Origin: Candidatus Enterousia sp.
GTDB taxonomy: Bacteria; Pseudomonadota; Alphaproteobacteria; Rs-D84
Assembly (NCBI GenBank): GCA_045648665.1
Contig: JAZROL010000019.1
Span: 1 to 59,208, forward strand
Reading direction: 5' to 3'
DNA length: 59,208 bases
In this document: one piece after another, positions 1-59,208 of the stretch
Position numbering within the stretch: position 1 is the first letter of the stretch
Layout: each line of letters opens with the position of its first letter
Position numbers and translations under genes: made by a program
Notes under the pieces: model-generated
Seen by the model: only the letters and a program-made list of their open reading frames with translations
Databases searched by the model: none
What the model was told of the DNA's origin: nothing

Positions 1-5
1 TTTTT

Positions 6-151
6 AGTTCCCCTCTGGCTAGAGGGGTGGACACGAATCCGTCACTGCGCAGCAGTGACGCGATGAAGTGACGGGGTGTCGCGCAAGAATAAATTATGTT
101 ATAGCGACACCTCCCGGTCTTCGACCGTACTCCTCTAGCCAGAGGAGAACT
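6..151. repeat. REP-doublet/MITE-like palindromic element
   Basis: Terminal inverted repeats 6-29 (AGTTCCCCTCTGGCTAGAGGGGTG) and 128-151 match at 21/24. Each arm is itself a hairpin. Inner stems CGTCACTGC/GCAGTGACG (40-60) and GGGGTGTCGC/GCGACACCTC (73-113). Confidence 0.7.
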
Positions 152-193
152 CTGCGTTCTGGAAACAGAACCAAGAAAAAAAAGGAAAAAGGA

Positions 194-916
194 ATGAAAC
201 GATTTTTTATATTGTTTGGATTACTATTCAGTACGGTGGTATTTGCAGATACTATAACAATAAATTGGGGTGTTGATAATCAAACATACACAACGACAAC
301 TTGTCAATCTGGCAACGATGTTATATTGCCGGCAACACCAACTAAACGCGGTCATGTTTTCAGAGGTTGGACTGCGGAACATTTTAACCGCGGAACTTTT
401 ACAAATTGGGTGGCGGTACCAACAACAGAAACGGGATATTTGCAAAATACTTATGGAAATCGAACACCATTAAATGGGGATTATATTATTGTTAACAATG
501 CAATTGGGTATAGTATCAATTTTAATAATCCAATATATATAAAAGTTGTAAAAAATGCATACGGTGCAAACGAATGGAAATTATCTGTTGATAACGGGGA
601 AGAATTTAAAGTTTCAAGAGCACAAGGATATATTTTGACGAAACAATACGAAGATTTTGAATTAAGGTTTGAAGTCAATACAACCAGCGTACAAATATAT
701 TCAAATATTAATATGAAATATAACGACGTTGTTGTTTCAGCTGGTGATCCAATAATCTCTTTTAGTTACAATGTTTCCAACGGTACAGAATACATTATGT
801 ATTATAATGCCAGCGGAATTGATTTTAGTGGCACATGGCGATTTGTATACGACGGAATTTGGGGAATTGATGGTAAAAGCGGTTGGAAACCTGTGGAACA
901 AATAATCAGTGAATAA
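194..916 (+). CDS. Secreted protein with N-terminal InlB B-repeat-like domain and variable C-terminal domain
   Basis: ATG at 194 after AAGGA. Signal peptide MKRFFILFGLLFSTVVFA, then TITINW...TTTCQSGNDVILPATPTKRGHVFRGW. Confidence 0.75.
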   Translation: MKRFFILFGLLFSTVVFADTITINWGVDNQTYTTTTCQSGNDVILPATPTKRGHVFRGWTAEHFNRGTFTNWVAVPTTETGYLQNTYGNRTPLNGDYIIVNNAIGYSINFNNPIYIKVVKNAYGANEWKLSVDNGEEFKVSRAQGYILTKQYEDFELRFEVNTTSVQIYSNINMKYNDVVVSAGDPIISFSYNVSNGTEYIMYYNASGIDFSGTWRFVYDGIWGIDGKSGWKPVEQIISE

Positions 917-917
917 T

Positions 918-1619
918 ATGAAATTTATACCGATAATTTTTATCGCCTTTTTACCAACTTTTGTTTGGGCCGATGATTTATATACAAATAACATAGTCAA
1001 TGGTTGTGGTGATGCTTATTATTACAAAGCAGAATTTGAACCGATAAGCTATACTTGTTTATCGGGACAATTTTTACCAGCGGGCGCAATATCATGTCAA
1101 TCATGTCCACAAACATATACTTGTAATGGCGGAACTTTTACTTTTAATGCGAATCAAACACAGGGGCTTAGCGATGGTGATATATTAGTCACAAATGCAA
1201 TTGGCAGTTGTTCAACACAATTTAATCAAAGTTTTAGTGCTATATTTGAACCGATAACTTATACTTGTTCTGCCGGTTATTATTTACCTGCGGATGGAAT
1301 TTCTTGCACAGAATGCCTGGAAAATAATTATTGTCCCGGTGGAACATACACATTTAACGAAACAACGGCGCAAGGTATAACCCAATGTCCAAATGATACG
1401 CCGTATGCGCCGGCTGGGTCTGCATCTGTTAATCAATGTTATAAAGTAATAAATTTGAATTGGTATCTGGATGAAAACGCAACAACACCACTAACAGTGC
1501 AACCCGCCGCACAAAAATGTATATATGGTCAAAAGATTACTTTACCGGATACCAACCCAACGAAACCAGGGTATATCTTTGCCGGGTGGAGATTACGAAC
1601 CGCCCCAGCGCAGCAATAA
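918..1619 (+). CDS. Secreted Cys-rich protein with C-terminal InlB B-repeat-like domain
   Basis: Signal peptide, two copies of FEPI(S/T)YTC..G..LPA..ISC..C....(T/Y)C.GGT(F/Y)TFN, C-terminal INLNWY...CIYGQKITLPDTNPTKPGYIFAGW. Confidence 0.75.
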   Translation: MKFIPIIFIAFLPTFVWADDLYTNNIVNGCGDAYYYKAEFEPISYTCLSGQFLPAGAISCQSCPQTYTCNGGTFTFNANQTQGLSDGDILVTNAIGSCSTQFNQSFSAIFEPITYTCSAGYYLPADGISCTECLENNYCPGGTYTFNETTAQGITQCPNDTPYAPAGSASVNQCYKVINLNWYLDENATTPLTVQPAAQKCIYGQKITLPDTNPTKPGYIFAGWRLRTAPAQQ

Positions 1620-1625
1620 AAATTA

Positions 1626-3380
1626 TTATATCCGTTCGAACATTGCATCAAGTTGCGATATCGGGATAACTTTGTAAACAGGGCGACCATGATTACATTC
1701 GCCACCACGTTCGGTGCGTTCTATATCACGCAAAAGTGCATCCATTTCAACAAATGTTAATTTGCGCCCCGCCCTGACCGAATGATGACATGCATAATTT
1801 GCTAATTTTAAATGTAATTTTTCATTCAGTTTTGATGAATGGCCATATGCGCGAACTTCATCTGCTATTTCATGCAAACATTTTTCCCAATTCAAATCCC
1901 AATCCGCTGGTTTTTCAAATATAGCAATTGCAGTATCACCAAACGCATCGACTTGCAAACCGCTTTGTTTTAATTCTTCGGCTATTGTCAAAACAGATTC
2001 AACATCTTCCGCTTTTAAATTAACAACTATCGGTGCCAACAAAGGTTGTGTTTTAATACTATGTGAACGTAATTTTTCATAAGTAATACGTTCATGTGCA
2101 GCATGCTGGTCAACAATAACAAAACCTTCCGCATTTTCAGCCAATATGTATTTGTTATTTAATTGCCCTATGACATGACCAAGCGGTAAATCAAGCCCTT
2201 CATCAATCGATACATATGTTTGCGGTTCATTATCAACGACAATATTTTCCCGTTCGACAATTACATTTGTTTTTTGTGCCATATTCATTTTTGGTTCCAT
2301 AACCATTTGTGGAACATAAGAACGAAAAGTTGGCTGCACAACAGGCATTTCAAAACTTTTATCTTTTTCTGTATCGGCAACATTTGCAACAAACGCATTT
2401 TGATTCAAAGTTTTTGATAAAGCTTCACGCAAAGTCTTTATAATAAAAGCCCTGACATGTGTTGGTTCAAGAAAATGCACCTCTGTTTTTGCAGGCGACA
2501 CATTTACATCAACATTACGTGTTGGTAAATCCAGATACAGTACACACAAAGGAAATTCACGCGCATGCATCACATCCATATAGGCCGCACGTAACGCAGC
2601 AACCAAAACTTTATCTTTGACACCACGCCCATTAATAAATAAATATTGATCAACGGAAGATGCACGTCTTAAAATCGGTTGCGATATAAATCCATGCAAA
2701 TGCATATTCGATGAAGACGAATATTCATCTATTTCAATCATTTGACCACGAACATCTTCGCCCATAACCGCGATTATGCGTTCCATTAAATCCTGATTTT
2801 TTGGGAAACGCCATTTATTATTCAAAACAAATCCAACATCCGGACGTCCCATAGCCAAACGTTTAACTATATCTAATACAGCCAACATTTCGGATTTATC
2901 AGAATTCAAAAATTTCAATCTGGCTGGAGTTTTTGCAAATAAATTTTCAACACGAATACGTGTTCCGTTTTCCCAATCAGACGGCATAACTTCATTATTA
3001 TCAACAATCAATCGCCAACCATTAGAATCATCACCATTACGATTAAAAGTATCAATTGTCATATTTGATACGGACGCTATGGACGGCAAAGCTTCACCCC
3101 TGAATCCCATAAAATTAATATTCAACAAATCATCATTTGGCAATTTAGAAGTCGCATGGCGCAACACAGCATTTGACAAATCTTCACGCGACATACCAGA
3201 ACCATTGTCCATCACAGAAATCAAAGTACGCCCACCATCAACAACATCTATTACTATTTCATCAGCACCTGCATCCAAAGCATTTTCAACTAATTCTTTG
3301 ACAACGCTTGCGGGGCGTTCAACCACTTCACCAGCTGCGATTTGATTTACTAAAAAATCAGGCAACACACGAATTGGCAT
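1626..3380 (-). CDS. mutL: DNA mismatch repair protein MutL
   Basis: NQIAAGEVVERPASVVKELVENALDAGA, GFRGEAL, DQHAAHERITYE, CNHGRP endonuclease motifs. Confidence 0.97.
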   Translation of the reverse strand: MPIRVLPDFLVNQIAAGEVVERPASVVKELVENALDAGADEIVIDVVDGGRTLISVMDNGSGMSREDLSNAVLRHATSKLPNDDLLNINFMGFRGEALPSIASVSNMTIDTFNRNGDDSNGWRLIVDNNEVMPSDWENGTRIRVENLFAKTPARLKFLNSDKSEMLAVLDIVKRLAMGRPDVGFVLNNKWRFPKNQDLMERIIAVMGEDVRGQMIEIDEYSSSSNMHLHGFISQPILRRASSVDQYLFINGRGVKDKVLVAALRAAYMDVMHAREFPLCVLYLDLPTRNVDVNVSPAKTEVHFLEPTHVRAFIIKTLREALSKTLNQNAFVANVADTEKDKSFEMPVVQPTFRSYVPQMVMEPKMNMAQKTNVIVERENIVVDNEPQTYVSIDEGLDLPLGHVIGQLNNKYILAENAEGFVIVDQHAAHERITYEKLRSHSIKTQPLLAPIVVNLKAEDVESVLTIAEELKQSGLQVDAFGDTAIAIFEKPADWDLNWEKCLHEIADEVRAYGHSSKLNEKLHLKLANYACHHSVRAGRKLTFVEMDALLRDIERTERGGECNHGRPVYKVIPISQLDAMFERI

Positions 3381-3381
3381 A

Positions 3382-3852
3382 TTAATCCTTGAATTTCACA
3401 TCAATTATTTCAAATTCTTTTTCACCATTTGGCAAACGCACCATACAGGTATCACCAATACAATGTCCAATCAAAGCGCGACCAACAGGCGAAGTACAAG
3501 ATATAACCATTTTCCCATCGGATTCAATATCGGACAAAATTCGACATTCCATTTTATTTCCGTCTTCGTCTTCGGTTATAACTTTGGCACCAAAAACAAC
3601 ACGATTACCGGACAAACTGTCAATATCTATAATTTGGGAATTTTCAATAGTATTTTCAATAAATTGAATACGTTTATCTATTTGGCGCTGTTTTTCTTTG
3701 GCGGCACTATAATCCGCATTTTCAGATAAATCGCCCAAAGAACGCGCCCATTGAACCACACGCAATATTTCAGGGCGTTGATTTTCTTTTAAATCTTTTA
3801 ACTCTTTGACCAGCGCATCAAAACCCTGGCGTGAAATTGGTTTCTTTTCCAT
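3382..3852 (-). CDS. greA: Transcription elongation factor GreA
   Basis: ARSLGDLSENADYSAAKE and SPVGRALIG motifs. Confidence 0.92.
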   Translation of the reverse strand: MEKKPISRQGFDALVKELKDLKENQRPEILRVVQWARSLGDLSENADYSAAKEKQRQIDKRIQFIENTIENSQIIDIDSLSGNRVVFGAKVITEDEDGNKMECRILSDIESDGKMVISCTSPVGRALIGHCIGDTCMVRLPNGEKEFEIIDVKFKD

Positions 3853-3936
3853 AAATAAATCCTTAATTTTGACAATAAGAATATAACATAAAATTTAATT
3901 TTGCAATTATGATTTCAAACTATTATACTATATATT

Positions 3937-5004
3937 ATGTATAGATTCATACCCAGTGTTTTGACACGGTTTTTAATGCGACGCTTTTTCACCAGTTTTT
4001 TATTGGTGATGTTAACCGTATGTGGCATTATATTTGCCGTCACTTTTGTGGAAAGACTGTCTTCAAATCCAAACGCCTTTGCAACATTGATTGATGCATG
4101 GGTGCGTTTATTGGAATATATACCTATGTTTTTACCATTGGCTGTATTTATGGGAACATTGGTTGCATTTTATAATCTAACAAAATCATCGGAATTGATA
4201 ATTATATCTTGTTCTGGGCTTTCACCATATCAAATAGCGCGCCCTTTTTTAATAGGTGCATGTTTGGTTGGTATTTTCGCGGCAACCATTGTAAATCCGT
4301 ATTCGGTTAATTTAACAACGCGCAATTTAACAAATCATCAATTAAAATTAATAGATAATGCAATCTGGCTGCGCGAAACATCTGACGATACATTTTTGAC
4401 TGCACGCGCAACTGGCATGCACATAACACAAAAACACGATATAGTGTTTGATGATATAACAGTGTTTTTACAAAATGAAAATTTCAAATTAACAAAACGT
4501 ATATCTGCAAAAACAGCGGTTTTATCCAACAATGGTTTAGACATAGAAAAAGCAACCGTTGTGGATTCTAATGGAACAACAACACAGCAAGCGGAAAACA
4601 TAAAAACTAAATTAACACCACAAACTGTGTTGGACAGATACTTACAACCGAACCAAATTTCTTTTTGGAATCTGCCGGCATTTATACACAAAATGAAATC
4701 CATAGGTGTTGTCACACGTGGCCATCTGGTTCAATTTTGGACACTGCTTTTCCTGCCATTAAATATGATGGCAATGGTGATGTTAGGAATTGCTTTTTCA
4801 CAAACTAAACAGCGCAGAAATTACAGTTTTGGCGTTAAATTCAGTTTGGGTATAATTACATGCTTTGGGCTTTATTTTATTGTGAATTTGTTTAACGCGT
4901 TGGGAACGACCGGTGCATTACCACCATTATTAGCAATTGTCGCACCGCAAATTATAATCATAGCCGGCGCATGCATTTTCATAACCAGTTTCGATACAAT
5001 ATAA
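3937..5004 (+). CDS. LPS export ABC transporter permease, LptF/LptG family
   Basis: Three N-terminal TM helices, LTKSSELIIISCSGLSPYQI motif, periplasmic beta domain, three C-terminal TM helices. Confidence 0.88.
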   Translation: MYRFIPSVLTRFLMRRFFTSFLLVMLTVCGIIFAVTFVERLSSNPNAFATLIDAWVRLLEYIPMFLPLAVFMGTLVAFYNLTKSSELIIISCSGLSPYQIARPFLIGACLVGIFAATIVNPYSVNLTTRNLTNHQLKLIDNAIWLRETSDDTFLTARATGMHITQKHDIVFDDITVFLQNENFKLTKRISAKTAVLSNNGLDIEKATVVDSNGTTTQQAENIKTKLTPQTVLDRYLQPNQISFWNLPAFIHKMKSIGVVTRGHLVQFWTLLFLPLNMMAMVMLGIAFSQTKQRRNYSFGVKFSLGIITCFGLYFIVNLFNALGTTGALPPLLAIVAPQIIIIAGACIFITSFDTI

Positions 5005-5024
5005 AACCAGCGGGGAAACATACT

Positions 5025-5159
5025 ATGCCTTTGTACAGAAAGAAACATAAAAGCGGTAAAAAATATATCATCTGGGCAATAATTATATTATTGTTAGTGT
5101 TGATGTTTATTTCTTTGCCACCCAAACCTGAAATAACGGAAATTGTATTATGGCCTTGA
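5025..5159 (+). CDS. Small single-pass membrane protein
   Basis: ATG at 5025 after GGGG/AAAC. Basic N-terminus followed by a hydrophobic helix. Overlaps the xerD start. Confidence 0.6.
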   Translation: MPLYRKKHKSGKKYIIWAIIILLLVLMFISLPPKPEITEIVLWP

Positions 5160-6019
5160 ATTACATAGACGTTTTCATAGAAGCCATCGCCGCGGAAAAA
5201 GGTCGTCCACGCAACACTCTTGACGCATATAAATCAGATTTAATCGCAACACAAGAAGCAATTGGTGATTTATTAAATGCAACATCTGATGATATTCAAA
5301 ATTATTTATCAGGATTAAATGAAAAACCTTCATCTATTACCCGCCGGGCCAGTTGTCTGCGCACATTTTATAAATTTTTAATGCTTGAAAAAATAATAAA
5401 AACAAATCCAACTGCAAATCTTGAATTGCCTAAACGCGGTCGCGCATTACCTAAATATCTTTCACCCGAAGAAATAGAATTATTAATATCATCGGCAGGC
5501 GATATAAAAACATCTGTGCGATTGCGTTGTATGTTGGAATTATTATACGCATCTGGATTGCGAGTATCTGAATTATGCGAATTACCAATGTCTGCAAACC
5601 TGGGCGACAGATTATTAATACATGGCAAAGGCGCAAAGGAAAGATTGGTTCCAATGCATGAAGGTGCGCAATCTGCACTTCATAAATGGATTGAATTGCG
5701 CGGGGACACAGATTCAAAATATGTTTTTCCTACATATTCAAAAACAGGCCACATTACACGTGATGGATTTTTCAAAATATTAAAAAAATGTGCGGTATTG
5801 GCGGGTATAGAACCAAGCCGCGTATCACCACACGTTTTGCGACATTCTTTTGCTTCGCATTTGTTGGCGGGGGGTGCAAATTTACGTGTAATACAAACAA
5901 TGTTGGGACACGAAGATATTTCAACAACACAAATATATACGCATGTATTGCCAGAAAAATTACGCGAAACGGTTGAATCTGCACACCCATTGGCAAACAA
6001 TAAAATCAAGGACATATAG
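5150..6019 (+). CDS. xerD: Tyrosine recombinase XerD
   Basis: LLYASGLRVSEL, GKGAKER, SPHVLRHSFASHLLAGGANLRVIQTMLGHEDISTTQIYTHV. Confidence 0.92.
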   Translation: MALNYIDVFIEAIAAEKGRPRNTLDAYKSDLIATQEAIGDLLNATSDDIQNYLSGLNEKPSSITRRASCLRTFYKFLMLEKIIKTNPTANLELPKRGRALPKYLSPEEIELLISSAGDIKTSVRLRCMLELLYASGLRVSELCELPMSANLGDRLLIHGKGAKERLVPMHEGAQSALHKWIELRGDTDSKYVFPTYSKTGHITRDGFFKILKKCAVLAGIEPSRVSPHVLRHSFASHLLAGGANLRVIQTMLGHEDISTTQIYTHVLPEKLRETVESAHPLANNKIKDI

Positions 6020-6021
6020 AA

Positions 6022-6522
6022 ATGATAACTAAATGCGATCATCCCGGATGTGGAAAAGCAGGCACCTGTCGCGCGCCAAAAACACGCGATTTAAAAGAAT
6101 ATTGGTGGTTTTGTAAAGAACATGCGGCTGAATACAATAAAAATTGGAATTATTACGCAAATATGACACCGGATGAAATCGATGCAGAATGGGAACGCGA
6201 AACATTTGGTATTGCCGATAAAGATAAAGAAAAAGCAAATCAAAACGAAGCGGATTATATAAATTTTTTAAACGATTTTTTAAGTGGTCGTGATACTTTT
6301 GATAAAGTACAACCGAAAAAGACAGTCCCTTCACAAATAGTTTCGGCCCTGCAAACATTGCAATTACCAATAACGGCCACTTTAAAAGAAATCAGCGCGC
6401 GTTATAGATTACTCGCTAAAAAACATCACCCAGATACAGCAACAAACAAAGATACGGCTGCAACGGAATTCACACGCATAACAACCGCATACGAAACATT
6501 AAAAAAATATTTCAAGAAATAA
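6022..6522 (+). CDS. J-domain (DnaJ-class) protein with N-terminal Cys/His motif
   Basis: CDHPGC...RAPK...WFCKEHAAEYNKNWNYY N-terminus and C-terminal J-domain with HPD. Confidence 0.85.
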   Translation: MITKCDHPGCGKAGTCRAPKTRDLKEYWWFCKEHAAEYNKNWNYYANMTPDEIDAEWERETFGIADKDKEKANQNEADYINFLNDFLSGRDTFDKVQPKKTVPSQIVSALQTLQLPITATLKEISARYRLLAKKHHPDTATNKDTAATEFTRITTAYETLKKYFKK

Positions 6523-6548
6523 TAAATATTTCGTTTACAGAAAGCTGG

Positions 6549-6573
6549 GTTCTCCCCCAAGATGGGGGAGAAC
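6549..6573. terminator. GC-rich hairpin between convergent genes, related to the REP arms at 6-151
   Basis: GTTCTCCCCCA-AGA-TGGGGGAGAAC perfect stem. Shares the AGTTCTCC end motif with the 128-151 arm. Confidence 0.6.
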
Positions 6574-6575
6574 TT

Positions 6576-7067
6576 TTACTCCACTGGTGTTGTTATCAAT
6601 CTCCACCCGCTGAATATATATCCTGGTCTGGTTGGGGCTGGTGGCAATGTTATCTTTTCTCCATATGTGCACGTTGTTTGCGCAACTATTGTATCCCTGT
6701 CATACCAATTCAGGTTTATTGTGTTTGGTCGAAATACCGGTTTAAATCGTCTTGGTATAAAATTTGCTGAACATACATTTGATAAATTATTTGTGATTAT
6801 TTGTTGTTTGGTTATCCCCTGGACATTTGTAGGGTCAAAATCGAAAGTTCCACCAGGACAAGTATATCCGTTTGGACACTGAACACAATGGTCAGTGTTC
6901 GCAGGCAGAAAATATCCTGAATTACAAGTAAATGTTTTTATACGAAACACAGGAAACAGTCTAGTTATATTGCTATTACAGCCACCAACAACATCCTGGG
7001 TGATATAATCAGCATGTACATCGTACATAAAAAGTAAATATAAAAATAATAATAATATTTTTTTCAT
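6576..7067 (-). CDS. Secreted Cys-rich protein with C-terminal InlB B-repeat-like domain
   Basis: Signal peptide, TCNSGYFLPANTDHCVQCPNGYTCPGGTF, INLNWYDRDT...CTYGEKITLPPAPTRPGYIFSGW. Paralog of 918-1619. Confidence 0.78.
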   Translation of the reverse strand: MKKILLLFLYLLFMYDVHADYITQDVVGGCNSNITRLFPVFRIKTFTCNSGYFLPANTDHCVQCPNGYTCPGGTFDFDPTNVQGITKQQIITNNLSNVCSANFIPRRFKPVFRPNTINLNWYDRDTIVAQTTCTYGEKITLPPAPTRPGYIFSGWRLITTPVE

Positions 7068-7076
7068 AACTGTTTA

Positions 7077-7844
7077 TTATGGTATCGCTGGGCCGGCAAT
7101 AAAATCACCAGTACCTGCATTATAAAAGTATTGATTGGAAACTTTATCATACATACATGGTGTGCCATTATTATCAAGCACAGGTATAAAATCACGAACA
7201 AGAGTGTTAGTTGAATTCCAAATTTTTACATAATAATTTCGTTGCGCAAAACACTTGTTGCTATAATCACTATAACCTATTTTTACAGACACATTTTGTG
7301 TTGGTAATATATTTGTATTGTTCCTGTCCATGTATATTTCATTATTTATTTTCACTACAAATTTTGTATTTGATGTATTAAGGTAAAGATCAAAAGGTGT
7401 ATCGTCTGTAATTAGTATATTTGCAACATTAGTAATGCTCCCTTTCTCTGCATATAAACGCGAATCAGTAGAATAAAACTCGTTCCTTGAGTTATTAGGA
7501 TTTGCCTTTGAAATACTACCTAATTGAAGAATATATTTACCATCTTTCATTTTTGGTGCCATACGAGCTTCTATTATACAACCACCATTTGCATAAAAAC
7601 CTGTATCAATATATTGTGTCCCTGTGAATTCTAAATATTCAATTGGAGTATAATCTACGGCCCAACCAATAAAATCATATCCCAATTTCGTTGGTGTGGG
7701 GGGTAAAATTAAATCGCCCCCTATTGTACAGGTTGTTGTTTGATTTGTTGTGCCGTCTTCATTTAACCAAGTCAAAGTTATATCTTCCGCTATGGCGGTT
7801 GTGCCGATAAACACAGCAAATAAAAACAATATTATTCGTTTCAT
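7077..7844 (-). CDS. Secreted protein with N-terminal InlB B-repeat-like domain and C-terminal beta-sandwich (LamG/ConA-like) domain
   Basis: ATG at 7844 after GGAGG. Signal peptide, TTTCTIGGDLILPPTPTKLGYDFIGW, then YTPIEYLEFTGTQYIDTG...LVRDFIPV...MYDKVS.QYFYNAGTGDF. Confidence 0.75.
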   Translation of the reverse strand: MKRIILFLFAVFIGTTAIAEDITLTWLNEDGTTNQTTTCTIGGDLILPPTPTKLGYDFIGWAVDYTPIEYLEFTGTQYIDTGFYANGGCIIEARMAPKMKDGKYILQLGSISKANPNNSRNEFYSTDSRLYAEKGSITNVANILITDDTPFDLYLNTSNTKFVVKINNEIYMDRNNTNILPTQNVSVKIGYSDYSNKCFAQRNYYVKIWNSTNTLVRDFIPVLDNNGTPCMYDKVSNQYFYNAGTGDFIAGPAIP

Positions 7845-7860
7845 TTTTTCCTCCACAGTA

Positions 7861-8060
7861 AAAAACAATAAAACCGCGCTTAAAAGGCGGCTGGAGGTTA
7901 GCTACAATTCAAAGAGAAATTGTGTGCATATTCAATGTATTTTGCAACCCTCCAACCCAAAAAATAGTTGGAGTTACCATTTCGTCCCTTACAGAACGCT
8001 CTTTGATTAGGGTAGCTATACCCCGCCAGAAAAAATCTTTCTGGCAAAATTATTTTATCA
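7861..8060 (-). ncRNA. Structured leader RNA, C4/CI-antisense-like attenuator (copy 1)
   Basis: Extended -10 TGATAAAAT (8052-8060), 5' hairpin (8025-8045), target boxes (8013-8018, 7999-8006) complementary to a three-way junction (7889-7957), terminator-like stem plus U tract (7861-7892). Same layout as 58265-58490. Confidence 0.7.
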
Positions 8061-8159
8061 AACATTAAATATGAATAAAAGCGAAAAATAACGCTATTTT
8101 ATATTTGCACGAAAATCTTTTTATGCTATGATTTCGCAAAGGAAAATATAGGATTAAAT

Positions 8160-9056
8160 ATGTACGATGTTGTTATTTTGGGTTCGGGGCCTGCTGGGTT
8201 AACTGCTGCTATATATACTGGTCGCGCAAACAAATCAACTGTTGTTTTGGCCGGCGAATCTCTTGGTGGTCAAACCGGTGAAATTGCAAAATTGGAAAAT
8301 TATCCGGGCTGGGCCGGCTCTGGGATGGAATTAATTCAATTTATGACAAAACAAGCAAAATCTTTCGGTACTAAAATTGAATTTACATCCGCAACAAATA
8401 TCAAGTTTAATGATGATGAAACTTTTTCTGTCGTTTGCGACAACGGCAAAACATTTGATGCAAAAACAGTGATATTGGCAACCGGCGCACGCGCACGTCG
8501 TCTTGACATAGCGGGCGCACGTGAATTTTTCGGTCACGGTGTTTCATATTGCGCGACCTGTGATGGATTCTTTTATTCTGGTCGCGATGTATTGGTATAT
8601 GGCGGTGGCAATGCCGCATTAAATGATGCACTGTATTTGGCAGACGTCGCAAAAACTGTAAAGATAGTTTATCGCAAAGCTGAATTTTTTAGAGCGGAAG
8701 CTGTCTTACGCGACCGTATTGCAGAAAAGTCAAACATAGAATGCATATATAATACAGAATTAAAATCTATTGCGCAAAAACCAGACAGTGATAAATTAAT
8801 CGCAACAACCACAACTGGCAAAGAAATTGAATGTGATGGTATCTTTGTTGCAATTGGTCACGAAGCGAACACAGATTATTTAGCGGAATCTATTAAACGC
8901 GACGATATGGGTCGTATTGCACCTGAATCCTTGCCAAAGGGGATGTTCGTTGCTGGTGATGTAAAATCAAATATAAAAATGCAAATAGCAACCGCAGTTG
9001 GAACGGGTTGCACTGCCGGTATGGATGCAATCGCTTATTTGAATTCAAAAGAATAA
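8160..9056 (+). CDS. trxB: Thioredoxin reductase
   Basis: GSGPAGLTAAIY, ENYPG, GVSYCATCDG, GGGNAA motifs. Confidence 0.93.
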   Translation: MYDVVILGSGPAGLTAAIYTGRANKSTVVLAGESLGGQTGEIAKLENYPGWAGSGMELIQFMTKQAKSFGTKIEFTSATNIKFNDDETFSVVCDNGKTFDAKTVILATGARARRLDIAGAREFFGHGVSYCATCDGFFYSGRDVLVYGGGNAALNDALYLADVAKTVKIVYRKAEFFRAEAVLRDRIAEKSNIECIYNTELKSIAQKPDSDKLIATTTTGKEIECDGIFVAIGHEANTDYLAESIKRDDMGRIAPESLPKGMFVAGDVKSNIKMQIATAVGTGCTAGMDAIAYLNSKE

Positions 9057-9071
9057 ACAAGAAGGTAAAAA

Positions 9072-10352
9072 ATGTTAGATATCAAATTTATTCGTGAAAA
9101 CCCTGATATAGTAAAAAACGCTTGTGCGGTAAAAAACTTTCCAGATGTCGTTGATGAATTATTGGCATTGGATGTTCGCGTTCGTGAATTGAAAACAATT
9201 ACTCAAACTAAAACGGCCGAAAAAAATAAAATATCAAAAGAAATTCCAACCGCAACCGATAAAGCACCTTTGATTGCAAAATCAAAAGCAATCGGCGATG
9301 AAATTGCTGCAGATTTGGCTGAATTGGCTGAAAAAGAAGCACAGTTAAATGATTTGCTTCATCGTGTTCCGCAAATTCCAGATGCCTCTGCCCCTGTTGG
9401 TGCGGACGAATCCGCTAATGTAGAAATTCGCCGTGTTGGCACACCAAGAACATTTGATTTTACACCACGTCCACAATGGGAATTGTTGGAAATGAATGGT
9501 TGGTGGATGCCTGAAAAAATTGCTGGTATCTGTGGCACACGTGTTTATGCACTTTGTGGTGAATTAGCCGAACTCGCTTTGGCTGTTCAAACTTATGTGG
9601 TTCAAAATTTGATTTCCAAAGGCTTTAAATACATTGAATGCCCATCAATTACAAAACCACAAACTATATTTAATGCCGGACATTTTATGGGCTCTGATTT
9701 ATCAGTCATGAACAATGATGTATTTATGTTGGAAAACACAGATAGATGTTTGGCTGGTACCGCAGAAATTATTATCAATTCTTTGCATGCAGACGAAATA
9801 TTGAACGAAAACGATTTACCGATGAAATACGCGGGCTATTCACCTTGTTTCCGCAAAGAAGCAGGCGCGGCCGGTCGCGACACACGCGGAATAGTTCGTG
9901 TACACCAATTTAACAAGGTTGAACAATATGTTTTCTGCAAACCTGAACAAAGCGATGAAATGCACGAACATATATTAAATAACCTTTGCGAATTTATGGA
10001 AGCTTTTGAATTACCTTATCGTGTAATTGCAAATTCAACAGGCGACATGGGATTCAACAAAGTTAAAATGAATGACGTAGAAGCATGGTTCCCATCTGAA
10101 AACGCGTATCGCGAATTGGGTTCTTGTTCATCAATTGGTCAATTCCAGGCACGCAGAACAAACACTCGTTATCGTGAAAATGCGACTGGCGATGTAAAAT
10201 ATGTTGCAACATTAAATAACACCGCAATTGCCCTGCCACGTGCTTTGGTTCCGATTATAGAAAATCACCAAAACCCAGATGGTTCGGTTAACATTCCAAA
10301 GGCATTACAACCATACATGGGTGGCCGCACAAAAATCGGTGGCAAACATTAA
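9072..10352 (+). CDS. serS: Serine--tRNA ligase
   Basis: MLDIKFIREN N-terminal coiled coil, CFRKEAGAAGRDTRGIVRVHQFNKVE, TLNNTAIALPR. Confidence 0.97.
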   Translation: MLDIKFIRENPDIVKNACAVKNFPDVVDELLALDVRVRELKTITQTKTAEKNKISKEIPTATDKAPLIAKSKAIGDEIAADLAELAEKEAQLNDLLHRVPQIPDASAPVGADESANVEIRRVGTPRTFDFTPRPQWELLEMNGWWMPEKIAGICGTRVYALCGELAELALAVQTYVVQNLISKGFKYIECPSITKPQTIFNAGHFMGSDLSVMNNDVFMLENTDRCLAGTAEIIINSLHADEILNENDLPMKYAGYSPCFRKEAGAAGRDTRGIVRVHQFNKVEQYVFCKPEQSDEMHEHILNNLCEFMEAFELPYRVIANSTGDMGFNKVKMNDVEAWFPSENAYRELGSCSSIGQFQARRTNTRYRENATGDVKYVATLNNTAIALPRALVPIIENHQNPDGSVNIPKALQPYMGGRTKIGGKH

Positions 10353-10353
10353 T

Positions 10354-10383
10354 AAAAAAATCACCCGTTTGGGTGATTTTTTT
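10354..10383. terminator. Bidirectional intrinsic terminator
   Basis: A7-TCACCC-GTTT-GGGTGA-T7 between convergent genes. Confidence 0.85.
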
Positions 10384-10903
10384 ATCTTACATTATAAAAG
10401 TTTCTTATAAATTCTTTAAATATCCTGGCAACAAATGGAGATTCAATAACGTTAACTCTATCATTGATACGTTTTGAATCTTTTTCTATATCTTGCGCAT
10501 AACGTTCTTTTTGCCAATTTGTCTTAGCATATTCATAATTTTGAACAAAATCCAAGAAATGATAATATTGTTGCACCAACGGATATCTCATTGCAGGCAT
10601 AGCTTGATTCCAAACAATGCCTTTTGGATCTTGAACAAAATATAAAGCGCACATAAAATCTTCTGGGGCAAAATTGTGTTTTTTTGCATATTCTTTAGCA
10701 CTCGCAATCCAAGATCTTTCCGTTTTTTCCTTGGAAAAACAATCTGGTTCTTTGGCAACGATATCCATAACAACCAAACCACGCGCCGCATCGCATCTTT
10801 CGTGTAAATCCATTTTTTTCCAACGTGATTTCAAAGAATACTTTGCTAATTTCTTGTATCCAATCAAACCATCTGCAATATAATCTTGTGTTGTTTTTTC
10901 CAT
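10382..10903 (-). CDS. Hypothetical protein
   Basis: 173-aa ORF with AGGAG RBS and its own terminator. No recognisable motif. Confidence 0.7.
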   Translation of the reverse strand: MEKTTQDYIADGLIGYKKLAKYSLKSRWKKMDLHERCDAARGLVVMDIVAKEPDCFSKEKTERSWIASAKEYAKKHNFAPEDFMCALYFVQDPKGIVWNQAMPAMRYPLVQQYYHFLDFVQNYEYAKTNWQKERYAQDIEKDSKRINDRVNVIESPFVARIFKEFIRNFYNVR

Positions 10904-11041
10904 AACTACACTCCTTTTTACTATCTACAAAAACAAATATAGACCAAAAACACAAATTGTCAAGTTTTTAATATAATTTGTTGAAATTCAAAAAATATAG
11001 TATAATATGTTGATTTGCGAAAAAAACATAGAGAAAACAAA

Positions 11042-12886
11042 ATGAAAATACGAAACATTGCAATCATAGCGCACGTTGACCACGGAAAAACAACTTTGGT
11101 TGACAATATGTTAAAACAGGCCGGAACTTTCCGCGAAAACGAACACGTCGAAGACCGCGTAATGGACAGTGGTGATATCGAACGCGAACGCGGAATTACT
11201 ATATCTGCAAAACCAACATCTATCCAATGGGGCGAATACAAAATTAATATAGTCGACACCCCTGGACACGCTGATTTTGGTGGCGAAGTGGAACGTATTT
11301 TATCTATGGTTGACGGGGTTGTTTTATTAGTGGACAGTGCCGAAGGCCCCCTGCCCCAAACTAAATTCGTATTAAGTAAAGCATTGAAATTAAATCTGCG
11401 TCCTATTGTTTGTATTAATAAAATTGACCGCAGCGACGCACGCCCAGACGAAGTATTAACCGAAACTTTTGATTTGTTTGATAAATTGGGTGCAACAGAT
11501 TCTCAACTTGATTTCCCATATCTGTATGCGTGCGGACGTGATGGTTGGGCAATTCGCGATTTAAAAGATATAGATAATCCAAACAAAGATTTAACACCAC
11601 TTTTCCAATTGATTGTTGACCATGTTCCCGCACCAGATTGCAACGGAACAAGATGCCAACTGGATGCACCTTTTAAAATGTTGGCAACAACATTGGAAGC
11701 AGACCCATACGTTGGTCGTATTTTAACCGGGAAAATAGAATCCGGAACAGTAAAAGTCGGTCAATCTGTGAAAGCCATTAATATGAAGGGCGAATTTATT
11801 GAAAATGCAAAGATTACCAAAATAATTGAACACCAAGGTATAAACAAAGTATCACGCGATAGTGCATCTGCGGGTGATATTGTTGTTGTTGCCGGATTTA
11901 CAAAGGCGACTGTGGCGGATACACTTTGCGATCCGTCTGTCACCGAACCAATCCCTGCAATGCCTATTGACCCGCCAACCTTAACTATGACATTTTTTGT
12001 GAATACTTCACCATTGGCTGGTAAAAGTGGTAAAAAATTAACATCACGTATGATTGGCGAAAGATTATTCAAAGAAGCCGAAACAAATATCGCACTAAAA
12101 GTCACACAAAGTGCCAACAACGAAGCATTTGAAGTATCTGGACGTGGCGAATTACAATTGGGGATTTTAATTGAAACCATGCGTCGCGAAGGATTTGAAT
12201 TGTCCGTATCACGCCCTCGCGTTGTTATGCAAACAAATGAAAACGGTGAAAAATTAGAACCAATCGAAGAAGTTGTTATTGACGTAGATGACGAATTCAG
12301 TGGCGTTGTTATTGAAAAAATGACTAAACGCAAAGCAACAATCACAGAAATGAAACCATCTGGTATCGGAAAAACACGTATTGTATTTTCCGCACCATCA
12401 CGTGGTTTGATTGGTTATTTGTCTGAATTCAGAACAGACACTCGTGGCACAGGCATTATGAATCGCGTATTTGATAAATATGATTTATATCGTGGTCCTA
12501 TCACACAATATCGTCCTGGCGTATTGGTATCTATGGAAGCGGGCGACACCACAACATATGCTTTGCATAATCTGGAACCACGCGGTGTGTTATTTGTTGG
12601 CCCACAAACAGAAGTTTATTCTGGAATGATTGTTGGCGAACACAGCAAAGAAAATGATATCGAGGTCAACCCTGTTCGCGGAAAACAATTAACAAATGTT
12701 CGTTCTGTGACAGCGGATGAAAAATTATTCCTTGCGCCACCACGCAAAATGTCTTTGGAAGAAGCCTTGTCTTATATCCAGGACGACGAATTGGTAGAGG
12801 TAACACCATCTACAATCCGCCTGCGCAAGAAAGAATTAGATAGTGGCAAAAGAAAGAAAGCATATCGCTTTGCAGAAACAGATTAA
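11042..12886 (+). CDS. typA: Translational GTPase TypA/BipA
   Basis: IRNIAIIAHVDHGKTT, DTPGHADFGGEVERIL, GRGELQLGILIETMRREG. Start moved to ATG 11042. Confidence 0.97.
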   Translation: MKIRNIAIIAHVDHGKTTLVDNMLKQAGTFRENEHVEDRVMDSGDIERERGITISAKPTSIQWGEYKINIVDTPGHADFGGEVERILSMVDGVVLLVDSAEGPLPQTKFVLSKALKLNLRPIVCINKIDRSDARPDEVLTETFDLFDKLGATDSQLDFPYLYACGRDGWAIRDLKDIDNPNKDLTPLFQLIVDHVPAPDCNGTRCQLDAPFKMLATTLEADPYVGRILTGKIESGTVKVGQSVKAINMKGEFIENAKITKIIEHQGINKVSRDSASAGDIVVVAGFTKATVADTLCDPSVTEPIPAMPIDPPTLTMTFFVNTSPLAGKSGKKLTSRMIGERLFKEAETNIALKVTQSANNEAFEVSGRGELQLGILIETMRREGFELSVSRPRVVMQTNENGEKLEPIEEVVIDVDDEFSGVVIEKMTKRKATITEMKPSGIGKTRIVFSAPSRGLIGYLSEFRTDTRGTGIMNRVFDKYDLYRGPITQYRPGVLVSMEAGDTTTYALHNLEPRGVLFVGPQTEVYSGMIVGEHSKENDIEVNPVRGKQLTNVRSVTADEKLFLAPPRKMSLEEALSYIQDDELVEVTPSTIRLRKKELDSGKRKKAYRFAETD

Positions 12887-12891
12887 ACAAA

Positions 12892-12918
12892 ACCCGCCAA
12901 ATTGGCGGGTATGTTTTT
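12892..12918 (+). terminator. Intrinsic terminator
   Basis: ACCCGCCAA-A-TTGGCGGGT followed by a T-rich tract. Confidence 0.75.
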
Positions 12919-12919
12919 A

Positions 12920-13630
12920 TTAATCCGGTGCATTTCTATCCCAATCTATATCTGTTTTTATAACCTTTGCAGGAACCCCGGCAATCACAACACCGGCAGT
13001 ATCAAAAACACCAGACACTAAAGAATGCGCACCTACAACTGTGTTATCCGCGATTTTACTACCTTTCAACACCATAACATTTTTACCCAACCAAACATGA
13101 TTACCAATATAAACATTTTTATTGTGGTTTACGCATTTACCATTTTTTGTACTTTTGATTTTATGACCATCCCCTGTTCTTATTTCAACATCATCTGCAA
13201 ACATACAATCACGCCCGATATAAATATCAGTTTTATCTGCAAATTCCAACAAACATTGTGAATTAGTAGATAAATTAGAATCTATATACAAATTGCAATA
13301 ATGCATACCACGAATTTTTAATCTTCTATCTATATGTAAACTTGGCATAATAACAACAGAAGAATCCCCATACATTCTTATCGACAAATGCAAACGTTTG
13401 ATTGGCTCATAAATTTTTACAACATTATTATCGCCAACAAATTTTATATCACACCCAGATATTGTTCTAACTATTTTTTCAACACCATTTCTCACCAAAA
13501 TAACTTTGTTATTTGCACCACCATTATTTTTAGTTTTACCAGGAACGACACACAATCTTTCGCGAATATATCTGCGCATATTTTTTGATGTGATAAAACA
13601 ACATAAAACAGAACCAATTATTTTTTGCAT
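12920..13630 (-). CDS. Hexapeptide-repeat (LbH) O-acyltransferase
   Basis: IYIGRDCMFA...IGNHVWLGKNVMVLKGSKIADNTVVGAHS...AGVPAKVIK. Confidence 0.88.
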   Translation of the reverse strand: MQKIIGSVLCCFITSKNMRRYIRERLCVVPGKTKNNGGANNKVILVRNGVEKIVRTISGCDIKFVGDNNVVKIYEPIKRLHLSIRMYGDSSVVIMPSLHIDRRLKIRGMHYCNLYIDSNLSTNSQCLLEFADKTDIYIGRDCMFADDVEIRTGDGHKIKSTKNGKCVNHNKNVYIGNHVWLGKNVMVLKGSKIADNTVVGAHSLVSGVFDTAGVVIAGVPAKVIKTDIDWDRNAPD

Positions 13631-13631
13631 A

Positions 13632-14831
13632 TTATAACAATCCTAATTTTCTTTTTAACCATCTGCGATAAACGCTGCGATTATAACGACCTGGCACAAA
13701 ACAGGCGGATATTCTAACAATTTTTCGTTTAACTAATTCCATGAATTTTGTCCCATGTATCGTTTCATAATCTTTCAAAGCATTTTCATATTCTTGTTGT
13801 GCATTACTATCAGTGATAAAATCAGATGCAAAAATTTTAAAATCATAATCTTTGAAAAATCTTTTCATATTATCATTTACACCTATGATTTGCGGCGTGT
13901 TTGAACCATGGTCAGTACGTACAATTTCAATAGATGCATTTATAAACACGCCATTTAATTTTTTAGTTTCATTTATTAAATGTTGTGTTGGGGAATTATC
14001 TTCATTAAGGCTGTTCCTTTTTATTTGAATGACTGTTCCACCTGGTTTCATAAACAAAGCCATATGCAATGCGGTTCCAGCACAACCCGCCAACACTTTG
14101 CAATTTTTCATTAAACCAATTTGTGTTTCCAAAAATAAAGTTTCAGGATAAATCACCTTAAAACCATTTCTTTCAAATATTTTTTGAACAGTTTCTTCAC
14201 CATAAGTTTTACGCGTTTCCATTTTTGCACGCGAAACATAAATTTTATCATAAACCACATCTGGATTTTCAATGTGCGCGGCGATTTTATCAAAAGTTTT
14301 TCCAAATTGTTCACAAGAATATACTGGTATATTAAACCCTTGGTCCGGGACATAAACATTTTTGAATTGTGTTGTATGTTCCAATATTAATATATTTTCA
14401 CGCTTTATACCTAACAATTCCAACAGATTAAACATATACCCAGGCACAGGCGATACAGATTTATTATTAACCAAAACATATTTCATATTTATGTATTTTT
14501 TATCAAGCGCCGCGTATGCCCTGTTCATATGTTCCAATAAAAAATGTCCAAATTGATTGTAAACATTTCCAACAAACACAGCATCTTCATCAACATACGG
14601 AATATTATTATGGTCAAATTTAGGATAAAAATTCCCATTATTTTTACGAACTTGTGATGCAGATTTCACAAATTTGAAATCGTTTGTAAAAACACCAAAA
14701 CCATGTAATTGTTCATTAACAATTATACCTTTGGTTATTTCTTTAACTTTAACATCACGCATATATTGACGACGTGTTTGACGTTTAAACCATCTTATCC
14801 ATGCGTTATCAGCATAAAATTGAACAGACAT
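13632..14831 (-). CDS. Glycosyltransferase family 61 (DUF563)
   Basis: FGHFLLE, KIYVSR, GFKVIYPE, GCAGTALH motifs. Confidence 0.85.
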   Translation of the reverse strand: MSVQFYADNAWIRWFKRQTRRQYMRDVKVKEITKGIIVNEQLHGFGVFTNDFKFVKSASQVRKNNGNFYPKFDHNNIPYVDEDAVFVGNVYNQFGHFLLEHMNRAYAALDKKYINMKYVLVNNKSVSPVPGYMFNLLELLGIKRENILILEHTTQFKNVYVPDQGFNIPVYSCEQFGKTFDKIAAHIENPDVVYDKIYVSRAKMETRKTYGEETVQKIFERNGFKVIYPETLFLETQIGLMKNCKVLAGCAGTALHMALFMKPGGTVIQIKRNSLNEDNSPTQHLINETKKLNGVFINASIEIVRTDHGSNTPQIIGVNDNMKRFFKDYDFKIFASDFITDSNAQQEYENALKDYETIHGTKFMELVKRKIVRISACFVPGRYNRSVYRRWLKRKLGLL

Positions 14832-14852
14832 ACAAAACCCCTTTATACCAAA

Positions 14853-15821
14853 CTAAAATCTATCTGGTAATTTTACTAGAAATAATGGGATAAATCCAAA
14901 CAAATAATATTTTATACGTGTCTGGCGAACCTTTACAGTAAAGATTTTGATACAGTTAAACAACAAAATATCTTTCTTTATCAAATTTGGTTCGTGATCG
15001 ATTTTATTCCTGAAATACGCGTAAAAAGGCGTCATGTATGCATATTTCCACCATAAATCACCAACTATGTTTTCACGATTTTTCCATGGTTGACGCAAAA
15101 TATAATGGATTATAGCGGGATTTTTTACCGCATCAATATAATCTTGTTGGGTATAGGTTCCTAATTTTATTGGATTTTCAAAACGTCCACCACCACCAGG
15201 CATATAATTATAACGCATAGGCAAAATCAAAATTCGACCATCACAAGTCTTATTTAATATATCCTGGTCAAAATATTGAAACCCACCTGTTGTCGCCAAA
15301 TCAACCCAAGTGTTATATAAATCAGCTTTTCTTAATTCTGCTACATTCATCAACAAAACACCTGCATTGATATACAAACCATTTTTAGGCCATTCGCGTC
15401 CTTGGTCTGCATCTGGAACACCACCGATTAAATTATTACCCATATCAATATTATAAAAATCTAATAAATTATCATGAAAAGTGACATCTATATCGCTATA
15501 AATAATTTTTTTCACACTGCTTGGCAATAATTTCAATAACATAAATCTAAAAAAAGTCCCGATAGTGTATGGCCCTGCCCCAGATTTATCAAAATCATGA
15601 TTTGCGTTTAAAAATATTATATTTGAATTAGCATCTTTATCTTTTACTATTTTTTCCAATTCATCACGTTTAGATTGCGCAAATGTTTCAGGGACAACAC
15701 AATAAATATCATAAATACATTTACCCATCGCATGATACAACAAAGACGTAATCGCAACACCAGCCAACATCCATACATTTTCATCAAAACAAAACGCTAT
15801 ATTTATTTTTGGCAAAGACAT
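14853..15821 (-). CDS. Glycosyltransferase family 8
   Basis: INIAFCFDEN, IIYSDID, YINAGVLLMN, DQDILN, IIHY..QPW. Confidence 0.9.
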   Translation of the reverse strand: MSLPKINIAFCFDENVWMLAGVAITSLLYHAMGKCIYDIYCVVPETFAQSKRDELEKIVKDKDANSNIIFLNANHDFDKSGAGPYTIGTFFRFMLLKLLPSSVKKIIYSDIDVTFHDNLLDFYNIDMGNNLIGGVPDADQGREWPKNGLYINAGVLLMNVAELRKADLYNTWVDLATTGGFQYFDQDILNKTCDGRILILPMRYNYMPGGGGRFENPIKLGTYTQQDYIDAVKNPAIIHYILRQPWKNRENIVGDLWWKYAYMTPFYAYFRNKIDHEPNLIKKDILLFNCIKIFTVKVRQTRIKYYLFGFIPLFLVKLPDRF

Positions 15822-15839
15822 AATTTATCCTTTTGTTTT

Positions 15840-16724
15840 TTAATATGACCCGAAATAAGTTCTAACTTTTTGACGTAATTTTTTATGTGGTATAAACACA
15901 GAAATAAAACGACAAAAACCAATTAATACAGGTGACATAAAATTATTTGGAATTTTTCTATTTGTTTGACCACGCAACCAACGCGCACCACCATATTTTG
16001 GATGCTCTTTATGTCTGGAGACAATTTTGACCATACCAATTGCACCCGGTTTAAGGTATTTTAATTTACTTTCTGGAAAACCGTACGCACGCCCCGCTAA
16101 TAAATATTCTTTATCTGCAACATAAGCATTTAAATGTGATTCATCATCAACTATGGCTTCTATACCATTGTGCAAATCTATTCTAACATTTTCAGCTAAC
16201 ACGCGACACATTTGTAAAAAATCTTTTGAATACCCACCATTAAAAGCACCGCAAACATAATGCTTTCCATGATCAAAAGGAATATAAGCCGTCGATTTTT
16301 CACGTCTTTCATACGGATATATATCAGGATTTGTCTTTCCATCATCTTCAAAAGCAGGATGCAACCCCGCCACAATTCCAGATGAATGCCATGCTTGTGG
16401 CGCAATTTCAGCCAAATCAACATTATTCAAAAATTTCATATTCGCGTTAAAGAAATAAATATAATCGTATTTTTGTAATTCTTTTTCTTTTCTTAAAAAC
16501 ATTTCGAAACGTAATACAGTATCAAAAGGCCAACCATGTTTTTTAGCCGGTATAACCGTCACATTTTTCATATCACTATATTCGAAATCAGTATTATCAG
16601 TCCAAATAAAGTAATGTTTTTCACAATTTAACAGTTTTTCTTCTGTGGATTCATAAAATTCCTTCCAAAAACAGATATAACGTCCCAAAGCAATATACAA
16701 AATAGCAACTTTTTGTTTTTTCAT
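15840..16724 (-). CDS. Glycosyltransferase family 6 (ABO-transferase-like)
   Basis: LYIALGRY, GWPFDTVLRF, FFNAN (NXN), GAFNGG, DESHLN motifs. Confidence 0.9.
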   Translation of the reverse strand: MKKQKVAILYIALGRYICFWKEFYESTEEKLLNCEKHYFIWTDNTDFEYSDMKNVTVIPAKKHGWPFDTVLRFEMFLRKEKELQKYDYIYFFNANMKFLNNVDLAEIAPQAWHSSGIVAGLHPAFEDDGKTNPDIYPYERREKSTAYIPFDHGKHYVCGAFNGGYSKDFLQMCRVLAENVRIDLHNGIEAIVDDESHLNAYVADKEYLLAGRAYGFPESKLKYLKPGAIGMVKIVSRHKEHPKYGGARWLRGQTNRKIPNNFMSPVLIGFCRFISVFIPHKKLRQKVRTYFGSY

Positions 16725-16776
16725 TATTTTTCCTTTGTTGCAAAATGTTTATAGAACGTGTATATTGTAATTAAAG

Positions 16777-17637
16777 ATGTTATATATGTCTAGGAATAAA
16801 TGTTTATTTTTATTTGCAGGATATGACAAAGATGGGATTATTGACGATGCATTAATTTATTATTTGCGCGCCCTGTCAAATCATGGCGACATAATTTTAT
16901 GCTTAGATTCCAATTGTTCAAAAAAAGAAATTGCAAAAACAAACAAATATACAATCAAAACAATCGCGTCAAAACACGGGGAATATGATTTTGGATCCTA
17001 TAAACGCGCTTATATTTATGCATACGATAAAAATATCTTAAAAAACTATGATTTTGTTTATATGGTTAATGATTCTGTATTTGGACCGATGTTCGATATA
17101 AAACAAACATTACAATCAATGCAATCTGCAACAACAGATGCTGTCGGCATAGTTGTCGCAACACACAAAACACATTCCTATATGGAATCTTGGTTTGTAC
17201 AATTAAATAAAAAGATATTTATATCAAAATGGTTTTATGATTTTATAACTTCGGTTCAACACGAAGAATACAAATATATTATCACTGTAAAATACGAACA
17301 TGGATTAACAAATATAATAAAAAACAACGATTGTTCTTATTCTGGCATTTATACTTGTCGCGGCCGATTTACTTATAACAATCCAAAAAAATTATTTAAA
17401 TATGGCTGTCCTTTTATAAAAAAATCCTGTTTTACGCGACACAATGGCGGTTTAGGAAAACAAATTCAATATGTATTAAAACACAGCAATAAAAATGCAG
17501 TTAAATCTATTACAAAGACGGCAAATCGTGTGTACGGCGAAAAATATATGAAATGGTTTTTAACAAATAATCCATTGAAAATTATATCCAGAAATCTTAA
17601 ATATTCATTATATAAAATAAAAAATGGTGGAATATGA
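16777..17637 (+). CDS. Rhamnan synthesis F (RgpF)-like protein
   Basis: LFAGYDKDG.IDD, YDFGSYKR, NDSVFGP, SWF, YEHGL, PFIKK motifs. Confidence 0.8.
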   Translation: MLYMSRNKCLFLFAGYDKDGIIDDALIYYLRALSNHGDIILCLDSNCSKKEIAKTNKYTIKTIASKHGEYDFGSYKRAYIYAYDKNILKNYDFVYMVNDSVFGPMFDIKQTLQSMQSATTDAVGIVVATHKTHSYMESWFVQLNKKIFISKWFYDFITSVQHEEYKYIITVKYEHGLTNIIKNNDCSYSGIYTCRGRFTYNNPKKLFKYGCPFIKKSCFTRHNGGLGKQIQYVLKHSNKNAVKSITKTANRVYGEKYMKWFLTNNPLKIISRNLKYSLYKIKNGGI

Positions 17638-18470
17638 TAAAAACAAAAAAAATAGCAGCAATAACAATGGCACGTGATGATGAATTTTTCTTATCACGAT
17701 GGATTTCGTATTACGGAAAACAATTTGGTACTGAAAATTTATATATATTACTGGACGGCACAGATCAACCAATCCCCGAAAACGCGGGCAAAACGCATAT
17801 AACAAAACTACCGCACGAACCAATGTCACGCAGCAATGGTGATAAATACAGAATAAAAAAATTATCAGCACTAGCACATGAATTATTAAAAAAATACGAT
17901 ATTATTATTGGCTGTGATAGTGATGAATTTTTAATTGTTGACCCAAAAACACATACGACTTTATCAAAATATTTATCAAACAAAAAAATACATACATCTC
18001 TTTCAGGGCTTGGCCTTGATATTGGACAACATTTATATAATGAAGCCATGCTTGATAAATCAGCACCATTTTTAGAACAACGCGAATACGCACTACTTTC
18101 AACACGTTATACAAAACCAGTTGTAATAAACAAACCCGTTTCCTGGGGCAGTGGTTTTCATAGTATTCGTCATCACAATTTTCATATTGATAAAAATTTA
18201 TATCTTCTACATTTTGGTGCAATCGATATGAATATGTTGGAAGAAAAAGCAAAAAAACGTGGCACAGATTGGCTTAATCACCTTAAACGTCGCGGTAACG
18301 GGACAATAAATAAAATAACAGTCTCAAAACCTAAATCAGAACGTTGGTTAAAAACGGCTCGATTTTTGCAAACGTATTGCCGACCGATTTATGCTTTACG
18401 TAAACCAGCTATGTTGGGATTAAAACCAGTTGTCAAAATCCCACAAAGATTTAAGAAATCAGGGATATAA
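17634..18470 (+). CDS. Glycosyltransferase family 2-like protein
   Basis: ITMARDDEFFLSRWISYY, DSDEFL DXD motif, GFHS, LLHF. Confidence 0.8.
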   Translation: MIKTKKIAAITMARDDEFFLSRWISYYGKQFGTENLYILLDGTDQPIPENAGKTHITKLPHEPMSRSNGDKYRIKKLSALAHELLKKYDIIIGCDSDEFLIVDPKTHTTLSKYLSNKKIHTSLSGLGLDIGQHLYNEAMLDKSAPFLEQREYALLSTRYTKPVVINKPVSWGSGFHSIRHHNFHIDKNLYLLHFGAIDMNMLEEKAKKRGTDWLNHLKRRGNGTINKITVSKPKSERWLKTARFLQTYCRPIYALRKPAMLGLKPVVKIPQRFKKSGI

Positions 18471-19584
18471 TTTCTTTGATTATTGTTTTTGCATCAAAAC
18501 GTTTTAAAGCCTTGTTTGAATTTTGAATCATTTCTTTGATATTTACTTTATTATTGTAAACATCGGTCATACATTGCGATAATTGTTTCGCATTACCTGG
18601 TTCAAAAAGCAAACCACCACGACCATCTAATAAAATTTCATGTGGTCCATATTTACAATTTGACGATATATTCAAAGTCCCAACAGCGACAGATTCTATT
18701 AACACCGTTGGCAAACCTTCACCATAACTTGATAAAATATTTGCAACTGCATTTTTCATATAAACGAAAGGATTTTTGCAAACACCAACAAACATTATTT
18801 GTTTTGATGCTTTTAAACTTTTAGCGTAATTTTTATATTCATTGGCTTTATATCCATCACCAATAATTATCAATTTTATATTCGGTTTATTGTTATCTTT
18901 ATAAAACAAATCAAATGCTGACAACAAAGTTTTTATATCTTTATCACCAGACAATCTGGATACACAACAGAAATACTTACCTTTTACAGGATTTTTTTCT
19001 TTTGCCTTGTTTTGCAAAGATTTTATATCTATGGGATTATAAATTCTAATTATTTTATTTGTATATTGTGAGTATAATTTTTGCAAATCATTTTTACAAT
19101 CATCTGTTAATACAACTACTTTGTCATATACGGGCAATTTATTTACAAATTTACGTTTAACAAACACATTTAAAGAAGAATGAAACCAAGCAATCTTTTT
19201 CGCGTTTTTTATTTTTTTTAATTCTTTTGCAAATCCAAAATCATGATAATCAATAAAAACATCAATATCTTTAATTTTTCGAATTACAAACATACGTTTC
19301 GCACCACGATAAATATCACGTATTAAATGCATAACAATTCTAAAAACAAAAAAATGCGGCAATTTTGTTGACAACCAAGAACAAGGATACAAACTGCGTA
19401 ATTTTATATTTTTGTGTTTATCAAAATATTCCAAATATGTTTTTTCTTTGATATTAACAAAAGTTATAATATTTAAATCCAGATTTCTGTTTTTTTGTAA
19501 TTCATCTAATGTTCGAATCAAAACAGATTCTACACCACCCATCTGCATATCACGCAGACAAAAAGCCACTTTTATTTTTTTCAT
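18451..19584 (-). CDS. Glycosyltransferase family 4
   Basis: GGVESV, IYNPID, SRLSGDK, EGLPTVLIES (EX7E), GPHEIL. Confidence 0.9.
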   Translation of the reverse strand: MKKIKVAFCLRDMQMGGVESVLIRTLDELQKNRNLDLNIITFVNIKEKTYLEYFDKHKNIKLRSLYPCSWLSTKLPHFFVFRIVMHLIRDIYRGAKRMFVIRKIKDIDVFIDYHDFGFAKELKKIKNAKKIAWFHSSLNVFVKRKFVNKLPVYDKVVVLTDDCKNDLQKLYSQYTNKIIRIYNPIDIKSLQNKAKEKNPVKGKYFCCVSRLSGDKDIKTLLSAFDLFYKDNNKPNIKLIIIGDGYKANEYKNYAKSLKASKQIMFVGVCKNPFVYMKNAVANILSSYGEGLPTVLIESVAVGTLNISSNCKYGPHEILLDGRGGLLFEPGNAKQLSQCMTDVYNNKVNIKEMIQNSNKALKRFDAKTIIKEIISLIS

Positions 19585-20604
19585 TTATTTTACACCGATA
19601 AATTCGTAAATATCTTCACGCATTTTATACCATTCATTTGGCACATTATCAAACACACCCATTTTATTCATTTCTATAAATTCATTACGTGCCTCGGCGA
19701 TTTCATCTTCTGTTTTTAAATACTTCAATTTACGAAAAGCCCAATGTACAAACCACCACATAAATTGTGATTGCCATTTTTTCATTTGTTCATTATCCGC
19801 TTTTTCTTTATACAATTTATAAGAAGTTTTTATACCAGTACATAAACTTTTCATAATTCTTAATTGTTTTGCACTTAACACAATTCCGCCAAAATTAGGG
19901 ATATAATAATAAAGTGGCAACGGCACAACGGTTGTACGCGGACGCTTTAACATAATTGCAGACCACCAAGGAAAATCTTCAAACAAAATTCCTTTGATAA
20001 AAGGAGTATCTTTGATTAAAGATTTTTTATAAAGATTTTTCCAAACTTGACAATGTTTAATCAACCATTTGCGATTTGGATTTGTTTTGTTATGTGTACG
20101 TTCAGTTGCATATTCAAAAACATCATCCGTTGTTCTTGTTTTTATTTTATCAAGATTATATTTTTTCTTGATACCAAACGGGATAACATTGTCAGTATCC
20201 ATATGCAAAACATGACGCACCATTAACTGCGGACGATAAAATCTGTCATAAGAAAAAGAGACTATATCAGATTTATTTTTTTCAGCCATATTATATGCGA
20301 TTTCCATTGTTTGTGGATGAATAAAATCATCACTATCCAAAAACATTATGTATTTACCTTTTGCGTACGGCATACCATAATTTCTTGCATCGGACAACCC
20401 GCCGTTTTCTTTATGAACGACAATAAATCTTTTATCTTTTTTGGCATATTCTTCTGCGATTTCACCAGATTTGTCAGGGCTTCCATCATCAACACAAATC
20501 GCTTGCCAATTTTGAAAACTTTGATTTTCAACACTGTCTAAACAACGACGTAAATACTTTTCAACGCCCCACATTGGGATAATAATTGAAATTTTTGGTT
20601 GCAT
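19585..20604 (-). CDS. Glycosyltransferase family 2
   Basis: ISIIIP, VDDGSPD, NGGLSDARN, FLDSDD, FEDF. Confidence 0.92.
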   Translation of the reverse strand: MQPKISIIIPMWGVEKYLRRCLDSVENQSFQNWQAICVDDGSPDKSGEIAEEYAKKDKRFIVVHKENGGLSDARNYGMPYAKGKYIMFLDSDDFIHPQTMEIAYNMAEKNKSDIVSFSYDRFYRPQLMVRHVLHMDTDNVIPFGIKKKYNLDKIKTRTTDDVFEYATERTHNKTNPNRKWLIKHCQVWKNLYKKSLIKDTPFIKGILFEDFPWWSAIMLKRPRTTVVPLPLYYYIPNFGGIVLSAKQLRIMKSLCTGIKTSYKLYKEKADNEQMKKWQSQFMWWFVHWAFRKLKYLKTEDEIAEARNEFIEMNKMGVFDNVPNEWYKMREDIYEFIGVK

Positions 20605-20614
20605 GGCAATCCCC

Positions 20615-21523
20615 CTACATTTTATTTATCATAACATCCGCAAAAGAACCCGGTACCGGATTATCAGAACCGCGATATGTCGTCTTTTGAAAGAAAGAAT
20701 CTTTCGTAACATCATCAAAAACTTTTTTATCAAAAGGCTTATCCTGATATGTCCACCACAATGCATGTGTTGGATCTTGGGCAACATGTGGCATTTTATC
20801 AAAATACTTTTTTGCTTTTTCATCACCCATAACCAAAGTCTTGAATAATAATTGATGCATAAAATAATCAAAAGTATGATTTTCATGCATCCAATAATCA
20901 AGTATCATTGCGCGCCATGCCGCCAATAAATAAGCACCTTTGCGCGCACGAATAAAACAATTTTGCATAAAACTGTATGGACTGCCCCCGATATTGTAAT
21001 TATCCCCAGTTAAATAAACAAAGAAATCCTCTTTTTCAATCCAATCAGGAATTGGTGATGTCACAAAACCTGTTGAATCCAACCAATACCCACCATATTT
21101 GTAAAGTAATTCTACACGACAAATATCGGCAAAATGTGCATGCCCTATTTTTCCTTCTTTGTATTTTTTCACAATCACATCTGGCAAAGAAATATAATCA
21201 AAAATAGATTTTTCGTCCAACACAATTAATTCTTGTTTACAATGCTTACGCACACTGCGAAAACACGCCCTGACCAAAGCCGGGGCGTTATCTTCTCCTT
21301 GGAACCAAATAGTCCAAATTTTATCGTTTTTATCATCTTTAACAACAGGCATATCTTTGACATTTGAAACCGCACCTAAATAACGTCTAAAATATTTACT
21401 GACTATTTTTGCTGTTAAATCCGTTCTAATTTTTCGTCTTTCAATACGAGTTTTCCAGAAAGGATTTAATATATGTCCAAATAAAACTATTTTGAACAAA
21501 GCAAAATTTCGTGCGATTTTCAT
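20615..21523 (-). CDS. Capsular polysaccharide synthesis protein (GT32-like)
   Basis: IWTIWFQG..NAP.LV..C, HFADICRVELLYKYGGYWLDST, DYF, QKTTYR. Confidence 0.87.
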   Translation of the reverse strand: MKIARNFALFKIVLFGHILNPFWKTRIERRKIRTDLTAKIVSKYFRRYLGAVSNVKDMPVVKDDKNDKIWTIWFQGEDNAPALVRACFRSVRKHCKQELIVLDEKSIFDYISLPDVIVKKYKEGKIGHAHFADICRVELLYKYGGYWLDSTGFVTSPIPDWIEKEDFFVYLTGDNYNIGGSPYSFMQNCFIRARKGAYLLAAWRAMILDYWMHENHTFDYFMHQLLFKTLVMGDEKAKKYFDKMPHVAQDPTHALWWTYQDKPFDKKVFDDVTKDSFFQKTTYRGSDNPVPGSFADVMINKM

Positions 21524-21543
21524 TTGTTTCCTTTTGTTAAAAA

Positions 21544-22617
21544 TTATTCAGCATCTGCACCAGTATCATCATCTTCGATTGGACCAGTCGTCATTTCTTC
21601 TGCGATACCATTTGCACGCGCCATAATTTTATCAAGCAGTTCTTTTTGAGCATCTTCATGATCTTTTAACCATTGACGAGCATTTGCTTCACCTTGGCCA
21701 ATACGTTCGTTATTATAAGAATAGAAAGAACCAGCCTTTTCAATAAAATTATATTTTACACCCATATCTAAAATTTCACTGATTCTGGAAATACCTTCAC
21801 CATACATAATTTTGAAATCAACAGTACGGAAAGGTGGCGCAACTTTGTTTTTCACAACTTTTACACGCGTTTCATTTCCAATCACATTTTCTTTGTCTTT
21901 GATAGCGCCAGTTCTGCGAATATCCAAACGCACAGAAGCATAAAACTTCAATGCATTTCCACCAGATGTTGTTTCAGGGCTACCAAACATAACGCCTATT
22001 TTCATACGAATTTGATTTATGAAAATCAACAAAGTATTACTGCGCGAAACAGAACCCGCCAATTTTTTCAAAGATTGCGACATCAAACGTGCCGTTGTCC
22101 CCATGTAAGTATCGCCAATATTTCCTTCTAATTCGGCCTTTGGCACCAAGGCAGCAACAGAATCAACCACAACCACATCAACGGCGCCAGATTTGATGAG
22201 AGTATCTGCAATTTCTAAAGCCTGTTCACCAGAATCAGGTTGCGATATAATAAGATTTGCAACATCAACACCTAATTTTTTTGCATAACTTGGATCCAAC
22301 GCATTTTCAGCATCAATATATGCACATGTGCCGCCTTTCTTTTGCGCCTCTCCCACAGCATGCAAAGCCAATGTTGTTTTACCAGAACTTTCAGGACCAT
22401 AAATTTCAACAATACGTCCACGAGGATATCCACCAATACCCAAAGCAATATCCAACCCCAAAGAACCGGAAGAAATCGCCTCTATATTTTGTTGAGAACC
22501 ATCACCCATTTTCATAATGGCTTCTTTTCCAAATTGCTTTTGGATTTGTGCCAATGCAGATTCCAATGCTGGATTTTTTGCAGGTGTGTTTTCCTTAACT
22601 ACTTCTTTTTTTGCCAT
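21544..22617 (-). CDS. recA: Recombinase RecA
   Basis: [48 protein letters not shown]. Confidence 0.99.
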
Positions 22618-22679
22618 AAAATACCCCTTTTATTTGTATCCAAATCATACAAAGAAAAAAGGCCTAACGCAAGGTGTAT

Positions 22680-23924
22680 TTATTGTCTTCTTGACCATAA
22701 TACAATTGTTGACAAAACAGCCATTGTTGCGGTTATCAACCATACAGCAGAAGTAGAACCAAATATAGTTATACACAACATACCCAACAAAGGCGCAAAA
22801 ACTTTTGGGAAATTCACACTTGTTCTAAAAACCCCATAAAACCTTGCTTGTTCGGTCTTTGGCATATCATTAAAGAATAATAAATCGTGACACGCTTCCA
22901 TAAAGGCACCGGATATTTGCCACAATACAAACAGCACCAACAGTGTATATCCACTGGCAAATGTAGCAATCAAGGAAAACGCGCCGAACGATAAAAATCC
23001 CAAAGTCAACCATAACTTAACACCATACTTTTTCATCAGTTTTCCCATAAACACGTCTAATATTATATACGGCAAAATACCGATAGATAAAACAATCCCC
23101 AATGTTTCATTTGAAAAACCATTTTCCACAACAATAATCGGCACATAAAGCAAACGCATAGAACTTAACGCATAAAAACCAAAGTTAACAATATACGCAC
23201 GCAACATACCTGGTTTTTTAAAAAACGCTTTTGCACTTATACGCAAAGCCCGTATTGTCCTATGAAAATTTACATGTTTTATTACTTTATCTTCTTGAAC
23301 TATTCTAAAATGTTTAAAGAACAAAAGCCCAGATATATATATCATACCTGCCGCTAACAAAGGCATTCTGTAATTTCCATCAAATAAACCGACAACCCAC
23401 ATAGCGAACATTGGTGCAACAAACGCACCAATATTAACCCATAACAGATATCTCGCATTTAATTTTTCCATACCAATACCATGCGAAAAATCCGACATAA
23501 AAAGTGGCAATAATATCCCCAACATTGTTGATGCACAACAAACAACATAGTCAAGCATAACAAATGTTGACGGTTTTATAGACAAACTCATCATACAATA
23601 ACATGCACCCAATGTAGCCATTGTTATATAAAGTAATTTTGTTTTGGTAAACCAATGTAGAATTTGTGCCGAAAACAAACCAACAACAACCGCGAACAAC
23701 GCATAAATAGCGGCATACATACCAACCGCAGCAGATGCTATTTCTTCATTAAAAAATAATTTAAAAATACCCAATAAAACCAATGAATATACTGCATGCA
23801 CAATGCCACTTGCAAAACCAGTGAACAACCCCAGATTTGCAAAAGAAAATCCGGTGACGTTTTTATTTATTGAAAGGTATTTTTCTCTCCTCAACTTTTG
23901 TCCCTGTGTTCGCAAATATAGCAC
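22680..23924 (-). CDS. MFS transporter
   Basis: About 12 hydrophobic helices in two halves. GKLMKKYG loop resembles MFS motif A. Confidence 0.8.
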   Translation of the reverse strand: MLYLRTQGQKLRREKYLSINKNVTGFSFANLGLFTGFASGIVHAVYSLVLLGIFKLFFNEEIASAAVGMYAAIYALFAVVVGLFSAQILHWFTKTKLLYITMATLGACYCMMSLSIKPSTFVMLDYVVCCASTMLGILLPLFMSDFSHGIGMEKLNARYLLWVNIGAFVAPMFAMWVVGLFDGNYRMPLLAAGMIYISGLLFFKHFRIVQEDKVIKHVNFHRTIRALRISAKAFFKKPGMLRAYIVNFGFYALSSMRLLYVPIIVVENGFSNETLGIVLSIGILPYIILDVFMGKLMKKYGVKLWLTLGFLSFGAFSLIATFASGYTLLVLFVLWQISGAFMEACHDLLFFNDMPKTEQARFYGVFRTSVNFPKVFAPLLGMLCITIFGSTSAVWLITATMAVLSTIVLWSRRQ

Positions 23925-23951
23925 ATAAAAAAATTTTAATAAACTGCTTTT

Positions 23952-24434
23952 TTATTCCATTACAAAATGTGAAGTATTCGCATGTGTTAAAGCAATCGCA
24001 ATTGCATCACTTTCATCTGGGCTTTTTGGATGTGCATCCGGTAATAAAATAGAAAGCATTTTATAAATCTGGTCTTTTTCGGCATGCCCAATACCAGTTA
24101 ATGCTTTTTTTATTTTATTTGCTTCATATTCAAATACAGGTATATTTTTCACCGCAACCGCAGTAATTGCCGCCGCACGCGCATGCCCCAACAACAATGT
24201 TGTTTTTCCATTTTTATTAACAAAAATTATTTCTATACTGCATTCGGTTGGATTAAAAGTTTCACACAATTCACTGACATTATTAAATATGAATGCCAAC
24301 CTTTCCGGCAAAGATGCCTTGGTCGGTGGTAAAATCACACCACTTGCGACATATTTACGTGTCGAACCCGCAACATCTATAATCGACCAACCTGTATGTA
24401 AAAGCCCGGGATCAATTCCCAAAATTCTTTTCAT
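23952..24434 (-). CDS. ruvC: Holliday junction resolvase RuvC
   Basis: ILGIDPGL..TGW, LLGHAR, IKKALTG.G.A.K, DESDAIAIA. Confidence 0.95.
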   Translation of the reverse strand: MKRILGIDPGLLHTGWSIIDVAGSTRKYVASGVILPPTKASLPERLAFIFNNVSELCETFNPTECSIEIIFVNKNGKTTLLLGHARAAAITAVAVKNIPVFEYEANKIKKALTGIGHAEKDQIYKMLSILLPDAHPKSPDESDAIAIALTHANTSHFVME

Positions 24435-24766
24435 TACTTTTTCCTGATTGTTATTTTTGCAACGGCTGTGCGCCCATAATATTTATTTATTTTTTCCGCA
24501 CACTCATTAACTTTATAAGATAATTCCAGTGCAAACGCAGGCGATACAGGACGCAATACAATATTAAATTTTTTATCACGTGTATTTTTGACAGCAACCA
24601 CCATGGAAACATCAGCAATTTCATCGCCGACAATATCACGCCAATTATTCGCTAAATCTGTATCAGATGCACGCACACCAAAAGAATCCAACAAACTGCC
24701 CAATGACGCAGCCAAAGTTTGTGGACGCGATTTTCTTGTTTCTATTTTTTTATCTTGGTTTGACAT
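24434..24766 (-). CDS. DciA/DUF721 family protein
   Basis: LANNWRDIVGDEIA, ALEL...KINKYYG..AV.KI. Likely start ATG 24766. Confidence 0.75.
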   Translation of the reverse strand: MSNQDKKIETRKSRPQTLAASLGSLLDSFGVRASDTDLANNWRDIVGDEIADVSMVVAVKNTRDKKFNIVLRPVSPAFALELSYKVNECAEKINKYYGRTAVAKITIRKK

Positions 24767-25838
24767 AAGTGTACTCTTTTGGCATAAGTATAAACATTTG
24801 ACCTTGGGCATGTTGACCGTGTGCTACCTGATAGGCTTCATCACCCGAACCAAAGAATATATCCGCACGTATCCAACCTTTGATTGCACCACCCGTATCC
24901 TGTGCAATCATTAAACGATTAAAAGAACGTCCATTTGATAAATTAGTATTTATATACACAGGCAGACCCAACGTATATAAACTGTCGTCCATGGCAATAC
25001 TTCGAATCTTTGACAAAGGTGTTCCTAATTTTCCAATCACGCTTTTTTGGTCGGTTTCATAAAAATAAACATATCGCGGATTGTTATATATCACTTCTTT
25101 AGCCAAACTTGGATTTTGTTTCAAATGCGACCAAACGGCATCCGCACTATATCCACCTGATGGTTTGATACCTTTGTCTTTTAACTGGGTCCCTATTGAT
25201 TTAAAAGGCATGTCGTTAACGGCAGCAAAATTCAGTTTCACCATTGAGCCATCTTCTAATTTCAACATGCCACTGCCTTGAATTTGCAGATTCTGTACAT
25301 CGACCATATTTGCCCAGTATAAAACACGACCTATTTTTTGATTCACAATATCGCGCTTTGAAACACCTTTGTAATTTCGCCCATCAATAGGCACACCCAT
25401 TATCGGCTCATTACATTTTGCAGTTTTATTTCTACAACCATCTATGACCGGCGAATAATACCCGGTATAGGTTCCTGTTTTACCACCTTTTTCATTATAA
25501 ACCTGATATGGTTGAAAATGTGATTCGAACCACGCACGCACAGTCGCTACATCAGCCGAAGCACTTGGTAACATATTGCACTTTTCACGTAATAATTCCG
25601 GGTCTGGAATAACAGAACCTTTGTATTGTATCTTTGCTTTACACGTATTACGAAACGCCTGTAACGCATACCGAACATCATCATTATTCCAACCTGGCAA
25701 CGCAGAATAAGACACCGCCCGCAAATTAGATGGCACCTTGGAATCGTCCCCTACGTGGGTTGGGCTTGATAAATCACAACCTGCAATGGCCATAACCAGT
25801 GTCAACAAACCAAAGGTTTTTACAAATTTATTAAACAT
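24750..25838 (-). CDS. mltA: Membrane-bound lytic murein transglycosylase A
   Basis: Lipobox IAGC, TGYYSP, LQIQGSG, NPRYVYF, AQDTGGAIKG..RADIFFG.G. Confidence 0.93.
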   Translation of the reverse strand: MFNKFVKTFGLLTLVMAIAGCDLSSPTHVGDDSKVPSNLRAVSYSALPGWNNDDVRYALQAFRNTCKAKIQYKGSVIPDPELLREKCNMLPSASADVATVRAWFESHFQPYQVYNEKGGKTGTYTGYYSPVIDGCRNKTAKCNEPIMGVPIDGRNYKGVSKRDIVNQKIGRVLYWANMVDVQNLQIQGSGMLKLEDGSMVKLNFAAVNDMPFKSIGTQLKDKGIKPSGGYSADAVWSHLKQNPSLAKEVIYNNPRYVYFYETDQKSVIGKLGTPLSKIRSIAMDDSLYTLGLPVYINTNLSNGRSFNRLMIAQDTGGAIKGWIRADIFFGSGDEAYQVAHGQHAQGQMFILMPKEYTYVKPR

Positions 25839-25919
25839 TTTATAACTCCCCCACTTGTAAAACTAATTTCTTAATGCTATATTATCATAAAACGATGGAT
25901 AAAAAAAGGAGCAATCGCA

Positions 25920-26372
25920 ATGCCAAAGTTTAATCTTATATCTCAATTTTTAAAAGACATATCATTTGAAAGCCCAAATGTACCTGAATTATTCTTTAAA
26001 CAGGACAACAGTCAGGCCAAACTTGAAATTAACATCGATATAAATGTAAAAGTCGCAGAAAACAATTTGTATATGGTTGATTTGATTACCAAAGTTCATT
26101 CAAAAATCGAAAAAGACAACAAAACGGTATTTTTAATTGAATCTACATATTCCGGACTTGTTCAAAGTGAAGAAAAAGATGATGAAACCAAAAAGAAAAT
26201 GTTCTTTATTGATGTTCCAACATTGTTATTCCCTGCGGTTCGTGCAATGGTGACACGCTTAACCGCGGAATCAGGATTTGCAGCATTCACAATGCAACCG
26301 GTTGATTTTACTGCACTGTATGAACAAAGACAAAACGCAGCAAAAGAAACAACAAAACCTGCAAATCAGTAA
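25920..26372 (+). CDS. secB: Protein-export chaperone SecB
   Basis: QFLKDISFESPNVP, VPTLLFP..R, GF...MQPVDF.ALY. Confidence 0.92.
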   Translation: MPKFNLISQFLKDISFESPNVPELFFKQDNSQAKLEINIDINVKVAENNLYMVDLITKVHSKIEKDNKTVFLIESTYSGLVQSEEKDDETKKKMFFIDVPTLLFPAVRAMVTRLTAESGFAAFTMQPVDFTALYEQRQNAAKETTKPANQ

Positions 26373-26387
26373 AAATAAAATTGTTAT

Positions 26388-26416
26388 AAAAAACACCGGC
26401 AAACGCCGGTGTTTTT
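26388..26416. terminator. Bidirectional terminator, repeat-family copy 1
   Basis: AAAAAACACCGGC-AAAC-GCCGGTGTTTTT. Confidence 0.85.
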
Positions 26417-26440
26417 CTTTATAAATAAATTTGATGCCGA

Positions 26441-27157
26441 TTAAGCTGCCGCTGTAAACACCTTTTGAACGTCGTCATTGTCGTCCAACGCATCAACCAA
26501 TTTTTCAACTTTGGCATATGCTTCGTCATCTAAATCAACCGGCATATTTGGAATCCATGTTAATTCTGCGTTTTCTGGTTCACCCAATTTATCAGCCAAC
26601 GCTTTTTGAATATTCATAAAATTATCTGGTTTAGTTGTGATAATGAAACCTTCTTCACTGGTTTCCAGATTATCCGCATCAACTTCCATAACCAATTCCA
26701 TCATTTCGTCTTCTGTTTTACCAATGGATGCAGGATACATAATTTGCCCCACATGTGAAAACATGAAAACCACAGAACCTTCTTCGCCCATATTTCCACC
26801 GTTCTTAGCAAAAATATTACGAATTTCAGGTACAGTACGACGTGGATTATCGGTCAAGGCCTCAACAATCACAGGAACCGCATTTGGTCCATATCCTTCA
26901 TAACGTACCGCCACGAAATTATCAGTATTGCTGCCCGATGCCTTTTCAATTGCACGTTTGATATTATCATTAGGCATAGAATTTTTACGTGCCTGTAAAA
27001 TTGCCAAACGCAATCTTGGGTTATTATCTGGATTTTTATCACCCAATTTTGCCGCCATAGTTATTTCACGCGCCAGTTTTGTAAACAAACCGCTGCGTGC
27101 CGCATCAACCAATCCTTTTTTGTGTTGGATGTTGTGCCATTTACTGTGTCCACTCAT
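26441..27157 (-). CDS. YebC/PmpR family protein
   Basis: MSGHSKWHNI, NPRLR, YEGYGP, LTDNPRRT, DDVQKV. Confidence 0.95.
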   Translation of the reverse strand: MSGHSKWHNIQHKKGLVDAARSGLFTKLAREITMAAKLGDKNPDNNPRLRLAILQARKNSMPNDNIKRAIEKASGSNTDNFVAVRYEGYGPNAVPVIVEALTDNPRRTVPEIRNIFAKNGGNMGEEGSVVFMFSHVGQIMYPASIGKTEDEMMELVMEVDADNLETSEEGFIITTKPDNFMNIQKALADKLGEPENAELTWIPNMPVDLDDEAYAKVEKLVDALDDNDDVQKVFTAAA

Positions 27158-27207
27158 ATTTGACCTTTTGATTTTATTATATTAAAATTACACCAAAAGG
27201 ATAACAA

Positions 27208-27780
27208 ATGATTGGAAAATTGCAAGGCGTAATTGATTATATAGGGCCTGACTATGTAATTTTAATGGTTGGCGGGGTTGGATATAAAGTTTATACCCCG
27301 GAAATATTGACTTTGAAAGCATCGTCAACGCTTTGGATTGAAACGATTGTTCGCGAAGATTCCATAAGATTATTCGGGTTTTCAACCATCGCTGGACAAA
27401 ACCTGTTTAACCAATTAACAACCGTATCTGGTGTTGGGCCAAAGGTTGCATTGGCGATAATGGGCACTATCAAAATCGACACTTTGATGACCGCAATCGC
27501 AACCGGGGACGCAAAAACAATCGCGACAGCACCGGGGGTTGGTAAAAAAGTGGCCGAAAAAATCATTGTTGAATTAAAGAACAAAATGGGCGGTGGCAGT
27601 TTTGATTTTGGAAATGACGCAACATCTGGCGCCCTGCCCGATTTGTTGGCGGCATTGGAATCTTTGGGTTATCGCCGTATGGATATTATTGATATGGCAC
27701 AAAAATTGGTATCTAATAATCCAGGTGCAGACGTTGCGAAATTGGTTCCAATGGCATTAAAAGAAATAAGCGGGAAATAA
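27208..27780 (+). CDS. ruvA: Holliday junction branch migration protein RuvA
   Basis: GGVGY.V, VREDSIRLFGF, VSGVGPKVAL, PGVGKKVAEKIIVELK, ALESLGY. Confidence 0.95.
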   Translation: MIGKLQGVIDYIGPDYVILMVGGVGYKVYTPEILTLKASSTLWIETIVREDSIRLFGFSTIAGQNLFNQLTTVSGVGPKVALAIMGTIKIDTLMTAIATGDAKTIATAPGVGKKVAEKIIVELKNKMGGGSFDFGNDATSGALPDLLAALESLGYRRMDIIDMAQKLVSNNPGADVAKLVPMALKEISGK

Positions 27781-27782
27781 TA

Positions 27783-29096
27783 ATGGAAAATAACGACACT
27801 ATTTTCGCTTTGTCATCTGCACCTGGAAAATCAGGGGTTGCGGTTATACGTGTATCTGGGAATGATTTGTCTGGCCTTTTTGACCGTATTCTAACAAATA
27901 AATACAAGTCCTGCGGCGGTGGTTTTGCACAACGTCATGCCTATTTTACGAATTTCAAAGATGATAATGGTGATTTAATTGACCAATGTATTGCAATATA
28001 TTTTGCTGCACCAAATTCTTTCACTGGTGAAGATATTATTGAAATTCATTCTCATGGCGCAATGGCGGTTATAAATAAAATCTTTGATTTCCTGCGCGAA
28101 CATAATTGCAGAATCGCAACACGTGGTGAATTTTCACGACGCGCTTTTTATAACAACAAAATGGATTTAACTGATGTTGATGGCCTAATCGCCCTGCTTG
28201 ATGCACAAACTGATAAACAGCGTCAATCTGCATTAAAATCATTAACAGGCAACGATTCAAAAACTTATACAGATTGGCGCGAACAAATGATTGAAATATC
28301 GGCCTATGCGGCGGCAATCCTGGATTATGACAGTGATGATTTACCGGCAGATATCGATAAGAAAATCATCAAACAAACAGAATCTTTATTAAATGAATTA
28401 AAAGAAAACTTAAACGGATACCATGCATCGCGCGCAATAAGAAACGGTTTTAATATTGCCTTGATTGGCGAAACAAATGTTGGTAAATCATCAATATTTA
28501 ATAAACTGGTTGGTTCTAATCGCGCGATTGTTTCAGATATAGCCGGCACAACACGTGATGTAGTATCACAACAAATTGATATTGATGGATATCTGGTAAA
28601 TCTGGCGGATACTGCCGGCATACGTGAAGCAACTGATGAAATTGAAAAGATTGGTATTGCACGAACTCACGAAGAAATCAAAAATGCAGATTTAATTATT
28701 CATGTATATAATAAAATGCCTGAAAAATTTTCTGGCGATGAAATAACGGTTATAAATAAATCAGATTTATTAAGTGACACATCCAACAAATCTGTTATTT
28801 ACACATCTGTGATAAACGACAGTGGTTTTGATAAATTGTTAAACACAATAAAAAATAAAATGCACGAATTGATGGGTGGCACCGAATCAAAAATCGCGAT
28901 AAACGAACGCACATACGAATTATTAAACGAAACAATTTTTGAATTGGATAACGCAATCAATAAATACGATGGAAATTATGATATATTTGCCGAACACGTT
29001 CGTCGTGGGGCTGACGCAATTGGCAAAATATTGGGCACAATAACAACCGCTGAAATTGCCGATGCAACATTTTCACGTCTATGTTTGGGAAAATAA
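27783..29096 (+). CDS. mnmE: tRNA modification GTPase MnmE
   Basis: DTIFALSS..G.SGVAVIRVSG, SFTGED, NVGKSS, GTTRD, DTAGIR, C-terminal CLGK. Confidence 0.96.
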   Translation: MENNDTIFALSSAPGKSGVAVIRVSGNDLSGLFDRILTNKYKSCGGGFAQRHAYFTNFKDDNGDLIDQCIAIYFAAPNSFTGEDIIEIHSHGAMAVINKIFDFLREHNCRIATRGEFSRRAFYNNKMDLTDVDGLIALLDAQTDKQRQSALKSLTGNDSKTYTDWREQMIEISAYAAAILDYDSDDLPADIDKKIIKQTESLLNELKENLNGYHASRAIRNGFNIALIGETNVGKSSIFNKLVGSNRAIVSDIAGTTRDVVSQQIDIDGYLVNLADTAGIREATDEIEKIGIARTHEEIKNADLIIHVYNKMPEKFSGDEITVINKSDLLSDTSNKSVIYTSVINDSGFDKLLNTIKNKMHELMGGTESKIAINERTYELLNETIFELDNAINKYDGNYDIFAEHVRRGADAIGKILGTITTAEIADATFSRLCLGK

Positions 29097-29100
29097 AAAC

Positions 29101-29131
29101 AAAAAAACACCGGCAAATGCCGGTGTTTTTT
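29101..29131. terminator. Bidirectional terminator, repeat-family copy 2
   Basis: AAAAAAACACCGGC-AAAT-GCCGGTGTTTTTT. Confidence 0.85.
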
Positions 29132-30710
29132 ATTCTTTTCTGTCTGGGTATTTACCATCAATCAAATTCTTGCGAACAAGATGATGTTTCACCTTTTGTG
29201 TACTGGTCATTGGCAAATCTTCCGTGGTCATCGCAAAATGTGTCACCCATTTATAAGATGCAACCTTTTTGTTTTGTTCGGCAATTTCTTTCGCCAACTT
29301 ATCTATAGTCATATCTTTTTCAACACTGAACACACCATAGGCGACTGTTTTATCACCAACCTTGTGTTCAAACACGGCGACATTTTTTACACCAGGGATT
29401 TCTATGAATAATCCTTCCAATTCGTCAGGATAAACATTTTTACCACTATCCAAAACAATCACTTGTTTTTTACGTCCGGCAAAATGTAATTCACCATTTT
29501 TATCCATATACATCATATCGCCAGTGTTAAACCAACCATCTTGGTCAAAAACTTCGGCATTAACTTCATCATTATTCAAATAACCATTAAAGACCTGGTG
29601 TCCACGCAACCATAACACACCGACACCGTTTTCATCTTTATCACGAATTTCGCATTCGTTATTTGAAGTTGGCGCACCGACAGAGTATGCAAATCTTTTA
29701 TTTGTCGGTTTAGAGATACAAATAGGTCCAACAGTTTCAGTTAAACCGTATCCCTGGATAAACGCCAACCCCAAAGATTCATAGAAATTTTCAACCTCTG
29801 GTTTTGTCGCGGCACCACCAGCAATTAACAATTTAGCGCGGCCACCAAACACCGCCAACAAAGGTTCTTGCACTTTACGAACAAAGAAATCCAACCCCAT
29901 ATCTTTCAAAGTTTTTTGATTTCTTAAAATAAAAGAAGCAACACGCCATTTATTTTGCTCTTTCATTGTTGTAACAATTTTATTACGGAACAATTCCCAA
30001 ACGCGTGGAACGGCGGGTATAACATGTGGTTGGAATTTTTTGAAATCGTCCAAAATGTATTTTGGATTAACTGTTGGTTGCAAAACCAATGAGGCACCAT
30101 AATGGACAGTTGCCAAAATACCAATTGCAAAACCAAATATATGGTAAAGAGGCAAAAACCCATACATTACATCACCAGAATGGAAATATTCAGACATATC
30201 TTCCAAAGAATTTGCGCATTCTGTCAAATTAAAATGTGTTAAGGGAACGACCTTTGGCGTTCCTGTTGAGCCAGATGTAAACGACAAAGTCGCAACATCT
30301 GTTGATTCAGACGGATAAGGTCTTAAATCATAATCTATATCACCATCTTTTTTGGTTATATCATAAAATTTAAATTTATCTGTTTTATAAAAGAACGAAG
30401 GTTCTGCACAAACAAATTTACAATTCACGATTTCACACATCTTATCATATTCCAATGGTGTCAAATTTGTATCCAACATCAAAGCAGTTGCACCCAAATA
30501 CCATATAGCAAACAAAGTCAACGGAAATTGTGGCAAATTGTGTGATAAAACACCAACAACATCACCATGTTTAATACCTTCTTTGTTCAATGTTGCCGCA
30601 CGCGCACGCACTTGTTCTATGAATTGTGAATACGTCACATTTTCACGAACCAAAAACAGATTTTCTGGCCATTGGTTTACAGCGTTTTCTAATTTTTGAT
30701 ACATATTCAT
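29130..30710 (-). CDS. AMP-binding long-chain acyl-CoA ligase-like protein (paralog 3)
   Basis: FTSGSTGTPK, QGYGLTE, GWFNTGD, GRKK, TSTQKVK. Confidence 0.9.
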   Translation of the reverse strand: MNMYQKLENAVNQWPENLFLVRENVTYSQFIEQVRARAATLNKEGIKHGDVVGVLSHNLPQFPLTLFAIWYLGATALMLDTNLTPLEYDKMCEIVNCKFVCAEPSFFYKTDKFKFYDITKKDGDIDYDLRPYPSESTDVATLSFTSGSTGTPKVVPLTHFNLTECANSLEDMSEYFHSGDVMYGFLPLYHIFGFAIGILATVHYGASLVLQPTVNPKYILDDFKKFQPHVIPAVPRVWELFRNKIVTTMKEQNKWRVASFILRNQKTLKDMGLDFFVRKVQEPLLAVFGGRAKLLIAGGAATKPEVENFYESLGLAFIQGYGLTETVGPICISKPTNKRFAYSVGAPTSNNECEIRDKDENGVGVLWLRGHQVFNGYLNNDEVNAEVFDQDGWFNTGDMMYMDKNGELHFAGRKKQVIVLDSGKNVYPDELEGLFIEIPGVKNVAVFEHKVGDKTVAYGVFSVEKDMTIDKLAKEIAEQNKKVASYKWVTHFAMTTEDLPMTSTQKVKHHLVRKNLIDGKYPDRKE

Positions 30711-30743
30711 TTTATACCTACCTTCATATCTTTCATTTTTATT

Positions 30744-32324
30744 TTATTCATGTCTATTGGAATATTTTCCATCAATCAACCATTGACGAACAACATGGTG
30801 TTTAATTTTTTGTGTGCTGGTTACAGGTAAATCATCAGTTGTCATCGCGAAATGCGTCACCCATTTATACGAAGCAACTTTTTTATTAGCGTTCGCAACA
30901 GCTGCTGCCAATTTTTCCATTGTCATACCTTCTTCTACACTAAATACACCATATGCAACAGTTTTGCCGTTTAATTCATGTTCAAACACAGCGACACTTT
31001 TTACACCAGGTATTTCAATGAATATGCCTTCTAATTCATCAGGATAAACATTTTTCCCAGAATCCAAAACAATCACTTGTTTTTTGCGTCCGGCAAAATG
31101 CAATTCACCATTTTTATCCATTGATACTAAATCTCCAGTACAGAACCAACCGTCTTTATCAAAAGATTCTTTGTTGGCTTCTTCATTACTCAAATAGCCA
31201 CTAAAGATTTGTTTACCTTTGACCCATAACATACCGATACCAGATTCGTCTTTGTTACGAATTTGTATTTCAGTATCACCCATTGGTGCCCCAAAAGCAT
31301 ACGCAACGCGCTTTTTCAAAGGTTTTGAACAACAGATTGGTCCAACAGTTTCAGTCATTCCATAACCTTGAACAAAAGCCATACCAAGTTGAGAATAAAA
31401 CTTTTCAACTTCCGGTTTAGTAGCAGCACCGCCGGCAACCAACAATCTTGCACGACCACCGAATACAGAACGAATTTGGTTTAATACTTTATTAACCAAT
31501 TTACCCATTCCAAGTGCACGCAATAATTTTTGATTATTCATAATAAATGATACCAACCACCATTTCTTTTTAGCTTTGACACCTTCAATAATTTTTTTAC
31601 GGAATATTTCCCATAACTTTGGCACAGCAGGTATAACCTGTGGTCTGTATTGTGCAAAATCAGCCATAATCGCATTTGGATTAATAGTAGATTGCAACAA
31701 AATCCCCATACCAAAATGAAGCGGAGCCAAAAATCCAACAGCAAAACCAAATACATGGTAAAGAGGTAAAAATCCATAATACATTTCTCCTGGTTTTAAC
31801 CACTGTTTCAAATATTCCAAATTATCGGAACAAGAAACCAAGTTAAAATGTGTTAATGGAACAACTTTTGGTGTTCCGGTTGAACCGGATGTGAAAGACA
31901 TTGTCGCAACATCTTCATCTTTCAAAGGATACGGTTTCAAAGTTTTATCTGTTTCTTCATCTTTTGTTTCAATATCAAAAAATTTAAAATTTTTTGTTTC
32001 ATAGAAAAATGACTTTTCAGCACACACAAATTTTGCACCTGTGATTTTAGTCATATTATCATATTCAACAGATGTTAAATTTGTATCCAGTAATAAAACC
32101 GTAGCACCAAGATACCATATAGCAAACAAAGTTAATGGAAATTGTGGCAAATTATGCGACAAAACCCCAATAACATCACCATGTTTCACACCAAGTTTAT
32201 GCAGTGTTGTTGCGCGTGCTTTTACCAATTCCAAAAAATCTTTAAAAGTGATATTTTCACGAACCAAAAACACTGTTTCTGGATTTCTTTTTACATTTTT
32301 TTCAAGCAATTCATACATATTCAT
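30744..32324 (-). CDS. AMP-binding long-chain acyl-CoA ligase-like protein (paralog 2)
   Basis: FTSGSTGTPK, QGYGMTE, GWFCTGD, GRKK, TSTQKIK. Confidence 0.9.
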   Translation of the reverse strand: MNMYELLEKNVKRNPETVFLVRENITFKDFLELVKARATTLHKLGVKHGDVIGVLSHNLPQFPLTLFAIWYLGATVLLLDTNLTSVEYDNMTKITGAKFVCAEKSFFYETKNFKFFDIETKDEETDKTLKPYPLKDEDVATMSFTSGSTGTPKVVPLTHFNLVSCSDNLEYLKQWLKPGEMYYGFLPLYHVFGFAVGFLAPLHFGMGILLQSTINPNAIMADFAQYRPQVIPAVPKLWEIFRKKIIEGVKAKKKWWLVSFIMNNQKLLRALGMGKLVNKVLNQIRSVFGGRARLLVAGGAATKPEVEKFYSQLGMAFVQGYGMTETVGPICCSKPLKKRVAYAFGAPMGDTEIQIRNKDESGIGMLWVKGKQIFSGYLSNEEANKESFDKDGWFCTGDLVSMDKNGELHFAGRKKQVIVLDSGKNVYPDELEGIFIEIPGVKSVAVFEHELNGKTVAYGVFSVEEGMTMEKLAAAVANANKKVASYKWVTHFAMTTDDLPVTSTQKIKHHVVRQWLIDGKYSNRHE

Positions 32325-32335
32325 AATATTATCCT

Positions 32336-33916
32336 TTATTCATGTTTATTTTGATATTTTCCATCTATTAAATTTTGACGAACAAGATGATGTTTAACCT
32401 TTTGGGTACTTGTCATAGGCAAATCATCATTTGTCATTGCGAAATGTGTCACCCATTTATAAGAGGCCACTTTTTTATTTTGTTCAGCTATTCCTTTTGC
32501 CAATTTATCCATCGTCATATCTTTATCTACGGAAAACACAGCATAAGATACAGTTTTATTTTTTACACGATGTTCAAATACTGCAACATTTTTAACACCT
32601 TCGATTTCCATAAACAAAGCTTCCAATTCATCTGGATAAACATTTTTTCCAGAATCTAAAACAATCACTTGTTTTTTTCGCCCGGCAAAATGATATTGTT
32701 TATTTTTATCCAAATAAACTAAATCGCCAGTATTAAACCAACCATCTTTATCAAACAATTCTTTGTTCGCAGATTTATTATTCAAATAGCCTTTGAATAT
32801 GTTAGGGCCACGAACCCAAAGTGTCCCAACACCACTTTCATCCGCATCACGAATTGTGCATTCTGAACAACCAATAGGCGTTCCAAAAGCAAATGGCACA
32901 CGATGTTTCGACGGGCGCGAACAACAAAATGGCCCAACAGTTTCGGTCATTCCATAACCCTGAACAAAAGTTATACCAAGTGATTCATAAAAACTTTCAA
33001 CCTCTGGTTTAGTGGCAGCGCCACCGGCAATCATCAAACGAACACGACCACCGAAAATATCCTGCAAAGGTTTTTGCACCTTTCTTACCAACCATCCAAA
33101 GCCGATATTTTTCAAGAACTTTTGATACTTCAAAACAAAAGACACAAACCACCACATATGTTTTTCTTTGATGCCTTCTATAATTTTATTACGAAAAACC
33201 TCGTACAAACGTGGCACCGCAGGAATACAATGTGGTTTATATGTTTTAAAATCATCAAGAATATTTTTTGGATTAACAGTTGCTTGCAACAATATACCCA
33301 TATGAAAATACATAGGTGCTAAAATTCCAGCCGCAAAACCAAATATGTGATACAAAGGCAAGAACCCATACATAATTTCATTTTTATGTATCCATTGCCC
33401 CATATCCGCATAATAATCAGACGAACTTTTCAAATTACCATGAGTCAAAGGCACAACCTTTGGCGTTCCGGTTGACCCAGATGTGAAAGACAAAGTTGCA
33501 ATATCATCCGCCATTAATTTAGCCGGTTTTATTTTTGAATTCGCTTTACCATCTGGGGTTTGAATATCAAAGAATTTGAAACCCCTTGCATCATAGAAAA
33601 ATGATTTTTCTGCACACACAAATTTGCATTTAACCGTTTTAGTCATATTATCATATTCAAACGGGGTCAAATTAGTATCCAGCAATAACACTGTTCCACC
33701 CAAATACCAAATTGCAAACAATGTTAAAGGAAATTCCGGAATATTATGTGCTAACAAACCAATAACATCACCAGCTTTCACACCCGCATTATGTAAAGTT
33801 GCTGCACGCGCTTTGATTAAAGATAAAGCCTGTTTAAAAGTGATTTTTTCGCGTACCAAAAACAAGGCGTCAGGTGATTCTTTCGCCACCTGCTCTAAAA
33901 CCTGATACATATTCAT
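32336..33916 (-). CDS. AMP-binding long-chain acyl-CoA ligase-like protein (paralog 1)
   Basis: FTSGSTGTPK, QGYGMTE, GWFNTGD, GRKK, TSTQKVK. Confidence 0.9.
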   Translation of the reverse strand: MNMYQVLEQVAKESPDALFLVREKITFKQALSLIKARAATLHNAGVKAGDVIGLLAHNIPEFPLTLFAIWYLGGTVLLLDTNLTPFEYDNMTKTVKCKFVCAEKSFFYDARGFKFFDIQTPDGKANSKIKPAKLMADDIATLSFTSGSTGTPKVVPLTHGNLKSSSDYYADMGQWIHKNEIMYGFLPLYHIFGFAAGILAPMYFHMGILLQATVNPKNILDDFKTYKPHCIPAVPRLYEVFRNKIIEGIKEKHMWWFVSFVLKYQKFLKNIGFGWLVRKVQKPLQDIFGGRVRLMIAGGAATKPEVESFYESLGITFVQGYGMTETVGPFCCSRPSKHRVPFAFGTPIGCSECTIRDADESGVGTLWVRGPNIFKGYLNNKSANKELFDKDGWFNTGDLVYLDKNKQYHFAGRKKQVIVLDSGKNVYPDELEALFMEIEGVKNVAVFEHRVKNKTVSYAVFSVDKDMTMDKLAKGIAEQNKKVASYKWVTHFAMTNDDLPMTSTQKVKHHLVRQNLIDGKYQNKHE

Positions 33917-33986
33917 AACATAAAATCCTTGTTGTTTTTATATTGGACAGGGTATATTATAGTATTATAAAAAAAAGATTGCAAAC

Positions 33987-34760
33987 ATGAAAATACTGAC
34001 TTTAAATATCAATTCAATTCGCGCACACATAGAAAGTTTTATGGATATTTTGCGCAAAAATGAATACGACACTATATTGGTCCAAGAATTAAAAGTAGAA
34101 AACGCTAATTTTCCTTATAATTTATTAGATGAATATGGATATAATATTAAAGTTTTTGGTCAAAAATCATGGAACGGTGTCGCTACTTTTTCAAAGTATT
34201 CTTTGGAAGATATAACAATGGGCATGCCAAATTATACAGATATAAATGCCAGATTTCTGGAATGCGTTATTGATGGACGTGTTCGTGTAATAAATGTATA
34301 TATGCCAAATGGCGATTGCATAGAGTCACCAAAATTTCCTTATAAACTGGACTGGATGAATGCATTTACACAATATATATCACAATATATCGACAGCGAA
34401 GAACCGGTCATAATCGGTGGTGATTTTAATGTCGCAATTACAGACAAAGACATTTGGAATCCCAAAAATTATATTGGGTCTTCTATATCTGCACCGGCGG
34501 CACGCGACATTATGCAACAATGGTTGAACATGGGTTGGGTTGATATATGGCGCACATTGCACCCAGATGACACAGATTATACTTGGTATGGATATCGTGG
34601 TCGTGACACAGTCGGTAATAAACAAGGATTAAGATTGGATTATTTTTTATGCAATAAATCGGCTGCAAAAATAGTAAAAAACTGTGAAATAGATATCAAC
34701 CCACGCCTGGCGGATAAACCCACAGACCACTGCGGTTTGATGATTGAATTAAAAGATTAA
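33987..34760 (+). CDS. xth: Exodeoxyribonuclease III
   Basis: TLNINSIRA, VQELK, GQKSWNGVA, YMPNG, GDFNVA, GLRLDY, TDH. Confidence 0.93.
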   Translation: MKILTLNINSIRAHIESFMDILRKNEYDTILVQELKVENANFPYNLLDEYGYNIKVFGQKSWNGVATFSKYSLEDITMGMPNYTDINARFLECVIDGRVRVINVYMPNGDCIESPKFPYKLDWMNAFTQYISQYIDSEEPVIIGGDFNVAITDKDIWNPKNYIGSSISAPAARDIMQQWLNMGWVDIWRTLHPDDTDYTWYGYRGRDTVGNKQGLRLDYFLCNKSAAKIVKNCEIDINPRLADKPTDHCGLMIELKD

Positions 34761-37249
34761 TCATCTATACGGGCTAAATCATCCCATTCATGATATTTAG
34801 CACCAACACTGTTGCGATATTCATATGAAGCAACTTTATCGGTACTGTATTGGCCAAATAATTCTTTGACCTTTGCAACGGTATTATCTATCATTTGTTG
34901 TGCGATATCACCACTGTATTCAACCAAATCAACATTTCCGTTTTTCAATTGTAAAAATTGCAAAATTGGTGTTATTGATACATCACGCATTTTTATTGGG
35001 AAACCACCGTTCTGCATTATGTATCCTTCCAAAGGCAACTGTGGCATAGTACCATCTATTAATTGTTTTTTTGTTGGTGCAGCGCCTGTTTTTATATCCA
35101 TCACAAAACCGTCCCAAATTAAATCAGCGCGCGCACGAACATTACGCCCTGCTATATTCACACAACCTAAAACTTCTTTGTATTGAATCGATTTATTTGA
35201 AAAATACAGTTCAACAAAAGGTGCAATTTCACAAAAACGTTTATGCCAAAAATAAAATAATATTGAATTATCTGGTAAAACTTGCTTTGCACGTGCATCC
35301 ATTTCTGCTATTAAATTTTGTGCATTAAAATTTTTTGCATTTTCAATTACATCATGAACCAAGATTCCAAAATTACGTGCATCTGGCAAAATCCAATGAT
35401 CATCTTTTGGTCGCAATCCTAAAATATGTTTCGCATAAAAAGCATACGGATTATGTATTAACAATTCCAATTCAGTCACATAAACATCACTTTTATCAAT
35501 TGGTGGTGTGGGTGGCGTGTAATCAAGCGGATTGTATCGCACATTATCTTCATCTAAAACAGTATTCAAAACATCGTTATTATTTTTTATATCACCGACA
35601 CAAACCCGCACACGCGATAAAAATCTTGATTCAGTTGTCAACACGCCACCAGATTGTTTTGAACGCAACCAATAAACTTCGCCCCCACAAGAAAGAGTCA
35701 TAAAATCCAAAGCCATCAAAGAAACCTTTCTGTTAGGCGATGGCAGACCTAATTTTTCACTAATCTTTCGTGGCAACCATGCATTTTCATATCCAATTGA
35801 GGGGAACATACCTTCGTTTAATCCGGTCAATATCACCACATTCGCAGTTTGCATACGTGATTCTATGGTTCCCAAAACACAAACTTTATAATCATCACTT
35901 GGGTTTTGACGAATTGAAATATTGCTTATCGCGTCCGCAACAAAAGCGCGCGCATCATAAACATTTAACACTATGTTATTAGCGCACAAAATATCAGACA
36001 TCTTTTTTATACTTTCCCACACAGGGATATCTGATTCATTTTCTATATTAAATCCTGGGCGCAAAGAATCCATATTATGTGTATCAATAAATTGCACTAA
36101 CATATTGAAAAGATTATATCCGGATTCAGAATACAATTTTTCATATTCCGAATTTTTACTTTCACCCCAATTATCAAATAAATTTAATATACTGCGCCCC
36201 AACAACGTCATAGTTCCAGAAACACCAGATGAAAAATCAGCATTTATTTTTGCGCGTTGCATTTCCATTTTTATTCTTTGATTTGCCGCGGCGTCAGGCG
36301 TTATTATCAATACTGATTTATTTTGATTTATCGCACGTTTTGCTAAATAAGTTGCAACGCGCGCTTCGTCGCTTTCACGTGGACATTCTATCAATTCGCA
36401 ATTATTTATTTTCAAATTACTATGTTTACCAGAATTTCCAAAAGCATTATTCATAATATCCATAACATTTGAATCACCAACATCCACAGTTTGAACATCA
36501 TCAACACTTAATCCTAAATTTTGCAAAAATTTATATTCTGCATTATATGGATTTGTGTCCAATTCAAAATCATGTACAGAACCGCTTATTTTTCCAGACA
36601 AAATAATTTTACCATTTTCATGTTGCGCAATGGCGTACATCAAATCACGTGTCGCAGGCACAGATCCAGTTGATCCACACACAATAACGCAATCATAATC
36701 GTTTAATTTTTTTATCCAATTTCGAATATCTTGATTTCTTTTTTGCGTTGTTGTTAATCTATCATTTGGTAATTGTTTTAATATGTCTAATATGCGCGCT
36801 TTGTTTTGAAAATGATTTGCGTATTTTTCATCTATCAAAGAAACCCAATCTATGGTTGCAATATCAACGCCTTCATTGGCTAAATAATCCTGCATACGAA
36901 CAAAATCTTTTGCCAAAGGCAACGCAGTTGCAATATTTCCAACGTTTGCATCCATAGACAATAACTTAGCCAAAATAATTATACGTTCTTGATTTGAAAT
37001 AATATCTTCATTGGAATGTAAATCTTCTTCATCATCTGTCCCGTTTCCCAAAGGAACCAAATTAGGCAATAATATAGCATGACCGATTTTATCGACTATC
37101 ATTTTTTCCACACCACGCAACGCACGACGTGAAGGCAGAAAAATCAAAACTTTGGAAAAATCATTTTTATATTTTTCTATGATTTGCCAAAGCGCATCTT
37201 TGATATGCGTTGGATTTGATACATTAAAAATGTTTTTATTTAACACCAA
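34757..37249 (-). CDS. addB: AddB-like double-strand break repair protein (PD-(D/E)XK nuclease)
   Basis: IFLPSRRA, GSTGSVPAT, LGTIESR, GLNEG, VTELELLIHNPYAFYAKHIL, RADL..DIKTG, PQLPLE. Confidence 0.85.
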   Translation of the reverse strand: MVLNKNIFNVSNPTHIKDALWQIIEKYKNDFSKVLIFLPSRRALRGVEKMIVDKIGHAILLPNLVPLGNGTDDEEDLHSNEDIISNQERIIILAKLLSMDANVGNIATALPLAKDFVRMQDYLANEGVDIATIDWVSLIDEKYANHFQNKARILDILKQLPNDRLTTTQKRNQDIRNWIKKLNDYDCVIVCGSTGSVPATRDLMYAIAQHENGKIILSGKISGSVHDFELDTNPYNAEYKFLQNLGLSVDDVQTVDVGDSNVMDIMNNAFGNSGKHSNLKINNCELIECPRESDEARVATYLAKRAINQNKSVLIITPDAAANQRIKMEMQRAKINADFSSGVSGTMTLLGRSILNLFDNWGESKNSEYEKLYSESGYNLFNMLVQFIDTHNMDSLRPGFNIENESDIPVWESIKKMSDILCANNIVLNVYDARAFVADAISNISIRQNPSDDYKVCVLGTIESRMQTANVVILTGLNEGMFPSIGYENAWLPRKISEKLGLPSPNRKVSLMALDFMTLSCGGEVYWLRSKQSGGVLTTESRFLSRVRVCVGDIKNNNDVLNTVLDEDNVRYNPLDYTPPTPPIDKSDVYVTELELLIHNPYAFYAKHILGLRPKDDHWILPDARNFGILVHDVIENAKNFNAQNLIAEMDARAKQVLPDNSILFYFWHKRFCEIAPFVELYFSNKSIQYKEVLGCVNIAGRNVRARADLIWDGFVMDIKTGAAPTKKQLIDGTMPQLPLEGYIMQNGGFPIKMRDVSITPILQFLQLKNGNVDLVEYSGDIAQQMIDNTVAKVKELFGQYSTDKVASYEYRNSVGAKYHEWDDLARIDD

Positions 37250-37790
37250 TAATATCCCTTAACTCAGCGATACCTATTTTCTTTTCAGCGGACGTTTCAA
37301 TTATATCACTTACCATAGCGGGGTGCGATTCATGTGATATTTTTAATTGTTCCACTTCACGAATTTTTTTATCTTTCTTGGTATAAACAATTTGATAACA
37401 AATTCCGTTTTTATCACAAAAATCCATCAATTCTATATCCGCATCTTTTGGTCCAATACGCGAATCTATCAAAATAAAAAGTCTCCTTAATTGCGAACGC
37501 GTTAATAAATATTCCTGTAATCGATTTAACCAACGCAATGCATCAGCCTTTGAAACGCGTGCAAAACCATAACCTGGCAAATCCACCAACATTAATTTAT
37601 CATTAAAATTAAACAAATTGAGACTTTGTGTCCGCCCCGGTGTATTGGAGATACGCGCAACTTTTTCATCAACAATTGCATTTATCAGCGATGATTTCCC
37701 AACATTACTGCGCCCTATGAACGCATATTCCGCAAATAGAGTATTCGGCAAAGACGCAACTGTTTCAAAAGAACCAACAAATTTTATCAT
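37236..37790 (-). CDS. engB: GTP-binding protein EngB (YihA/YsxC)
   Basis: GRSNVGKSSLIN, SNTPGRT, DLPGYG, TKKDK. Confidence 0.95.
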   Translation of the reverse strand: MIKFVGSFETVASLPNTLFAEYAFIGRSNVGKSSLINAIVDEKVARISNTPGRTQSLNLFNFNDKLMLVDLPGYGFARVSKADALRWLNRLQEYLLTRSQLRRLFILIDSRIGPKDADIELMDFCDKNGICYQIVYTKKDKKIREVEQLKISHESHPAMVSDIIETSAEKKIGIAELRDIIGVK

Positions 37791-38575
37791 TTTTTATTCA
37801 CCAATTTTTTATATGCTTCTTTTTTTGATATTCCCGCACGCGCTGCCAACTGTGCCGCCGCTGATTTAGTAGAACCGTCAACAACATCATTTACGATTTC
37901 CGCAATTTCATCATCTGTCATTTTTTTATCGGGTGCAGGTGCAACAACAATAACAATTTCCCCACGGGGTGGTTCTATATTGATTAAATCTGCAGGATAA
38001 CCGATAATTGTTTCTTCGTGAATCTTTGTAATTTCACGCACAATCGCTATCTGGCGCTCTGGCATAACAGATGCCAAAGTCTTAATTGTATCCATAATTC
38101 TGTTTGGGCTTTCATAATAAATAATAGTATGCCGAATTTTATTATCTTCACGAATTTTCTTCGTATCAAAGAAGCCACAAAAAGTAAATCTGTCCGTTGG
38201 AAATCCAGATAATACCAGCGCACTTATAGCAGCGGTTGCCCCCGGCACAACAAATACAGGAATCTTTGCCACACGCGCCGCACGAATTAAACGAAATCCA
38301 GGGTCGCTTATACCCGGCATGCCTGCATCACTTACGGTTGCAATTGCCATACCGTTTTGCATTTTTTCCACCAAAGAATCGACAACTTCGCGTTCATTAT
38401 GTTCATGACATGAAACAGATTTTGTTTTTATATCAAAATGTTGCGCTAATTTAGCAAAAACGCGCGTATCTTCGGCCGCAACCAAATCAACATTACGCAA
38501 AACATCAATCGCACGTGGCGACATATCAGCTAAATTTCCAATTGGTGTTCCAACCACATAAAGCCCTGATTGCAT
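37787..38575 (-). CDS. rsmI: 16S rRNA (cytidine1402-2'-O)-methyltransferase
   Basis: LYVVGTPIGNLAD, AEDTR, SDAGMPGISDPG, YESPNR, REITKIHE. Confidence 0.96.
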   Translation of the reverse strand: MQSGLYVVGTPIGNLADMSPRAIDVLRNVDLVAAEDTRVFAKLAQHFDIKTKSVSCHEHNEREVVDSLVEKMQNGMAIATVSDAGMPGISDPGFRLIRAARVAKIPVFVVPGATAAISALVLSGFPTDRFTFCGFFDTKKIREDNKIRHTIIYYESPNRIMDTIKTLASVMPERQIAIVREITKIHEETIIGYPADLINIEPPRGEIVIVVAPAPDKKMTDDEIAEIVNDVVDGSTKSAAAQLAARAGISKKEAYKKLVNKK

Positions 38576-38623
38576 TTTGTATCCTTTTATAGTAGAATGT
38601 TAATATAAAAAATAGGTTTTTCA

Positions 38624-40243
38624 ATGTATATAAATAAAATTTTAAGTCTTATTGGTTTAACTCTGCTTTTGGCGGGCTGTGGTGGTTCAAAATATATTGT
38701 TCCAGATGTACAATATAATCAAAATGCACCTTCTGCGCCTATTGATGTTCAAAACAGCGTACAATATACATCTACGATGTATGGGGATGATACCGGTGGT
38801 CCAAACGCAAAAATAGCGGTTCTTTTGCCTATGTCCGGTAACACAAAAAGTGTAAGCGATAATATAAAAACATCACTAGAATCCGCCCTTTTGCGTCGCC
38901 CCCAGGCAAATATCAGTTTAACTTTTTATGACTTATCTGGCGACAATGATGAAAAAAATGCAACTATGAAACAGGCGCTTTTAACGAATCCAGATGTAAT
39001 CATAGGCCCGATTTTTGCAGATGATGTAAAAACATTACGCAAAATGAAACCGTCTAAAACACCTGTTTTATCATTTACATCTGATGCCTCTGCCTTGGGT
39101 GATGGGGTAAGTACTGTGAATTTAATCCCAACCCAAAGCATAGAAACAATTATCAAACAAATGCAAAACGATGGCGCAACTTCTGTTTTAATATTGGCAC
39201 CAAATGATAATTCGGGACACTTAATGGTATCTGTCGCAGACAAAGCCACAGACATTTATGATATCCCCATCAAAGGAATCTTTTATTATGATTCTGCGAA
39301 TTCTGAATCAATCAAAGACGTAGCTATGCGCGCATCTATGTACACGACCAGAACGGCGGCCAACACACGCGCCCGCGAAGTGTTATCAGATATAATGTCC
39401 AAAGAAAACCTGACATCAAAAGAACGCGCTAATTTGAACAAACAACTTGAAAAGATTTCACGCACTGAAACTTTAGGGGATTTACCGTATGATGCTGTAT
39501 TATTCCTGGGCAACGGGGAAGACACAAAAACAATGGCTTCATTTTTGCGTTATTATGGAATTGGCAATCGCGATGCAGCATTTTACGGCACAACACTTTG
39601 GCATAATTCTGACATAGCGTCTGATTTCACAATGTCCGGGGCAAAATACGCGACATTACCTGAAATTTCAGATAATTTCAAAAGTCTTTTTGAAATGATT
39701 GGTGGCACAGAACCAGATTATTTAACAGCATTTGGATATGATGCAGCAAATTTAGCATTGGGATTAATATTCACAACAAAACCGAAAGATTCATATCTTT
39801 ATGACCCAAGTGGATACACTGGCACAACCGGAATATTCCGTATTCAACCATCTGGTGAATCAGAACGCGGATTGCGCGTAATGGAATTAAACGCATCAGG
39901 TACCGCAAATGTATTGAAACAATCGCCTGAAAATTTCTTGGTTCCTATTTATAATGTTCATGGTTACGGCACCAGAAAGATATCTGAAAAACCGCTTGTC
40001 ACACGCGGGGTTAATCCTGGGGATTATATAACTATACCTGAACGTTTACGTTATAAATCTGAATATAGAACAAAAACATTGGGCGCAAATTATACAGAAT
40101 CCGAAATAGATAATTCTGCGGAAATGGCACCAATACAAGTTTTTGCCCCCACAAATGAAACGGTGGCAAACCCGGAATATGAATCGGTAAAAACAGACAC
40201 AATCTCGCGCAAATACATAGACAGTGTAGAAATAGAAGAATAA
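38624..40243 (+). CDS. LpoA/LppC-like penicillin-binding protein activator lipoprotein
   Basis: Lipobox LAGC, KIAVLLPMSG, IIGPIF, GYDA, GTTGIFR..G..ERGL. Sits next to rsmI, as is typical. Confidence 0.8.
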   Translation: MYINKILSLIGLTLLLAGCGGSKYIVPDVQYNQNAPSAPIDVQNSVQYTSTMYGDDTGGPNAKIAVLLPMSGNTKSVSDNIKTSLESALLRRPQANISLTFYDLSGDNDEKNATMKQALLTNPDVIIGPIFADDVKTLRKMKPSKTPVLSFTSDASALGDGVSTVNLIPTQSIETIIKQMQNDGATSVLILAPNDNSGHLMVSVADKATDIYDIPIKGIFYYDSANSESIKDVAMRASMYTTRTAANTRAREVLSDIMSKENLTSKERANLNKQLEKISRTETLGDLPYDAVLFLGNGEDTKTMASFLRYYGIGNRDAAFYGTTLWHNSDIASDFTMSGAKYATLPEISDNFKSLFEMIGGTEPDYLTAFGYDAANLALGLIFTTKPKDSYLYDPSGYTGTTGIFRIQPSGESERGLRVMELNASGTANVLKQSPENFLVPIYNVHGYGTRKISEKPLVTRGVNPGDYITIPERLRYKSEYRTKTLGANYTESEIDNSAEMAPIQVFAPTNETVANPEYESVKTDTISRKYIDSVEIEE

Positions 40244-40247
40244 ACAC

Positions 40248-40275
40248 TTGCGTTTATAAAAAAATAAGATATAAT
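40248..40275 (+). promoter_or_regulatory. Sigma70-type promoter for the tRNA pair
   Basis: TTGCGT-16 bp-TATAAT about 20 bp upstream of tRNA-Gly. Confidence 0.6.
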
Positions 40276-40296
40276 CAACAGGCCTTAAGAATTGAC

Positions 40297-40371
40297 GCGA
40301 GCATAGTTCAAAGGCTAGAATGCAAGCCTTCCAAGCTTGAAATGAGGGTTCGATTCCCTCTGCTCGCACCA
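40297..40371 (+). tRNA. tRNA-Gly(TCC)
   Basis: Acceptor GCGAGCA/TGCTCGC, anticodon arm CAAGC-CTTCCAA-GCTTG, T arm GAGGG-TTCGATT-CCCTC, encoded CCA. Confidence 0.97.
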
Positions 40372-40510
40372 TAGGTTTTCACCGAAGCGTAAGCGAGGGC
40401 TGAAGACCTAGTGCCACGCCGTAACAAAGGCATGCGACGAAGAAAGTTGTCAATCAAAGATAATTTATTCGTTGGGATTAAGAACTAGTGAGGCGGGCTA
40501 AAAAAGTTCT

Positions 40511-40597
40511 GGGCGTGCGCCGGAGTTGGAGAGCCGGGGCAGACTGTAAATCTGTTGTCTTAAGACTGAGGTGGTTCGAATCCACCCACTCCCACCA
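40511..40597 (+). tRNA. tRNA-Tyr(GTA)
   Basis: Anticodon arm GCAGA-CTGTAAA-TCTGT, long variable arm, GGTGG-TTCGAAT-CCACC, ACCA end. Confidence 0.95.
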
Positions 40598-40851
40598 AAA
40601 ACACAAACCGACCCTTGTGGTCGGTTTTTGTTTTTGCTGTGATGTGGTTTGGCGAGAAATCACCCGGTTCGACAAGCAGTAGATTTCACAAGTGATAACG
40701 CAGTGAAATCGTCACGATTGCCGCGTAGCCGACACAAAGTGTCGTGCGAGCGAATACGAGAATACACAATTACGAAAATCTTAAAAAATCGAAGTTCACG
40801 AGATTTTTTTGATTTTATTTATTGTGTATCGAGGACACACCCACTTCCACC
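40588..40851 (+). repeat. tRNA-Tyr-linked repeat unit 1 (tRNA 3' end, terminator, structured spacer, second tRNA-end copy)
   Basis: Starts in the tRNA 3' end. Terminator AAACCGACC/GGTCGGTTT, internal stem TACACAAT/ATTGTGTA, ends with CACCCACTTCCACCA (40838-40852). Confidence 0.8.
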
Positions 40852-41015
40852 AAAAGATACACCGCACTTCAAAAGTGCGGTTTTCTTTTAGATTTCATAT
40901 ACTTTCAATGGTTCGAAGAAAGCGTATTTGAAAAAAAACTTATTTTTACCAATCTTCGAACATCCCGGACTTTCAAGTGTTTGCCCCATTCTAATCCACC
41001 GAGGCGGTTTTGTTT

Positions 41016-41309
41016 TTATTCTCCATATACTTCTACACAATCTTCATAATATATAGGATATAAACCAGTATTGCGCGATTCTATATAATGAATTTTAGTG
41101 ATATCGGCTTCTAATGCTGCTTTTAAAATACTTTTTTCTGTTTCAATAGGAAAAATAAATAAAGCTACAGCATTACAAGCTTCGCCATGTTTTAATTCTT
41201 CTATTTTCGAAAAATCAGTTTTATTTAAATCTATTTGATTTATATAAGGTGCATTTACACAACCAGATACAAATAATGATAACAAAGATGCTAAATATAT
41301 TTTTCTCAT
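41016..41309 (-). CDS. Small lipoprotein, TRL-like
   Basis: Lipobox VSGC, K.GEAC..., SI.KAA..A.I.KI..I, C-terminal C.EVYGE. Confidence 0.7.
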   Translation of the reverse strand: MRKIYLASLLSLFVSGCVNAPYINQIDLNKTDFSKIEELKHGEACNAVALFIFPIETEKSILKAALEADITKIHYIESRNTGLYPIYYEDCVEVYGE

Positions 41310-41443
41310 ATAAAACTCCTTTTAAGATATTGTGATTATATTTTAATATGTGATTTAATTCAACCATTTCTCATTAAACTCTTTTACCTGTTGCATTAAA
41401 TCATCAAACCGTTGTTTATTTTCTGCTCGATTAATGCAAGATG

Positions 41444-41506
41444 ACTCCCACCAAAAACACAAACCGACCTTTATGGTCGGTTTTTGTTTTTGCTGTGACG
41501 TGGTTT
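41444..41506 (+). repeat. Direct-repeat copy of tRNA-Tyr 3' end plus terminator
   Basis: 60/63 identical to 40588-40650. Confidence 0.92.
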
Positions 41507-41518
41507 ATACCACGTATT

Positions 41519-42205
41519 TCAATATCCTCGAACTAATTCTGTTCCATATCTAGCAAGCGTTGCTTTGGCCATTGTAATTTGTTTGTTCATACCACTGATA
41601 CACTTAATTTCTTTACATATTAATTTATCTGCAATTTTTTCACAACCTTGTTGTAATATTTTTCCAATTTCTGTTTTGGTTTTAAGCATTTTATATTTTC
41701 TTGTTTTTCTTTTAAAATTATAATTTTTTTTAACAAAATCTTCATTAGCTATTCTTGGGCTTATATCGTGTTCAATTTTATGTAAAGTTTGTATATGTGG
41801 CATAGCCCACATTTCTTTGTTTGTATAATTTGTATAATAATATACAACACGCAACAAACTAAAGAAATCTGTGTCTTTTGCTTCCAATTTTAATCCATCT
41901 GTAAACGGCATTCTTGCCGTTCCAAAGGGACAATATATTTTGAATAAATTCATAGCATCTTTTTGATATTCTCTTTCAATTTTATACCAAAAAAATTCTT
42001 CATTCCAAGAATCATACCAATCACTAAAATTAACCAATTCATACACAGGTGTAACAAATTCCACCATTTTTATCAAATCTTGTTTCACGATATTGGTTAA
42101 TTTTTTATAATATAAAACCCGAAACTGTTTCGGGTCTGTATGAAATAAATTTTTTTCTTTGTCAGATAATTTGTCTAAAAAATATTGGGATTTTGTTGTA
42201 TTCAT
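41519..42205 (-). CDS. Hypothetical protein
   Basis: 228-aa Lys/aromatic-rich ORF with AAGGTG upstream. No recognisable motif. Confidence 0.7.
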   Translation of the reverse strand: MNTTKSQYFLDKLSDKEKNLFHTDPKQFRVLYYKKLTNIVKQDLIKMVEFVTPVYELVNFSDWYDSWNEEFFWYKIEREYQKDAMNLFKIYCPFGTARMPFTDGLKLEAKDTDFFSLLRVVYYYTNYTNKEMWAMPHIQTLHKIEHDISPRIANEDFVKKNYNFKRKTRKYKMLKTKTEIGKILQQGCEKIADKLICKEIKCISGMNKQITMAKATLARYGTELVRGY

Positions 42206-42338
42206 AAAAACACCTTTGTCTTTCCGACCAAAATTTTATATATGCGAATATACAGAATCAATATCTTTATCATAAAAAAACAACAAAAACACATTGCACG
42301 CCGATATTTTTATGCTACAATTCAATAAAATATTTTTA

Positions 42339-42371
42339 TTATTGTGTATCGAGAACACACCCACTCCCACC
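42339..42371 (+). repeat. Direct-repeat copy of the right end of repeat unit 1, including the tRNA-Tyr 3' end
   Basis: TTATTGTGTATCGAG(A/G)ACACACCCACT(C/T)CCACC, 31/33 identical to 40819-40851. Confidence 0.9.
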
Positions 42372-42436
42372 GAAAAACAATTTTCAATTTACCCTGTACA
42401 TGATATAATATAACCATAAACAAAGGAGATATAATT

Positions 42437-42757
42437 ATGTTAAAAAAAGTATTTTGTATATGTTCTTTATTAACTCTGATTGCCTGTGATAAGATCGATA
42501 TATCTAAATATCCAGAAGATGTTCAAAATTGTTATAATAAAACTATTTCTAACACCGATAATTGCACCAAAAGCAAAAAAATTATTGTTAAGTACTGTGA
42601 GTGCGTAGGTGCTGGAAAAGTTGATATAAAAGCACCAGATAGAAAATCTGTATCAGATTCAATACGCGCATGGGTGGACATGCAAAAACTTTATAAAAGA
42701 TGTGCCGAAAAAACAGGATATGTTTTTTGCAAAGAAAACGACACAGGAAACAAATAA
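42437..42757 (+). CDS. Small Cys-rich lipoprotein
   Basis: AGGAG RBS, lipobox LIAC, further Cys residues including YCEC. Confidence 0.72.
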   Translation: MLKKVFCICSLLTLIACDKIDISKYPEDVQNCYNKTISNTDNCTKSKKIIVKYCECVGAGKVDIKAPDRKSVSDSIRAWVDMQKLYKRCAEKTGYVFCKENDTGNK

Positions 42758-42779
42758 AATCATAAACGAAGGAAATCTT

Positions 42780-43034
42780 ATGCAAAAAATATGCCAAAGT
42801 TGTGCTATGCCGATGAATGATGAATCTGTATTTGGAACAAACAAAGATGGTTCTAAAAATTCAGATTATTGTATTTATTGCTATAAAGACGGCAAATTTC
42901 TTCAAAATGCGACTATGGAAGAATATATTGAAATGATGGTTCCATTTGCATCTCAGGCAAACATGACAGGCAATCAGATGCGAGAATATTGTCAAAAAGT
43001 ATATCCAACATTAAAACGATGGAAAAAAGAATAA
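42780..43034 (+). CDS. Zinc-ribbon domain protein
   Basis: CQSCAMPM...GTNKDGS...YCIYCYKDG.F...PTLKRWK. Start ATG 42780. Confidence 0.88.
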   Translation: MQKICQSCAMPMNDESVFGTNKDGSKNSDYCIYCYKDGKFLQNATMEEYIEMMVPFASQANMTGNQMREYCQKVYPTLKRWKKE

Positions 43035-43063
43035 AAAACACCGGCATTTGCCGGTATTTTTTT
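43033..43063. terminator. Bidirectional terminator, repeat-family copy 3
   Basis: AAAAAACACCGGC-ATTT-GCCGGTATTTTTT. Confidence 0.82.
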
Positions 43064-43069
43064 ATATTT

Positions 43070-43345
43070 TTATTTAATTGGAGGGAAACAGTTGTCTCCA
43101 CCATCTGGGCAACAAACCATCCAACCATCACCCGCATCAGTGTAAACTTCAGTTCCGCAACATCCATTTTTATCAGGTCTATCGCCATTTGGACAGGTTG
43201 CAAAGAAACCATGCCAATTTTGAACGGTATAATGCGCAACATATCCAATAAAGAAACCCAATACAAGCGACAAAATTATACGCGGCCAATTATCACACAT
43301 ACAAATTTGTTTTGGCGTAGATTTTTTTACTATTTTCTTTTTCAT
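43070..43345 (-). CDS. Small membrane-anchored Cys-rich protein
   Basis: One TM helix then CPNGDRPDKNGCC...CCPDGGDNCFPP. GGGG RBS. Confidence 0.7.
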   Translation of the reverse strand: MKKKIVKKSTPKQICMCDNWPRIILSLVLGFFIGYVAHYTVQNWHGFFATCPNGDRPDKNGCCGTEVYTDAGDGWMVCCPDGGDNCFPPIK

Positions 43346-43354
43346 TATATCCCC

Positions 43355-44239
43355 CTATTCTTCTATAATTTTTTCCAATTGGATTATAAAATCAATTGCA
43401 GGATTAGTCAATTTTTTTGCTTTTTCAAGTATCTTCGCGGCTTCCGCTTGCATTTGCAAACGTTTGTAAGTTTCAACCATTTCAATCGCTTCGCTTTGCT
43501 CTCTGCCTGATTCCATATTGTCATCATTCAAAGCGCGTGCAATTTCCAATTCTTGTTTTGCCAATTGTTTATATTTTTTTGAATTAGCCGCACAACCGCG
43601 TTCTGACAAATTAGCATAAATCTGTGCATCACGAATATGTGCATCTGCATGGCCACAACTATGTTTTACACAATCTAATTTTTCAGTTAACAAAGATTCA
43701 ATCTGTTCGCATGTTGATTTAGTATCATTTTCTGGGGTACCATATTCTTTGCTTTCCAATGCTTTCGCAATTTCTGCTTCGCGTTGTGCAAGTTTTTTGT
43801 ATTTTTCTGCATTTTCTGGACAACCTTTTTCGGCTAAAACAGTGTAAGTTTTTACATTTCTTTCATGAGAATCCCAGCGATCACTATTTTCATCGTTTAA
43901 TCCCTGTTTTAATAATTCCTCGACTGCAGCGCATGTTGTTTCTGGTAATTTCTTTTCTTTTACAACTGGCTTTGATTGTTGTTGTTCTTTTTTGAAAATT
44001 CTGTCATTACAATTTTCAGAAAAAACTTTGTTTAATTGCAAAATCAAATCAGGTTGATTGTTGTTTGCGGCGTTAACTATCTTACGAGCTAAATCCTGAC
44101 ATTGCGACATAGACATAACAGAATGATTTGTTCGTGTTGTCCCATTTATAATAAAGCCAAAAATTCCGCCGACTAAAAACAGCGCAACCAGGCCAATGAT
44201 ACCGTATACACGATTTTTATTATTTGTTTGTTTTATCAT
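43355..44239 (-). CDS. Membrane-anchored hypothetical protein with internal ~60-aa duplication
   Basis: N-terminal TM helix. Repeats at aa 101-161 and 175-237. Confidence 0.75.
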   Translation of the reverse strand: MIKQTNNKNRVYGIIGLVALFLVGGIFGFIINGTTRTNHSVMSMSQCQDLARKIVNAANNNQPDLILQLNKVFSENCNDRIFKKEQQQSKPVVKEKKLPETTCAAVEELLKQGLNDENSDRWDSHERNVKTYTVLAEKGCPENAEKYKKLAQREAEIAKALESKEYGTPENDTKSTCEQIESLLTEKLDCVKHSCGHADAHIRDAQIYANLSERGCAANSKKYKQLAKQELEIARALNDDNMESGREQSEAIEMVETYKRLQMQAEAAKILEKAKKLTNPAIDFIIQLEKIIEE

Positions 44240-44262
44240 TTTTCTCTCTCCTTTTTGTTTAT

Positions 44263-44973
44263 TTATTTAACTATACCATCTTTTATAGTGATAATTCTAT
44301 CGGCTTTTTTTGCCAAATTCATATCATGCGTGACGAACAGCATAGACATTTTTGATTTACGAACTAAATTTAACAACAAATCAAAAACATTGACTGCATT
44401 TTTAGGGTCCAAAGAACCGGTTGGTTCATCGGCCAATAAAATTTCAGGATTATTAGCAATCGCACGCGCAATCGCAACGCGCTGTTGTTCCCCACCAGAC
44501 ATTTCACCTGGTAAATGCGATGCGCGATGTGCCACGTTTGCATCTTTTAATAATTTCAAAGAACGATTATACGCTAAATCTTCGTTTACACCATTTGCCA
44601 ACATTGGCAACATAACATTTTCAATCGCAGTAAAATCAGTCAATAAATTATGTTTTTGATAAACAAAACCTATCTTTTTTCTGCGTAACGTGGTTCGTGT
44701 TTCTTCGCTGATTTTATCACTGGGTTGACCATTTATAAAAACATCACCACCAGTTGGTTTATCCAACAATCCGACACATTGCAATAACGTAGATTTTCCA
44801 GAACCACTTTGCCCAACCAATGCAACAATCTCACCACGATATAAATTAAAACCACCACCGCGTAAAATGTTTAATGGTTGACCACCTTCGATGAAAGTTT
44901 TTTTAATGTCACGCGCAGATAACACTACATCTTTTCTTGATATTTTTGATAAAGAATTCAATATACTTGCCAT
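44263..44973 (-). CDS. lolD: Lipoprotein-releasing ABC transporter ATPase LolD
   Basis: GQSGSGKSTLL, GFVYQKHNLL, MSGGEQQRVAIARA, ADEPTGSLD. Downstream of lolC/E. Confidence 0.93.
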   Translation of the reverse strand: MASILNSLSKISRKDVVLSARDIKKTFIEGGQPLNILRGGGFNLYRGEIVALVGQSGSGKSTLLQCVGLLDKPTGGDVFINGQPSDKISEETRTTLRRKKIGFVYQKHNLLTDFTAIENVMLPMLANGVNEDLAYNRSLKLLKDANVAHRASHLPGEMSGGEQQRVAIARAIANNPEILLADEPTGSLDPKNAVNVFDLLLNLVRKSKMSMLFVTHDMNLAKKADRIITIKDGIVK

Positions 44974-44987
44974 AAAATATTTTCCTT

Positions 44988-46244
44988 TTATTCGTTACGC
45001 AATGTTTCAACTGGGTCTGTATTAGCTGCCTTCCATGCCGGATAAAGCGTTGCCAGAAAAGCCAATGCAATCGCAATAACCGCGATACTGATAACCGTTG
45101 AAGGTATTAATTTTGAAGGCAATTGAGACAGCGAATACAATTCCGCAGGAAACAAATCGCGCCCTGTGATAAATTGAAAGAATTTACGAACTGGTTCAAT
45201 ATAAATCGCCAACAACACACCAAATAATGTTCCAAATGCGGCACCTATGATGCCAATACTTGTCCCGGCCAAAATAAATATTTTCATCATGGATTTACGC
45301 GACACACCAAATGTGCGCAATACGGCTATATCTTTGTTTTTATCTTTGACCAACATAACCAGCGAAGAAATGATATTAAATGCCGCAACAATAACTATTA
45401 ATAATAATATTAAAAACATAACACTGGATTCAACCTGCAAAGCGCCAACAAACCCACGGTTTAAATCGCGCCAATCACGAACTATGAATCCGTCAGGTAA
45501 CAAAGTATCCAAAGCACGAACAACACGTTCGCTTTGTTCAGCGTCTGTTAAGAATAAATCTATATGTGTAATGCTGTTATCAATATTCAAATATTTTTGC
45601 GCCGCATCCAAAGGCATAAAAATATACCCAGAATCATATTCATACATCCCCATAAAGAACGAAGAAACCGCCGGATATGCCATTATACGTGGCATTGTTC
45701 CAAAAGGTGTCGCCGTTCCAGAATTAGCAGATATTAACGAAACTTTATCCCCAGATGTGACACGTAAAGCCCGCGCCAATGACGAACCAATTATCAATTC
45801 ATCGCCATTTATTTTATCTAAACTTTTACCATATATACGCGTTCCAGTTGCGGTTTTAGCAATCAAATCAGGCATTCTTATTCCGCGCACTATTGCACCA
45901 GAATTATTGCCGTTTGCAGACGCCATAATTTGACCCTCTGCGATTGGCACTATTGACGTAGTATATTTAGAAACAACTTTATTTTGTCGCATTTTATCAA
46001 TCAGAAAATCATAATCTGAAATTGTTCCACCCTGGTGATAAACAACAACATGTCCGTTCATTCCTATGATACGCGAAAGTAAAGTTTCATGGAACCCACC
46101 CATAACAGACATCACAACTATCAAAGTCGCAACACCCAACATTATACCAATCAAAGACACCCATGAAACCACAGAACCAAAACCACGCTTTTTTGCGGCC
46201 ATATATCTAAAAGCAACTTTTTTTTCTAGTTTAGAAAACAACAT
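44988..46244 (-). CDS. Lipoprotein-releasing ABC transporter permease LolC/E
   Basis: GIMLGVATLIVVMSVMGGF, IVAAFNIISSLVMLVKDK..DIAVLRT.G, ATLYPAWKAA..DPVE.LR.E. Confidence 0.95.
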   Translation of the reverse strand: MLFSKLEKKVAFRYMAAKKRGFGSVVSWVSLIGIMLGVATLIVVMSVMGGFHETLLSRIIGMNGHVVVYHQGGTISDYDFLIDKMRQNKVVSKYTTSIVPIAEGQIMASANGNNSGAIVRGIRMPDLIAKTATGTRIYGKSLDKINGDELIIGSSLARALRVTSGDKVSLISANSGTATPFGTMPRIMAYPAVSSFFMGMYEYDSGYIFMPLDAAQKYLNIDNSITHIDLFLTDAEQSERVVRALDTLLPDGFIVRDWRDLNRGFVGALQVESSVMFLILLLIVIVAAFNIISSLVMLVKDKNKDIAVLRTFGVSRKSMMKIFILAGTSIGIIGAAFGTLFGVLLAIYIEPVRKFFQFITGRDLFPAELYSLSQLPSKLIPSTVISIAVIAIALAFLATLYPAWKAANTDPVETLRNE

Positions 46245-46253
46245 TTTTTATTC

Positions 46254-47591
46254 CTATTGATTCAAAAAATCACGTAAATCATCCCCGGACAAAGGTGTTA
46301 TTTCATCAACACCACGATCCGCATCAATAATTGATATCAAACGCGGGGATACAAACACAACTAATTCAGCAAACGGGGAAATCAAAGTTTCCGGTGTCGT
46401 CACAAAAGAATGTGTTGGAATACCAATAATCACATAATTATCACCAACACTGGACGGTATTGTGAACGAAGATAATTCACCATTACTTGTACTTAAAACT
46501 ATCTTTGCATCAATTTTGTTATCGCCACCAAAATTGCCATATTGACCCATTGCACCAATAATCAAATCAGTTTCAAGTCTATCTTCTTTACTGCATTGAC
46601 CAATATCAAATCTTGATTGCCATCCATTTGGTATTGCAAAAGTTCCCTGCGATATCAAAACCATGCTCGCCTGAGTTGAAATAAATTCTTGCAAAGTTTT
46701 AGTATTTATTTCAGGGCTTACAACCAACGCGCGTCCAACAACCCCAGGTATAGACATACGAATATTACTTTCCCCAAACGCAGGCAACATATTCATCCAA
46801 ATAATAGGATTGTCTGTTTTTGGATAAACACGATAAACATCCATATCCCATGCCAAAATATATTTTTTCGATGAAACATCGTTTATAATTTTGGCAACTT
46901 CACGTTCTGTTTGATAATCACCTTCGAATACAACAGTTTTATCTTTCCAGTTTACTAATAAATTACGAATATCTGCACCACGCATAGCATCCAACATAGC
47001 CATTATCATGGTTTCGTCTTTTGGCATTTTAATAACCCATTTGCCTTGACCTGTTAAATGTATTTCACCAAACGCGGCATCATAAGTATAATACACACGT
47101 CCCAATTTAGTAATCAAATCAACAGCATCCGCCAAAGAACTTGTTTTTATACTACCAGTGATTTTTTCAAACATACCTTGATCTTCAACTATGGAAATAT
47201 CAGTATCTTGCAATAATTTTTCAAGTGTTTCCCTTACATACAATTTTTTAAAATCAAAATCTGACACTTTCAAATCAGGCAAAGGATCACCCATATTTAC
47301 ACGAACAATTTCGACTTTTTCTTCTGGCACAACAGAAACAACACTTTGATTATCCCAATCAACAGTACATCTTTTCGGCAAATCCAACGCGAAATGTTGT
47401 GCGGTATCGGTTGTCAAAGCCGCTTTTTTCGGGAAAATAGGCACAGAATTTTCATTTATGACCAAATTTTCAACAACTTCGACCGTATCATATGTTGGAA
47501 TATTTTGTTGATGATTTGTACAACCAGTCAACATAACGCATACACCAACTACTAACGCAAAAATATTGTTTAATGCTTTATTTTGTGCCAT
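46254..47591 (-). CDS. Lipoprotein, possible divergent secretin
   Basis: Lipobox LTGC. N0-like segment (FDFKKLYVRETLEKLL...ITGSI...RVYYTYD), N3-like segment (VNWKDKTVVF...VAKIIN), C-terminal ELVVFVSPRLI. Confidence 0.55.
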   Translation of the reverse strand: MAQNKALNNIFALVVGVCVMLTGCTNHQQNIPTYDTVEVVENLVINENSVPIFPKKAALTTDTAQHFALDLPKRCTVDWDNQSVVSVVPEEKVEIVRVNMGDPLPDLKVSDFDFKKLYVRETLEKLLQDTDISIVEDQGMFEKITGSIKTSSLADAVDLITKLGRVYYTYDAAFGEIHLTGQGKWVIKMPKDETMIMAMLDAMRGADIRNLLVNWKDKTVVFEGDYQTEREVAKIINDVSSKKYILAWDMDVYRVYPKTDNPIIWMNMLPAFGESNIRMSIPGVVGRALVVSPEINTKTLQEFISTQASMVLISQGTFAIPNGWQSRFDIGQCSKEDRLETDLIIGAMGQYGNFGGDNKIDAKIVLSTSNGELSSFTIPSSVGDNYVIIGIPTHSFVTTPETLISPFAELVVFVSPRLISIIDADRGVDEITPLSGDDLRDFLNQ

Positions 47592-47627
47592 TTTTGTTCC
47601 TTTTTTATTTTCTTTTTTGTATTTATA

Positions 47628-47951
47628 CTAAATATTCATAAGTTTTTCAAATTCTTCCAACGTCATTTCATATATAGGTTTTTGATTTGGGGTCACTAAA
47701 TTTTTCACTTTTTCAAATTGTTTTTCAAATAAATTCATCGCGGACGTGATTTCAGGTGTTAATTTAGCCCCACCCTTTTTCAGCCTATTTCCATATTCAA
47801 CAACGTATTCCAAAACATCTGCAGCAAAAAAACGCCCAACGTAATTTTCCAGCGCAATTCCGCCTTTTTCTACACAAATTGCAGACAAAACACGCGTCAT
47901 TTCGTTATAAAAATTTACCAATTTTACATAATTTTGAATTGATATAGCCAT
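47628..47951 (-). CDS. Hypothetical protein
   Basis: 107-aa ORF with GGAAGG RBS. Confidence 0.7.
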   Translation of the reverse strand: MAISIQNYVKLVNFYNEMTRVLSAICVEKGGIALENYVGRFFAADVLEYVVEYGNRLKKGGAKLTPEITSAMNLFEKQFEKVKNLVTPNQKPIYEMTLEEFEKLMNI

Positions 47952-48026
47952 ACTATTTTTCCTTCCTATTTTTTTACATTATAAAAACTATTGCCACCCA
48001 AACGCAATTAAATTATAATATAAAGT

Positions 48027-48407
48027 ATGAGAATGAAATATTTATTTTTAATTTTGGGTTTAACTGCCTGTGCTTCTGCTAATCGTGGGTCGATTGATGA
48101 TGCGACTATATTGAATTGGGAAAATGATGCTGTGACAACGGAACAATTTGTTCGCGACCACAAATCTTGTTTGGGTATAAAAGATAAAAACTATATGCCA
48201 AAATCCAGAATTGCAAAATTATTATCGCCAAATCAAAGCGCACAAATGCCTGATTGGGACGGTTTATGGGTGACTTTTCAGTCTAATGAATACAAAGACG
48301 TAGGTCAACGTGCGTTATTGTCCGTACCACCAAACAAAGCATCCAAAACGGTTGGATATTATCGTAAATGCATGTTGCGTCGCGGATATTTATTACGTGC
48401 AAAATAA
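48027..48407 (+). CDS. Hypothetical lipoprotein
   Basis: Lipobox LTAC, F.RDH.SC, C-terminal Y..CM..RGY. Confidence 0.72.
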   Translation: MRMKYLFLILGLTACASANRGSIDDATILNWENDAVTTEQFVRDHKSCLGIKDKNYMPKSRIAKLLSPNQSAQMPDWDGLWVTFQSNEYKDVGQRALLSVPPNKASKTVGYYRKCMLRRGYLLRAK

Positions 48408-48456
48408 ACATATTGTATTGTTGGCTATTACTTAAAAATATGATATAATCAAAGTT

Positions 48457-49146
48457 ATGAAGAAATCTTTATTCTTTTGGCTATATTTTATTGTATCCAT
48501 AATTTTGGCGGTGTATTTTGCAACCCGTTTTATAACCAGCCAAATGGGACGTGGCCCAATATCACATATAAATCATGTTGATATAATCAGCGACAAAAAA
48601 GACACAGATATGACCCCACTAAAAATGGCCATTGGTATCCCAAAAGGATCAAATATTCGTGCAATTGACCTACACCAGGTTAACAATCGTATAATTTCTG
48701 TACCAGGTGTCAAAGATGCCGCGACAAGGCGATTGCCAAATGGGAATATCATAATAAAAACAAAACAACATAATATTGTCGCCATGTGGTCTGATGGTGT
48801 TATGTTTTATCCGTTATCTGTCGACGGAACAAAAATAGATAATCCTGTTGAAGAACGCGACCCCAACACAATTGTTTTCAAAGGAGAAATCCCGGACAAC
48901 CTGAATAACATTATTAATTCTTTGTCTGTTTTATCAAAAGACATAGATTATGTGACTATGATTGAATCAAGACGTTGGGACATTCACACTAAAAACGGAA
49001 TCACCATATATTTACCAGAAGAAAACATTTCAACTGCTATAAATAAAATAAATTTATTAAATCAAAACCAAAAATTACTATCACGTAATATCGAAATCAT
49101 AGATATGCGCGATGATGCCAGAATTTTAGTAAAACCAAGAAAATGA
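48457..49146 (+). CDS. ftsQ: Cell division protein FtsQ
   Basis: N-terminal TM helix, POTRA-like VKDAATRRLPN, RRWDI...G..I.LPE, IDMR. Confidence 0.85.
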   Translation: MKKSLFFWLYFIVSIILAVYFATRFITSQMGRGPISHINHVDIISDKKDTDMTPLKMAIGIPKGSNIRAIDLHQVNNRIISVPGVKDAATRRLPNGNIIIKTKQHNIVAMWSDGVMFYPLSVDGTKIDNPVEERDPNTIVFKGEIPDNLNNIINSLSVLSKDIDYVTMIESRRWDIHTKNGITIYLPEENISTAINKINLLNQNQKLLSRNIEIIDMRDDARILVKPRK

Positions 49147-50927
49147 ACCTTTATAATTCGTCTTTTCTTTGTCTTGACATAGGAACATATGGTGTTCGTG
49201 GTTTGGCGCACGATATAAGAAATGCTAAAATTGTAAATTCCGCGACACATTTTGTAAAAAATACAAATACTTTATTCGCATTAAAAAGCGTTATAGATGA
49301 ACTGGAACATCAATTAAACAAACGTTTTGAATCCGCTTTTATAACAGGGAATTTTGGTGATGCAAATTTTCAAACGGTTGCCGACACTATAAATTGGAAC
49401 GATGAACATAAAATATCACAACTGGATTTGCGCCACCAGATTGCAAAAATAACATCACCTTCTGGTTTTTATGCTATGCACATAGTACCAGTATTTTATG
49501 GGACAGAAAATGTAGGCAATATAAAAAATTCACCAATTGGTCAAATTGCAACGCAATTAAAATCTATATTCAGTGTTATTTCTTATAACGAAGAAAAAAC
49601 AAAATATATATCCGATATAATGCGTCGCGCACACATAAAATCATCTGGATTTTTTGATCCTGTTTTTCTACAAAATTCTATATACAGAAAAGAAAACGAA
49701 AAAGTTTTATTTATTGACCTTGGCAATGAATTTACAACTGTATCAATATGGACACCACGCGGCCCATTATATTTTAATAAAATACCAATGGGACAACGTG
49801 ATATAACAGATGCTATTTCTTTGGGATTACAAATAAACCCAAATGATGCAGATACGTTGAAAATAGCTATATCCAGCGCATTACCAAATGAAATGGATCG
49901 TTTCACACCCGCATCATCTGCCGAAAAATTTTCAAGATTTTCACGTGCAGACATAAATGAAATATTTATTCCAAAATTGAAACAATTAATATCAATTGTT
50001 TATGAACAATCGAAAAAATATATAAATCAATATAAACCAGAAAAAATTATATTAACAGGTGGTGGAACAGCGATTAATGATATAAATATATTTCTTGAAC
50101 GCACTTTTAATTTACCAGTTGATAATCAGTGTGAAAATGCGACAATTAATGCCTTGTCCGCATATATATGGAATACGCATTTGCCGGAACGTAATGCTTA
50201 TATTCAACGCCAATTAAAAATGCAAAATACTTTAAAGAAAATTACATCTGTATTTCACAGAAAAAAAACACCAAAGAAACGTAAATTTATTCCTATATTG
50301 CCAAGCACTTTATGTTTTAACATGAAAGAACATTCAACATATACAATGTTTGCATCTGCCGGCATATCAATGATACACGTAGATATAATGGATGGTTTTT
50401 ATGTAGACAAAGTCGCAGGCAACATAAATGAACTTGCTATGATAAGAACAAACACAAATGCACATTTACATGTTCATTTAATGACGGAAAGTCCATCCAT
50501 ATGGGCGGCAGACGCTATAAATGCTGGCGCGGACACAATTATAATTTCTACGAACACTTCCGGCGTGCGTGATGCAATAACAATTATAAAAAAAGCAGGA
50601 AAAAGATGTGGTATTGCTATTAATCCTGAAACACCTGTGAATATATTAATTCCTGTATTAAAAGATATAGATGAAGTTATGATTATGGCGGTAAAACCTG
50701 GTGCAGCGGGGCAAGAATTTGATATAGATGTTTTACAAAAAATCAAGACTTTAAATTACACGCGTAAAAAACACGGATTAAAATATTTAATAAGTGTGGA
50801 CGGAGGCATTAACCCAGAAACCGCAAAATTGTGTTGGGACGCTGGGGCAAATTTATTAGTCAGTGGTTCTTATTTGGCAAAAGCACCTGATTTTTCACTG
50901 GCTGTTCAAAGTTTATTGAACCACTAA
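49143..50927 (+). CDS. FtsA-like ATPase fused to ribulose-phosphate 3-epimerase
   Basis: N-terminus CLDIGT, FIDLG..FT, IILTGGG (FtsA/actin-like, directly after ftsQ). C-terminus HVDIMDG, VHLM, MAVKPGAAGQ.F, VDGGIN, LVSGS (Rpe). Confidence 0.88.
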   Translation: MNLYNSSFLCLDIGTYGVRGLAHDIRNAKIVNSATHFVKNTNTLFALKSVIDELEHQLNKRFESAFITGNFGDANFQTVADTINWNDEHKISQLDLRHQIAKITSPSGFYAMHIVPVFYGTENVGNIKNSPIGQIATQLKSIFSVISYNEEKTKYISDIMRRAHIKSSGFFDPVFLQNSIYRKENEKVLFIDLGNEFTTVSIWTPRGPLYFNKIPMGQRDITDAISLGLQINPNDADTLKIAISSALPNEMDRFTPASSAEKFSRFSRADINEIFIPKLKQLISIVYEQSKKYINQYKPEKIILTGGGTAINDINIFLERTFNLPVDNQCENATINALSAYIWNTHLPERNAYIQRQLKMQNTLKKITSVFHRKKTPKKRKFIPILPSTLCFNMKEHSTYTMFASAGISMIHVDIMDGFYVDKVAGNINELAMIRTNTNAHLHVHLMTESPSIWAADAINAGADTIIISTNTSGVRDAITIIKKAGKRCGIAINPETPVNILIPVLKDIDEVMIMAVKPGAAGQEFDIDVLQKIKTLNYTRKKHGLKYLISVDGGINPETAKLCWDAGANLLVSGSYLAKAPDFSLAVQSLLNH

Positions 50928-51308
50928 TTTACGTCCACTTCCATTTTGCGTGATATAAATATGAATTGTATTTTCAGGCAAGATATCTTTTGCTATATCC
51001 GGCCATTCAATCAAAGTAATATCATTTTGTATCGCATACGGCAAACCAATTTCTTCCAATTCGCTTACATCACCTATTCTGTATAAATCAAAGTGTGATA
51101 TACCATCATAATTTTGAACAAGTGTAAAAGTCGGACTTGGCACAACAGTATCTTCGCCACGTAAAGTTTTAATTATAGTACGCGCAATTTCACTTTTACC
51201 CATACCCAAATCACCATGCAAAGCGACGGTTTGTGGCGCATGCAAAGTCTTTGCAAATTCACTCGCAAACTTATGTGTTTCTTTGATATTGTTTAATGTA
51301 TATTCCAT
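50913..51308 (-). CDS. tsaE: tRNA threonylcarbamoyladenosine biosynthesis ATPase TsaE
   Basis: LHGDLGMGKS, VPSPTFTLVQ.Y, HFDLYR, IEWP. Confidence 0.95.
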   Translation of the reverse strand: MEYTLNNIKETHKFASEFAKTLHAPQTVALHGDLGMGKSEIARTIIKTLRGEDTVVPSPTFTLVQNYDGISHFDLYRIGDVSELEEIGLPYAIQNDITLIEWPDIAKDILPENTIHIYITQNGSGRKLVVQ

Positions 51309-51314
51309 AGTACT

Positions 51315-53309
51315 TTACTCCAATAATAATAAATCGTCTTCCAGCGCATGAATTAAATCGCGCATTTGGGCGGCTTGTTCAAATTCTAAATTTTCAGCAT
51401 GCTTATGCATTTGTTGCGTCAGTTTTTTTATTTCTTTACGCAAAGTTTCCGCATCCATCACACCGTTCTTGTTATACACAAATTTTTTTGTTTTGTCAGT
51501 TTTTTCTTCTTTTATTTTCACTTCTTCAAAAACAGATTTAGAAACTGTTTTTGGTGTGATACCATGCTCTTTATTATATTTTTCTTGTTTTTCACGGCGA
51601 CGCGCTGTTTCTTCCAATGCCGCCCGCATAGATTCTGTTATGGTATCACCATACAAAATCACACGACCGTTTGCATTACGTGCCGCACGACCTATTGTTT
51701 GAATCAATGAACGTGTGGAACGCAAAAATCCCTCTTTATCCGCATCCATAATTGCAACCAATTCACATTCTGGAACATCTAAACCTTCACGTAAAAGATT
51801 TATACCAACCAAAACATCATATTTACCAAGACGCAAATCACGCAACAAATCGATTCTTTCCAAAGTTTCAATATCGGAATGCAAATACCGCGCGCGCACA
51901 CCATTTTCAACAAAATAATCCGTTAATTGTTCCGCCATTTTTTTAGTCAAAGTGGTCACAATGACCCTGCCCTTTGTTTTTTTCACTTCGTATAACAAAT
52001 CATCAACTTGATGTTCAGTTGGTCGCACTTCACATATTGGGTCTAATAATCCAGTTGGACGAATCAATTGTTCACTAACAATACCACCCGCCTGTTCTAA
52101 TTCCCATTGTGCCGGGGTTGCAGAAACAAAAATAGTTTGTGGACGCATCGCATCCCATTCATCAAAAGTCAACGGACGATTATCAACACATGACGGCAAT
52201 CTGAATCCATATTGTGCCAAAGTTTCTTTGCGCGCCCTGTCCCCACGTGCCATAGCGCCAATTTGTGGAACCGTCACATGACTTTCATCTATAAATAGAA
52301 TTGCATCTTTTGGTAAATATTCAAACAAAGTTGGTGGTGGTTGTCCAGGCAGACGCCCAGTCATATATCTTGAATAATTTTCAATCCCGCGACACGTTCC
52401 TGTGGATTCCATCATTTCGATATCAAAATTCACACGTTCACGCAATCTTTGTTCTTCGACATATTTCATATTGTCATGAAAATATTTCAATCTTTCATCT
52501 AAATCCACACGTATTTGATTTATCGCCTGTAATACAGATGGCATAGGCGTTGCATAATGGGTATTAGGATATATAACGATTCTGTCCAATTTGAATAATT
52601 TTCCACCGGTCAAAGTATCTATTTCCCAAATTTCATCTATTTCATCACCAAAAAAAGATACTTTCCATGCCCGGTCTTGTGAATGCGACGGGAATATATC
52701 TAACGTATCACCACGCGCACGAAAATCACCGCGCGCAAATCCCATTTCGTTTCTTTTATACTGTATATCAACCAAGGCACGCATAACATCTTTTTCGGAT
52801 ATTTTATCGCCAACCTTCAAAACTAATTTCATTTGCGAATATTGTTCCGGCGCACCAATGCCATAAATAGACGATACAGATGATACAACAACAACATCGC
52901 GTTCTTCTAACATAGCACGCGTAGCACTGTGTCGCATACGGTCAAGTTGTTCATTTATAGATGCATCTTTATCTATGTAAGTATCCGTCGTGGGAACATA
53001 CGCTTCTGGTTGATAATAATCATAAAACGAGACAAAATATTCCACATGATTACGCGGAAAGAAAGATTTCATTTCCGCATATAACTGTGCCGCTAAAATT
53101 TTATTAGGCGCCATTATTATCGCAGGCCGCCCTAAATTTTGTATGATATTTGCCATAGTAAATGTTTTTCCAGACCCGGTCACCCCTAACAAGACCTGGG
53201 AACGACGATTATCGCGCACGCCGGCGGTCAATTCAGCAATAGCCGTCGGTTGGTCACCCATCGGCTCATAATCAGATTCCAGCGAAAAAACATTTTTATC
53301 TGCTTTCAT
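51315..53309 (-). CDS. uvrB: Excinuclease ABC subunit UvrB
   Basis: [47 protein letters not shown]-terminal UVR domain. Start moved to ATG 53309. Confidence 0.97.
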
Positions 53310-53382
53310 GGTATTTTTTTGTTCACATACCATAATATAATTCATTATAATGAAAAAACAAGGGATATAGAGGGACAAACTT

Positions 53383-55860
53383 ATGAAAACAAAATCACAA
53401 CACAAACGCAGAACCATCTGGTGGATAATACCCATAATCGGGGTATTTTTGTTATCTGTTATTATTGTTCCACCTATGATTAACCTTAATTCATTAAAAC
53501 CAAACCTAGAAAACGTGATTTACAATCAAACCGGAATCACAGCAAAAATTCATGGCAATGTAAATTTCAGTTTATTGGGTCAAGCAACTATAATCGCACA
53601 CAATATATCCGTTCCAAATGGCGTAATTCAATCTTTTGAATTTGCGATACCATGGCACAATATATTCAATATGAAAAAAGCATCTATCTCAGGCGACATA
53701 GTTATAAATGGTGCATCTTTATTCATAGAAAAAATAGTTCCTTTTGATATAAACGAAACAATAGTATTAAATAATTCTAAATTTGAATTTTTGAATAAAA
53801 CGTATGATGTTGTATCTGCTACATTGTCAAAAAATTATGTTAATGCACTTGTTCGTACAGACCAACACAAATACGAAATAAAATCTGTAAACAATAATTT
53901 TGTGATTCAAAATAAAAACAATGATTTAAATATTTCTGGCGAATTATTGCCAAATGGTACAGCAATTGCGACAATAGATATAACTGCACAAAATATAAAC
54001 AGATGGTTTGAATTTGAAAAACCAAAAATAACTGGTCGCTTTCCAATTTCCGCAAACGTGTTTTGGGATGGCGGTTACGGGTTTAAATTTTCACATATAT
54101 CTGCAAATGGTGTAACAGGCGAAGCAATTTTACAACCAGATGGATATAAAATAATATCGCTGAAAACAAATACAGCAGATTATGACATGTCTTTTATTTT
54201 AAAAGATATAGATTTATTGAAAAATTCTACACTTAATTTAAACTTACATGGCAAGATAAAATTTCTTGATAAAACTTTTTCACGTTTAACAGTGAACATT
54301 GTTGGTTCAAACGATAAAATACAAATTATAAAAATAAATGCAGATGATTTGAATATATCTGGTGGATACATCGATAAAAATGGCGCACATAATGTTTATG
54401 TATCTTTGCCAGAAAACAATATTCCAACAACATGTATATTTAATGGAACGCCAACAAATTGGTCTTGCACAGAATTTTCATATAACAATGATATATTTGG
54501 AAACATAACGGTAAAAGATGATAATTTTGATATTAATGTTAATTCGAAACGCCCTTTGTCTAATATCCAAGATATTATAAATTCCGTTAAATTTATTGGC
54601 ACACATGGCACTATAAAATTTGATTTTCCAAATATGTCTGGAATTATTCATATGGACGGAAAAAGAATTGATGTTAAATACAATTTTGTAAAAAATCACA
54701 CCTTAAAATGGGCTGATATAAACCTGCCTTTTATCCCAGAAAAAATGTTAAATGAAACAGGCAATTTTGTTTGGGATAAAAACAGTATGATTTTTATTCC
54801 AGATTCTAAAAAATGGAATTTAACAACAACAAAAGATTATTTTTATATATCTGGTGATAATTTTAAAAAATGGTTTTCAAATTTAGATTTACAATCAATC
54901 AAAGATTTACCATACACAATATCAGGAAATTATAAACGCGGAAACATATCCAATTTGGACATGAATATCGCCGGGCATAAATTCATAGGTTCTGTATCAA
55001 ACAAAACAATTACATTAAAAACAGATATATTAAATCTTGATTCTTTTATATCTACAGATTTTACAGATAATTTTGAAGAATTATCTTTCTTTACCCCATT
55101 ACCAATAACAATACCTTTTGATATTGATGCCAATGTATCTTTATCTGCAAAAGCATTAATTTATAAAGGGCAAAAATATGATAATTTTGTTTATTCTTTG
55201 AAACAAAACAAACAAACTTTTTCAATAAGCGATTCAAATCGTGGGAATATGCTTGCCACAATATCAAAAAATAAAAACAATTACGATATACAAATACAAC
55301 TTAATAAATTCCTGTGGGATACAACATTGTTAAAACCAGATATGCCATTAAACGTGTCTAATACTATGATAACCGCCGAAATAAATTTAAAAACATCTGG
55401 AAAAATAGCAAACGATGTAATTAATAATATACATGGTAAATTTGATGCATCTTTGACCGGCGGATATATATATGGTCTTGGATTATCGAAATTTTATTCA
55501 TCTGCACAAAACATAAATATCTTAAACGCGGAATACGCATTATCAAGCGCAATAGAAGATGGAATCACCCAAATCAAGAAAATGCATATTATTGGTGAAT
55601 ATAATCAAGGCAACATAAACACTACATCGCCATTTACATTAACTATGAAACATTCAGAAGCAACCGGAACAATAGACATAAAAAACAATCAAATGTTTGC
55701 CACACTTAATTTACTATTACGTGGAACATCACCGTCACCAACACCAATAGAAATAACAGTATTACCAAATGGACACAGGGAATATTCTTTATCTGAAATA
55801 ATGATGAATTTTGACACAGAATACATGCGCAGTTTTATAAAACTTCACGATAAATTTTAA
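53383..55860 (+). CDS. AsmA-like protein
   Basis: N-terminal TM helix then [10 protein letters not shown]...TG....[10 protein letters not shown]. Long beta-rich body, C-terminal G..I.G..L and G.I motifs typical of AsmA. Confidence 0.65.
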
Positions 55861-55861
55861 C

Positions 55862-55897
55862 AAATAAAAACCTCACATAAAAGTGAGGTTTTTATTT
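55862..55897. terminator. Bidirectional intrinsic terminator
   Basis: AAATAAAAACCTCAC-ATAAAA-GTGAGGTTTTTATTT. Confidence 0.85.
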
Positions 55898-55909
55898 TTG
55901 TTTTTGTTA

Positions 55910-57673
55910 TTAACCACGTTTACGAACTTGAATATGAACATCTCGTAATTGTTGTTCGCTTACTTCATTAGGAGAGCCCATTAACAAATCTTGTCCACGC
56001 TGATTAGCAGGGAACGCGACAACATCACGTACAGCCTCTTCACCAACAATCTCACAAACCAAACGGTCTATACCAAATGCACATCCACCGTGTGGCGGGG
56101 CACCGTATTGGAACGAAGTATAAAGTCCAGCAAAATTCTTTTTCACATTTTCAACATCATAACCCGCTATGTTAAAACATTTCAACATGACTTCCGGATT
56201 ATAATTACGTAAACCACCGCTGCAAATTTCGATACCGTTCATAACCATATCAAATTGCGCAGCCTTAATTTCCAAAGGATTCTTTGTATCCAATTCTTCC
56301 AATGTTGCAATAGGATAAGAAAAAGGATTATGTGTCATTTGAATTGCACCCGTTTCTTCATTTTTTTCAAAGAACGGGAAATTATCAACCCAACAGAATC
56401 TGTATTCTTTTGGATTTATCAATCCTAAATCTTCACCCAATTTATTACGTAATTTACCTGCTGCCTTGGCGGCTTTTTCTTCTTCATCACAAATAAAGAA
56501 TAACGAAGAATTATCCCCGGCAATTTCATGCAATTTTGCAATACGTTCACTATCTAATTTTTTTGCAACGGGCCCTTTGGCTTCATCGGCAAAAATGATA
56601 TAACCCAAACCACCTAACCCCAGTTCTTTTACCGCATATTCACCAAGTTTATCGAACCAAGAACGTGGTTTGTCACTTGAATTTGGTGCCGGCACAGCAC
56701 GTACAACCGCGCCATTTTCAATCGCATTTGCAAAAATACCAAAATCAGACCCGCGGAAAACATCCGTCACATCTGATATCAAAATAGGATTACGCATATC
56801 AGGTTTATCGCAACCATATTTCAACATAGCATCATCAAAAGAAATATGTGGTATTTCATCACTGACAATTGCATCTGGGACAAAAGTTTTAATAAGTTTT
56901 GGTAATAATTCTTCACCGACAGCCTGAACATCTGGCAAATCAACAAAAGACATTTCCAAATCTAATTGATAAAATTCCAACAATCTGTCCGCACGCAAAT
57001 CTTCATCTCGAAAACAAGGCGCAATTTGGAAATATCTATCAAATCCAGAAACTTGTAATAATTGTTTAAACATCTGTGGCGCCTGAGGCAGGGCATAAAA
57101 TTTACCATGATGCAAACGTGAAGGAACCAAGAAACAACGTGCACCTTCTGGTGAATCCGCAGTTAAAAGCGGTGTTTGAAATTCTGAAAAACCCATATCC
57201 CACATTTGGTCACGCAACCATTTAATAACACGATTACGCATTAAAATATTTTTATGCAATTTTTCACGACGCAAATCCAAAAAGCGATATTGATAACGCA
57301 AATCTTCTGGCACATCATCATCACCAAACACCTGGAAAGGCAAAACATCAGCATTTGTTAACACTTCCCAATTTTGCGCTTTGATTTCAATATGACCGGT
57401 TGGGATTTTATCGTTAATAGCGTCATCGGCACGTGCAACGACAGTACCAGTAATTTTAACAACAGATTCAGGATGAATTTTTTCCAAATTTTCATCACCA
57501 CCATCAAACACACACTGTGTAATTCCATAATTATCACGCAAATCAACAAACAACAGCGAACCATGGTCGCGCTTACGATGAACCCAGCCAGACAAAGTCA
57601 CCGTTTCACCAACATTTTGCGCATTTAATTCACCACAAGTATGCGTTCTGTACTTAGATTTCAAAGAAAGCAT
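55910..57673 (-). CDS. aspS: Aspartate--tRNA ligase (probably non-discriminating Asp/Asn)
   Basis: YRTHTCGEL, RKRDHG, ALPQAPQ.FKQLL, CFRDEDLRADR, GAPPHGG.A.G.DRL. Confidence 0.97.
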   Translation of the reverse strand: MLSLKSKYRTHTCGELNAQNVGETVTLSGWVHRKRDHGSLLFVDLRDNYGITQCVFDGGDENLEKIHPESVVKITGTVVARADDAINDKIPTGHIEIKAQNWEVLTNADVLPFQVFGDDDVPEDLRYQYRFLDLRREKLHKNILMRNRVIKWLRDQMWDMGFSEFQTPLLTADSPEGARCFLVPSRLHHGKFYALPQAPQMFKQLLQVSGFDRYFQIAPCFRDEDLRADRLLEFYQLDLEMSFVDLPDVQAVGEELLPKLIKTFVPDAIVSDEIPHISFDDAMLKYGCDKPDMRNPILISDVTDVFRGSDFGIFANAIENGAVVRAVPAPNSSDKPRSWFDKLGEYAVKELGLGGLGYIIFADEAKGPVAKKLDSERIAKLHEIAGDNSSLFFICDEEEKAAKAAGKLRNKLGEDLGLINPKEYRFCWVDNFPFFEKNEETGAIQMTHNPFSYPIATLEELDTKNPLEIKAAQFDMVMNGIEICSGGLRNYNPEVMLKCFNIAGYDVENVKKNFAGLYTSFQYGAPPHGGCAFGIDRLVCEIVGEEAVRDVVAFPANQRGQDLLMGSPNEVSEQQLRDVHIQVRKRG

Positions 57674-57868
57674 TTCTACACCCTTTTATATTTTTGTTTC
57701 GGCGCTAAAAAACTAGATTCCAGTACCAATTCAAATCTTAAATTACAGGGGCGCTAAGATTTTTTCGCGCGGTGCCACCCTGCTTTTATAACTTTTAATG
57801 AAAACGAACACTACGTGGTTGTCAGTCACATCAAACGCGTTCTATTTTCACAAAACTACATCTTTTGC
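57674..57868 (-). promoter_or_regulatory. T-box riboswitch leader of aspS
   Basis: On the minus strand AGCAGGGUGGCACCGCG (57768-57784) pairs with CGCCCCU (57747-57753). Bulge UGGC matches tRNA 3' GCCA. Short Stem I (57799-57850) has GAC in its apical loop. Confidence 0.85.
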
Positions 57869-57874
57869 CAACGG

Positions 57875-57903
57875 ATTATATAAACGTTTTATTTAATTTG
57901 CAA
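57875..57903 (-). promoter_or_regulatory. Sigma70-type promoter of the T-box/aspS transcript
   Basis: TTGCAA-17 bp-TATAAT on the minus strand. Confidence 0.75.
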
Positions 57904-57928
57904 GAATTTTAGAAAAGATTTTATATAT

Positions 57929-58168
57929 TTAACTGTCCAATAATTCGCTTTTCAAAGATTCATATTCACGTTGTGAAATTGCTTTTTGTTTATATAAATC
58001 GTGCAGTTGTTTTAATTGTTCTAACAAAGCGCTTTTATCAGGCGCAGATTCACATGCTTTATTTTTATTTGCCAACGCAACCGCCAAAACTATTACCGCC
58101 ACGACCAAGCCAATTAAAAATAAAAACATAAAACCACCGACAATAGTATCTATGATTTCCTCTTCCAT
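57929..58168 (-). CDS. Small membrane protein with C-terminal SHOCT domain
   Basis: TM helix then LEQLKQLHDLYKQKAISQREYESLKSELL. Start ATG 58168 after AAGGG. Confidence 0.82.
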   Translation of the reverse strand: MEEEIIDTIVGGFMFLFLIGLVVAVIVLAVALANKNKACESAPDKSALLEQLKQLHDLYKQKAISQREYESLKSELLDS

Positions 58169-58264
58169 TTTAAACCCTTTTGTTTTGATTATTTGTATAT
58201 CCAAAATTATAAAAACCTTTCACCCGTGTATCAAGAATTTTATTATGGAATTTTAACGTAAAAC

Positions 58265-58490
58265 TGATAAAATGATTTATGAAATCCAAAGGGATTTGGA
58301 CTTCGGGGCTTTGCTAGCCCAGTTTATCCGATGCGAAAGCATTGTTATCTGATGTTATCAGTGTCTTTCTGCACCGCTATCATCCCTGACCTATCAGGTT
58401 GGGGGGCCGTTTGCCGTAAGGGACGGAATCATTGATAAACTGATTAGCAACTCCCCGACCGCCAATTTCTTGACGGTTTTTGTTTTATCT
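58265..58490 (+). ncRNA. Structured leader RNA, C4/CI-antisense-like attenuator (copy 2)
   Basis: TGATAAAAT (58265-58273), 5' hairpin (58281-58304), target boxes TTGCTA (58311-58316) and CAGTTTATC (58320-58328) complementary to a three-way junction (58397-58460), terminator-like stem plus U tract (58458-58487). Confidence 0.72.
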
Positions 58491-58530
58491 TGGAACAAAG
58501 AAAAACAAATTTTGATAACAAGGGGCAAAG

Positions 58531-59157
58531 ATGCTGAAAAAAATATTTTTTATTTTTGTATGTTTATTTACAAACACAGTTTTTGCATCGTGTCCAACTG
58601 GTTATACCACACCAACACATAACATAGATTTGGATTATAATATATCAACCACATTGCCTGAATTAATCGAACCAACACAACAAACACCAAATAATGATAT
58701 ATTTGTCTTGTCAGAAATGGACGGAACGTGTACAAGTGGCTATGAACCATATGTTATAAACGACAATATATCACTCTTTGCAATCGAAACCCCAACATTA
58801 TGTCCCGAAGGGCAATACCTTAACACAAATGGCACATGTACAAACTACGCAACGTGTTCCGGCAACTATAAAAAATACAATTATGCGAATAATACCGTCA
58901 TAGAACAAAACGAAAACGATGAATGTGACAGTGGTTATGAACTATACACAGATTTAACACGTTGTGATGCTTCAACAGATTATCAATGCGTTGATTTACC
59001 GACCATAATAAACCTGAATTGGTATGACCGGGATACGATAATAGCAACGAACACATGCAGATACGGACAACCAATAACATTACCACCGGAACCAACACGT
59101 CCTGGGTATATATTTTCCGGTTGGCGATTACGTACAGAACAAAACAGCGGAGAATAA
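58531..59157 (+). CDS. Secreted Cys-rich protein with C-terminal InlB B-repeat-like domain
   Basis: Signal peptide, repeated C.(T/S)GY motifs, INLNWYDRDT...CRYGQPITLPPEPTRPGYIFSGW. Confidence 0.78.
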   Translation: MLKKIFFIFVCLFTNTVFASCPTGYTTPTHNIDLDYNISTTLPELIEPTQQTPNNDIFVLSEMDGTCTSGYEPYVINDNISLFAIETPTLCPEGQYLNTNGTCTNYATCSGNYKKYNYANNTVIEQNENDECDSGYELYTDLTRCDASTDYQCVDLPTIINLNWYDRDTIIATNTCRYGQPITLPPEPTRPGYIFSGWRLRTEQNSGE

Positions 59158-59179
59158 ACAACCAAAAGGAAAGAACCAT

Positions 59180-59208
59180 ATGAAAAAAATATTAATGATT
59201 TTATGTTG
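59180..59208 (+). CDS. Start of a secreted protein (truncated by window end)
   Basis: AAGGA RBS then MKKILMILC, a signal-peptide-like start. Confidence 0.55.

Follow-up and report, generated by a model that had tools for sequence, protein, structure and literature searches.

In a 59,208-nt window from Candidatus Enterousia sp. (the whole stretch of DNA analysed here), an operon encoding putative surface proteins is preceded by a structured leader of about 200 nt. An initial annotation, made from the sequence alone, had likened this leader to the antisense immunity RNAs of phages P1 and P7 (C4) and P4 (CI). The question is what an RNA built like a phage immunity module does in front of a chromosomal surface-protein gene, and how close its relationship to C4 and CI is. 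The host genome is small (1.0 Mb, 36.7% G+C, 94.7% complete). Enterousia and the order Rs-D84 are described as gut bacteria that have not been cultured, whose genomes are reduced and encode many hypothetical membrane proteins (PMC12306168).

Anatomy of the leader and the genes that follow it

Every element that the initial annotation listed could be read directly on the minus strand between positions 8060 and 7861. These elements and the genes on either side are as follows:

8060-8052, minus strand: extended -10 promoter element TGATAAAAT, read from the sequence (predicted)
around 8045, minus strand: predicted transcription start
8045-8025, minus strand: hairpin H1 at the 5' end of the transcript, GCCAGAAA...UUUCUGGC
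8024-8009, minus strand: hairpin Hb, GGGG/CCC stem with box b in its loop
8018-8013, minus strand: target box b, UAGCUA, in the Hb loop
8006-7999, minus strand: target box a, UCAAAGAG, single-stranded, complement of the arm-2 loop
7998-7983, minus strand: hairpin H3, CGUUCU-GUAA-GGGACG, with a GUAA tetraloop
7973-7967, minus strand: decoy strand X, CUCCAAC, an upstream copy of the closing strand
7957-7889, minus strand: three-way-junction ("cloverleaf") domain
7957-7949, minus strand: closing strand X', GGUUGGAGG
7946-7925, minus strand: arm 1, with a conserved AU-rich loop
7922-7905, minus strand: arm 2, with a' in its loop
7916-7909, minus strand: antisense box a', CUCUUUGA, in the arm-2 loop
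7904-7898, minus strand: 7-nt junction strand carrying b'
7904-7899, minus strand: antisense box b', UAGCUA
7897-7889, minus strand: closing strand X2, CCUCCAGCC
7892-7872, minus strand: predicted intrinsic-terminator-like hairpin, stem AGCCGC/GCGGUU
to about 7861, minus strand: U tract after the terminator stem
7854-7850, minus strand: Shine-Dalgarno sequence GGAGG
ATG at 7844, stop at 7077, minus strand: gene 1, a 255-aa protein with a signal-peptide-like N-terminus and a Flg_new domain (PF09479, 27.7 bits, cut-off 27)
6576-7067, minus strand: gene 2, in the same transcription unit, a 163-aa Flg_new protein (PF09479, 33.5 bits)
8160, plus strand: divergent upstream gene, thioredoxin-reductase-like

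The elements are tightly packed. H1 abuts Hb, box a starts 3 nt after Hb, and the 5' strand of the terminator has 3-4 nt in common with X2. H3 differs in sequence and length between copies of the leader, and the AU-rich arm-1 loop (about 15 nt) is strongly conserved inside the class to which this copy belongs (class I, see below).

The extended -10 element at 8060-8052 is the only plausible promoter candidate, because the gene upstream is divergent. An equivalent element, TTTGATAAAAT, is kept at the same position in the paralogs, with T1, T6, A7, A10 and T11 invariant. Both the promoter and the terminator of the leader were missed by a simple consensus scanner, which demands a -35 element for a promoter and allows loops of up to 8 nt, one less than the 9-nt loop of the terminator.

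We also considered leader-peptide attenuation. AUG codons near H3 open reading frames that vary in length and phase, and this candidate was rejected because no conserved small ORF was present among the copies read by eye.

Both genes of the operon encode proteins with the Flg_new (Listeria-Bacteroides repeat) domain, and the signal-peptide-like start of the first one agrees with the secreted products that the initial annotation had proposed. Its statement that no phage gene is nearby also held up among the neighbours examined: besides the thioredoxin-reductase-like gene, these encode SerRS, a DnaJ-domain protein, a Xer-type recombinase, LptF/G, MutL and BipA. The tail of the terminator is separated from the ATG of gene 1 by only about 20 nt. 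Together with the divergent orientation of the upstream gene, this short gap means that gene 1 must be transcribed through the leader, and its expression depends on read-through.

Copies in the genome and in relatives

An iterated nhmmer search found 16 full-length copies of the leader in the genome, which are about 70% identical, and one of these 16 full-length class I copies lies in the window. From the X-to-terminator part of the leader we built a covariance model, R1, which scores 100.1 bits on the junction domain of the window copy. R1 also finds weaker matches in the genome that form a second class (class II), with the same architecture and different conserved letters. With a broader model, R2, there are 40 matches in the genome at E<=1.2e-5, about one leader per 25 kb. 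One of the class II copies lies near the end of the window, and it is probably the one that the initial annotation had called copy 2:

58281-58482, plus strand: divergent class II leader of the same architecture (R1 24.1 bits, R2 49.9 bits)
within 58281-58482, plus strand: box b UUGCUA, pairing with b' UAGCAA
within 58281-58482, plus strand: box a AGUUUAUC, pairing with a' GAUAAACU
within 58281-58482, plus strand: X CCCUGAC, X' GGUUGGGG and X2 CUCCCCGACC
58531-59154: gene with a Flg_new domain following the class II leader (Pfam, 28.9 bits)

A strict pattern scan over one genome per species returned at least 117 loci, mostly in alphaproteobacterial MAGs from gut and rumen, many of them (among the matches listed) labelled Candidatus Enterousia. 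Within the first 100 of these loci there were 102 model matches. Scattered pattern matches in Ramlibacter, Doudnabacteria, Verrucomicrobiales, Mycobacterium, Chloroflexaceae and Anaerolinea had no model match and were set aside as chance hits, as were those in Haloferula, Dehalococcoidia, Pirellulales, Halopseudomonas and Planctomycetota.

R1 was also searched at three taxonomic levels. At the genus level, 80 of the 81 genomes contain matches, from one to at least 31 per genome of about 0.9 Mb; at the order level the fraction is 95 of the 121 genomes searched. Only 4 of 151 genomes sampled across the class have a match, namely the genome under study, one congener and two others of about 1.1-1.2 Mb. 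By their labels, the relatives that carry the leader are Candidatus Enterousia and other Rs-D84 Alphaproteobacteria.

Surface or secreted proteins are predicted after most copies of the leader. Of 28 leaders examined in the host genome, 22 are followed by a downstream ORF under a set rule, and by eye 18 of these 22 ORFs start with a signal-peptide- or lipoprotein-like N-terminus. When 14 of the proteins were compared with Pfam, nine contained Flg_new at E<=0.01 (four at or above the cut-off), and a trypsin-like protease and a Cys-rich protein were found as well. In other genomes an ORF begins within 400 nt of 76 of 102 leaders; 42 of these 76 pass a crude signal-peptide rule, and a few leaders stand ahead of HTH-type or helicase-like genes.

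Covariation and locus-specific pairing

We aligned 53 full leaders with MAFFT from sequence only, i.e. without fitting them to a structure. In this alignment 93.0% of the cells are paired, compared with 77.1% in shuffles, and 0 of 500 shuffles reached 93.0%. H1 shows changes on both sides in 7 of 8 pairs (96.0% of cells paired), the inner stem of Hb is paired in 95.6% of cells, and one pair of arm 2 (166:186) is AU in 32 leaders and UA in 21. The pairing between the target boxes and their antisense counterparts is supported in the same way: both-side changes occur in 6 of 6 pairs of b:b' (96.9% of cells paired) and in 7 of 7 pairs of the a:a' core (73.9%). The initial annotation had named the loss of a/a' and b/b' complementarity in orthologous leaders as the observation that would speak against it; the complementarity is kept. 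In an HMM-based alignment of 76 leaders, b:b' is paired in 89.1% of cells (64.4% in shuffles) and a:a' in 76.0% (55.2% in shuffles).

The junction domain was examined in a model-fitted alignment of 102 sequences. Here 94.9% of the cells are paired against 80.2% in shuffles, and 16 of the 22 pairs change on both sides. One of these tells the two possible partners of X' apart: the pair between G9 of X' and C1 of X2, which X is unable to form, has a both-side change in 13 of 101 sequences. Inside class I, hardly any change is seen in X, X', X2 and the terminator stem, and these elements show no covariation there. The letters of X, X' and X2 are wholly different in class II and in two remote genomes, but they are complementary in both pairings there too (examples of X, X' and X2 from this set are CACCUUUCAGU / GACUGGAAGGUG / CUUCCAGUC and CUACCUUUUUGCC / GGCAGGAAGGUAG / CUUCCUGCC). 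These comparisons establish two mutually exclusive predicted pairings of X', with X and with X2, in a conserved and covarying leader.

The a and b boxes vary from locus to locus, and their complements vary with them. Among the 16 paralogs, the predicted duplex between the upstream module and the a'b' region has a mean energy of -18.3 kcal/mol when both come from the same leader and of -9.4 kcal/mol (sd 3.1) when they do not; the leader's own a'b' region is the best partner in 16 of 16 cases, with one tie. For 93 leaders from other genomes the means are -19.5 (self) and -13.2, and the own region is within the top 4 of 93 for 46 of them. Of 25 further leaders in the host genome, 16 rank their own region first and 22 place it in the top 3. 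One truncated half copy is found among the exceptions in this last set. The complementarity of a:a' and b:b' is thus locus-specific as far as predicted duplexes go, although such variation among loci is also expected from neutral compensatory drift of an intramolecular helix, and a selected specificity is not proven.

No downstream site of the a2/b2 type was found when the a'b' region of the 16 copies was compared with the next 220 nt: the duplex energies are -15.0 kcal/mol on average for self and -14.6 (sd 2.7) for non-self combinations. A genome-wide search for b-N(3-9)-a with at most one substitution per box yielded between 4 and 376 short matches for each leader, mostly attributable to chance, and established no trans target. 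Among the matches listed (up to 6 per leader), exact sites fall in the own leader only, except for three leaders (C2_5175, C14_1070 and C10_26422), in which an exact site is also present on the opposite strand of the own a'b' region.

Two alternative folds and what they may do

The 201-nt leader folds with a minimum free energy (MFE) of -63.8 kcal/mol, compared with -46.3 +/- 4.1 kcal/mol for 200 dinucleotide shuffles, none of which was as good (z = -4.23). The fold is therefore more than chance. In 15 of 15 parsed class I copies the MFE structure combines X:X', a:a', b:b' and the full terminator, and the two remote homologs are predicted to fold likewise. The ability of CUCCAAC (X) to sequester the closing strand, proposed in the initial annotation, thus reappears as the X:X' hairpin of all 15 copies. 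The G-run of Hb pairs with CCUCC of X2 in the lowest-energy fold, so that the self-pairing helix extends into GGGG:CCUCC and occupies the 5' half of X2. Pairing between targets and antisense boxes is therefore coupled to an open junction and an intact terminator.

In the full leader of the 15 parsed copies, a closed junction comes at a price of +5.9 to +18.5 kcal/mol. The gap between the two folds is only -0.1 to +5.8 kcal/mol (mean +2.9) when the 3' domain, from X to the terminator, is folded alone. There the junction fold has fewer terminator pairs, typically 5 instead of 8, i.e. about 3 of about 8 pairs are lost upon junction closure. Across copies the terminator retains 0-7 pairs in the junction state, and anti-termination may therefore be partial. 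When a and b were masked in silico, the predicted fold switched to the junction in just 3 of 15 copies, and masking did not identify a trigger for the ON state.

The leader is most likely a locus-specific self-antisense transcription attenuator. We put the probability that it acts as a self-targeting RNA switch of the C4/CI type, attenuating transcription of its own locus, at roughly 0.55. A single transcript would carry, in this order, the 5' target module (b, a), the decoy X, the junction (a', b') and a terminator that shares bases with X2. In the self-paired fold, transcription would end about 20 nt before the start codon, which would make OFF the default state. Pairing of X' with X2 would close the junction at the expense of three G-C-rich terminator pairs, and the polymerase could then read into the surface-protein gene (ON). 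In this way the leader would probably decide between read-through and an early stop for each of about 40 genes, mostly for surface proteins. By analogy with P1 and P4, the closed junction, with its GGU start and the RC(C/U) that follows it, could be excised by RNase P. The genome contains an RNase P RNA gene (175.8 bits), and Rho is encoded too. The small RNA released would be specific for its locus; by covering a and b on transcripts newly made there, it would bias the choice between the folds. With a separate a/b code at each of the about 40 loci, every locus would be controlled on its own. The switch may also work purely in cis, and any trans effect could go in either direction.

A more far-reaching version of this attenuator is rather speculative. 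Each of the about 40 leaders would be an RNA-only, individually addressed bistable switch, in which the junction RNA binds a and b of its own locus, blocks the OFF fold and promotes read-through and with it the production of more junction RNA. If this were true, each surface-protein gene could flip between ON and OFF independently and heritably without DNA rearrangement, and a domesticated phage-immunity RNA would underlie antigenic or adhesin variation in a gut symbiont with a reduced genome.

Other explanations have to be weighed against the attenuator. The junction, processed to a stable small RNA, might instead be a trans-acting repressor as in P4 immunity, binding b and a of transcripts just emerging from its own locus and causing termination or decay in a negative feedback, with the cis pairing merely a property of the precursor. 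The architecture shared with P4, in which CI and a module like c4-a1b1/isrK stand in one leader, speaks for such a role. So do the RNase P RNA gene and the display of targets in a hairpin loop and in a junction strand, as antisense systems with fast bimolecular recognition typically have it. Pairing of P4 CI with seqA and seqC causes premature termination (PMC4825925), and Acinetobacter baumannii has many processed C4-like sRNAs with variable a' loops (PMC5320573). In our leaders, however, the terminator comes after the junction, whereas in P1 and P4 it follows the targets and precedes the junction, and no second target was found downstream. Termination would not require a trans RNA, since the cis fold already forms the full terminator in 15 of 15 copies. 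We regard trans repression as unlikely, though it deserves to be kept in mind. A structured 5' untranslated region that works constitutively, with helices that stabilise or process the mRNA (e.g. against 5' decay) and a leaky, unregulated terminator-like hairpin, would involve no switch at all. H1, arm 1, a:a' and b:b' do evolve by compensatory change like ordinary stems, masking of a and b points to no ON trigger, and few regulators are left in reduced genomes; a search for Hfq in this genome, which is 94.7% complete, found none. Against this stand the exclusive pairings X:X' and X':X2, whose strands have changed together in class II and the remote homologs, the arm-2 stem, which covaries (AU to UA, as above) despite being open in the MFE fold, and the nearly equal energies of the two folds of the 3' domain. 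Such a passive role seems quite improbable to us.

It is also conceivable that a ligand or a protein stabilises the three-way junction against the terminator. The layout resembles that of riboswitches with a terminator and an anti-terminator, and the arm-1 loop is strongly conserved inside class I. The junction strand and the arm-2 loop, i.e. the would-be pocket, are however the most variable parts and covary with the upstream boxes, the arm-1 loop differs between class I, class II and the remote homologs (no conservation was seen among the three), and neither the leader nor the class II copy matches an Rfam riboswitch. We therefore consider a riboswitch or protein-binding element very improbable. 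The high copy number, and the many Flg_new paralogs among the downstream genes, might finally suggest a dispersed repeat without an RNA function of its own, for instance a miniature mobile element, or a promoter cassette that was duplicated together with a gene family. Yet the copies always have the same orientation and lie immediately 5' of a gene, they also precede unrelated genes (for a trypsin-like protease, a lipoprotein and a Cys-rich protein, and HTH-type genes elsewhere), they keep every helix by compensatory change at only about 70% identity, and no terminal repeats were seen. A mere repeat can hardly account for this.

Should the self-antisense attenuator be the right reading, a module of the phage-immunity type would have been recruited as a general cis-regulator of a surface-protein repertoire, with about 40 copies in a 1-Mb genome that has no detectable Hfq. 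The leaders would also provide dozens of natural sequence codes that are orthogonal to each other and share one scaffold, which makes the rules of C4-type recognition and of terminator and anti-terminator formation directly testable.

Relation to C4, CI and other known RNAs

The initial annotation had named a search with the Rfam C4 and c4-a1b1 models as a check on its proposal, and this search came out negative for the leader, 10 paralogs, the class II copy and the whole genome. Rfam 15 as a whole gave no family for the leader at threshold or even at E<=10, apart from obvious noise. C4 (RF01695, gathering score 45 bits) has no match at the gathering score in the window, none at E<=10 in 7600-8300 or genome-wide, and none at E<=1 in the 10 paralog loci; c4-a1b1 (RF03163, 46.7 bits) does not match the leader, and its three genome-wide matches, at E 1.2 or worse, lie elsewhere. 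For the class II copy (58200-58700), no Rfam family matched, and C4 gave nothing at E<=10. As positive controls, the C4 model scored 68.8 bits on P1 and 74.9 bits on P4. Bridging to canonical C4 with our own models failed as well, R1 (-0.3 bits) and R2 (2.4 bits) being near zero on P1 C4. The only Rfam family with a weak paralog match is sRNA-Xcc1 (RF02221), which reaches 31.7 bits (gathering score 53) on one of 10 paralog loci, where it spans the closing stem, arm 2 and the junction strand; the window copy is unmatched. Literature searches, which covered papers without their supplements, found nothing on this leader family or on C4 in Alphaproteobacteria. With no match in Rfam 15 and no paper found, the leaders represent an undescribed RNA family of uncultured, genome-reduced gut Alphaproteobacteria.

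The anatomy gives a different picture, as the elements correspond one by one to those of P1 C4 and P4 CI as aligned by Rfam. In the layout of C4, the closing stem encloses arm 1, then arm 2, whose antisense loop has about 8-12 nt, and finally a second antisense strand of 7 nt; this three-way junction is modelled in 102 loci with covariation. The layout of c4-a1b1 is found too, with H1 abutting Hb (which takes the place of hairpin 2 of that model), a target in the Hb loop and a single-stranded target just downstream. Both boxes are present in 97 of 102 leaders; the loop box is the upstream one in 87 of these 97, and the gap is 5-6 nt in 53. The order of b1, a1 and a cloverleaf, which the initial annotation had ascribed to P1/P7 C4 and P4 CI, is correct as geometry; the letters are not, as the P1 record annotates a1 and then b1.

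The ends of the junction are also similar. In C4, the 5' end is reportedly made by RNase P at a GG(W) start, with an RCC-like motif past the closing stem, a finding ascribed to Hartmann et al. 1995. The closing stem of our leaders begins with GGU in 101 of 102 sequences, a figure that is biased by the search pattern. It is followed by RC in 98 of 102 and by RCC in only 59 (GCC in 55, ACC in 4), with GCU in 31.

The closest parallels in order and geometry are thus the C4 and a1/b1 RNAs of phages P1 and P7 (RF01695 and RF03163, clan CL00128). In both P1 and our leader, a promoter is followed by a first hairpin, an abutting second hairpin with a target in its loop and a single-stranded target; the arm-2 loop is antisense to the single-stranded target and the 7-nt strand to the loop target; and GG opens the closing stem, with R-C-C/U after it. 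On the other hand, the closing stem has 17 pairs in P1 and 9 in the leader, arm 1 carries a tetraloop in P1 C4 and a large conserved loop here, and the a2/b2 sites annotated in P1 have no equivalent at the ribosome-binding site of the leader.

In the leaders of P1 and P4, Rfam aligns a c4-a1b1 module and then the C4 RNA, with a 12-nt arm-2 loop, a 7-nt antisense strand and ACC; the isrK model matches both leaders as well. The second, single-stranded target is annotated in the P1 record, and in P4 it is read from the isrK alignment. P4 CI (74.9 bits with Rfam C4) has its c4-a1b1/isrK-like module upstream in the same untranslated leader, as here. Its output, the premature termination that follows pairing with seqA and seqC (PMC4825925), would be of the same kind as the one proposed for our leader, whereas its second target (seqC) lies downstream, it controls phage replication genes and it is present in a single copy.

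IsrK (STnc1160) of the Salmonella prophage Gifsy-1 offers another parallel. Its leader exists in a short terminated and a read-through form, a processed RNA from downstream is complementary to the leader, and the choice between two folds sets expression (PMC4825925). IsrK differs from the leader studied here in being a prophage locus with translational activation of a small ORF, and cmscan with the isrK model found no similarity to our leader. For Acinetobacter baumannii, PMC5320573 describes many chromosomal Group 1 C4-like sRNAs with variable a' loops, whose read coverage suggests processing at a GGW motif. These sRNAs match Rfam C4 and are described as stand-alone RNAs rather than as leaders of surface-protein genes that carry a terminator and a target module for their own locus. 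Weinberg et al. 2010 place C4 in Proteobacteria and phages and c4-a1b1 in gamma-Proteobacteria and phages (PMC2864571).

Taken together, the leader would be a variant of the C4/CI kind in its anatomy, and membership in the Rfam family is not shown. What sets it apart is its surroundings and its 3' end. Housekeeping neighbours and Flg_new genes take the place of a phage or prophage immunity context (icd/ant or P4 replication genes, none of which was seen here), and while P1 C4 belongs to icd/ant, the leader occurs in tens of copies per genome ahead of chromosomal surface-protein genes. Its terminator directly follows the junction, whereas that of P1 and P4 lies between the targets and the junction, and two of its features, the decoy strand X, which can trap the 5' strand of the junction, and the terminator that overlaps the closing stem, are without a counterpart in the Rfam C4 and c4-a1b1 models.

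Class II leaders and junction variants

Besides the class I copy, the window carries near its other end a leader of class II, in which the architecture is kept and the conserved letters differ. It precedes a gene for a Flg_new (PF09479) surface-protein domain:

58281-58482 (+): class II leader
58531-59154, 3' of this leader: Flg_new gene

The whole ~1.0-Mb Enterousia genome (G000) contains about 12 class II copies according to R1, a covariance model of the leader from the decoy X to the terminator, and a larger number according to the broader model R2. The junction domain could also be observed without the rest of the leader:

L024 1701-1806 (-), equal to G000 contig C11 10100-10205: orphan junction domain, 61 bits

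This orphan lacks both X and the target module. It lies directly 5' of a full leader's promoter, and the antisense a' loops of the two differ by a single base. In some genomes (loci L108, L110, L125, L047 and L074), an extra hairpin is inserted in the loop of arm 1, so this arm tolerates expansion.

Two good model matches come from records labelled as Bacteroidota, namely a Muribaculaceae MAG (L026, 68.2 bits) and a Bacteroides fragilis bin (L062, 55.8 bits). Mis-binned contigs or transfer could explain them.

Accompanying elements and RNA-related genes

At seven loci of G000, the stretch between the leader terminator and the Shine-Dalgarno sequence holds a conserved hairpin element, about 45 nt long and rich in G+C (core GGUGUGCGAAGCACAGCCGGGAC); the window copy of the leader is without it. 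A second element is a repeat starting CCCCUCUGGCUAGAGGGG, found in the window, at the ends of contigs C10, C18 and C29, and within C6. In three cases it immediately follows a class II terminator. Several copies are at contig ends, and this repeat probably breaks the assembly.

L004 ~1709-1760 (example; contigs C6, C9, C13, C14, C17, C23): GGUGUGCGAAGCACAGCCGGGAC-core hairpin element
Window ~10-90 (+): CCCCUCUGGCUAGAGGGG repeat
Window 40297-40368 (+): tRNA gene
Window 40511-40594 (+): tRNA gene

Apart from these two tRNA genes, nothing in the window matches an Rfam family at its gathering score. The genome encodes Rho and RNase P RNA; being 94.7% complete, it yielded no Hfq.

Resemblance to the phage P1 leader

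The phage P1 leader (L143) was compared by eye at two places:

48285-48310 and 48320-48360: features likened to the terminator and X of the Enterousia leader

Its isrK-like terminator hairpin (AACCGC...GCGGU) resembles the Enterousia terminator in its letters. Just 5' of C4, P1 has ACGCCC, which is complementary to GGGCGU in the closing strand of C4 and may be a counterpart of the Enterousia X.

Follow-up and report, generated by a model that had tools for sequence, protein, structure and literature searches.

What kind of regulatory RNA precedes the aspartyl-tRNA synthetase gene of Candidatus Enterousia, a gut alphaproteobacterium with a small genome (1.0 Mb)? In the window – the whole stretch of 59,208 nt that was analysed (contig JAZROL010000019.1) – the minus strand carries a promoter and a leader at positions 57903-57674, directly 5' of aspS (55910..57673 (-), ATG at 57673-57671), which encodes a bacterial-type aspartyl-tRNA synthetase of 587 aa (NF001750, 732.6 bits). 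A first-pass annotation had read this leader as a T-box riboswitch with an ultrashort Stem I, representing a minimal T-box class in an unexpected lineage and an unexpected gene. The minimal T-box is upheld by our analysis; the idea that aspS is an unexpected gene for such an element is not. We put the probability that the leader is a minimal-design T-box riboswitch controlling aspS at roughly 0.6, judging from comparative sequence analysis. The alphaproteobacterial lineage was assigned correctly: the closest aspS loci (72-87% identity) come from Ca. Enterousia or Alphaproteobacteria, the next-best ones (52-57% identity) are mostly alphaproteobacterial, and Ca. Enterousia has been assigned to the order Rs-D84 (PMC12306168).

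A short leader with an apical specifier

The promoter, the leader of about 195 nt, Stem I, its 9-nt apical loop and the T-box were all found where they had been annotated. The sigma-70-like promoter (57875..57903 (-)) consists of TTGCAA (57903-57898), a 17-nt spacer and TATAAT (57880-57875), and is assigned by consensus match only (10/12 positions); the leader length follows from a transcription start predicted from this consensus near 57868. Stem I (57799..57850 (-)) has a lower (C) stem formed by UGAAAA-UA-GAACGC and GUGUUC-G-UUUUCA, a K-turn motif, an upper stem of 3 bp (GUG/CAC) and the apical specifier loop ACUGACAAC (57818..57826 (-)), in which the specifier GAC (57823-57821) is followed by a purine, A57820. 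Stem I stops at the specifier loop, 3 bp beyond the K-turn, and has no distal platform for the tRNA elbow.

The same architecture recurs in 50 distinct orthologous leaders, all of which fit the Stem I pattern NNN-GA-N-NNN / 9-nt loop / NNN-N-[G/U]A, with changes on both sides in 6/6 pairs of the lower stem and in 2/3 pairs of the upper stem; the ultrashort Stem I with an apical-loop specifier is thus supported by both conservation and covariation. The K-turn, as read from the sequence, has a GUUU loop and places GA (57832-57831) opposite UA (57813-57812 (-)). The sequence pattern that had been described as a K-turn-like internal loop is matched here and in the other leaders; what differs is the non-bulged strand in the window, which reads UA rather than GA. 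The pattern NNU-GA-N...N-GA is found in 49/50 leaders, with non-Watson-Crick 3b.3n pairs (U.G, A.A, C.C, C.U), and the window is the sole one with UA. In the specifier loop, positions 5-6 are AC and position 7 is a purine in every leader, while position 4 varies (G in 38, A in 12). The specifier is therefore RAC followed by a purine throughout, although the exact GAC expected in orthologues gives way to AAC, an Asn codon, in 12/50.

Between Stem I and the T-box lies the purine-rich linker UUAAAAGUUAUAAAAG (57783..57798 (-), about 17 nt), with a conserved AAAAG...AA string. Across the 50 leaders the A, A, G, A, A and A of this string are near-invariant or invariant, and the string, AAAAG-UNAU-AA, stands directly 5' of helix A1. 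The 28 columns (43-70 of alignment A2, 50 leaders) that separate the six counted lower-stem pairs from helix A1 hold no Stem II, no IIA/B pseudoknot and no Stem III helix, so that the absence of Stem II noted at first reading is borne out by conservation and covariation across the family of leaders. In known T-boxes, Stem III is flanked by a purine motif, 5'-RRRxG-Stem III-AA-3' (PMC7583486); the AAAAG...AA string probably stands in for these flanks.

The discriminator core (57746..57782 (-)) reads AGGG-UGGCACC-GCGC...GCGC-CCCU and comprises helix A1 (CAGGG/CCCUG), helix A2 (GCGC/GCGC), the loop GAAAAAAUCUUA and the 7-nt T-box bulge UGGCACC (57777-57771 (-)). The T-box sequence proper, AGGGUGGCACCGCG (57781-57768 (-)), aligns to the T-box of Rfam model RF00230 at high posterior, and the 3' part is CGCCCCU. 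Both GGGUGGCACCGCGC and GCGCCCC are invariant in 50/50 leaders, and the extensions of A1 and A2 covary. The terminal pair of A2 (columns 83 and 112) is G-C in all 50 leaders and not G.U, the U of the Rfam consensus aligning to C; in characterised T-boxes this G.U wobble is described as the steric sensor of the aminoacyl group (PMC7583486).

The tRNAs of the genome match the element at both ends. The specifier GAC of this aspS leader is complementary to the anticodon GUC of tRNA-Asp, and the bulge sequence UGGC is complementary to the G73-CCA of tRNA-Asp(GUC) and tRNA-Asn(GUU), both of which have G73 and an encoded CCA; the proposed match of UGGC to G73 could thus be verified on the genome's own tRNA-Asp(GUC). 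Because asnS was not found above the cut-off in this genome, gatB is present (483 bits) and both tRNAs have G73, we infer that the aspS product is a non-discriminating AspRS. The AAC specifier in 12/50 leaders is consistent with such an enzyme, and on the AspRS tree the specifier has switched between GAC and AAC at least 7 times.

Conservation, model scores and distribution

All 31 columns that are invariant among the 50 leaders are intact in the window. Paired cells amount to 90.8%, versus 76.7% in shuffles, and covariation reaches 0.462, versus 0.189 in shuffles (0/500 reach 0.462) and 0.06-0.11 when the pairing partners are slid. Conservation and covariation together bear out the T-box identity. 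Non-conservation in orthologous leaders had been named beforehand as a refuting outcome; as the T-box is invariant and the specifier stays RAC, no refutation resulted.

At Rfam's gathering thresholds, only two tRNAs are detected in the window, and the T-box surfaces in E-value mode: RF00230 does match the leader (E 5.8e-5 in a 601-nt search and 2.2e-5 in the whole 1.0-Mb genome, where it is the sole match), but at 30.5 bits it stays below the gathering cut-off of 93. The low score is explained by most of the canonical RNA being missing (distal Stem I, Stem II, IIA/B pseudoknot, Stem III helix): the model recognises the base of Stem I, and AGGGUGGNACCGCG...CGNCCCU is shared at high posterior, whereas about 84 consensus Stem I positions are replaced by 15 nt in the window and the consensus Stem III has no real helix match. 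No genome of the order Rs-D84 reaches the gathering score; the best, a tyrS leader, has 90.4 bits.

We also used R1, a search model built from the orthologous leaders. R1 finds one copy in 106/107 Ca. Enterousia genomes and in 116/121 genomes of the family, and the window scores 88.0 bits, inside the range of the genus. The element lies 5' of aspS in 25/25 genus-level loci checked and in 30/30 aspS loci. Neither RF00230 nor R1 finds a T-box before other aminoacyl-tRNA synthetase genes of this genome, and GGTGGNACC, which occurs at 21 genomic sites, has T-box context at the aspS site alone. In other alphaproteobacterial genera sampled, 1/149 genomes yielded a T-box match. Sister families of the order carry canonical terminator-type T-boxes before tyrS, and aspS leaders built like the translational ileS T-boxes of actinobacteria, with an apical specifier and a Stem II-like stem, occur both in sister families (L003, L004, L011) and in another alphaproteobacterial lineage (L146); L003, L004 and L146 have a stem plus a hairpin in the Stem II and IIA/B positions, and L011 has the stem alone.

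Predicted pairing between the T-box and the ribosome binding site

The Shine-Dalgarno-like (SD) sequence AGGGUGU (57678..57684 (-)) lies 4 nt 5' of the ATG. In this genome GGTGT-type sites precede only 14/763 long ORFs, and the 3' end of 16S rRNA is absent from the assembly. As the first-pass annotation had suggested, GGGUGU can pair with GCGCCC of the T-box 3' strand: this 6-bp helix (-10.4 kcal/mol) is the strongest single SD duplex in the window, followed by those with e4 (-8.5), the 3' arm of a hairpin further downstream, and with the T-box 5' strand (-8.2).

This hairpin, located between the T-box and the SD (57700..57728 (-); 5' arm e3 UGGUACUG, 57728-57721; 3' arm e4 UUUUAGCGCCG, 57710-57700), is an addition to the earlier description of the leader. 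It is present in 48/50 leaders, varies on one side and is degenerate in the window (-7.3 kcal/mol): the genus consensus of e3 is GGGUGCC, with GGUGCC kept in at least 90% of leaders, and the GGUACU of the window has two deviations. When the 5' arm is left out of the fold, 47/48 leaders pair e4 with the SD. In the genus at large the platform is more elaborate than the direct SD pairing of the window. A further segment, UAAGAUUU (57733..57740 (-)), is complementary to AAAUCUUA (57762-57755) in the T-box apical loop; it is present where that loop occurs, in 11/50 leaders (e.g. L013, L021, L023, L032, L033, L050 and L059), and, with one A fewer, in two more (L034 and L051). It forms a 9-bp hairpin in an alternative fold of the relative L013, with no covariation signal to draw on.

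A scan of the window found no terminator-like site, in agreement with the original reading, and no terminator is conserved, terminator-like sites being seen in 2/50 leaders, both poor. Since a conserved terminator is absent and the ribosome binding site (RBS) is complementary to T-box strands, control most likely acts at translation initiation. From the observed sequence, conservation, covariation and matching tRNAs we infer tRNA binding, the level of control and the choice of pairing strands as follows. Without tRNA, the atypical RBS GGGUGU would be paired with GCGCC(C), contributed by the T-box 3' strand or by its downstream copy e4. With uncharged tRNA-Asp, the anticodon GUC would pair with GAC in the apical loop of the K-turn hairpin and the tRNA 3' end, G73-C-C-A, with UGGC of the T-box bulge; the bound tRNA would lock the T-box helix and release the RBS. 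In sister species with an AAC specifier, tRNA-Asn would take the same role.

Folding calculations set limits on this scheme. Even without tRNA, the T-box fold combined with the downstream hairpin has, or comes close to, the lowest free energy, and the whole leader folds no better than shuffles (z -0.57). The mean unpaired probability of the SD is 0.48 in the free leader, 0.52 when the T-box is imposed and 0.45 when its 5' strand is made unavailable, and ON exceeds OFF in 34/50 leaders only; as SD accessibility is near-equal under the three constraints, we do not claim a clear switch. In an alternative fold, with GGCACC of the T-box paired to e3, the number of paired RBS nucleotides is up in 23, equal in 13 and down in 12 of 48 leaders.

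Which strand competes with the tRNA is a question on which the relatives bear. In the genus at large, the T-box bulge is perfectly complementary to the G-rich arm of the downstream hairpin (an arm that is degenerate in the window), and in neighbouring genera the RBS itself has a bulge-complementary sequence, so the bulge may double as a competitor site. This suggests, tentatively, a relay operating at the genus level: without tRNA, e3 (GGUGCC-R), the GCCR of which would mimic G73-C74-C75-A76 of the tRNA, would pair with the bulge (U)GGCACC and leave e4 free to pair with the RBS, as it can in 47/48 leaders; the tRNA would then displace e3, closing the hairpin and opening the RBS, and in the short leaders of neighbouring genera the RBS GGUGCC would itself be the competitor. 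The constraint on e3 fits this scheme. GGUGCC is kept in at least 90% of leaders, whereas wobble pairing lets the opposite strand of the hairpin vary (opposite U, G in 31 and A in 15; opposite G, C in 31 and U in 15), and the second C of e3, unpaired in 21/48 hairpins, is yet kept in 45/48, followed by a purine in 47/48; the GGU of e3 was imposed by the regular expression used, although the leader alignment supports it independently. The T-box 5' strand pairs with e3 more strongly than the 3' strand does in 45/48 leaders (median -13.8 vs -11.4), and the alternative fold with T-box GGCACC paired to e3 differs little in energy from the T-box fold (mean +1.9 kcal/mol). A classical model, with the T-box 3' strand paired to the hairpin 5' arm, lies 5.3 kcal/mol above the T-box fold on average and was ranked below the bulge model. 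In 10/13 short leaders the T-box 5' strand is a better partner for the RBS than the 3' strand is, the RBS GGUGCC of L148, L151 and L154 reaching -14.0 to -14.4 kcal/mol with the 5' strand, and cognate e4:SD pairs are stronger than non-cognate ones (-7.10 vs -6.33; permutation p 0.0012, in a test confounded by relatedness). Against the relay, in every case the hairpin (mean -12.4) exceeds e4:SD (mean -6.5) in stability. Furthermore, a full 6-7-bp bulge helix would, judging from geometry, be incompatible with stacked A1 and A2; the bulge, being invariant, can give no support by covariation; and e3 of the window, GGUACU, pairs weakly with the T-box 5' strand and bulge (-5.2 kcal/mol).

The deviations of the window could also mean that in this species the element is a decaying or constitutive remnant and aspS is no longer regulated by tRNA. 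The K-turn change from GA to UA and the degenerate e3, in which the window is the only one of the 50 leaders with A at position 3, point that way, as do the weakness of the hairpin and a lower stem shifted by one base relative to other leaders. We consider this improbable: A.U at the 2b.2n position is found in known functional K-turns, the SD still pairs with both the T-box 3' strand and e4, the intact invariant columns include the specifier, the bulge and both T-box strands, and the R1 score is normal for the genus. We give still less credence to transcription attenuation, in which the T-box would oppose a terminator, non-canonical or Rho-dependent, located within the 70 nt 5' of the SD. While most known T-boxes are transcriptional, the tyrS T-boxes of the sister families included, and a U6 run (57712-57707) does follow a weak hairpin, AGAUUU...GGAAUCU, that hairpin contains a single G-C pair and lacks conservation among the closest relatives; in relatives, the U run belongs to the 3' arm of the downstream hairpin; nor is there an alternative helix covering the T-box 3' strand that is followed by a U tract, and the terminator scans described above speak against it as well.

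The Enterousia element among known T-boxes

The minimal-design T-box that we favour shares several features with the class: AGGGUGGNACCGCG on the 5' side of a two-helix element with a 7-nt bulge, a UGGN sequence in this bulge, and a matching specifier followed by a purine. Its nearest counterparts are the translational ileS T-boxes of actinobacteria, which were reportedly described by Sherwood et al. in 2015. The aspS leader resembles them in a short Stem I whose terminal loop, above a putative K-turn, holds the specifier, in lacking an elbow platform and a terminator, and in an RBS complementary to a T-box strand; the SD being complementary to the anti-sequestrator 3' strand, without a terminator, is a class II feature, here at the level of complementarity only. 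In contrast to the ileS type, which has Stem II, the IIA/B pseudoknot and the Stem III helix, the class in the window is without all three; the host is an alphaproteobacterium and not an actinobacterium, the gene is aspS and not ileS, and it is the T-box 5' strand and bulge, not the 3' strand, that the G-rich competitor of related leaders matches. These class II (translational) T-boxes, e.g. that of M. tuberculosis, have an ultrashort Stem I (PMC7778990, PMC7583486, PMC11297988), and in the M. tuberculosis ileS T-box the integrity of Stem II is described as essential (PMC7583486, PMC11297988), its truncation having abolished tRNA binding in the ileS type (PMC11297988); the antiterminator is described as unable to bind tRNA without Stem III (PMC7583486, PMC11297988). 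Stem II and the IIA/B pseudoknot are naturally missing from glyQS T-boxes (PMC11297988, PMC7583486), which, unlike the element studied here, have a long Stem I with a distal elbow platform, Stem III and a terminator.

As to specificity, the known Asp/Asn T-boxes of Firmicutes are canonical and transcriptional, and Saad et al. (2012) are said to have described Asn- or Asp-specific T-boxes in Clostridium acetobutylicum that govern aspS or tRNA-dependent amidation. The link of the AspRS/GatCAB route to the charging of tRNA-Asp or tRNA-Asn is shared with the present case; the difference is that here the specifier of one and the same gene alternates between GAC and AAC among close relatives. Regulation of aspS by a T-box has been mentioned (PMC2494555). 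T-box surveys list Firmicutes, Actinobacteria, Chloroflexi, Deinococcus-Thermus and two deltaproteobacteria (PMC3766115, PMC2494555), and in the set of papers that we searched, neither a T-box in Alphaproteobacteria nor this element was described.

According to structural work, capture of the tRNA requires either the elbow platform of Stem I or a clamp made of Stem II and the pseudoknot, and the discriminator requires Stem III (PMC7583486, PMC11297988). A natural family of elements, conserved in over 100 species, that has none of these would mean that the minimal requirements have to be redefined or that compensating contacts exist, with the purine linker and the long lower stem beneath the K-turn as candidates. 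A bolder version, which we regard as doubtful, is that some 100 nt, made up of a codon-presenting K-turn hairpin, a purine string and the bulged T-box helix, are enough for a working T-box, with the bulge doubling as an anti-Shine-Dalgarno site or, in the relay, as an anti-decoy site, the tRNA 3' end and the RBS in direct competition for its nucleotides, and the specifier toggling freely between Asp and Asn, since in this reading starvation can validly be signalled by either of the two tRNAs that a non-discriminating AspRS charges. If functional, a tRNA sensor of 100 nt would be attractive for engineering. For the biology of the group, the element would extend T-boxes into Alphaproteobacteria; the repeated GAC/AAC switches of the specifier, at least 7 in number, would constitute a natural experiment in specificity, and the order Rs-D84, with full class II elements in sister families and the minimal form in this family, would present a natural reduction series.

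The aspS leader and its comparative support

A 587-aa ORF on the minus strand (55910-57673, start codon ATG at 57673-57671) encodes a bacterial-type aspartyl-tRNA synthetase (AspRS, aspS), as judged by NCBIfam (NF001750, 732.6 bits) and Pfam (tRNA-synt_2, OB fold and GAD). Between the promoter-like site TTGCAA-17-TATAAT (57903-57875) and the ATG lies a leader of ~195 nt, comprising a Stem I hairpin (57850-57799) whose 9-nt apical loop ACUGACAAC sits above a K-turn-like internal loop, then a short linker rich in purines, then the T-box AGGG-UGGCACC-GCGC...GCGC-CCCU (57782-57746) and, 4 bases upstream of the ATG, an SD-like GGGUGU. All of these features had been listed in the first-pass annotation and all are present in the minus-strand sequence: its observation of a T-box-like aspS leader is confirmed. 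Additionally, AAAUCUUA in the T-box apical loop (57755-57762, minus strand) is perfectly complementary to UAAGAUUU (57733-57740), 14 nt 3' of the T-box; the pair, seen in leaders with the same T-box loop as the window, could make a pseudoknot or an alternative hairpin.

Upstream, the leader is adjoined by a 91-aa minus-strand ORF (57929-58204) whose SHOCT and GvpG matches are weak and fall under the Pfam cut-offs; the other neighbour, a 208-aa ORF at 58531-59157 on the plus strand, carries a Listeria-Bacteroides repeat domain. The 825-aa ORF at 53383-55860 matches no Pfam family. In four relatives (L026, L041, L043 and L054) a few bases separate the aspS leader from a preceding tRNA-Thr(GGU) gene, which suggests co-transcription and processing; the window differs from these loci in that no tRNA is located there and the leader has a promoter-like site of its own.

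A search with the Rfam T-box model, proposed in the first-pass annotation as a check, was run in two modes. At gathering thresholds Rfam detected two tRNAs in the window and no T-box. In E-value mode the T-box leader model RF00230 matched 57744-57892 at E 5.8e-5, the sole match in the 1.0-Mb genome (34 contigs, 94.7% complete), with a score of 30.5 bits as compared to the gathering score of 93. The T-box half aligned at high posterior and ~84 Stem I consensus positions were replaced by 15 nt. The threshold is missed because the platform, Stem II and the Stem III helix are missing from the element; the platform and Stem II are not universal among T-boxes, while the Stem III helix is thought to be.

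The string GGTGGCACC is found upstream of aspS in 30/30 loci at 72–87% protein identity and is absent from L061, the first more distant aspS locus inspected; a genome search placed the T-box motif 60–139 nt upstream of the AspRS match in 25 genus-level loci. Removal of four duplicates and one unrelated opposite-strand T-box (locus L056) left 50 distinct leaders sharing 31 invariant columns (K-turn UGA, specifier AC, GGGUGGCACCGCGC and GCGCCCC). The structure model of their ungapped core alignment has 22 pairs in 4 helices, with standard pairs in 90.8% of cells (76.7% in shuffles) and both-sided changes in 14 pairs, including 6/6 in the lower stem and 2/3 in the upper stem; the extensions of A1 and A2, the helices flanking the 7-nt bulge UGGCACC, covary too. 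The covariation score of 0.462 (0.189 shuffled, with 0/500 shuffles reaching it) falls to 0.06–0.11 when pairing partners are slid by 1–3 columns.

Stem I, the linker and the probable tRNA ligands

Across the 50 leaders the lower stem of Stem I is variable, the putative K-turn follows the pattern NNU-GA-N...N-GA with a non-Watson-Crick 3b.3n pair (U.G, A.A, C.C or C.U), the 3-bp upper stem covaries (GUG/CAC, GCG/CGC, AUG/CAU, ACG/CGU), and the 9-nt apical loop reads NNN-RAC-R-NN. The window departs from its relatives in two ways: the non-bulged strand of the K-turn reads UA, not GA, and the K-turn loop is one base longer. By-eye counting also revealed a conserved internal loop in the lower Stem I of 15/50 leaders (e.g. 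L009, L014, L025, L026, L049, L053), GGG-CGC...AAAA-CCC or GGGGGCGGGGC...AAACCC, six pairs under the K-turn; its 5' side, GGGCGC, has a second complement in the T-box 3' strand GCGCCC, and the loop is missing from the window's clade.

Between the six counted lower-stem pairs and helix A1, all 50 leaders have only 28 columns (43–70 of the core alignment), and these are helix-free; therefore, there is no Stem II, IIA/B pseudoknot or Stem III. PMC11297988 restricts T-boxes without Stem II to the glycine type, which retains a long Stem I, and reports that truncating Stem II in the ultrashort M. tuberculosis ileS T-box abolishes binding. Directly 5' of A1 stands the conserved string AAAAG-UNAU-AA, resembling the discriminator purine motif 5'-RRRxG-Stem III-AA-3', as given in PMC7583486, minus the Stem III helix. 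The terminal pair of helix A2, described in the same paper as a G.U steric sensor, is instead G-C in 50/50 leaders.

The genome carries 44 tRNA genes, including tRNA-Asp(GUC) and tRNA-Asn(GUU), each with G73 and an encoded CCA that match UGGC; the proposed match of UGGC to a G73-bearing tRNA-Asp thereby holds for the genome's own tRNA. The specifier is GAC in 38/50 leaders and AAC in the other 12 (L010, L016, L023, L024, L033, L035, L041, L042, L048, L051, L052, L055). On the AspRS tree this label requires 11 changes, and well-supported branches force at least 7 of these; shuffled labels require just as many on average (mean 11.0). No asnS was detected at cut-off in the assembly (best match 164 bits vs 342.6, an AsnRS-like asparagine synthetase A), and gatB was found (483 bits). 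Non-discriminating AspRS is established for bacteria making Asn-tRNA via GatCAB, and because asnS is missing and gatB present, we infer that the host AspRS is non-discriminating. Either of its substrate tRNAs seems to act as the signal. Outside the window, contig C29 of the same genome (9880-10797) holds a 341-aa AsnRS-core-like ORF without an anticodon-binding domain, best matched by asparagine synthetase A (244.7 bits, cut-off 389).

The defining core, the matching tRNAs and the gene mark the element as a T-box; we put the probability that it is a functional tRNA-binding T-box at about 0.85.

Ribosome-binding site and downstream hairpin

As the first-pass annotation had it, no clear terminator follows: a terminator scan found none in the window, and a permissive hairpin-plus-U-tract search of the 50 leaders yielded poor candidates in two and no conserved terminator. 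The aspS ribosome-binding site is unusual for its genome, where 274 of the 763 long ORFs are preceded by AAGG, 218 by AGGA, 14 by GGTGT and none by GGTGCC. The pairing GGGUGU:GCGCCC, also proposed earlier, is possible in the window, with a computed duplex of the SD with the T-box 3' strand at -10.4 kcal/mol; the SD further pairs with a downstream copy of that strand (57705-57701) at -8.5 kcal/mol and with the T-box 5' strand at -8.2 kcal/mol. The leader probably acts on translation.

A hairpin (5' arm 57728-57721, 3' arm 57710-57700 in the window) separates T-box and SD in 48/50 leaders. Its 5' arm GGUGCC is kept in at least 90% of leaders, including a second C that is often unpaired, and its 3' arm drifts by wobble-compatible changes. 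Together with a following purine, GGUGCC is exactly complementary to the bulge (U)GGCACC, and its GCCR copies tRNA G73-C-C-A. This arm might thus compete with the tRNA 3' end for the T-box bulge as the mechanism of the genus. In 45/48 leaders the T-box 5' strand is a stronger duplex partner for the 5' arm than the 3' strand is, and with the 5' arm removed, folding places the 3' arm on the SD in 47/48. The fold pairing T-box GGCACC with the arm has a mean energy 1.9 kcal/mol higher than that of the T-box fold (-4.0 to +6.9); for the classical alternative, T-box 3' strand with the arm, the difference is 5.3 kcal/mol. In neighbouring genera of the family the hairpin is missing from 8/10 leaders fetched (L148, L150-L155, L157), and there the ribosome-binding site itself (GGUGCC, GGUGUC, GGUGUU or GGUGCA) is complementary to the bulge GGCACC; this site favours the T-box 5' over the 3' strand as its partner in 10/13 short leaders (L148: -14.3 vs -6.0 kcal/mol).

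We nevertheless consider such competition doubtful as the genus mechanism. Several results argue against treating any mechanism as settled: tRNA-free folding already favours T-box helix plus hairpin, the hairpin is in every case more stable than the pairing of its 3' arm with the SD, and predicted SD accessibility barely moves, from 0.48 in the free leader to 0.52 when the T-box is forced and 0.45 when its 5' strand is blocked. Accessibility is higher in the ON than in the OFF state in 34/50 leaders, and paired ribosome-binding-site bases rise in the alternative fold in only 23/48. The comparison of cognate with non-cognate pairings of 3' arm and SD (p 0.0012) is confounded by relatedness, and the bulge is invariant, so covariation cannot probe pairing with it. 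Since the window's 5' arm is degenerate (GGUACU) and weak on the bulge (-5.2 kcal/mol), direct SD sequestration by the GCGCC(C) strands appears the better-supported reading in this species. A ~27-nt palindromic insert, UCCCAC...GUGGGA, lies between hairpin and SD in L021 and L046, differing at 3 positions; the insert resembles a small mobile repeat, and its occurrence there indicates that the hairpin–SD spacing is flexible.

Distribution and related architectures

The closest aspS records (72–87% identity), gut MAGs throughout, are titled Candidatus Enterousia, Alphaproteobacteria bacterium, uncultured proteobacterium and, once, Rickettsiales bacterium; the next best (52–57%) are mostly Alphaproteobacteria. 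PMC12306168 places Ca. Enterousia in the uncultured alphaproteobacterial order Rs-D84, with genomes of ~1 Mb or smaller. A covariance model built from the leader core gave a single match (63–100 bits) in 116/121 other genomes of the family: 106/107 within the genus, 10/10 across five other genera and 0/1 in each of four genera. Other families of the order gave weak matches at most (24–35 bits). The MAG of L056, titled Rickettsiales bacterium, carries a second T-box-like element (GGUGGCACCGCGCC; L056:1017-1206, minus strand of the locus), oriented divergently, upstream of its aspS leader; it is preceded by a Stem II/pseudoknot-like segment.

RF00230 matched three of 151 genomes sampled across the class: the window's own, one congener and G267, where the match is again an aspS leader with an ultrashort Stem I (specifier AAC) and, read by eye, a Stem II-like stem, a IIA/B-type hairpin and an additional hairpin upstream of the T-box. 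With domain names assigned by eye from printed sequences, sister families appear to display intermediate architectures. The aspS leaders L003 and L004 have a Stem II-like stem (AGAAC...UUAGAAC) and a CGGG...CCCG hairpin at the IIA/B position, as does L146 from another alphaproteobacterial lineage (AGAAA...GUAGAAU, same hairpin); L004 and L146 also have a hairpin at the Stem III position, and L011, the leader of an archaeal-type aspartate--tRNA(Asn) ligase, retains the Stem II-like stem. L002, L005 and L006 are canonical long-Stem-I T-boxes whose bulge reads UGGU and which have a GC-rich terminator with a U tract; L002 (90.4 bits to RF00230) precedes an archaeal-type tyrosyl-tRNA synthetase (tyrS, 390.9 bits), to which the ORFs downstream of L005 and L006 are similar at the N-terminus by sequence likeness.

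In PMC7778990 the TBDB translational model is applied only to Actinobacteria and truncated class I hits, and the full-text literature searched contained no description of a T-box in the Rs-D84 lineage or of this architecture. The absence of Stem II, pseudoknot and Stem III is what makes the element striking. We class it as a minimal, probably translational T-box family of Rs-D84 Alphaproteobacteria.

Follow-up and report, generated by a model that had tools for sequence, protein, structure and literature searches.

The c4 RNA of phages P1 and P7 is co-transcribed with its targets, and changes in its boxes give heteroimmunity. Citron and Schuster reportedly described c4 in 1990 as an antisense RNA whose a'/b' boxes are complementary to upstream a1/b1, its target being a2/b2 at the ribosome site of icd. 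The CI RNA of P4 is leader-derived, and its pairing within its own operon decides the termination or translation state. For IsrK of Gifsy-1, a published study describes a short terminated isoform that targets the read-through isoform in trans (PMC4825925). Excerpts of the sRNA-Xcc1 literature place that RNA in Xanthomonas integron cassettes and 5' of symE (bioRxiv 10.1101/2025.06.18.660453), and, in APSE phages, 5' of an ORF6N protein gene.

The stretch of DNA analysed here, referred to as the window, comprises 59,208 nt from Candidatus Enterousia sp. Gut alphaproteobacteria of this kind are reduced-genome members of the order Rs-D84, according to one report (PMC12306168), and UvrB neighbours place the genome in a Candidatus Enterousia-like lineage of such bacteria. 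The window contains two leaders, one close to its 3' end and one, copy 1, on the opposite strand, and they belong to a family that is most likely an amplified and rewired form of a c4/sRNA-Xcc1-type RNA module, working as a transcription attenuator.

A preliminary description, made from the window's letters, had seen the leader's elements recur in these two places, and their recurrence proved to go far beyond two copies. When the 1.0-Mb genome (34 contigs) was searched with blastn and iterative nhmmer, 41 leader copies were found on 19 contigs, 40 full and one a fragment, and a covariance model of the shared 3' module (R1) also gave 41 copies; leaders occupy roughly 0.8% of the genome. Two subtypes were distinguished, 24 copies being type A, like the leader at 58265-58490, and 16 plus the fragment being type B, like copy 1 (fold z -4.1 against shuffles). 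The 5' halves of the subtypes are unrelated, and all type-B copies were matched by the type-A profile in their 3' halves, so the 3' module is common to both. The covariance-model search that the preliminary description had proposed found homologs not only in this genome but in 35/36 other genomes of the genus, with 2 to at least 55 matches per genome (61 candidates were scored in each, which may have capped the high counts), in 18/24 genomes from other families of the order, and in 9/149 genomes sampled across other alphaproteobacterial families. The distant matches retain the same leader parts. No published description of the leader family was found in the open-access text covered by our literature search, and none of the papers listed on Enterousia concerned RNA.

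The elements listed for the window leader in the preliminary description were all present on direct reading, each where it had been placed (Table 1).

Table 1. Features of the two window leaders and of the genes 3' of them.
Feature	Position	Strand	Evidence
Window leader, type A, copy 2	58265-58490	+	Read directly from sequence
TGATAAAAT, likely extended -10 promoter box	58265..58273	+	Sequence and aligned position in other copies
P0, 5' hairpin	58282..58297	+	Helix 90% paired in 24 copies; 3/8 pairs compensatory
GGGG and hairpin Hb (GGGCU/AGCCC)	58305..58320 (hairpin 58306-58320)	+	Hb 87% paired; 2/5 pairs compensatory
Box b (UUGCUA), in Hb loop	58311-58316	+	b:b' 5/5 pairs compensatory
Box a (CAGUUUAUC)	58320..58328	+	a:a' pairing, type-A copies
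P2 hairpin, GAAA loop	58329..58344	+	96.5% paired; 25 G.U against 2 A.C cells
P3 region, optional arm with U-rich loop	58345..58382	+	Alignment of type-A copies
X1 (UCCCUGACC), anti-antiterminator strand	58383..58391	+	X1:X2 covariation, 40 copies
X2 (GGUUGGGGGG), pairs with X1 or X3	58397..58406	+	Covariation with both partners
P5 arm, reduced in the window copy, contains GUAAGGGACG	58407..58426	+	Closing pairs 170-173/214-217 covary
Ha' arm (AAUCA/UGAUU)	58427..58445	+	86% paired; 4/5 pairs compensatory; aligns to RF02221 arm 2
a' (GAUAAACUG), within and beside the Ha' loop	58434-58442	+	Sequence
Box b' (UAGCAA)	58445..58450	+	Single-stranded in the junction fold
X3 (CUCCCCGACC), overlaps terminator 5' arm	58451..58460	+	X2:X3 covariation, 40 copies
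Terminator-like hairpin GACCGCCAA/UUGACGGU(U) and UUUUGUUUU	58457..58486	+	Terminator helix 83% paired
Gene 3' of window leader, 208 aa, signal peptide, lipobox-like Cys, Flg_new domain	58531..59157	+	
Copy 1, type-B leader, same parts	7868..8062	-	Fold, nhmmer, covariance model R1
Gene 3' of copy 1, signal peptide, Flg_new domain	7077..7844	-	

At the position aligned with TGATAAAAT, the 24 type-A copies carry TATAAT-like hexamers and the type-B copies TGATAAAAT-like sequences. The terminator-like hairpin spans 58457-58477, with one C.A mismatch in its stem, and is followed by a U run at 58478-58486; neither the TGATAAAAT promoter nor this hairpin with its U run was called by a simple promoter/terminator scanner. 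CCCUGACC at 58384-58391 faces GGUUGGGGGG at 58397-58406. By eye, P3 is missing from 5/24 type-A copies. The P5 arm reads UAUACAA...AAAG in other copies, where it aligns to arm 1 of RF02221, the Rfam family of sRNA-Xcc1. The 10-mer GUAAGGGACG, pointed out earlier as shared by the two window copies, is indeed present in both, but it occurs nowhere else in the genome, and since these two occurrences lie in non-homologous hairpins it does not characterise the family. The window leader folds with a minimum free energy (MFE) of -80.4 kcal/mol, compared with -57.9 +/- 4.3 for shuffled sequences (z -5.2; 0/200 shuffles as good).

RNAalifold returned the closed fold for the 24 type-A copies, with 20/38 pairs compensatory. 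Across the named structure 91% of cells were paired in the type-A copies and 21/44 pairs had changed on both sides; 0/500 shuffles reached as high a value, and slid controls were 35-55% paired. The GGGG:CCCC helix was 94% paired by count in the type-A alignment. Within the local helices G.U cells far outnumbered A.C cells (X1:X2 42 against 2, P2 25 against 2, P0 22 against 5), which shows the sense strand to be constrained as RNA and speaks against a DNA-level repeat. Covariation was likewise seen in hairpins Hb and Ha', whose loops display b and a', so the long-range helix and the local hairpins are alternatives.

Over the 40 full copies, X1:X2 was 97.2% paired (5/8 pairs compensatory) and X2:X3 was 92.5% paired (5/10 pairs compensatory), with 0/500 shuffles as high in either case. 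The three strands change together between the subtypes, from CCCUGAC/GGUCGGGG/CCCCGACC in type A to CUCCAAC/GGUUGGAG/CUCCAACC in type B (X1/X2/X3); much of this covariation reflects the single split between type A and type B, and its events are therefore not independent. Both pairings of X2 covary, which upholds the earlier claim of two mutually exclusive folds. The closed fold has X3 paired with the 5' GGGG and the junction fold has it paired with X2, and a pairing that sequesters the terminator 5' arm (X2:X3) is present alongside one that frees it (X1:X2). As X3 overlaps the terminator 5' arm, the leader has the arrangement of a terminator, an antiterminator (X2:X3) and an anti-antiterminator (X1:X2).

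In the proposed mechanism, the 5' module (GGGG, b in its hairpin loop, and a) would pair in the OFF state with the 3' module (a' in its loop, b', and CCCC), X1 would pair with X2, and the terminator hairpin would form. The long-range helix of GGGG:CCCC, b:b' and a:a' would act as a second lock. In the ON state X2:X3 would close a three-way junction like that of sRNA-Xcc1, taking up the terminator 5' arm, and occupation of the 5' b/a module would lead to read-through. The parts and their covariation, the RNA signature of the sense strand, the OFF default and the flip to ON with the 5' module unpaired are computed results.

The MFE structure was the closed, terminator-compatible fold in 40/40 copies, and when nascent transcripts were cut just 5' of the terminator 3' arm X2:X3 appeared in the MFE of 1/40; termination is thus the predicted default. 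When the 5' module was forbidden to pair, X2:X3 was the MFE in 33/40 nascent transcripts (19/24 type A, 14/16 type B), so that occupancy of the b/a module is the predicted input. At full length with the 5' module blocked, X1:X2 and the terminator made up the MFE in 26/40 copies and X2:X3 in only 13/40, from which it follows that the ON state would be kinetic. Under a terminator criterion scripted for this analysis (a hairpin at -6 kcal/mol or below, then no fewer than 5 U within 9 nt), 28/40 copies scored, and in several of the misses, the window copy included, the cause was a second hairpin that the script had merged with the first. From these folds we infer that transcription would actually terminate at the leader and that b/a-module occupancy would be the physiological input.

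Rfam searches of the whole window at gathering thresholds gave only two tRNAs (tRNA genes lie at 40297-40368 and 40511-40594, both +, the second with a long variable arm), and E-value scans of both window leaders gave nothing credible. The preliminary description had suggested a phage-immunity ancestry, and a concrete lead came from one distant copy and then from 9/20 type-A copies, which match RF02221 over its full length (1-87) at 25-41 bits. All of these matches lie below the gathering score of 53, the best among the 20 type-A loci being 41.4 bits. A whole-genome scan with RF02221 gave 12 matches, all on leaders and on both types, of which the best scored 39.1 and 0/12 exceeded the cut-off. 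The window copy gave no RF02221 match at E<=10, and RF01695 (C4 antisense RNA) was not among the matches listed in scans at E<=10, E<=0.5 or E<=1.

The leaders possess the three-way junction of RF02221, with its closing stem, two arms and AUACAA in arm 1, the motif being reduced in the window copy. The RF02221 closing stem GGCCGGGGG/CCCCCGGCC corresponds to X2:X3 of the leader, arm 1 (AUACAA...GAA) to P5, and arm 2, with a' in its loop, to Ha', and the 3' junction strand carries b'. Both sRNA-Xcc1 loci and Enterousia leaders have an upstream GGGG-loop(b1)-CCCC hairpin followed by a1. At canonical sRNA-Xcc1 loci a duplex test was noisy (cognate best in 8/20 upstream and 3/20 downstream) and was replaced by exact-block counting, which found the Hb(b1)-a1 ... 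a'/b' layout in 19/20 loci and b2/a2 around the ribosome site of the next gene in 12/20. This layout resembles that of the P1/P7 c4 immunity RNA, and the canonical loci of sRNA-Xcc1, a widespread but poorly understood RNA, show the full c4-like circuit of b1/a1, RNA and b2/a2. By eye, many canonical loci (L198-L217) also have a hairpin and U run between a1 and the sRNA, with CACCCGUCAG in the loop, resembling X1/X3, and premature termination may be part of the canonical circuit too.

The leaders differ from sRNA-Xcc1 in that b2/a2 are lacking, X3 being fused to a predicted intrinsic terminator instead, and in that X1 has been added as a dedicated hairpin partner for X2. A search for b2/a2 at the downstream ribosome site did not find them (cognate best in 2/39, with a mean of -10.9 kcal/mol for cognate and non-cognate pairs alike). 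The same difference separates the leaders from c4, where the target is a2/b2 at a ribosome site and not a fused terminator output. True sRNA-Xcc1 occurred in 24/151 genomes of a phylum sample at 1-6 copies each, compared with 2 to at least 55 for the Enterousia leaders. Four of the 10 proteins examined 3' of canonical sRNA-Xcc1 are of Bro-N/P22_AR_C/Rha types; sRNA-Xcc1 lies 5' of such antirepressor-type genes or symE, whereas the Enterousia leaders precede genes for envelope proteins. Among the open-access papers listed for sRNA-Xcc1, none concerned multi-copy leaders or alphaproteobacteria. The leaders are probably cis-acting RNAs at the 5' side of the genes they control, with transcription attenuation as their mechanism and a phage antisense-RNA module of the c4/sRNA-Xcc1 type as their ancestor. 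If this attenuator reading is true, the module would have been rewired from a translation block to a fused terminator, and with about 40 copies the leaders would be among the densest cis-regulatory RNA families known.

The boxes a, a', b and b' had been described as matching only their own partners, and the family agrees with that description: in 39/40 copies the best partner of the 5' module is its cognate 3' module, with a mean of -22.8 kcal/mol compared with -9.9 for non-cognate modules, and every b:b' pair is compensatory. In 24/24 type-A copies a:a' forms 7-10 bp, with 200 Watson-Crick and 9 G.U cells among 209, and b:b' has 1 G.U among 120 cells. All 24 type-A a boxes are distinct, and a single b box can be common to up to 4 copies. 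In relatives a cruder cognate test over a 110-nt target, from which 2/28 rows were left out for having no X3 motif and 2 more for short upstream flanks, gave the cognate as best in 12/26 (mean -20.5 against -15.5); type-B rows performed poorly in it, and pairing in L122, L124 and L195 was seen by eye only.

This almost wholly Watson-Crick pairing, the distinct a boxes and the cognate specificity favor a tentative and somewhat doubtful reading of the leaders as locus-addressed RNA switches acting in trans. Here exposed a'/b' would bind b/a on nascent transcripts, and only on those from their own locus, blocking the closed fold and propagating the ON state, with closed, terminated leaders inert, to give some 40 independent bistable loci. 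The display of boxes in loops, as in antisense RNAs, points the same way, as do the sRNA-Xcc1 lead, in which 12 of the 20 canonical loci offer a'/b' a further target at the ribosome site, the formation of the antiterminator in 33/40 nascent folds with a blocked 5' module, and, as a precedent, the short isoform of IsrK (PMC4825925). Against it, faster-than-neutral divergence of the a boxes was not found (identity 0.35-0.36, compared with 0.29-0.43 in unconstrained spacers), so that the 'orthogonality' of the boxes needs no selection; some copies have a b box in common; and pairing in cis should win over pairing in trans except where the trans-acting RNA is plentiful. The boxes would look just the same in a purely intramolecular helix that had drifted while constrained to pair. 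By analogy with c4, P4 CI and IsrK, the favored candidate input, at an appreciable though minority chance, would be cognate junction RNA made by the locus itself in an earlier round of transcription; otherwise it is expected to be an RNA-binding protein.

The earlier interpretation as a whole, of a domesticated phage-immunity RNA circuit addressed locus by locus, is partly supported. Its fullest form, an RNA-only epigenetic switch in which a domesticated phage-immunity RNA at about 40 surface-protein loci of a reduced-genome gut symbiont makes the ON and OFF states self-sustaining and the surface coat variegated with neither DNA rearrangement nor a protein regulator, seems unlikely. If the trans reading were true in addition to the attenuator reading, the leaders would provide a new route to phase variation and dozens of natural orthogonal RNA switches useful to synthetic biology.

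Control of the attenuator by a protein is a rather improbable alternative, in which an RNA-binding protein or chaperone on the 5' hairpins or the P5 loop would pick the fold and the boxes would be an intramolecular clamp. The sequences of P2, the Hb stem and the P5 loop UAUACAA...AAAG are conserved beyond what pairing needs, the P5 loop even in distant alphaproteobacteria, and with a single regulator the 40 or so leaders would form a simple regulon; yet no candidate was found in a search for NusG paralogues, that family being represented by one gene only. An ANTAR search gave no match in this genome, nor did it give one in any control genome, so its negative is uninformative.

Like the leaders, P4 CI and IsrK involve a leader-derived RNA whose pairing with its own operon sets termination or translation. 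They are single prophage loci for lysis or immunity genes and have no sequence match to the leaders, and, unlike the Enterousia family, neither is a multi-copy family with distinct addresses. Overlapping terminator, antiterminator and anti-antiterminator strands are also found in classical four-segment attenuators and riboswitch platforms; the Enterousia leaders differ from classical attenuators in being without a leader peptide or known ligand and in having the second, long-range lock of b:b', a:a' and GGGG:CCCC. We regard a metabolite or ion riboswitch, made up of a P1-closed aptamer with an OFF expression platform, as very unlikely. The long-range P1, the multi-stem junction and a terminator overlapping the 3' strand do resemble OFF riboswitches, and the high copy number 5' of envelope genes recalls second-messenger riboswitches. 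However, the 5' halves are unrelated between subtypes, the P3 and P5 arms are optional or reduced, the nearest relatives are antisense RNAs and not aptamers, and Rfam scans of the window and of both leaders gave no riboswitch match.

The order promoter, leader, putative terminator, RBS and gene was found in 37/40 copies. Within 300 nt 3' of the leader, an ORF of 40 aa or longer begins in 37/40 full copies, the remaining 3/40 reaching contig ends, and the window gene starts 45 nt past the leader U run. By a crude rule, 29/37 downstream proteins have signal-peptide-like N termini; Flg_new was matched in 20/37, and 3 match other families, one each. The earlier assignment of the leaders to surface-protein loci therefore holds for most downstream genes and not for every one, the non-secreted products in this genome being small proteins of 100-132 aa. 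In relatives L135, L143, L130, L136 and L148 the leader was seen by eye 5' of DNA methyltransferase- or helix-turn-helix-like N termini, and further accessory genes may belong to the regulon there. If the attenuator reading is true, a phage immunity RNA module would have been adopted by a cellular lineage to govern its cell envelope. The leaders also offer an entry to how uncultured, reduced-genome Enterousia (Rs-D84) regulate a large, variable surface repertoire with very few protein regulators.

Flg_new paralogues have the signal peptide and first domain in common, and their C-terminal halves are only 17-55% identical, which leaves no recent duplicates among them; their sequences suggest mosaic evolution. 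The leader lies within 1.5 kb of aspS in only 2/29 relatives, and the cassettes are hence not syntenic. Surface-protein multigene families with conserved 5' regions are also known from Mycoplasma, where vsp, vlp and mpl switch by DNA inversion or repeat slippage. Mycoplasma and Enterousia alike combine a reduced genome with many variable surface genes behind a conserved upstream cassette, and independent on/off control is possible in both, but unlike in the Mycoplasma families there is no sign of DNA rearrangement at the Enterousia leaders.

A DNA-level element would make a/a' and b/b' inverted repeats for site-specific inversion, or the leader a functionless co-duplicated UTR, and the inverted repeats do flank a segment of about 110-150 bp beside genes of a variable surface family in non-syntenic cassettes. 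The inner segment nevertheless has the same orientation in 41/41 copies, the strand-specific excess of G.U over A.C indicates RNA constraint, many local hairpins covary, the leader also lies 5' of unrelated genes, and it is conserved across the order and beyond. On these grounds the DNA-inversion and passive-UTR readings, which we consider highly improbable, were rejected.

Several further observations were made on the leaders and the genes around them. Flg_new is matched 72 times in the genome, among others in giant proteins whose open frames measure 3745 and 3234 aa. Small Flg_new genes are often paired, with a leader 5' of the first only (e.g. 6576-7067 and 7077-7844, -). Elsewhere in the window three tandem 526-aa ORFs lie at 29130-33916 (-), and the one examined encodes an AMP-binding enzyme. 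Between terminator and ribosome site, 14/40 leaders have an extra GC-rich module, 10 of the type GUCGCGGCCGCGG...CAGCCGGGACGGAUUGUU and 4 of the type CCCCUCUGGCUAGAGGGG, as at L029 (C6:30474-30833) and L004 (C6:59602-59986) and in neither window copy; it may be a second regulatory RNA. At L040 (C11:9811-10264) a partial leader consisting of the 3' half only (C11:10194-10106) lies directly 5' of a full type-B leader (C11:10085-9911) and is a tandem remnant.
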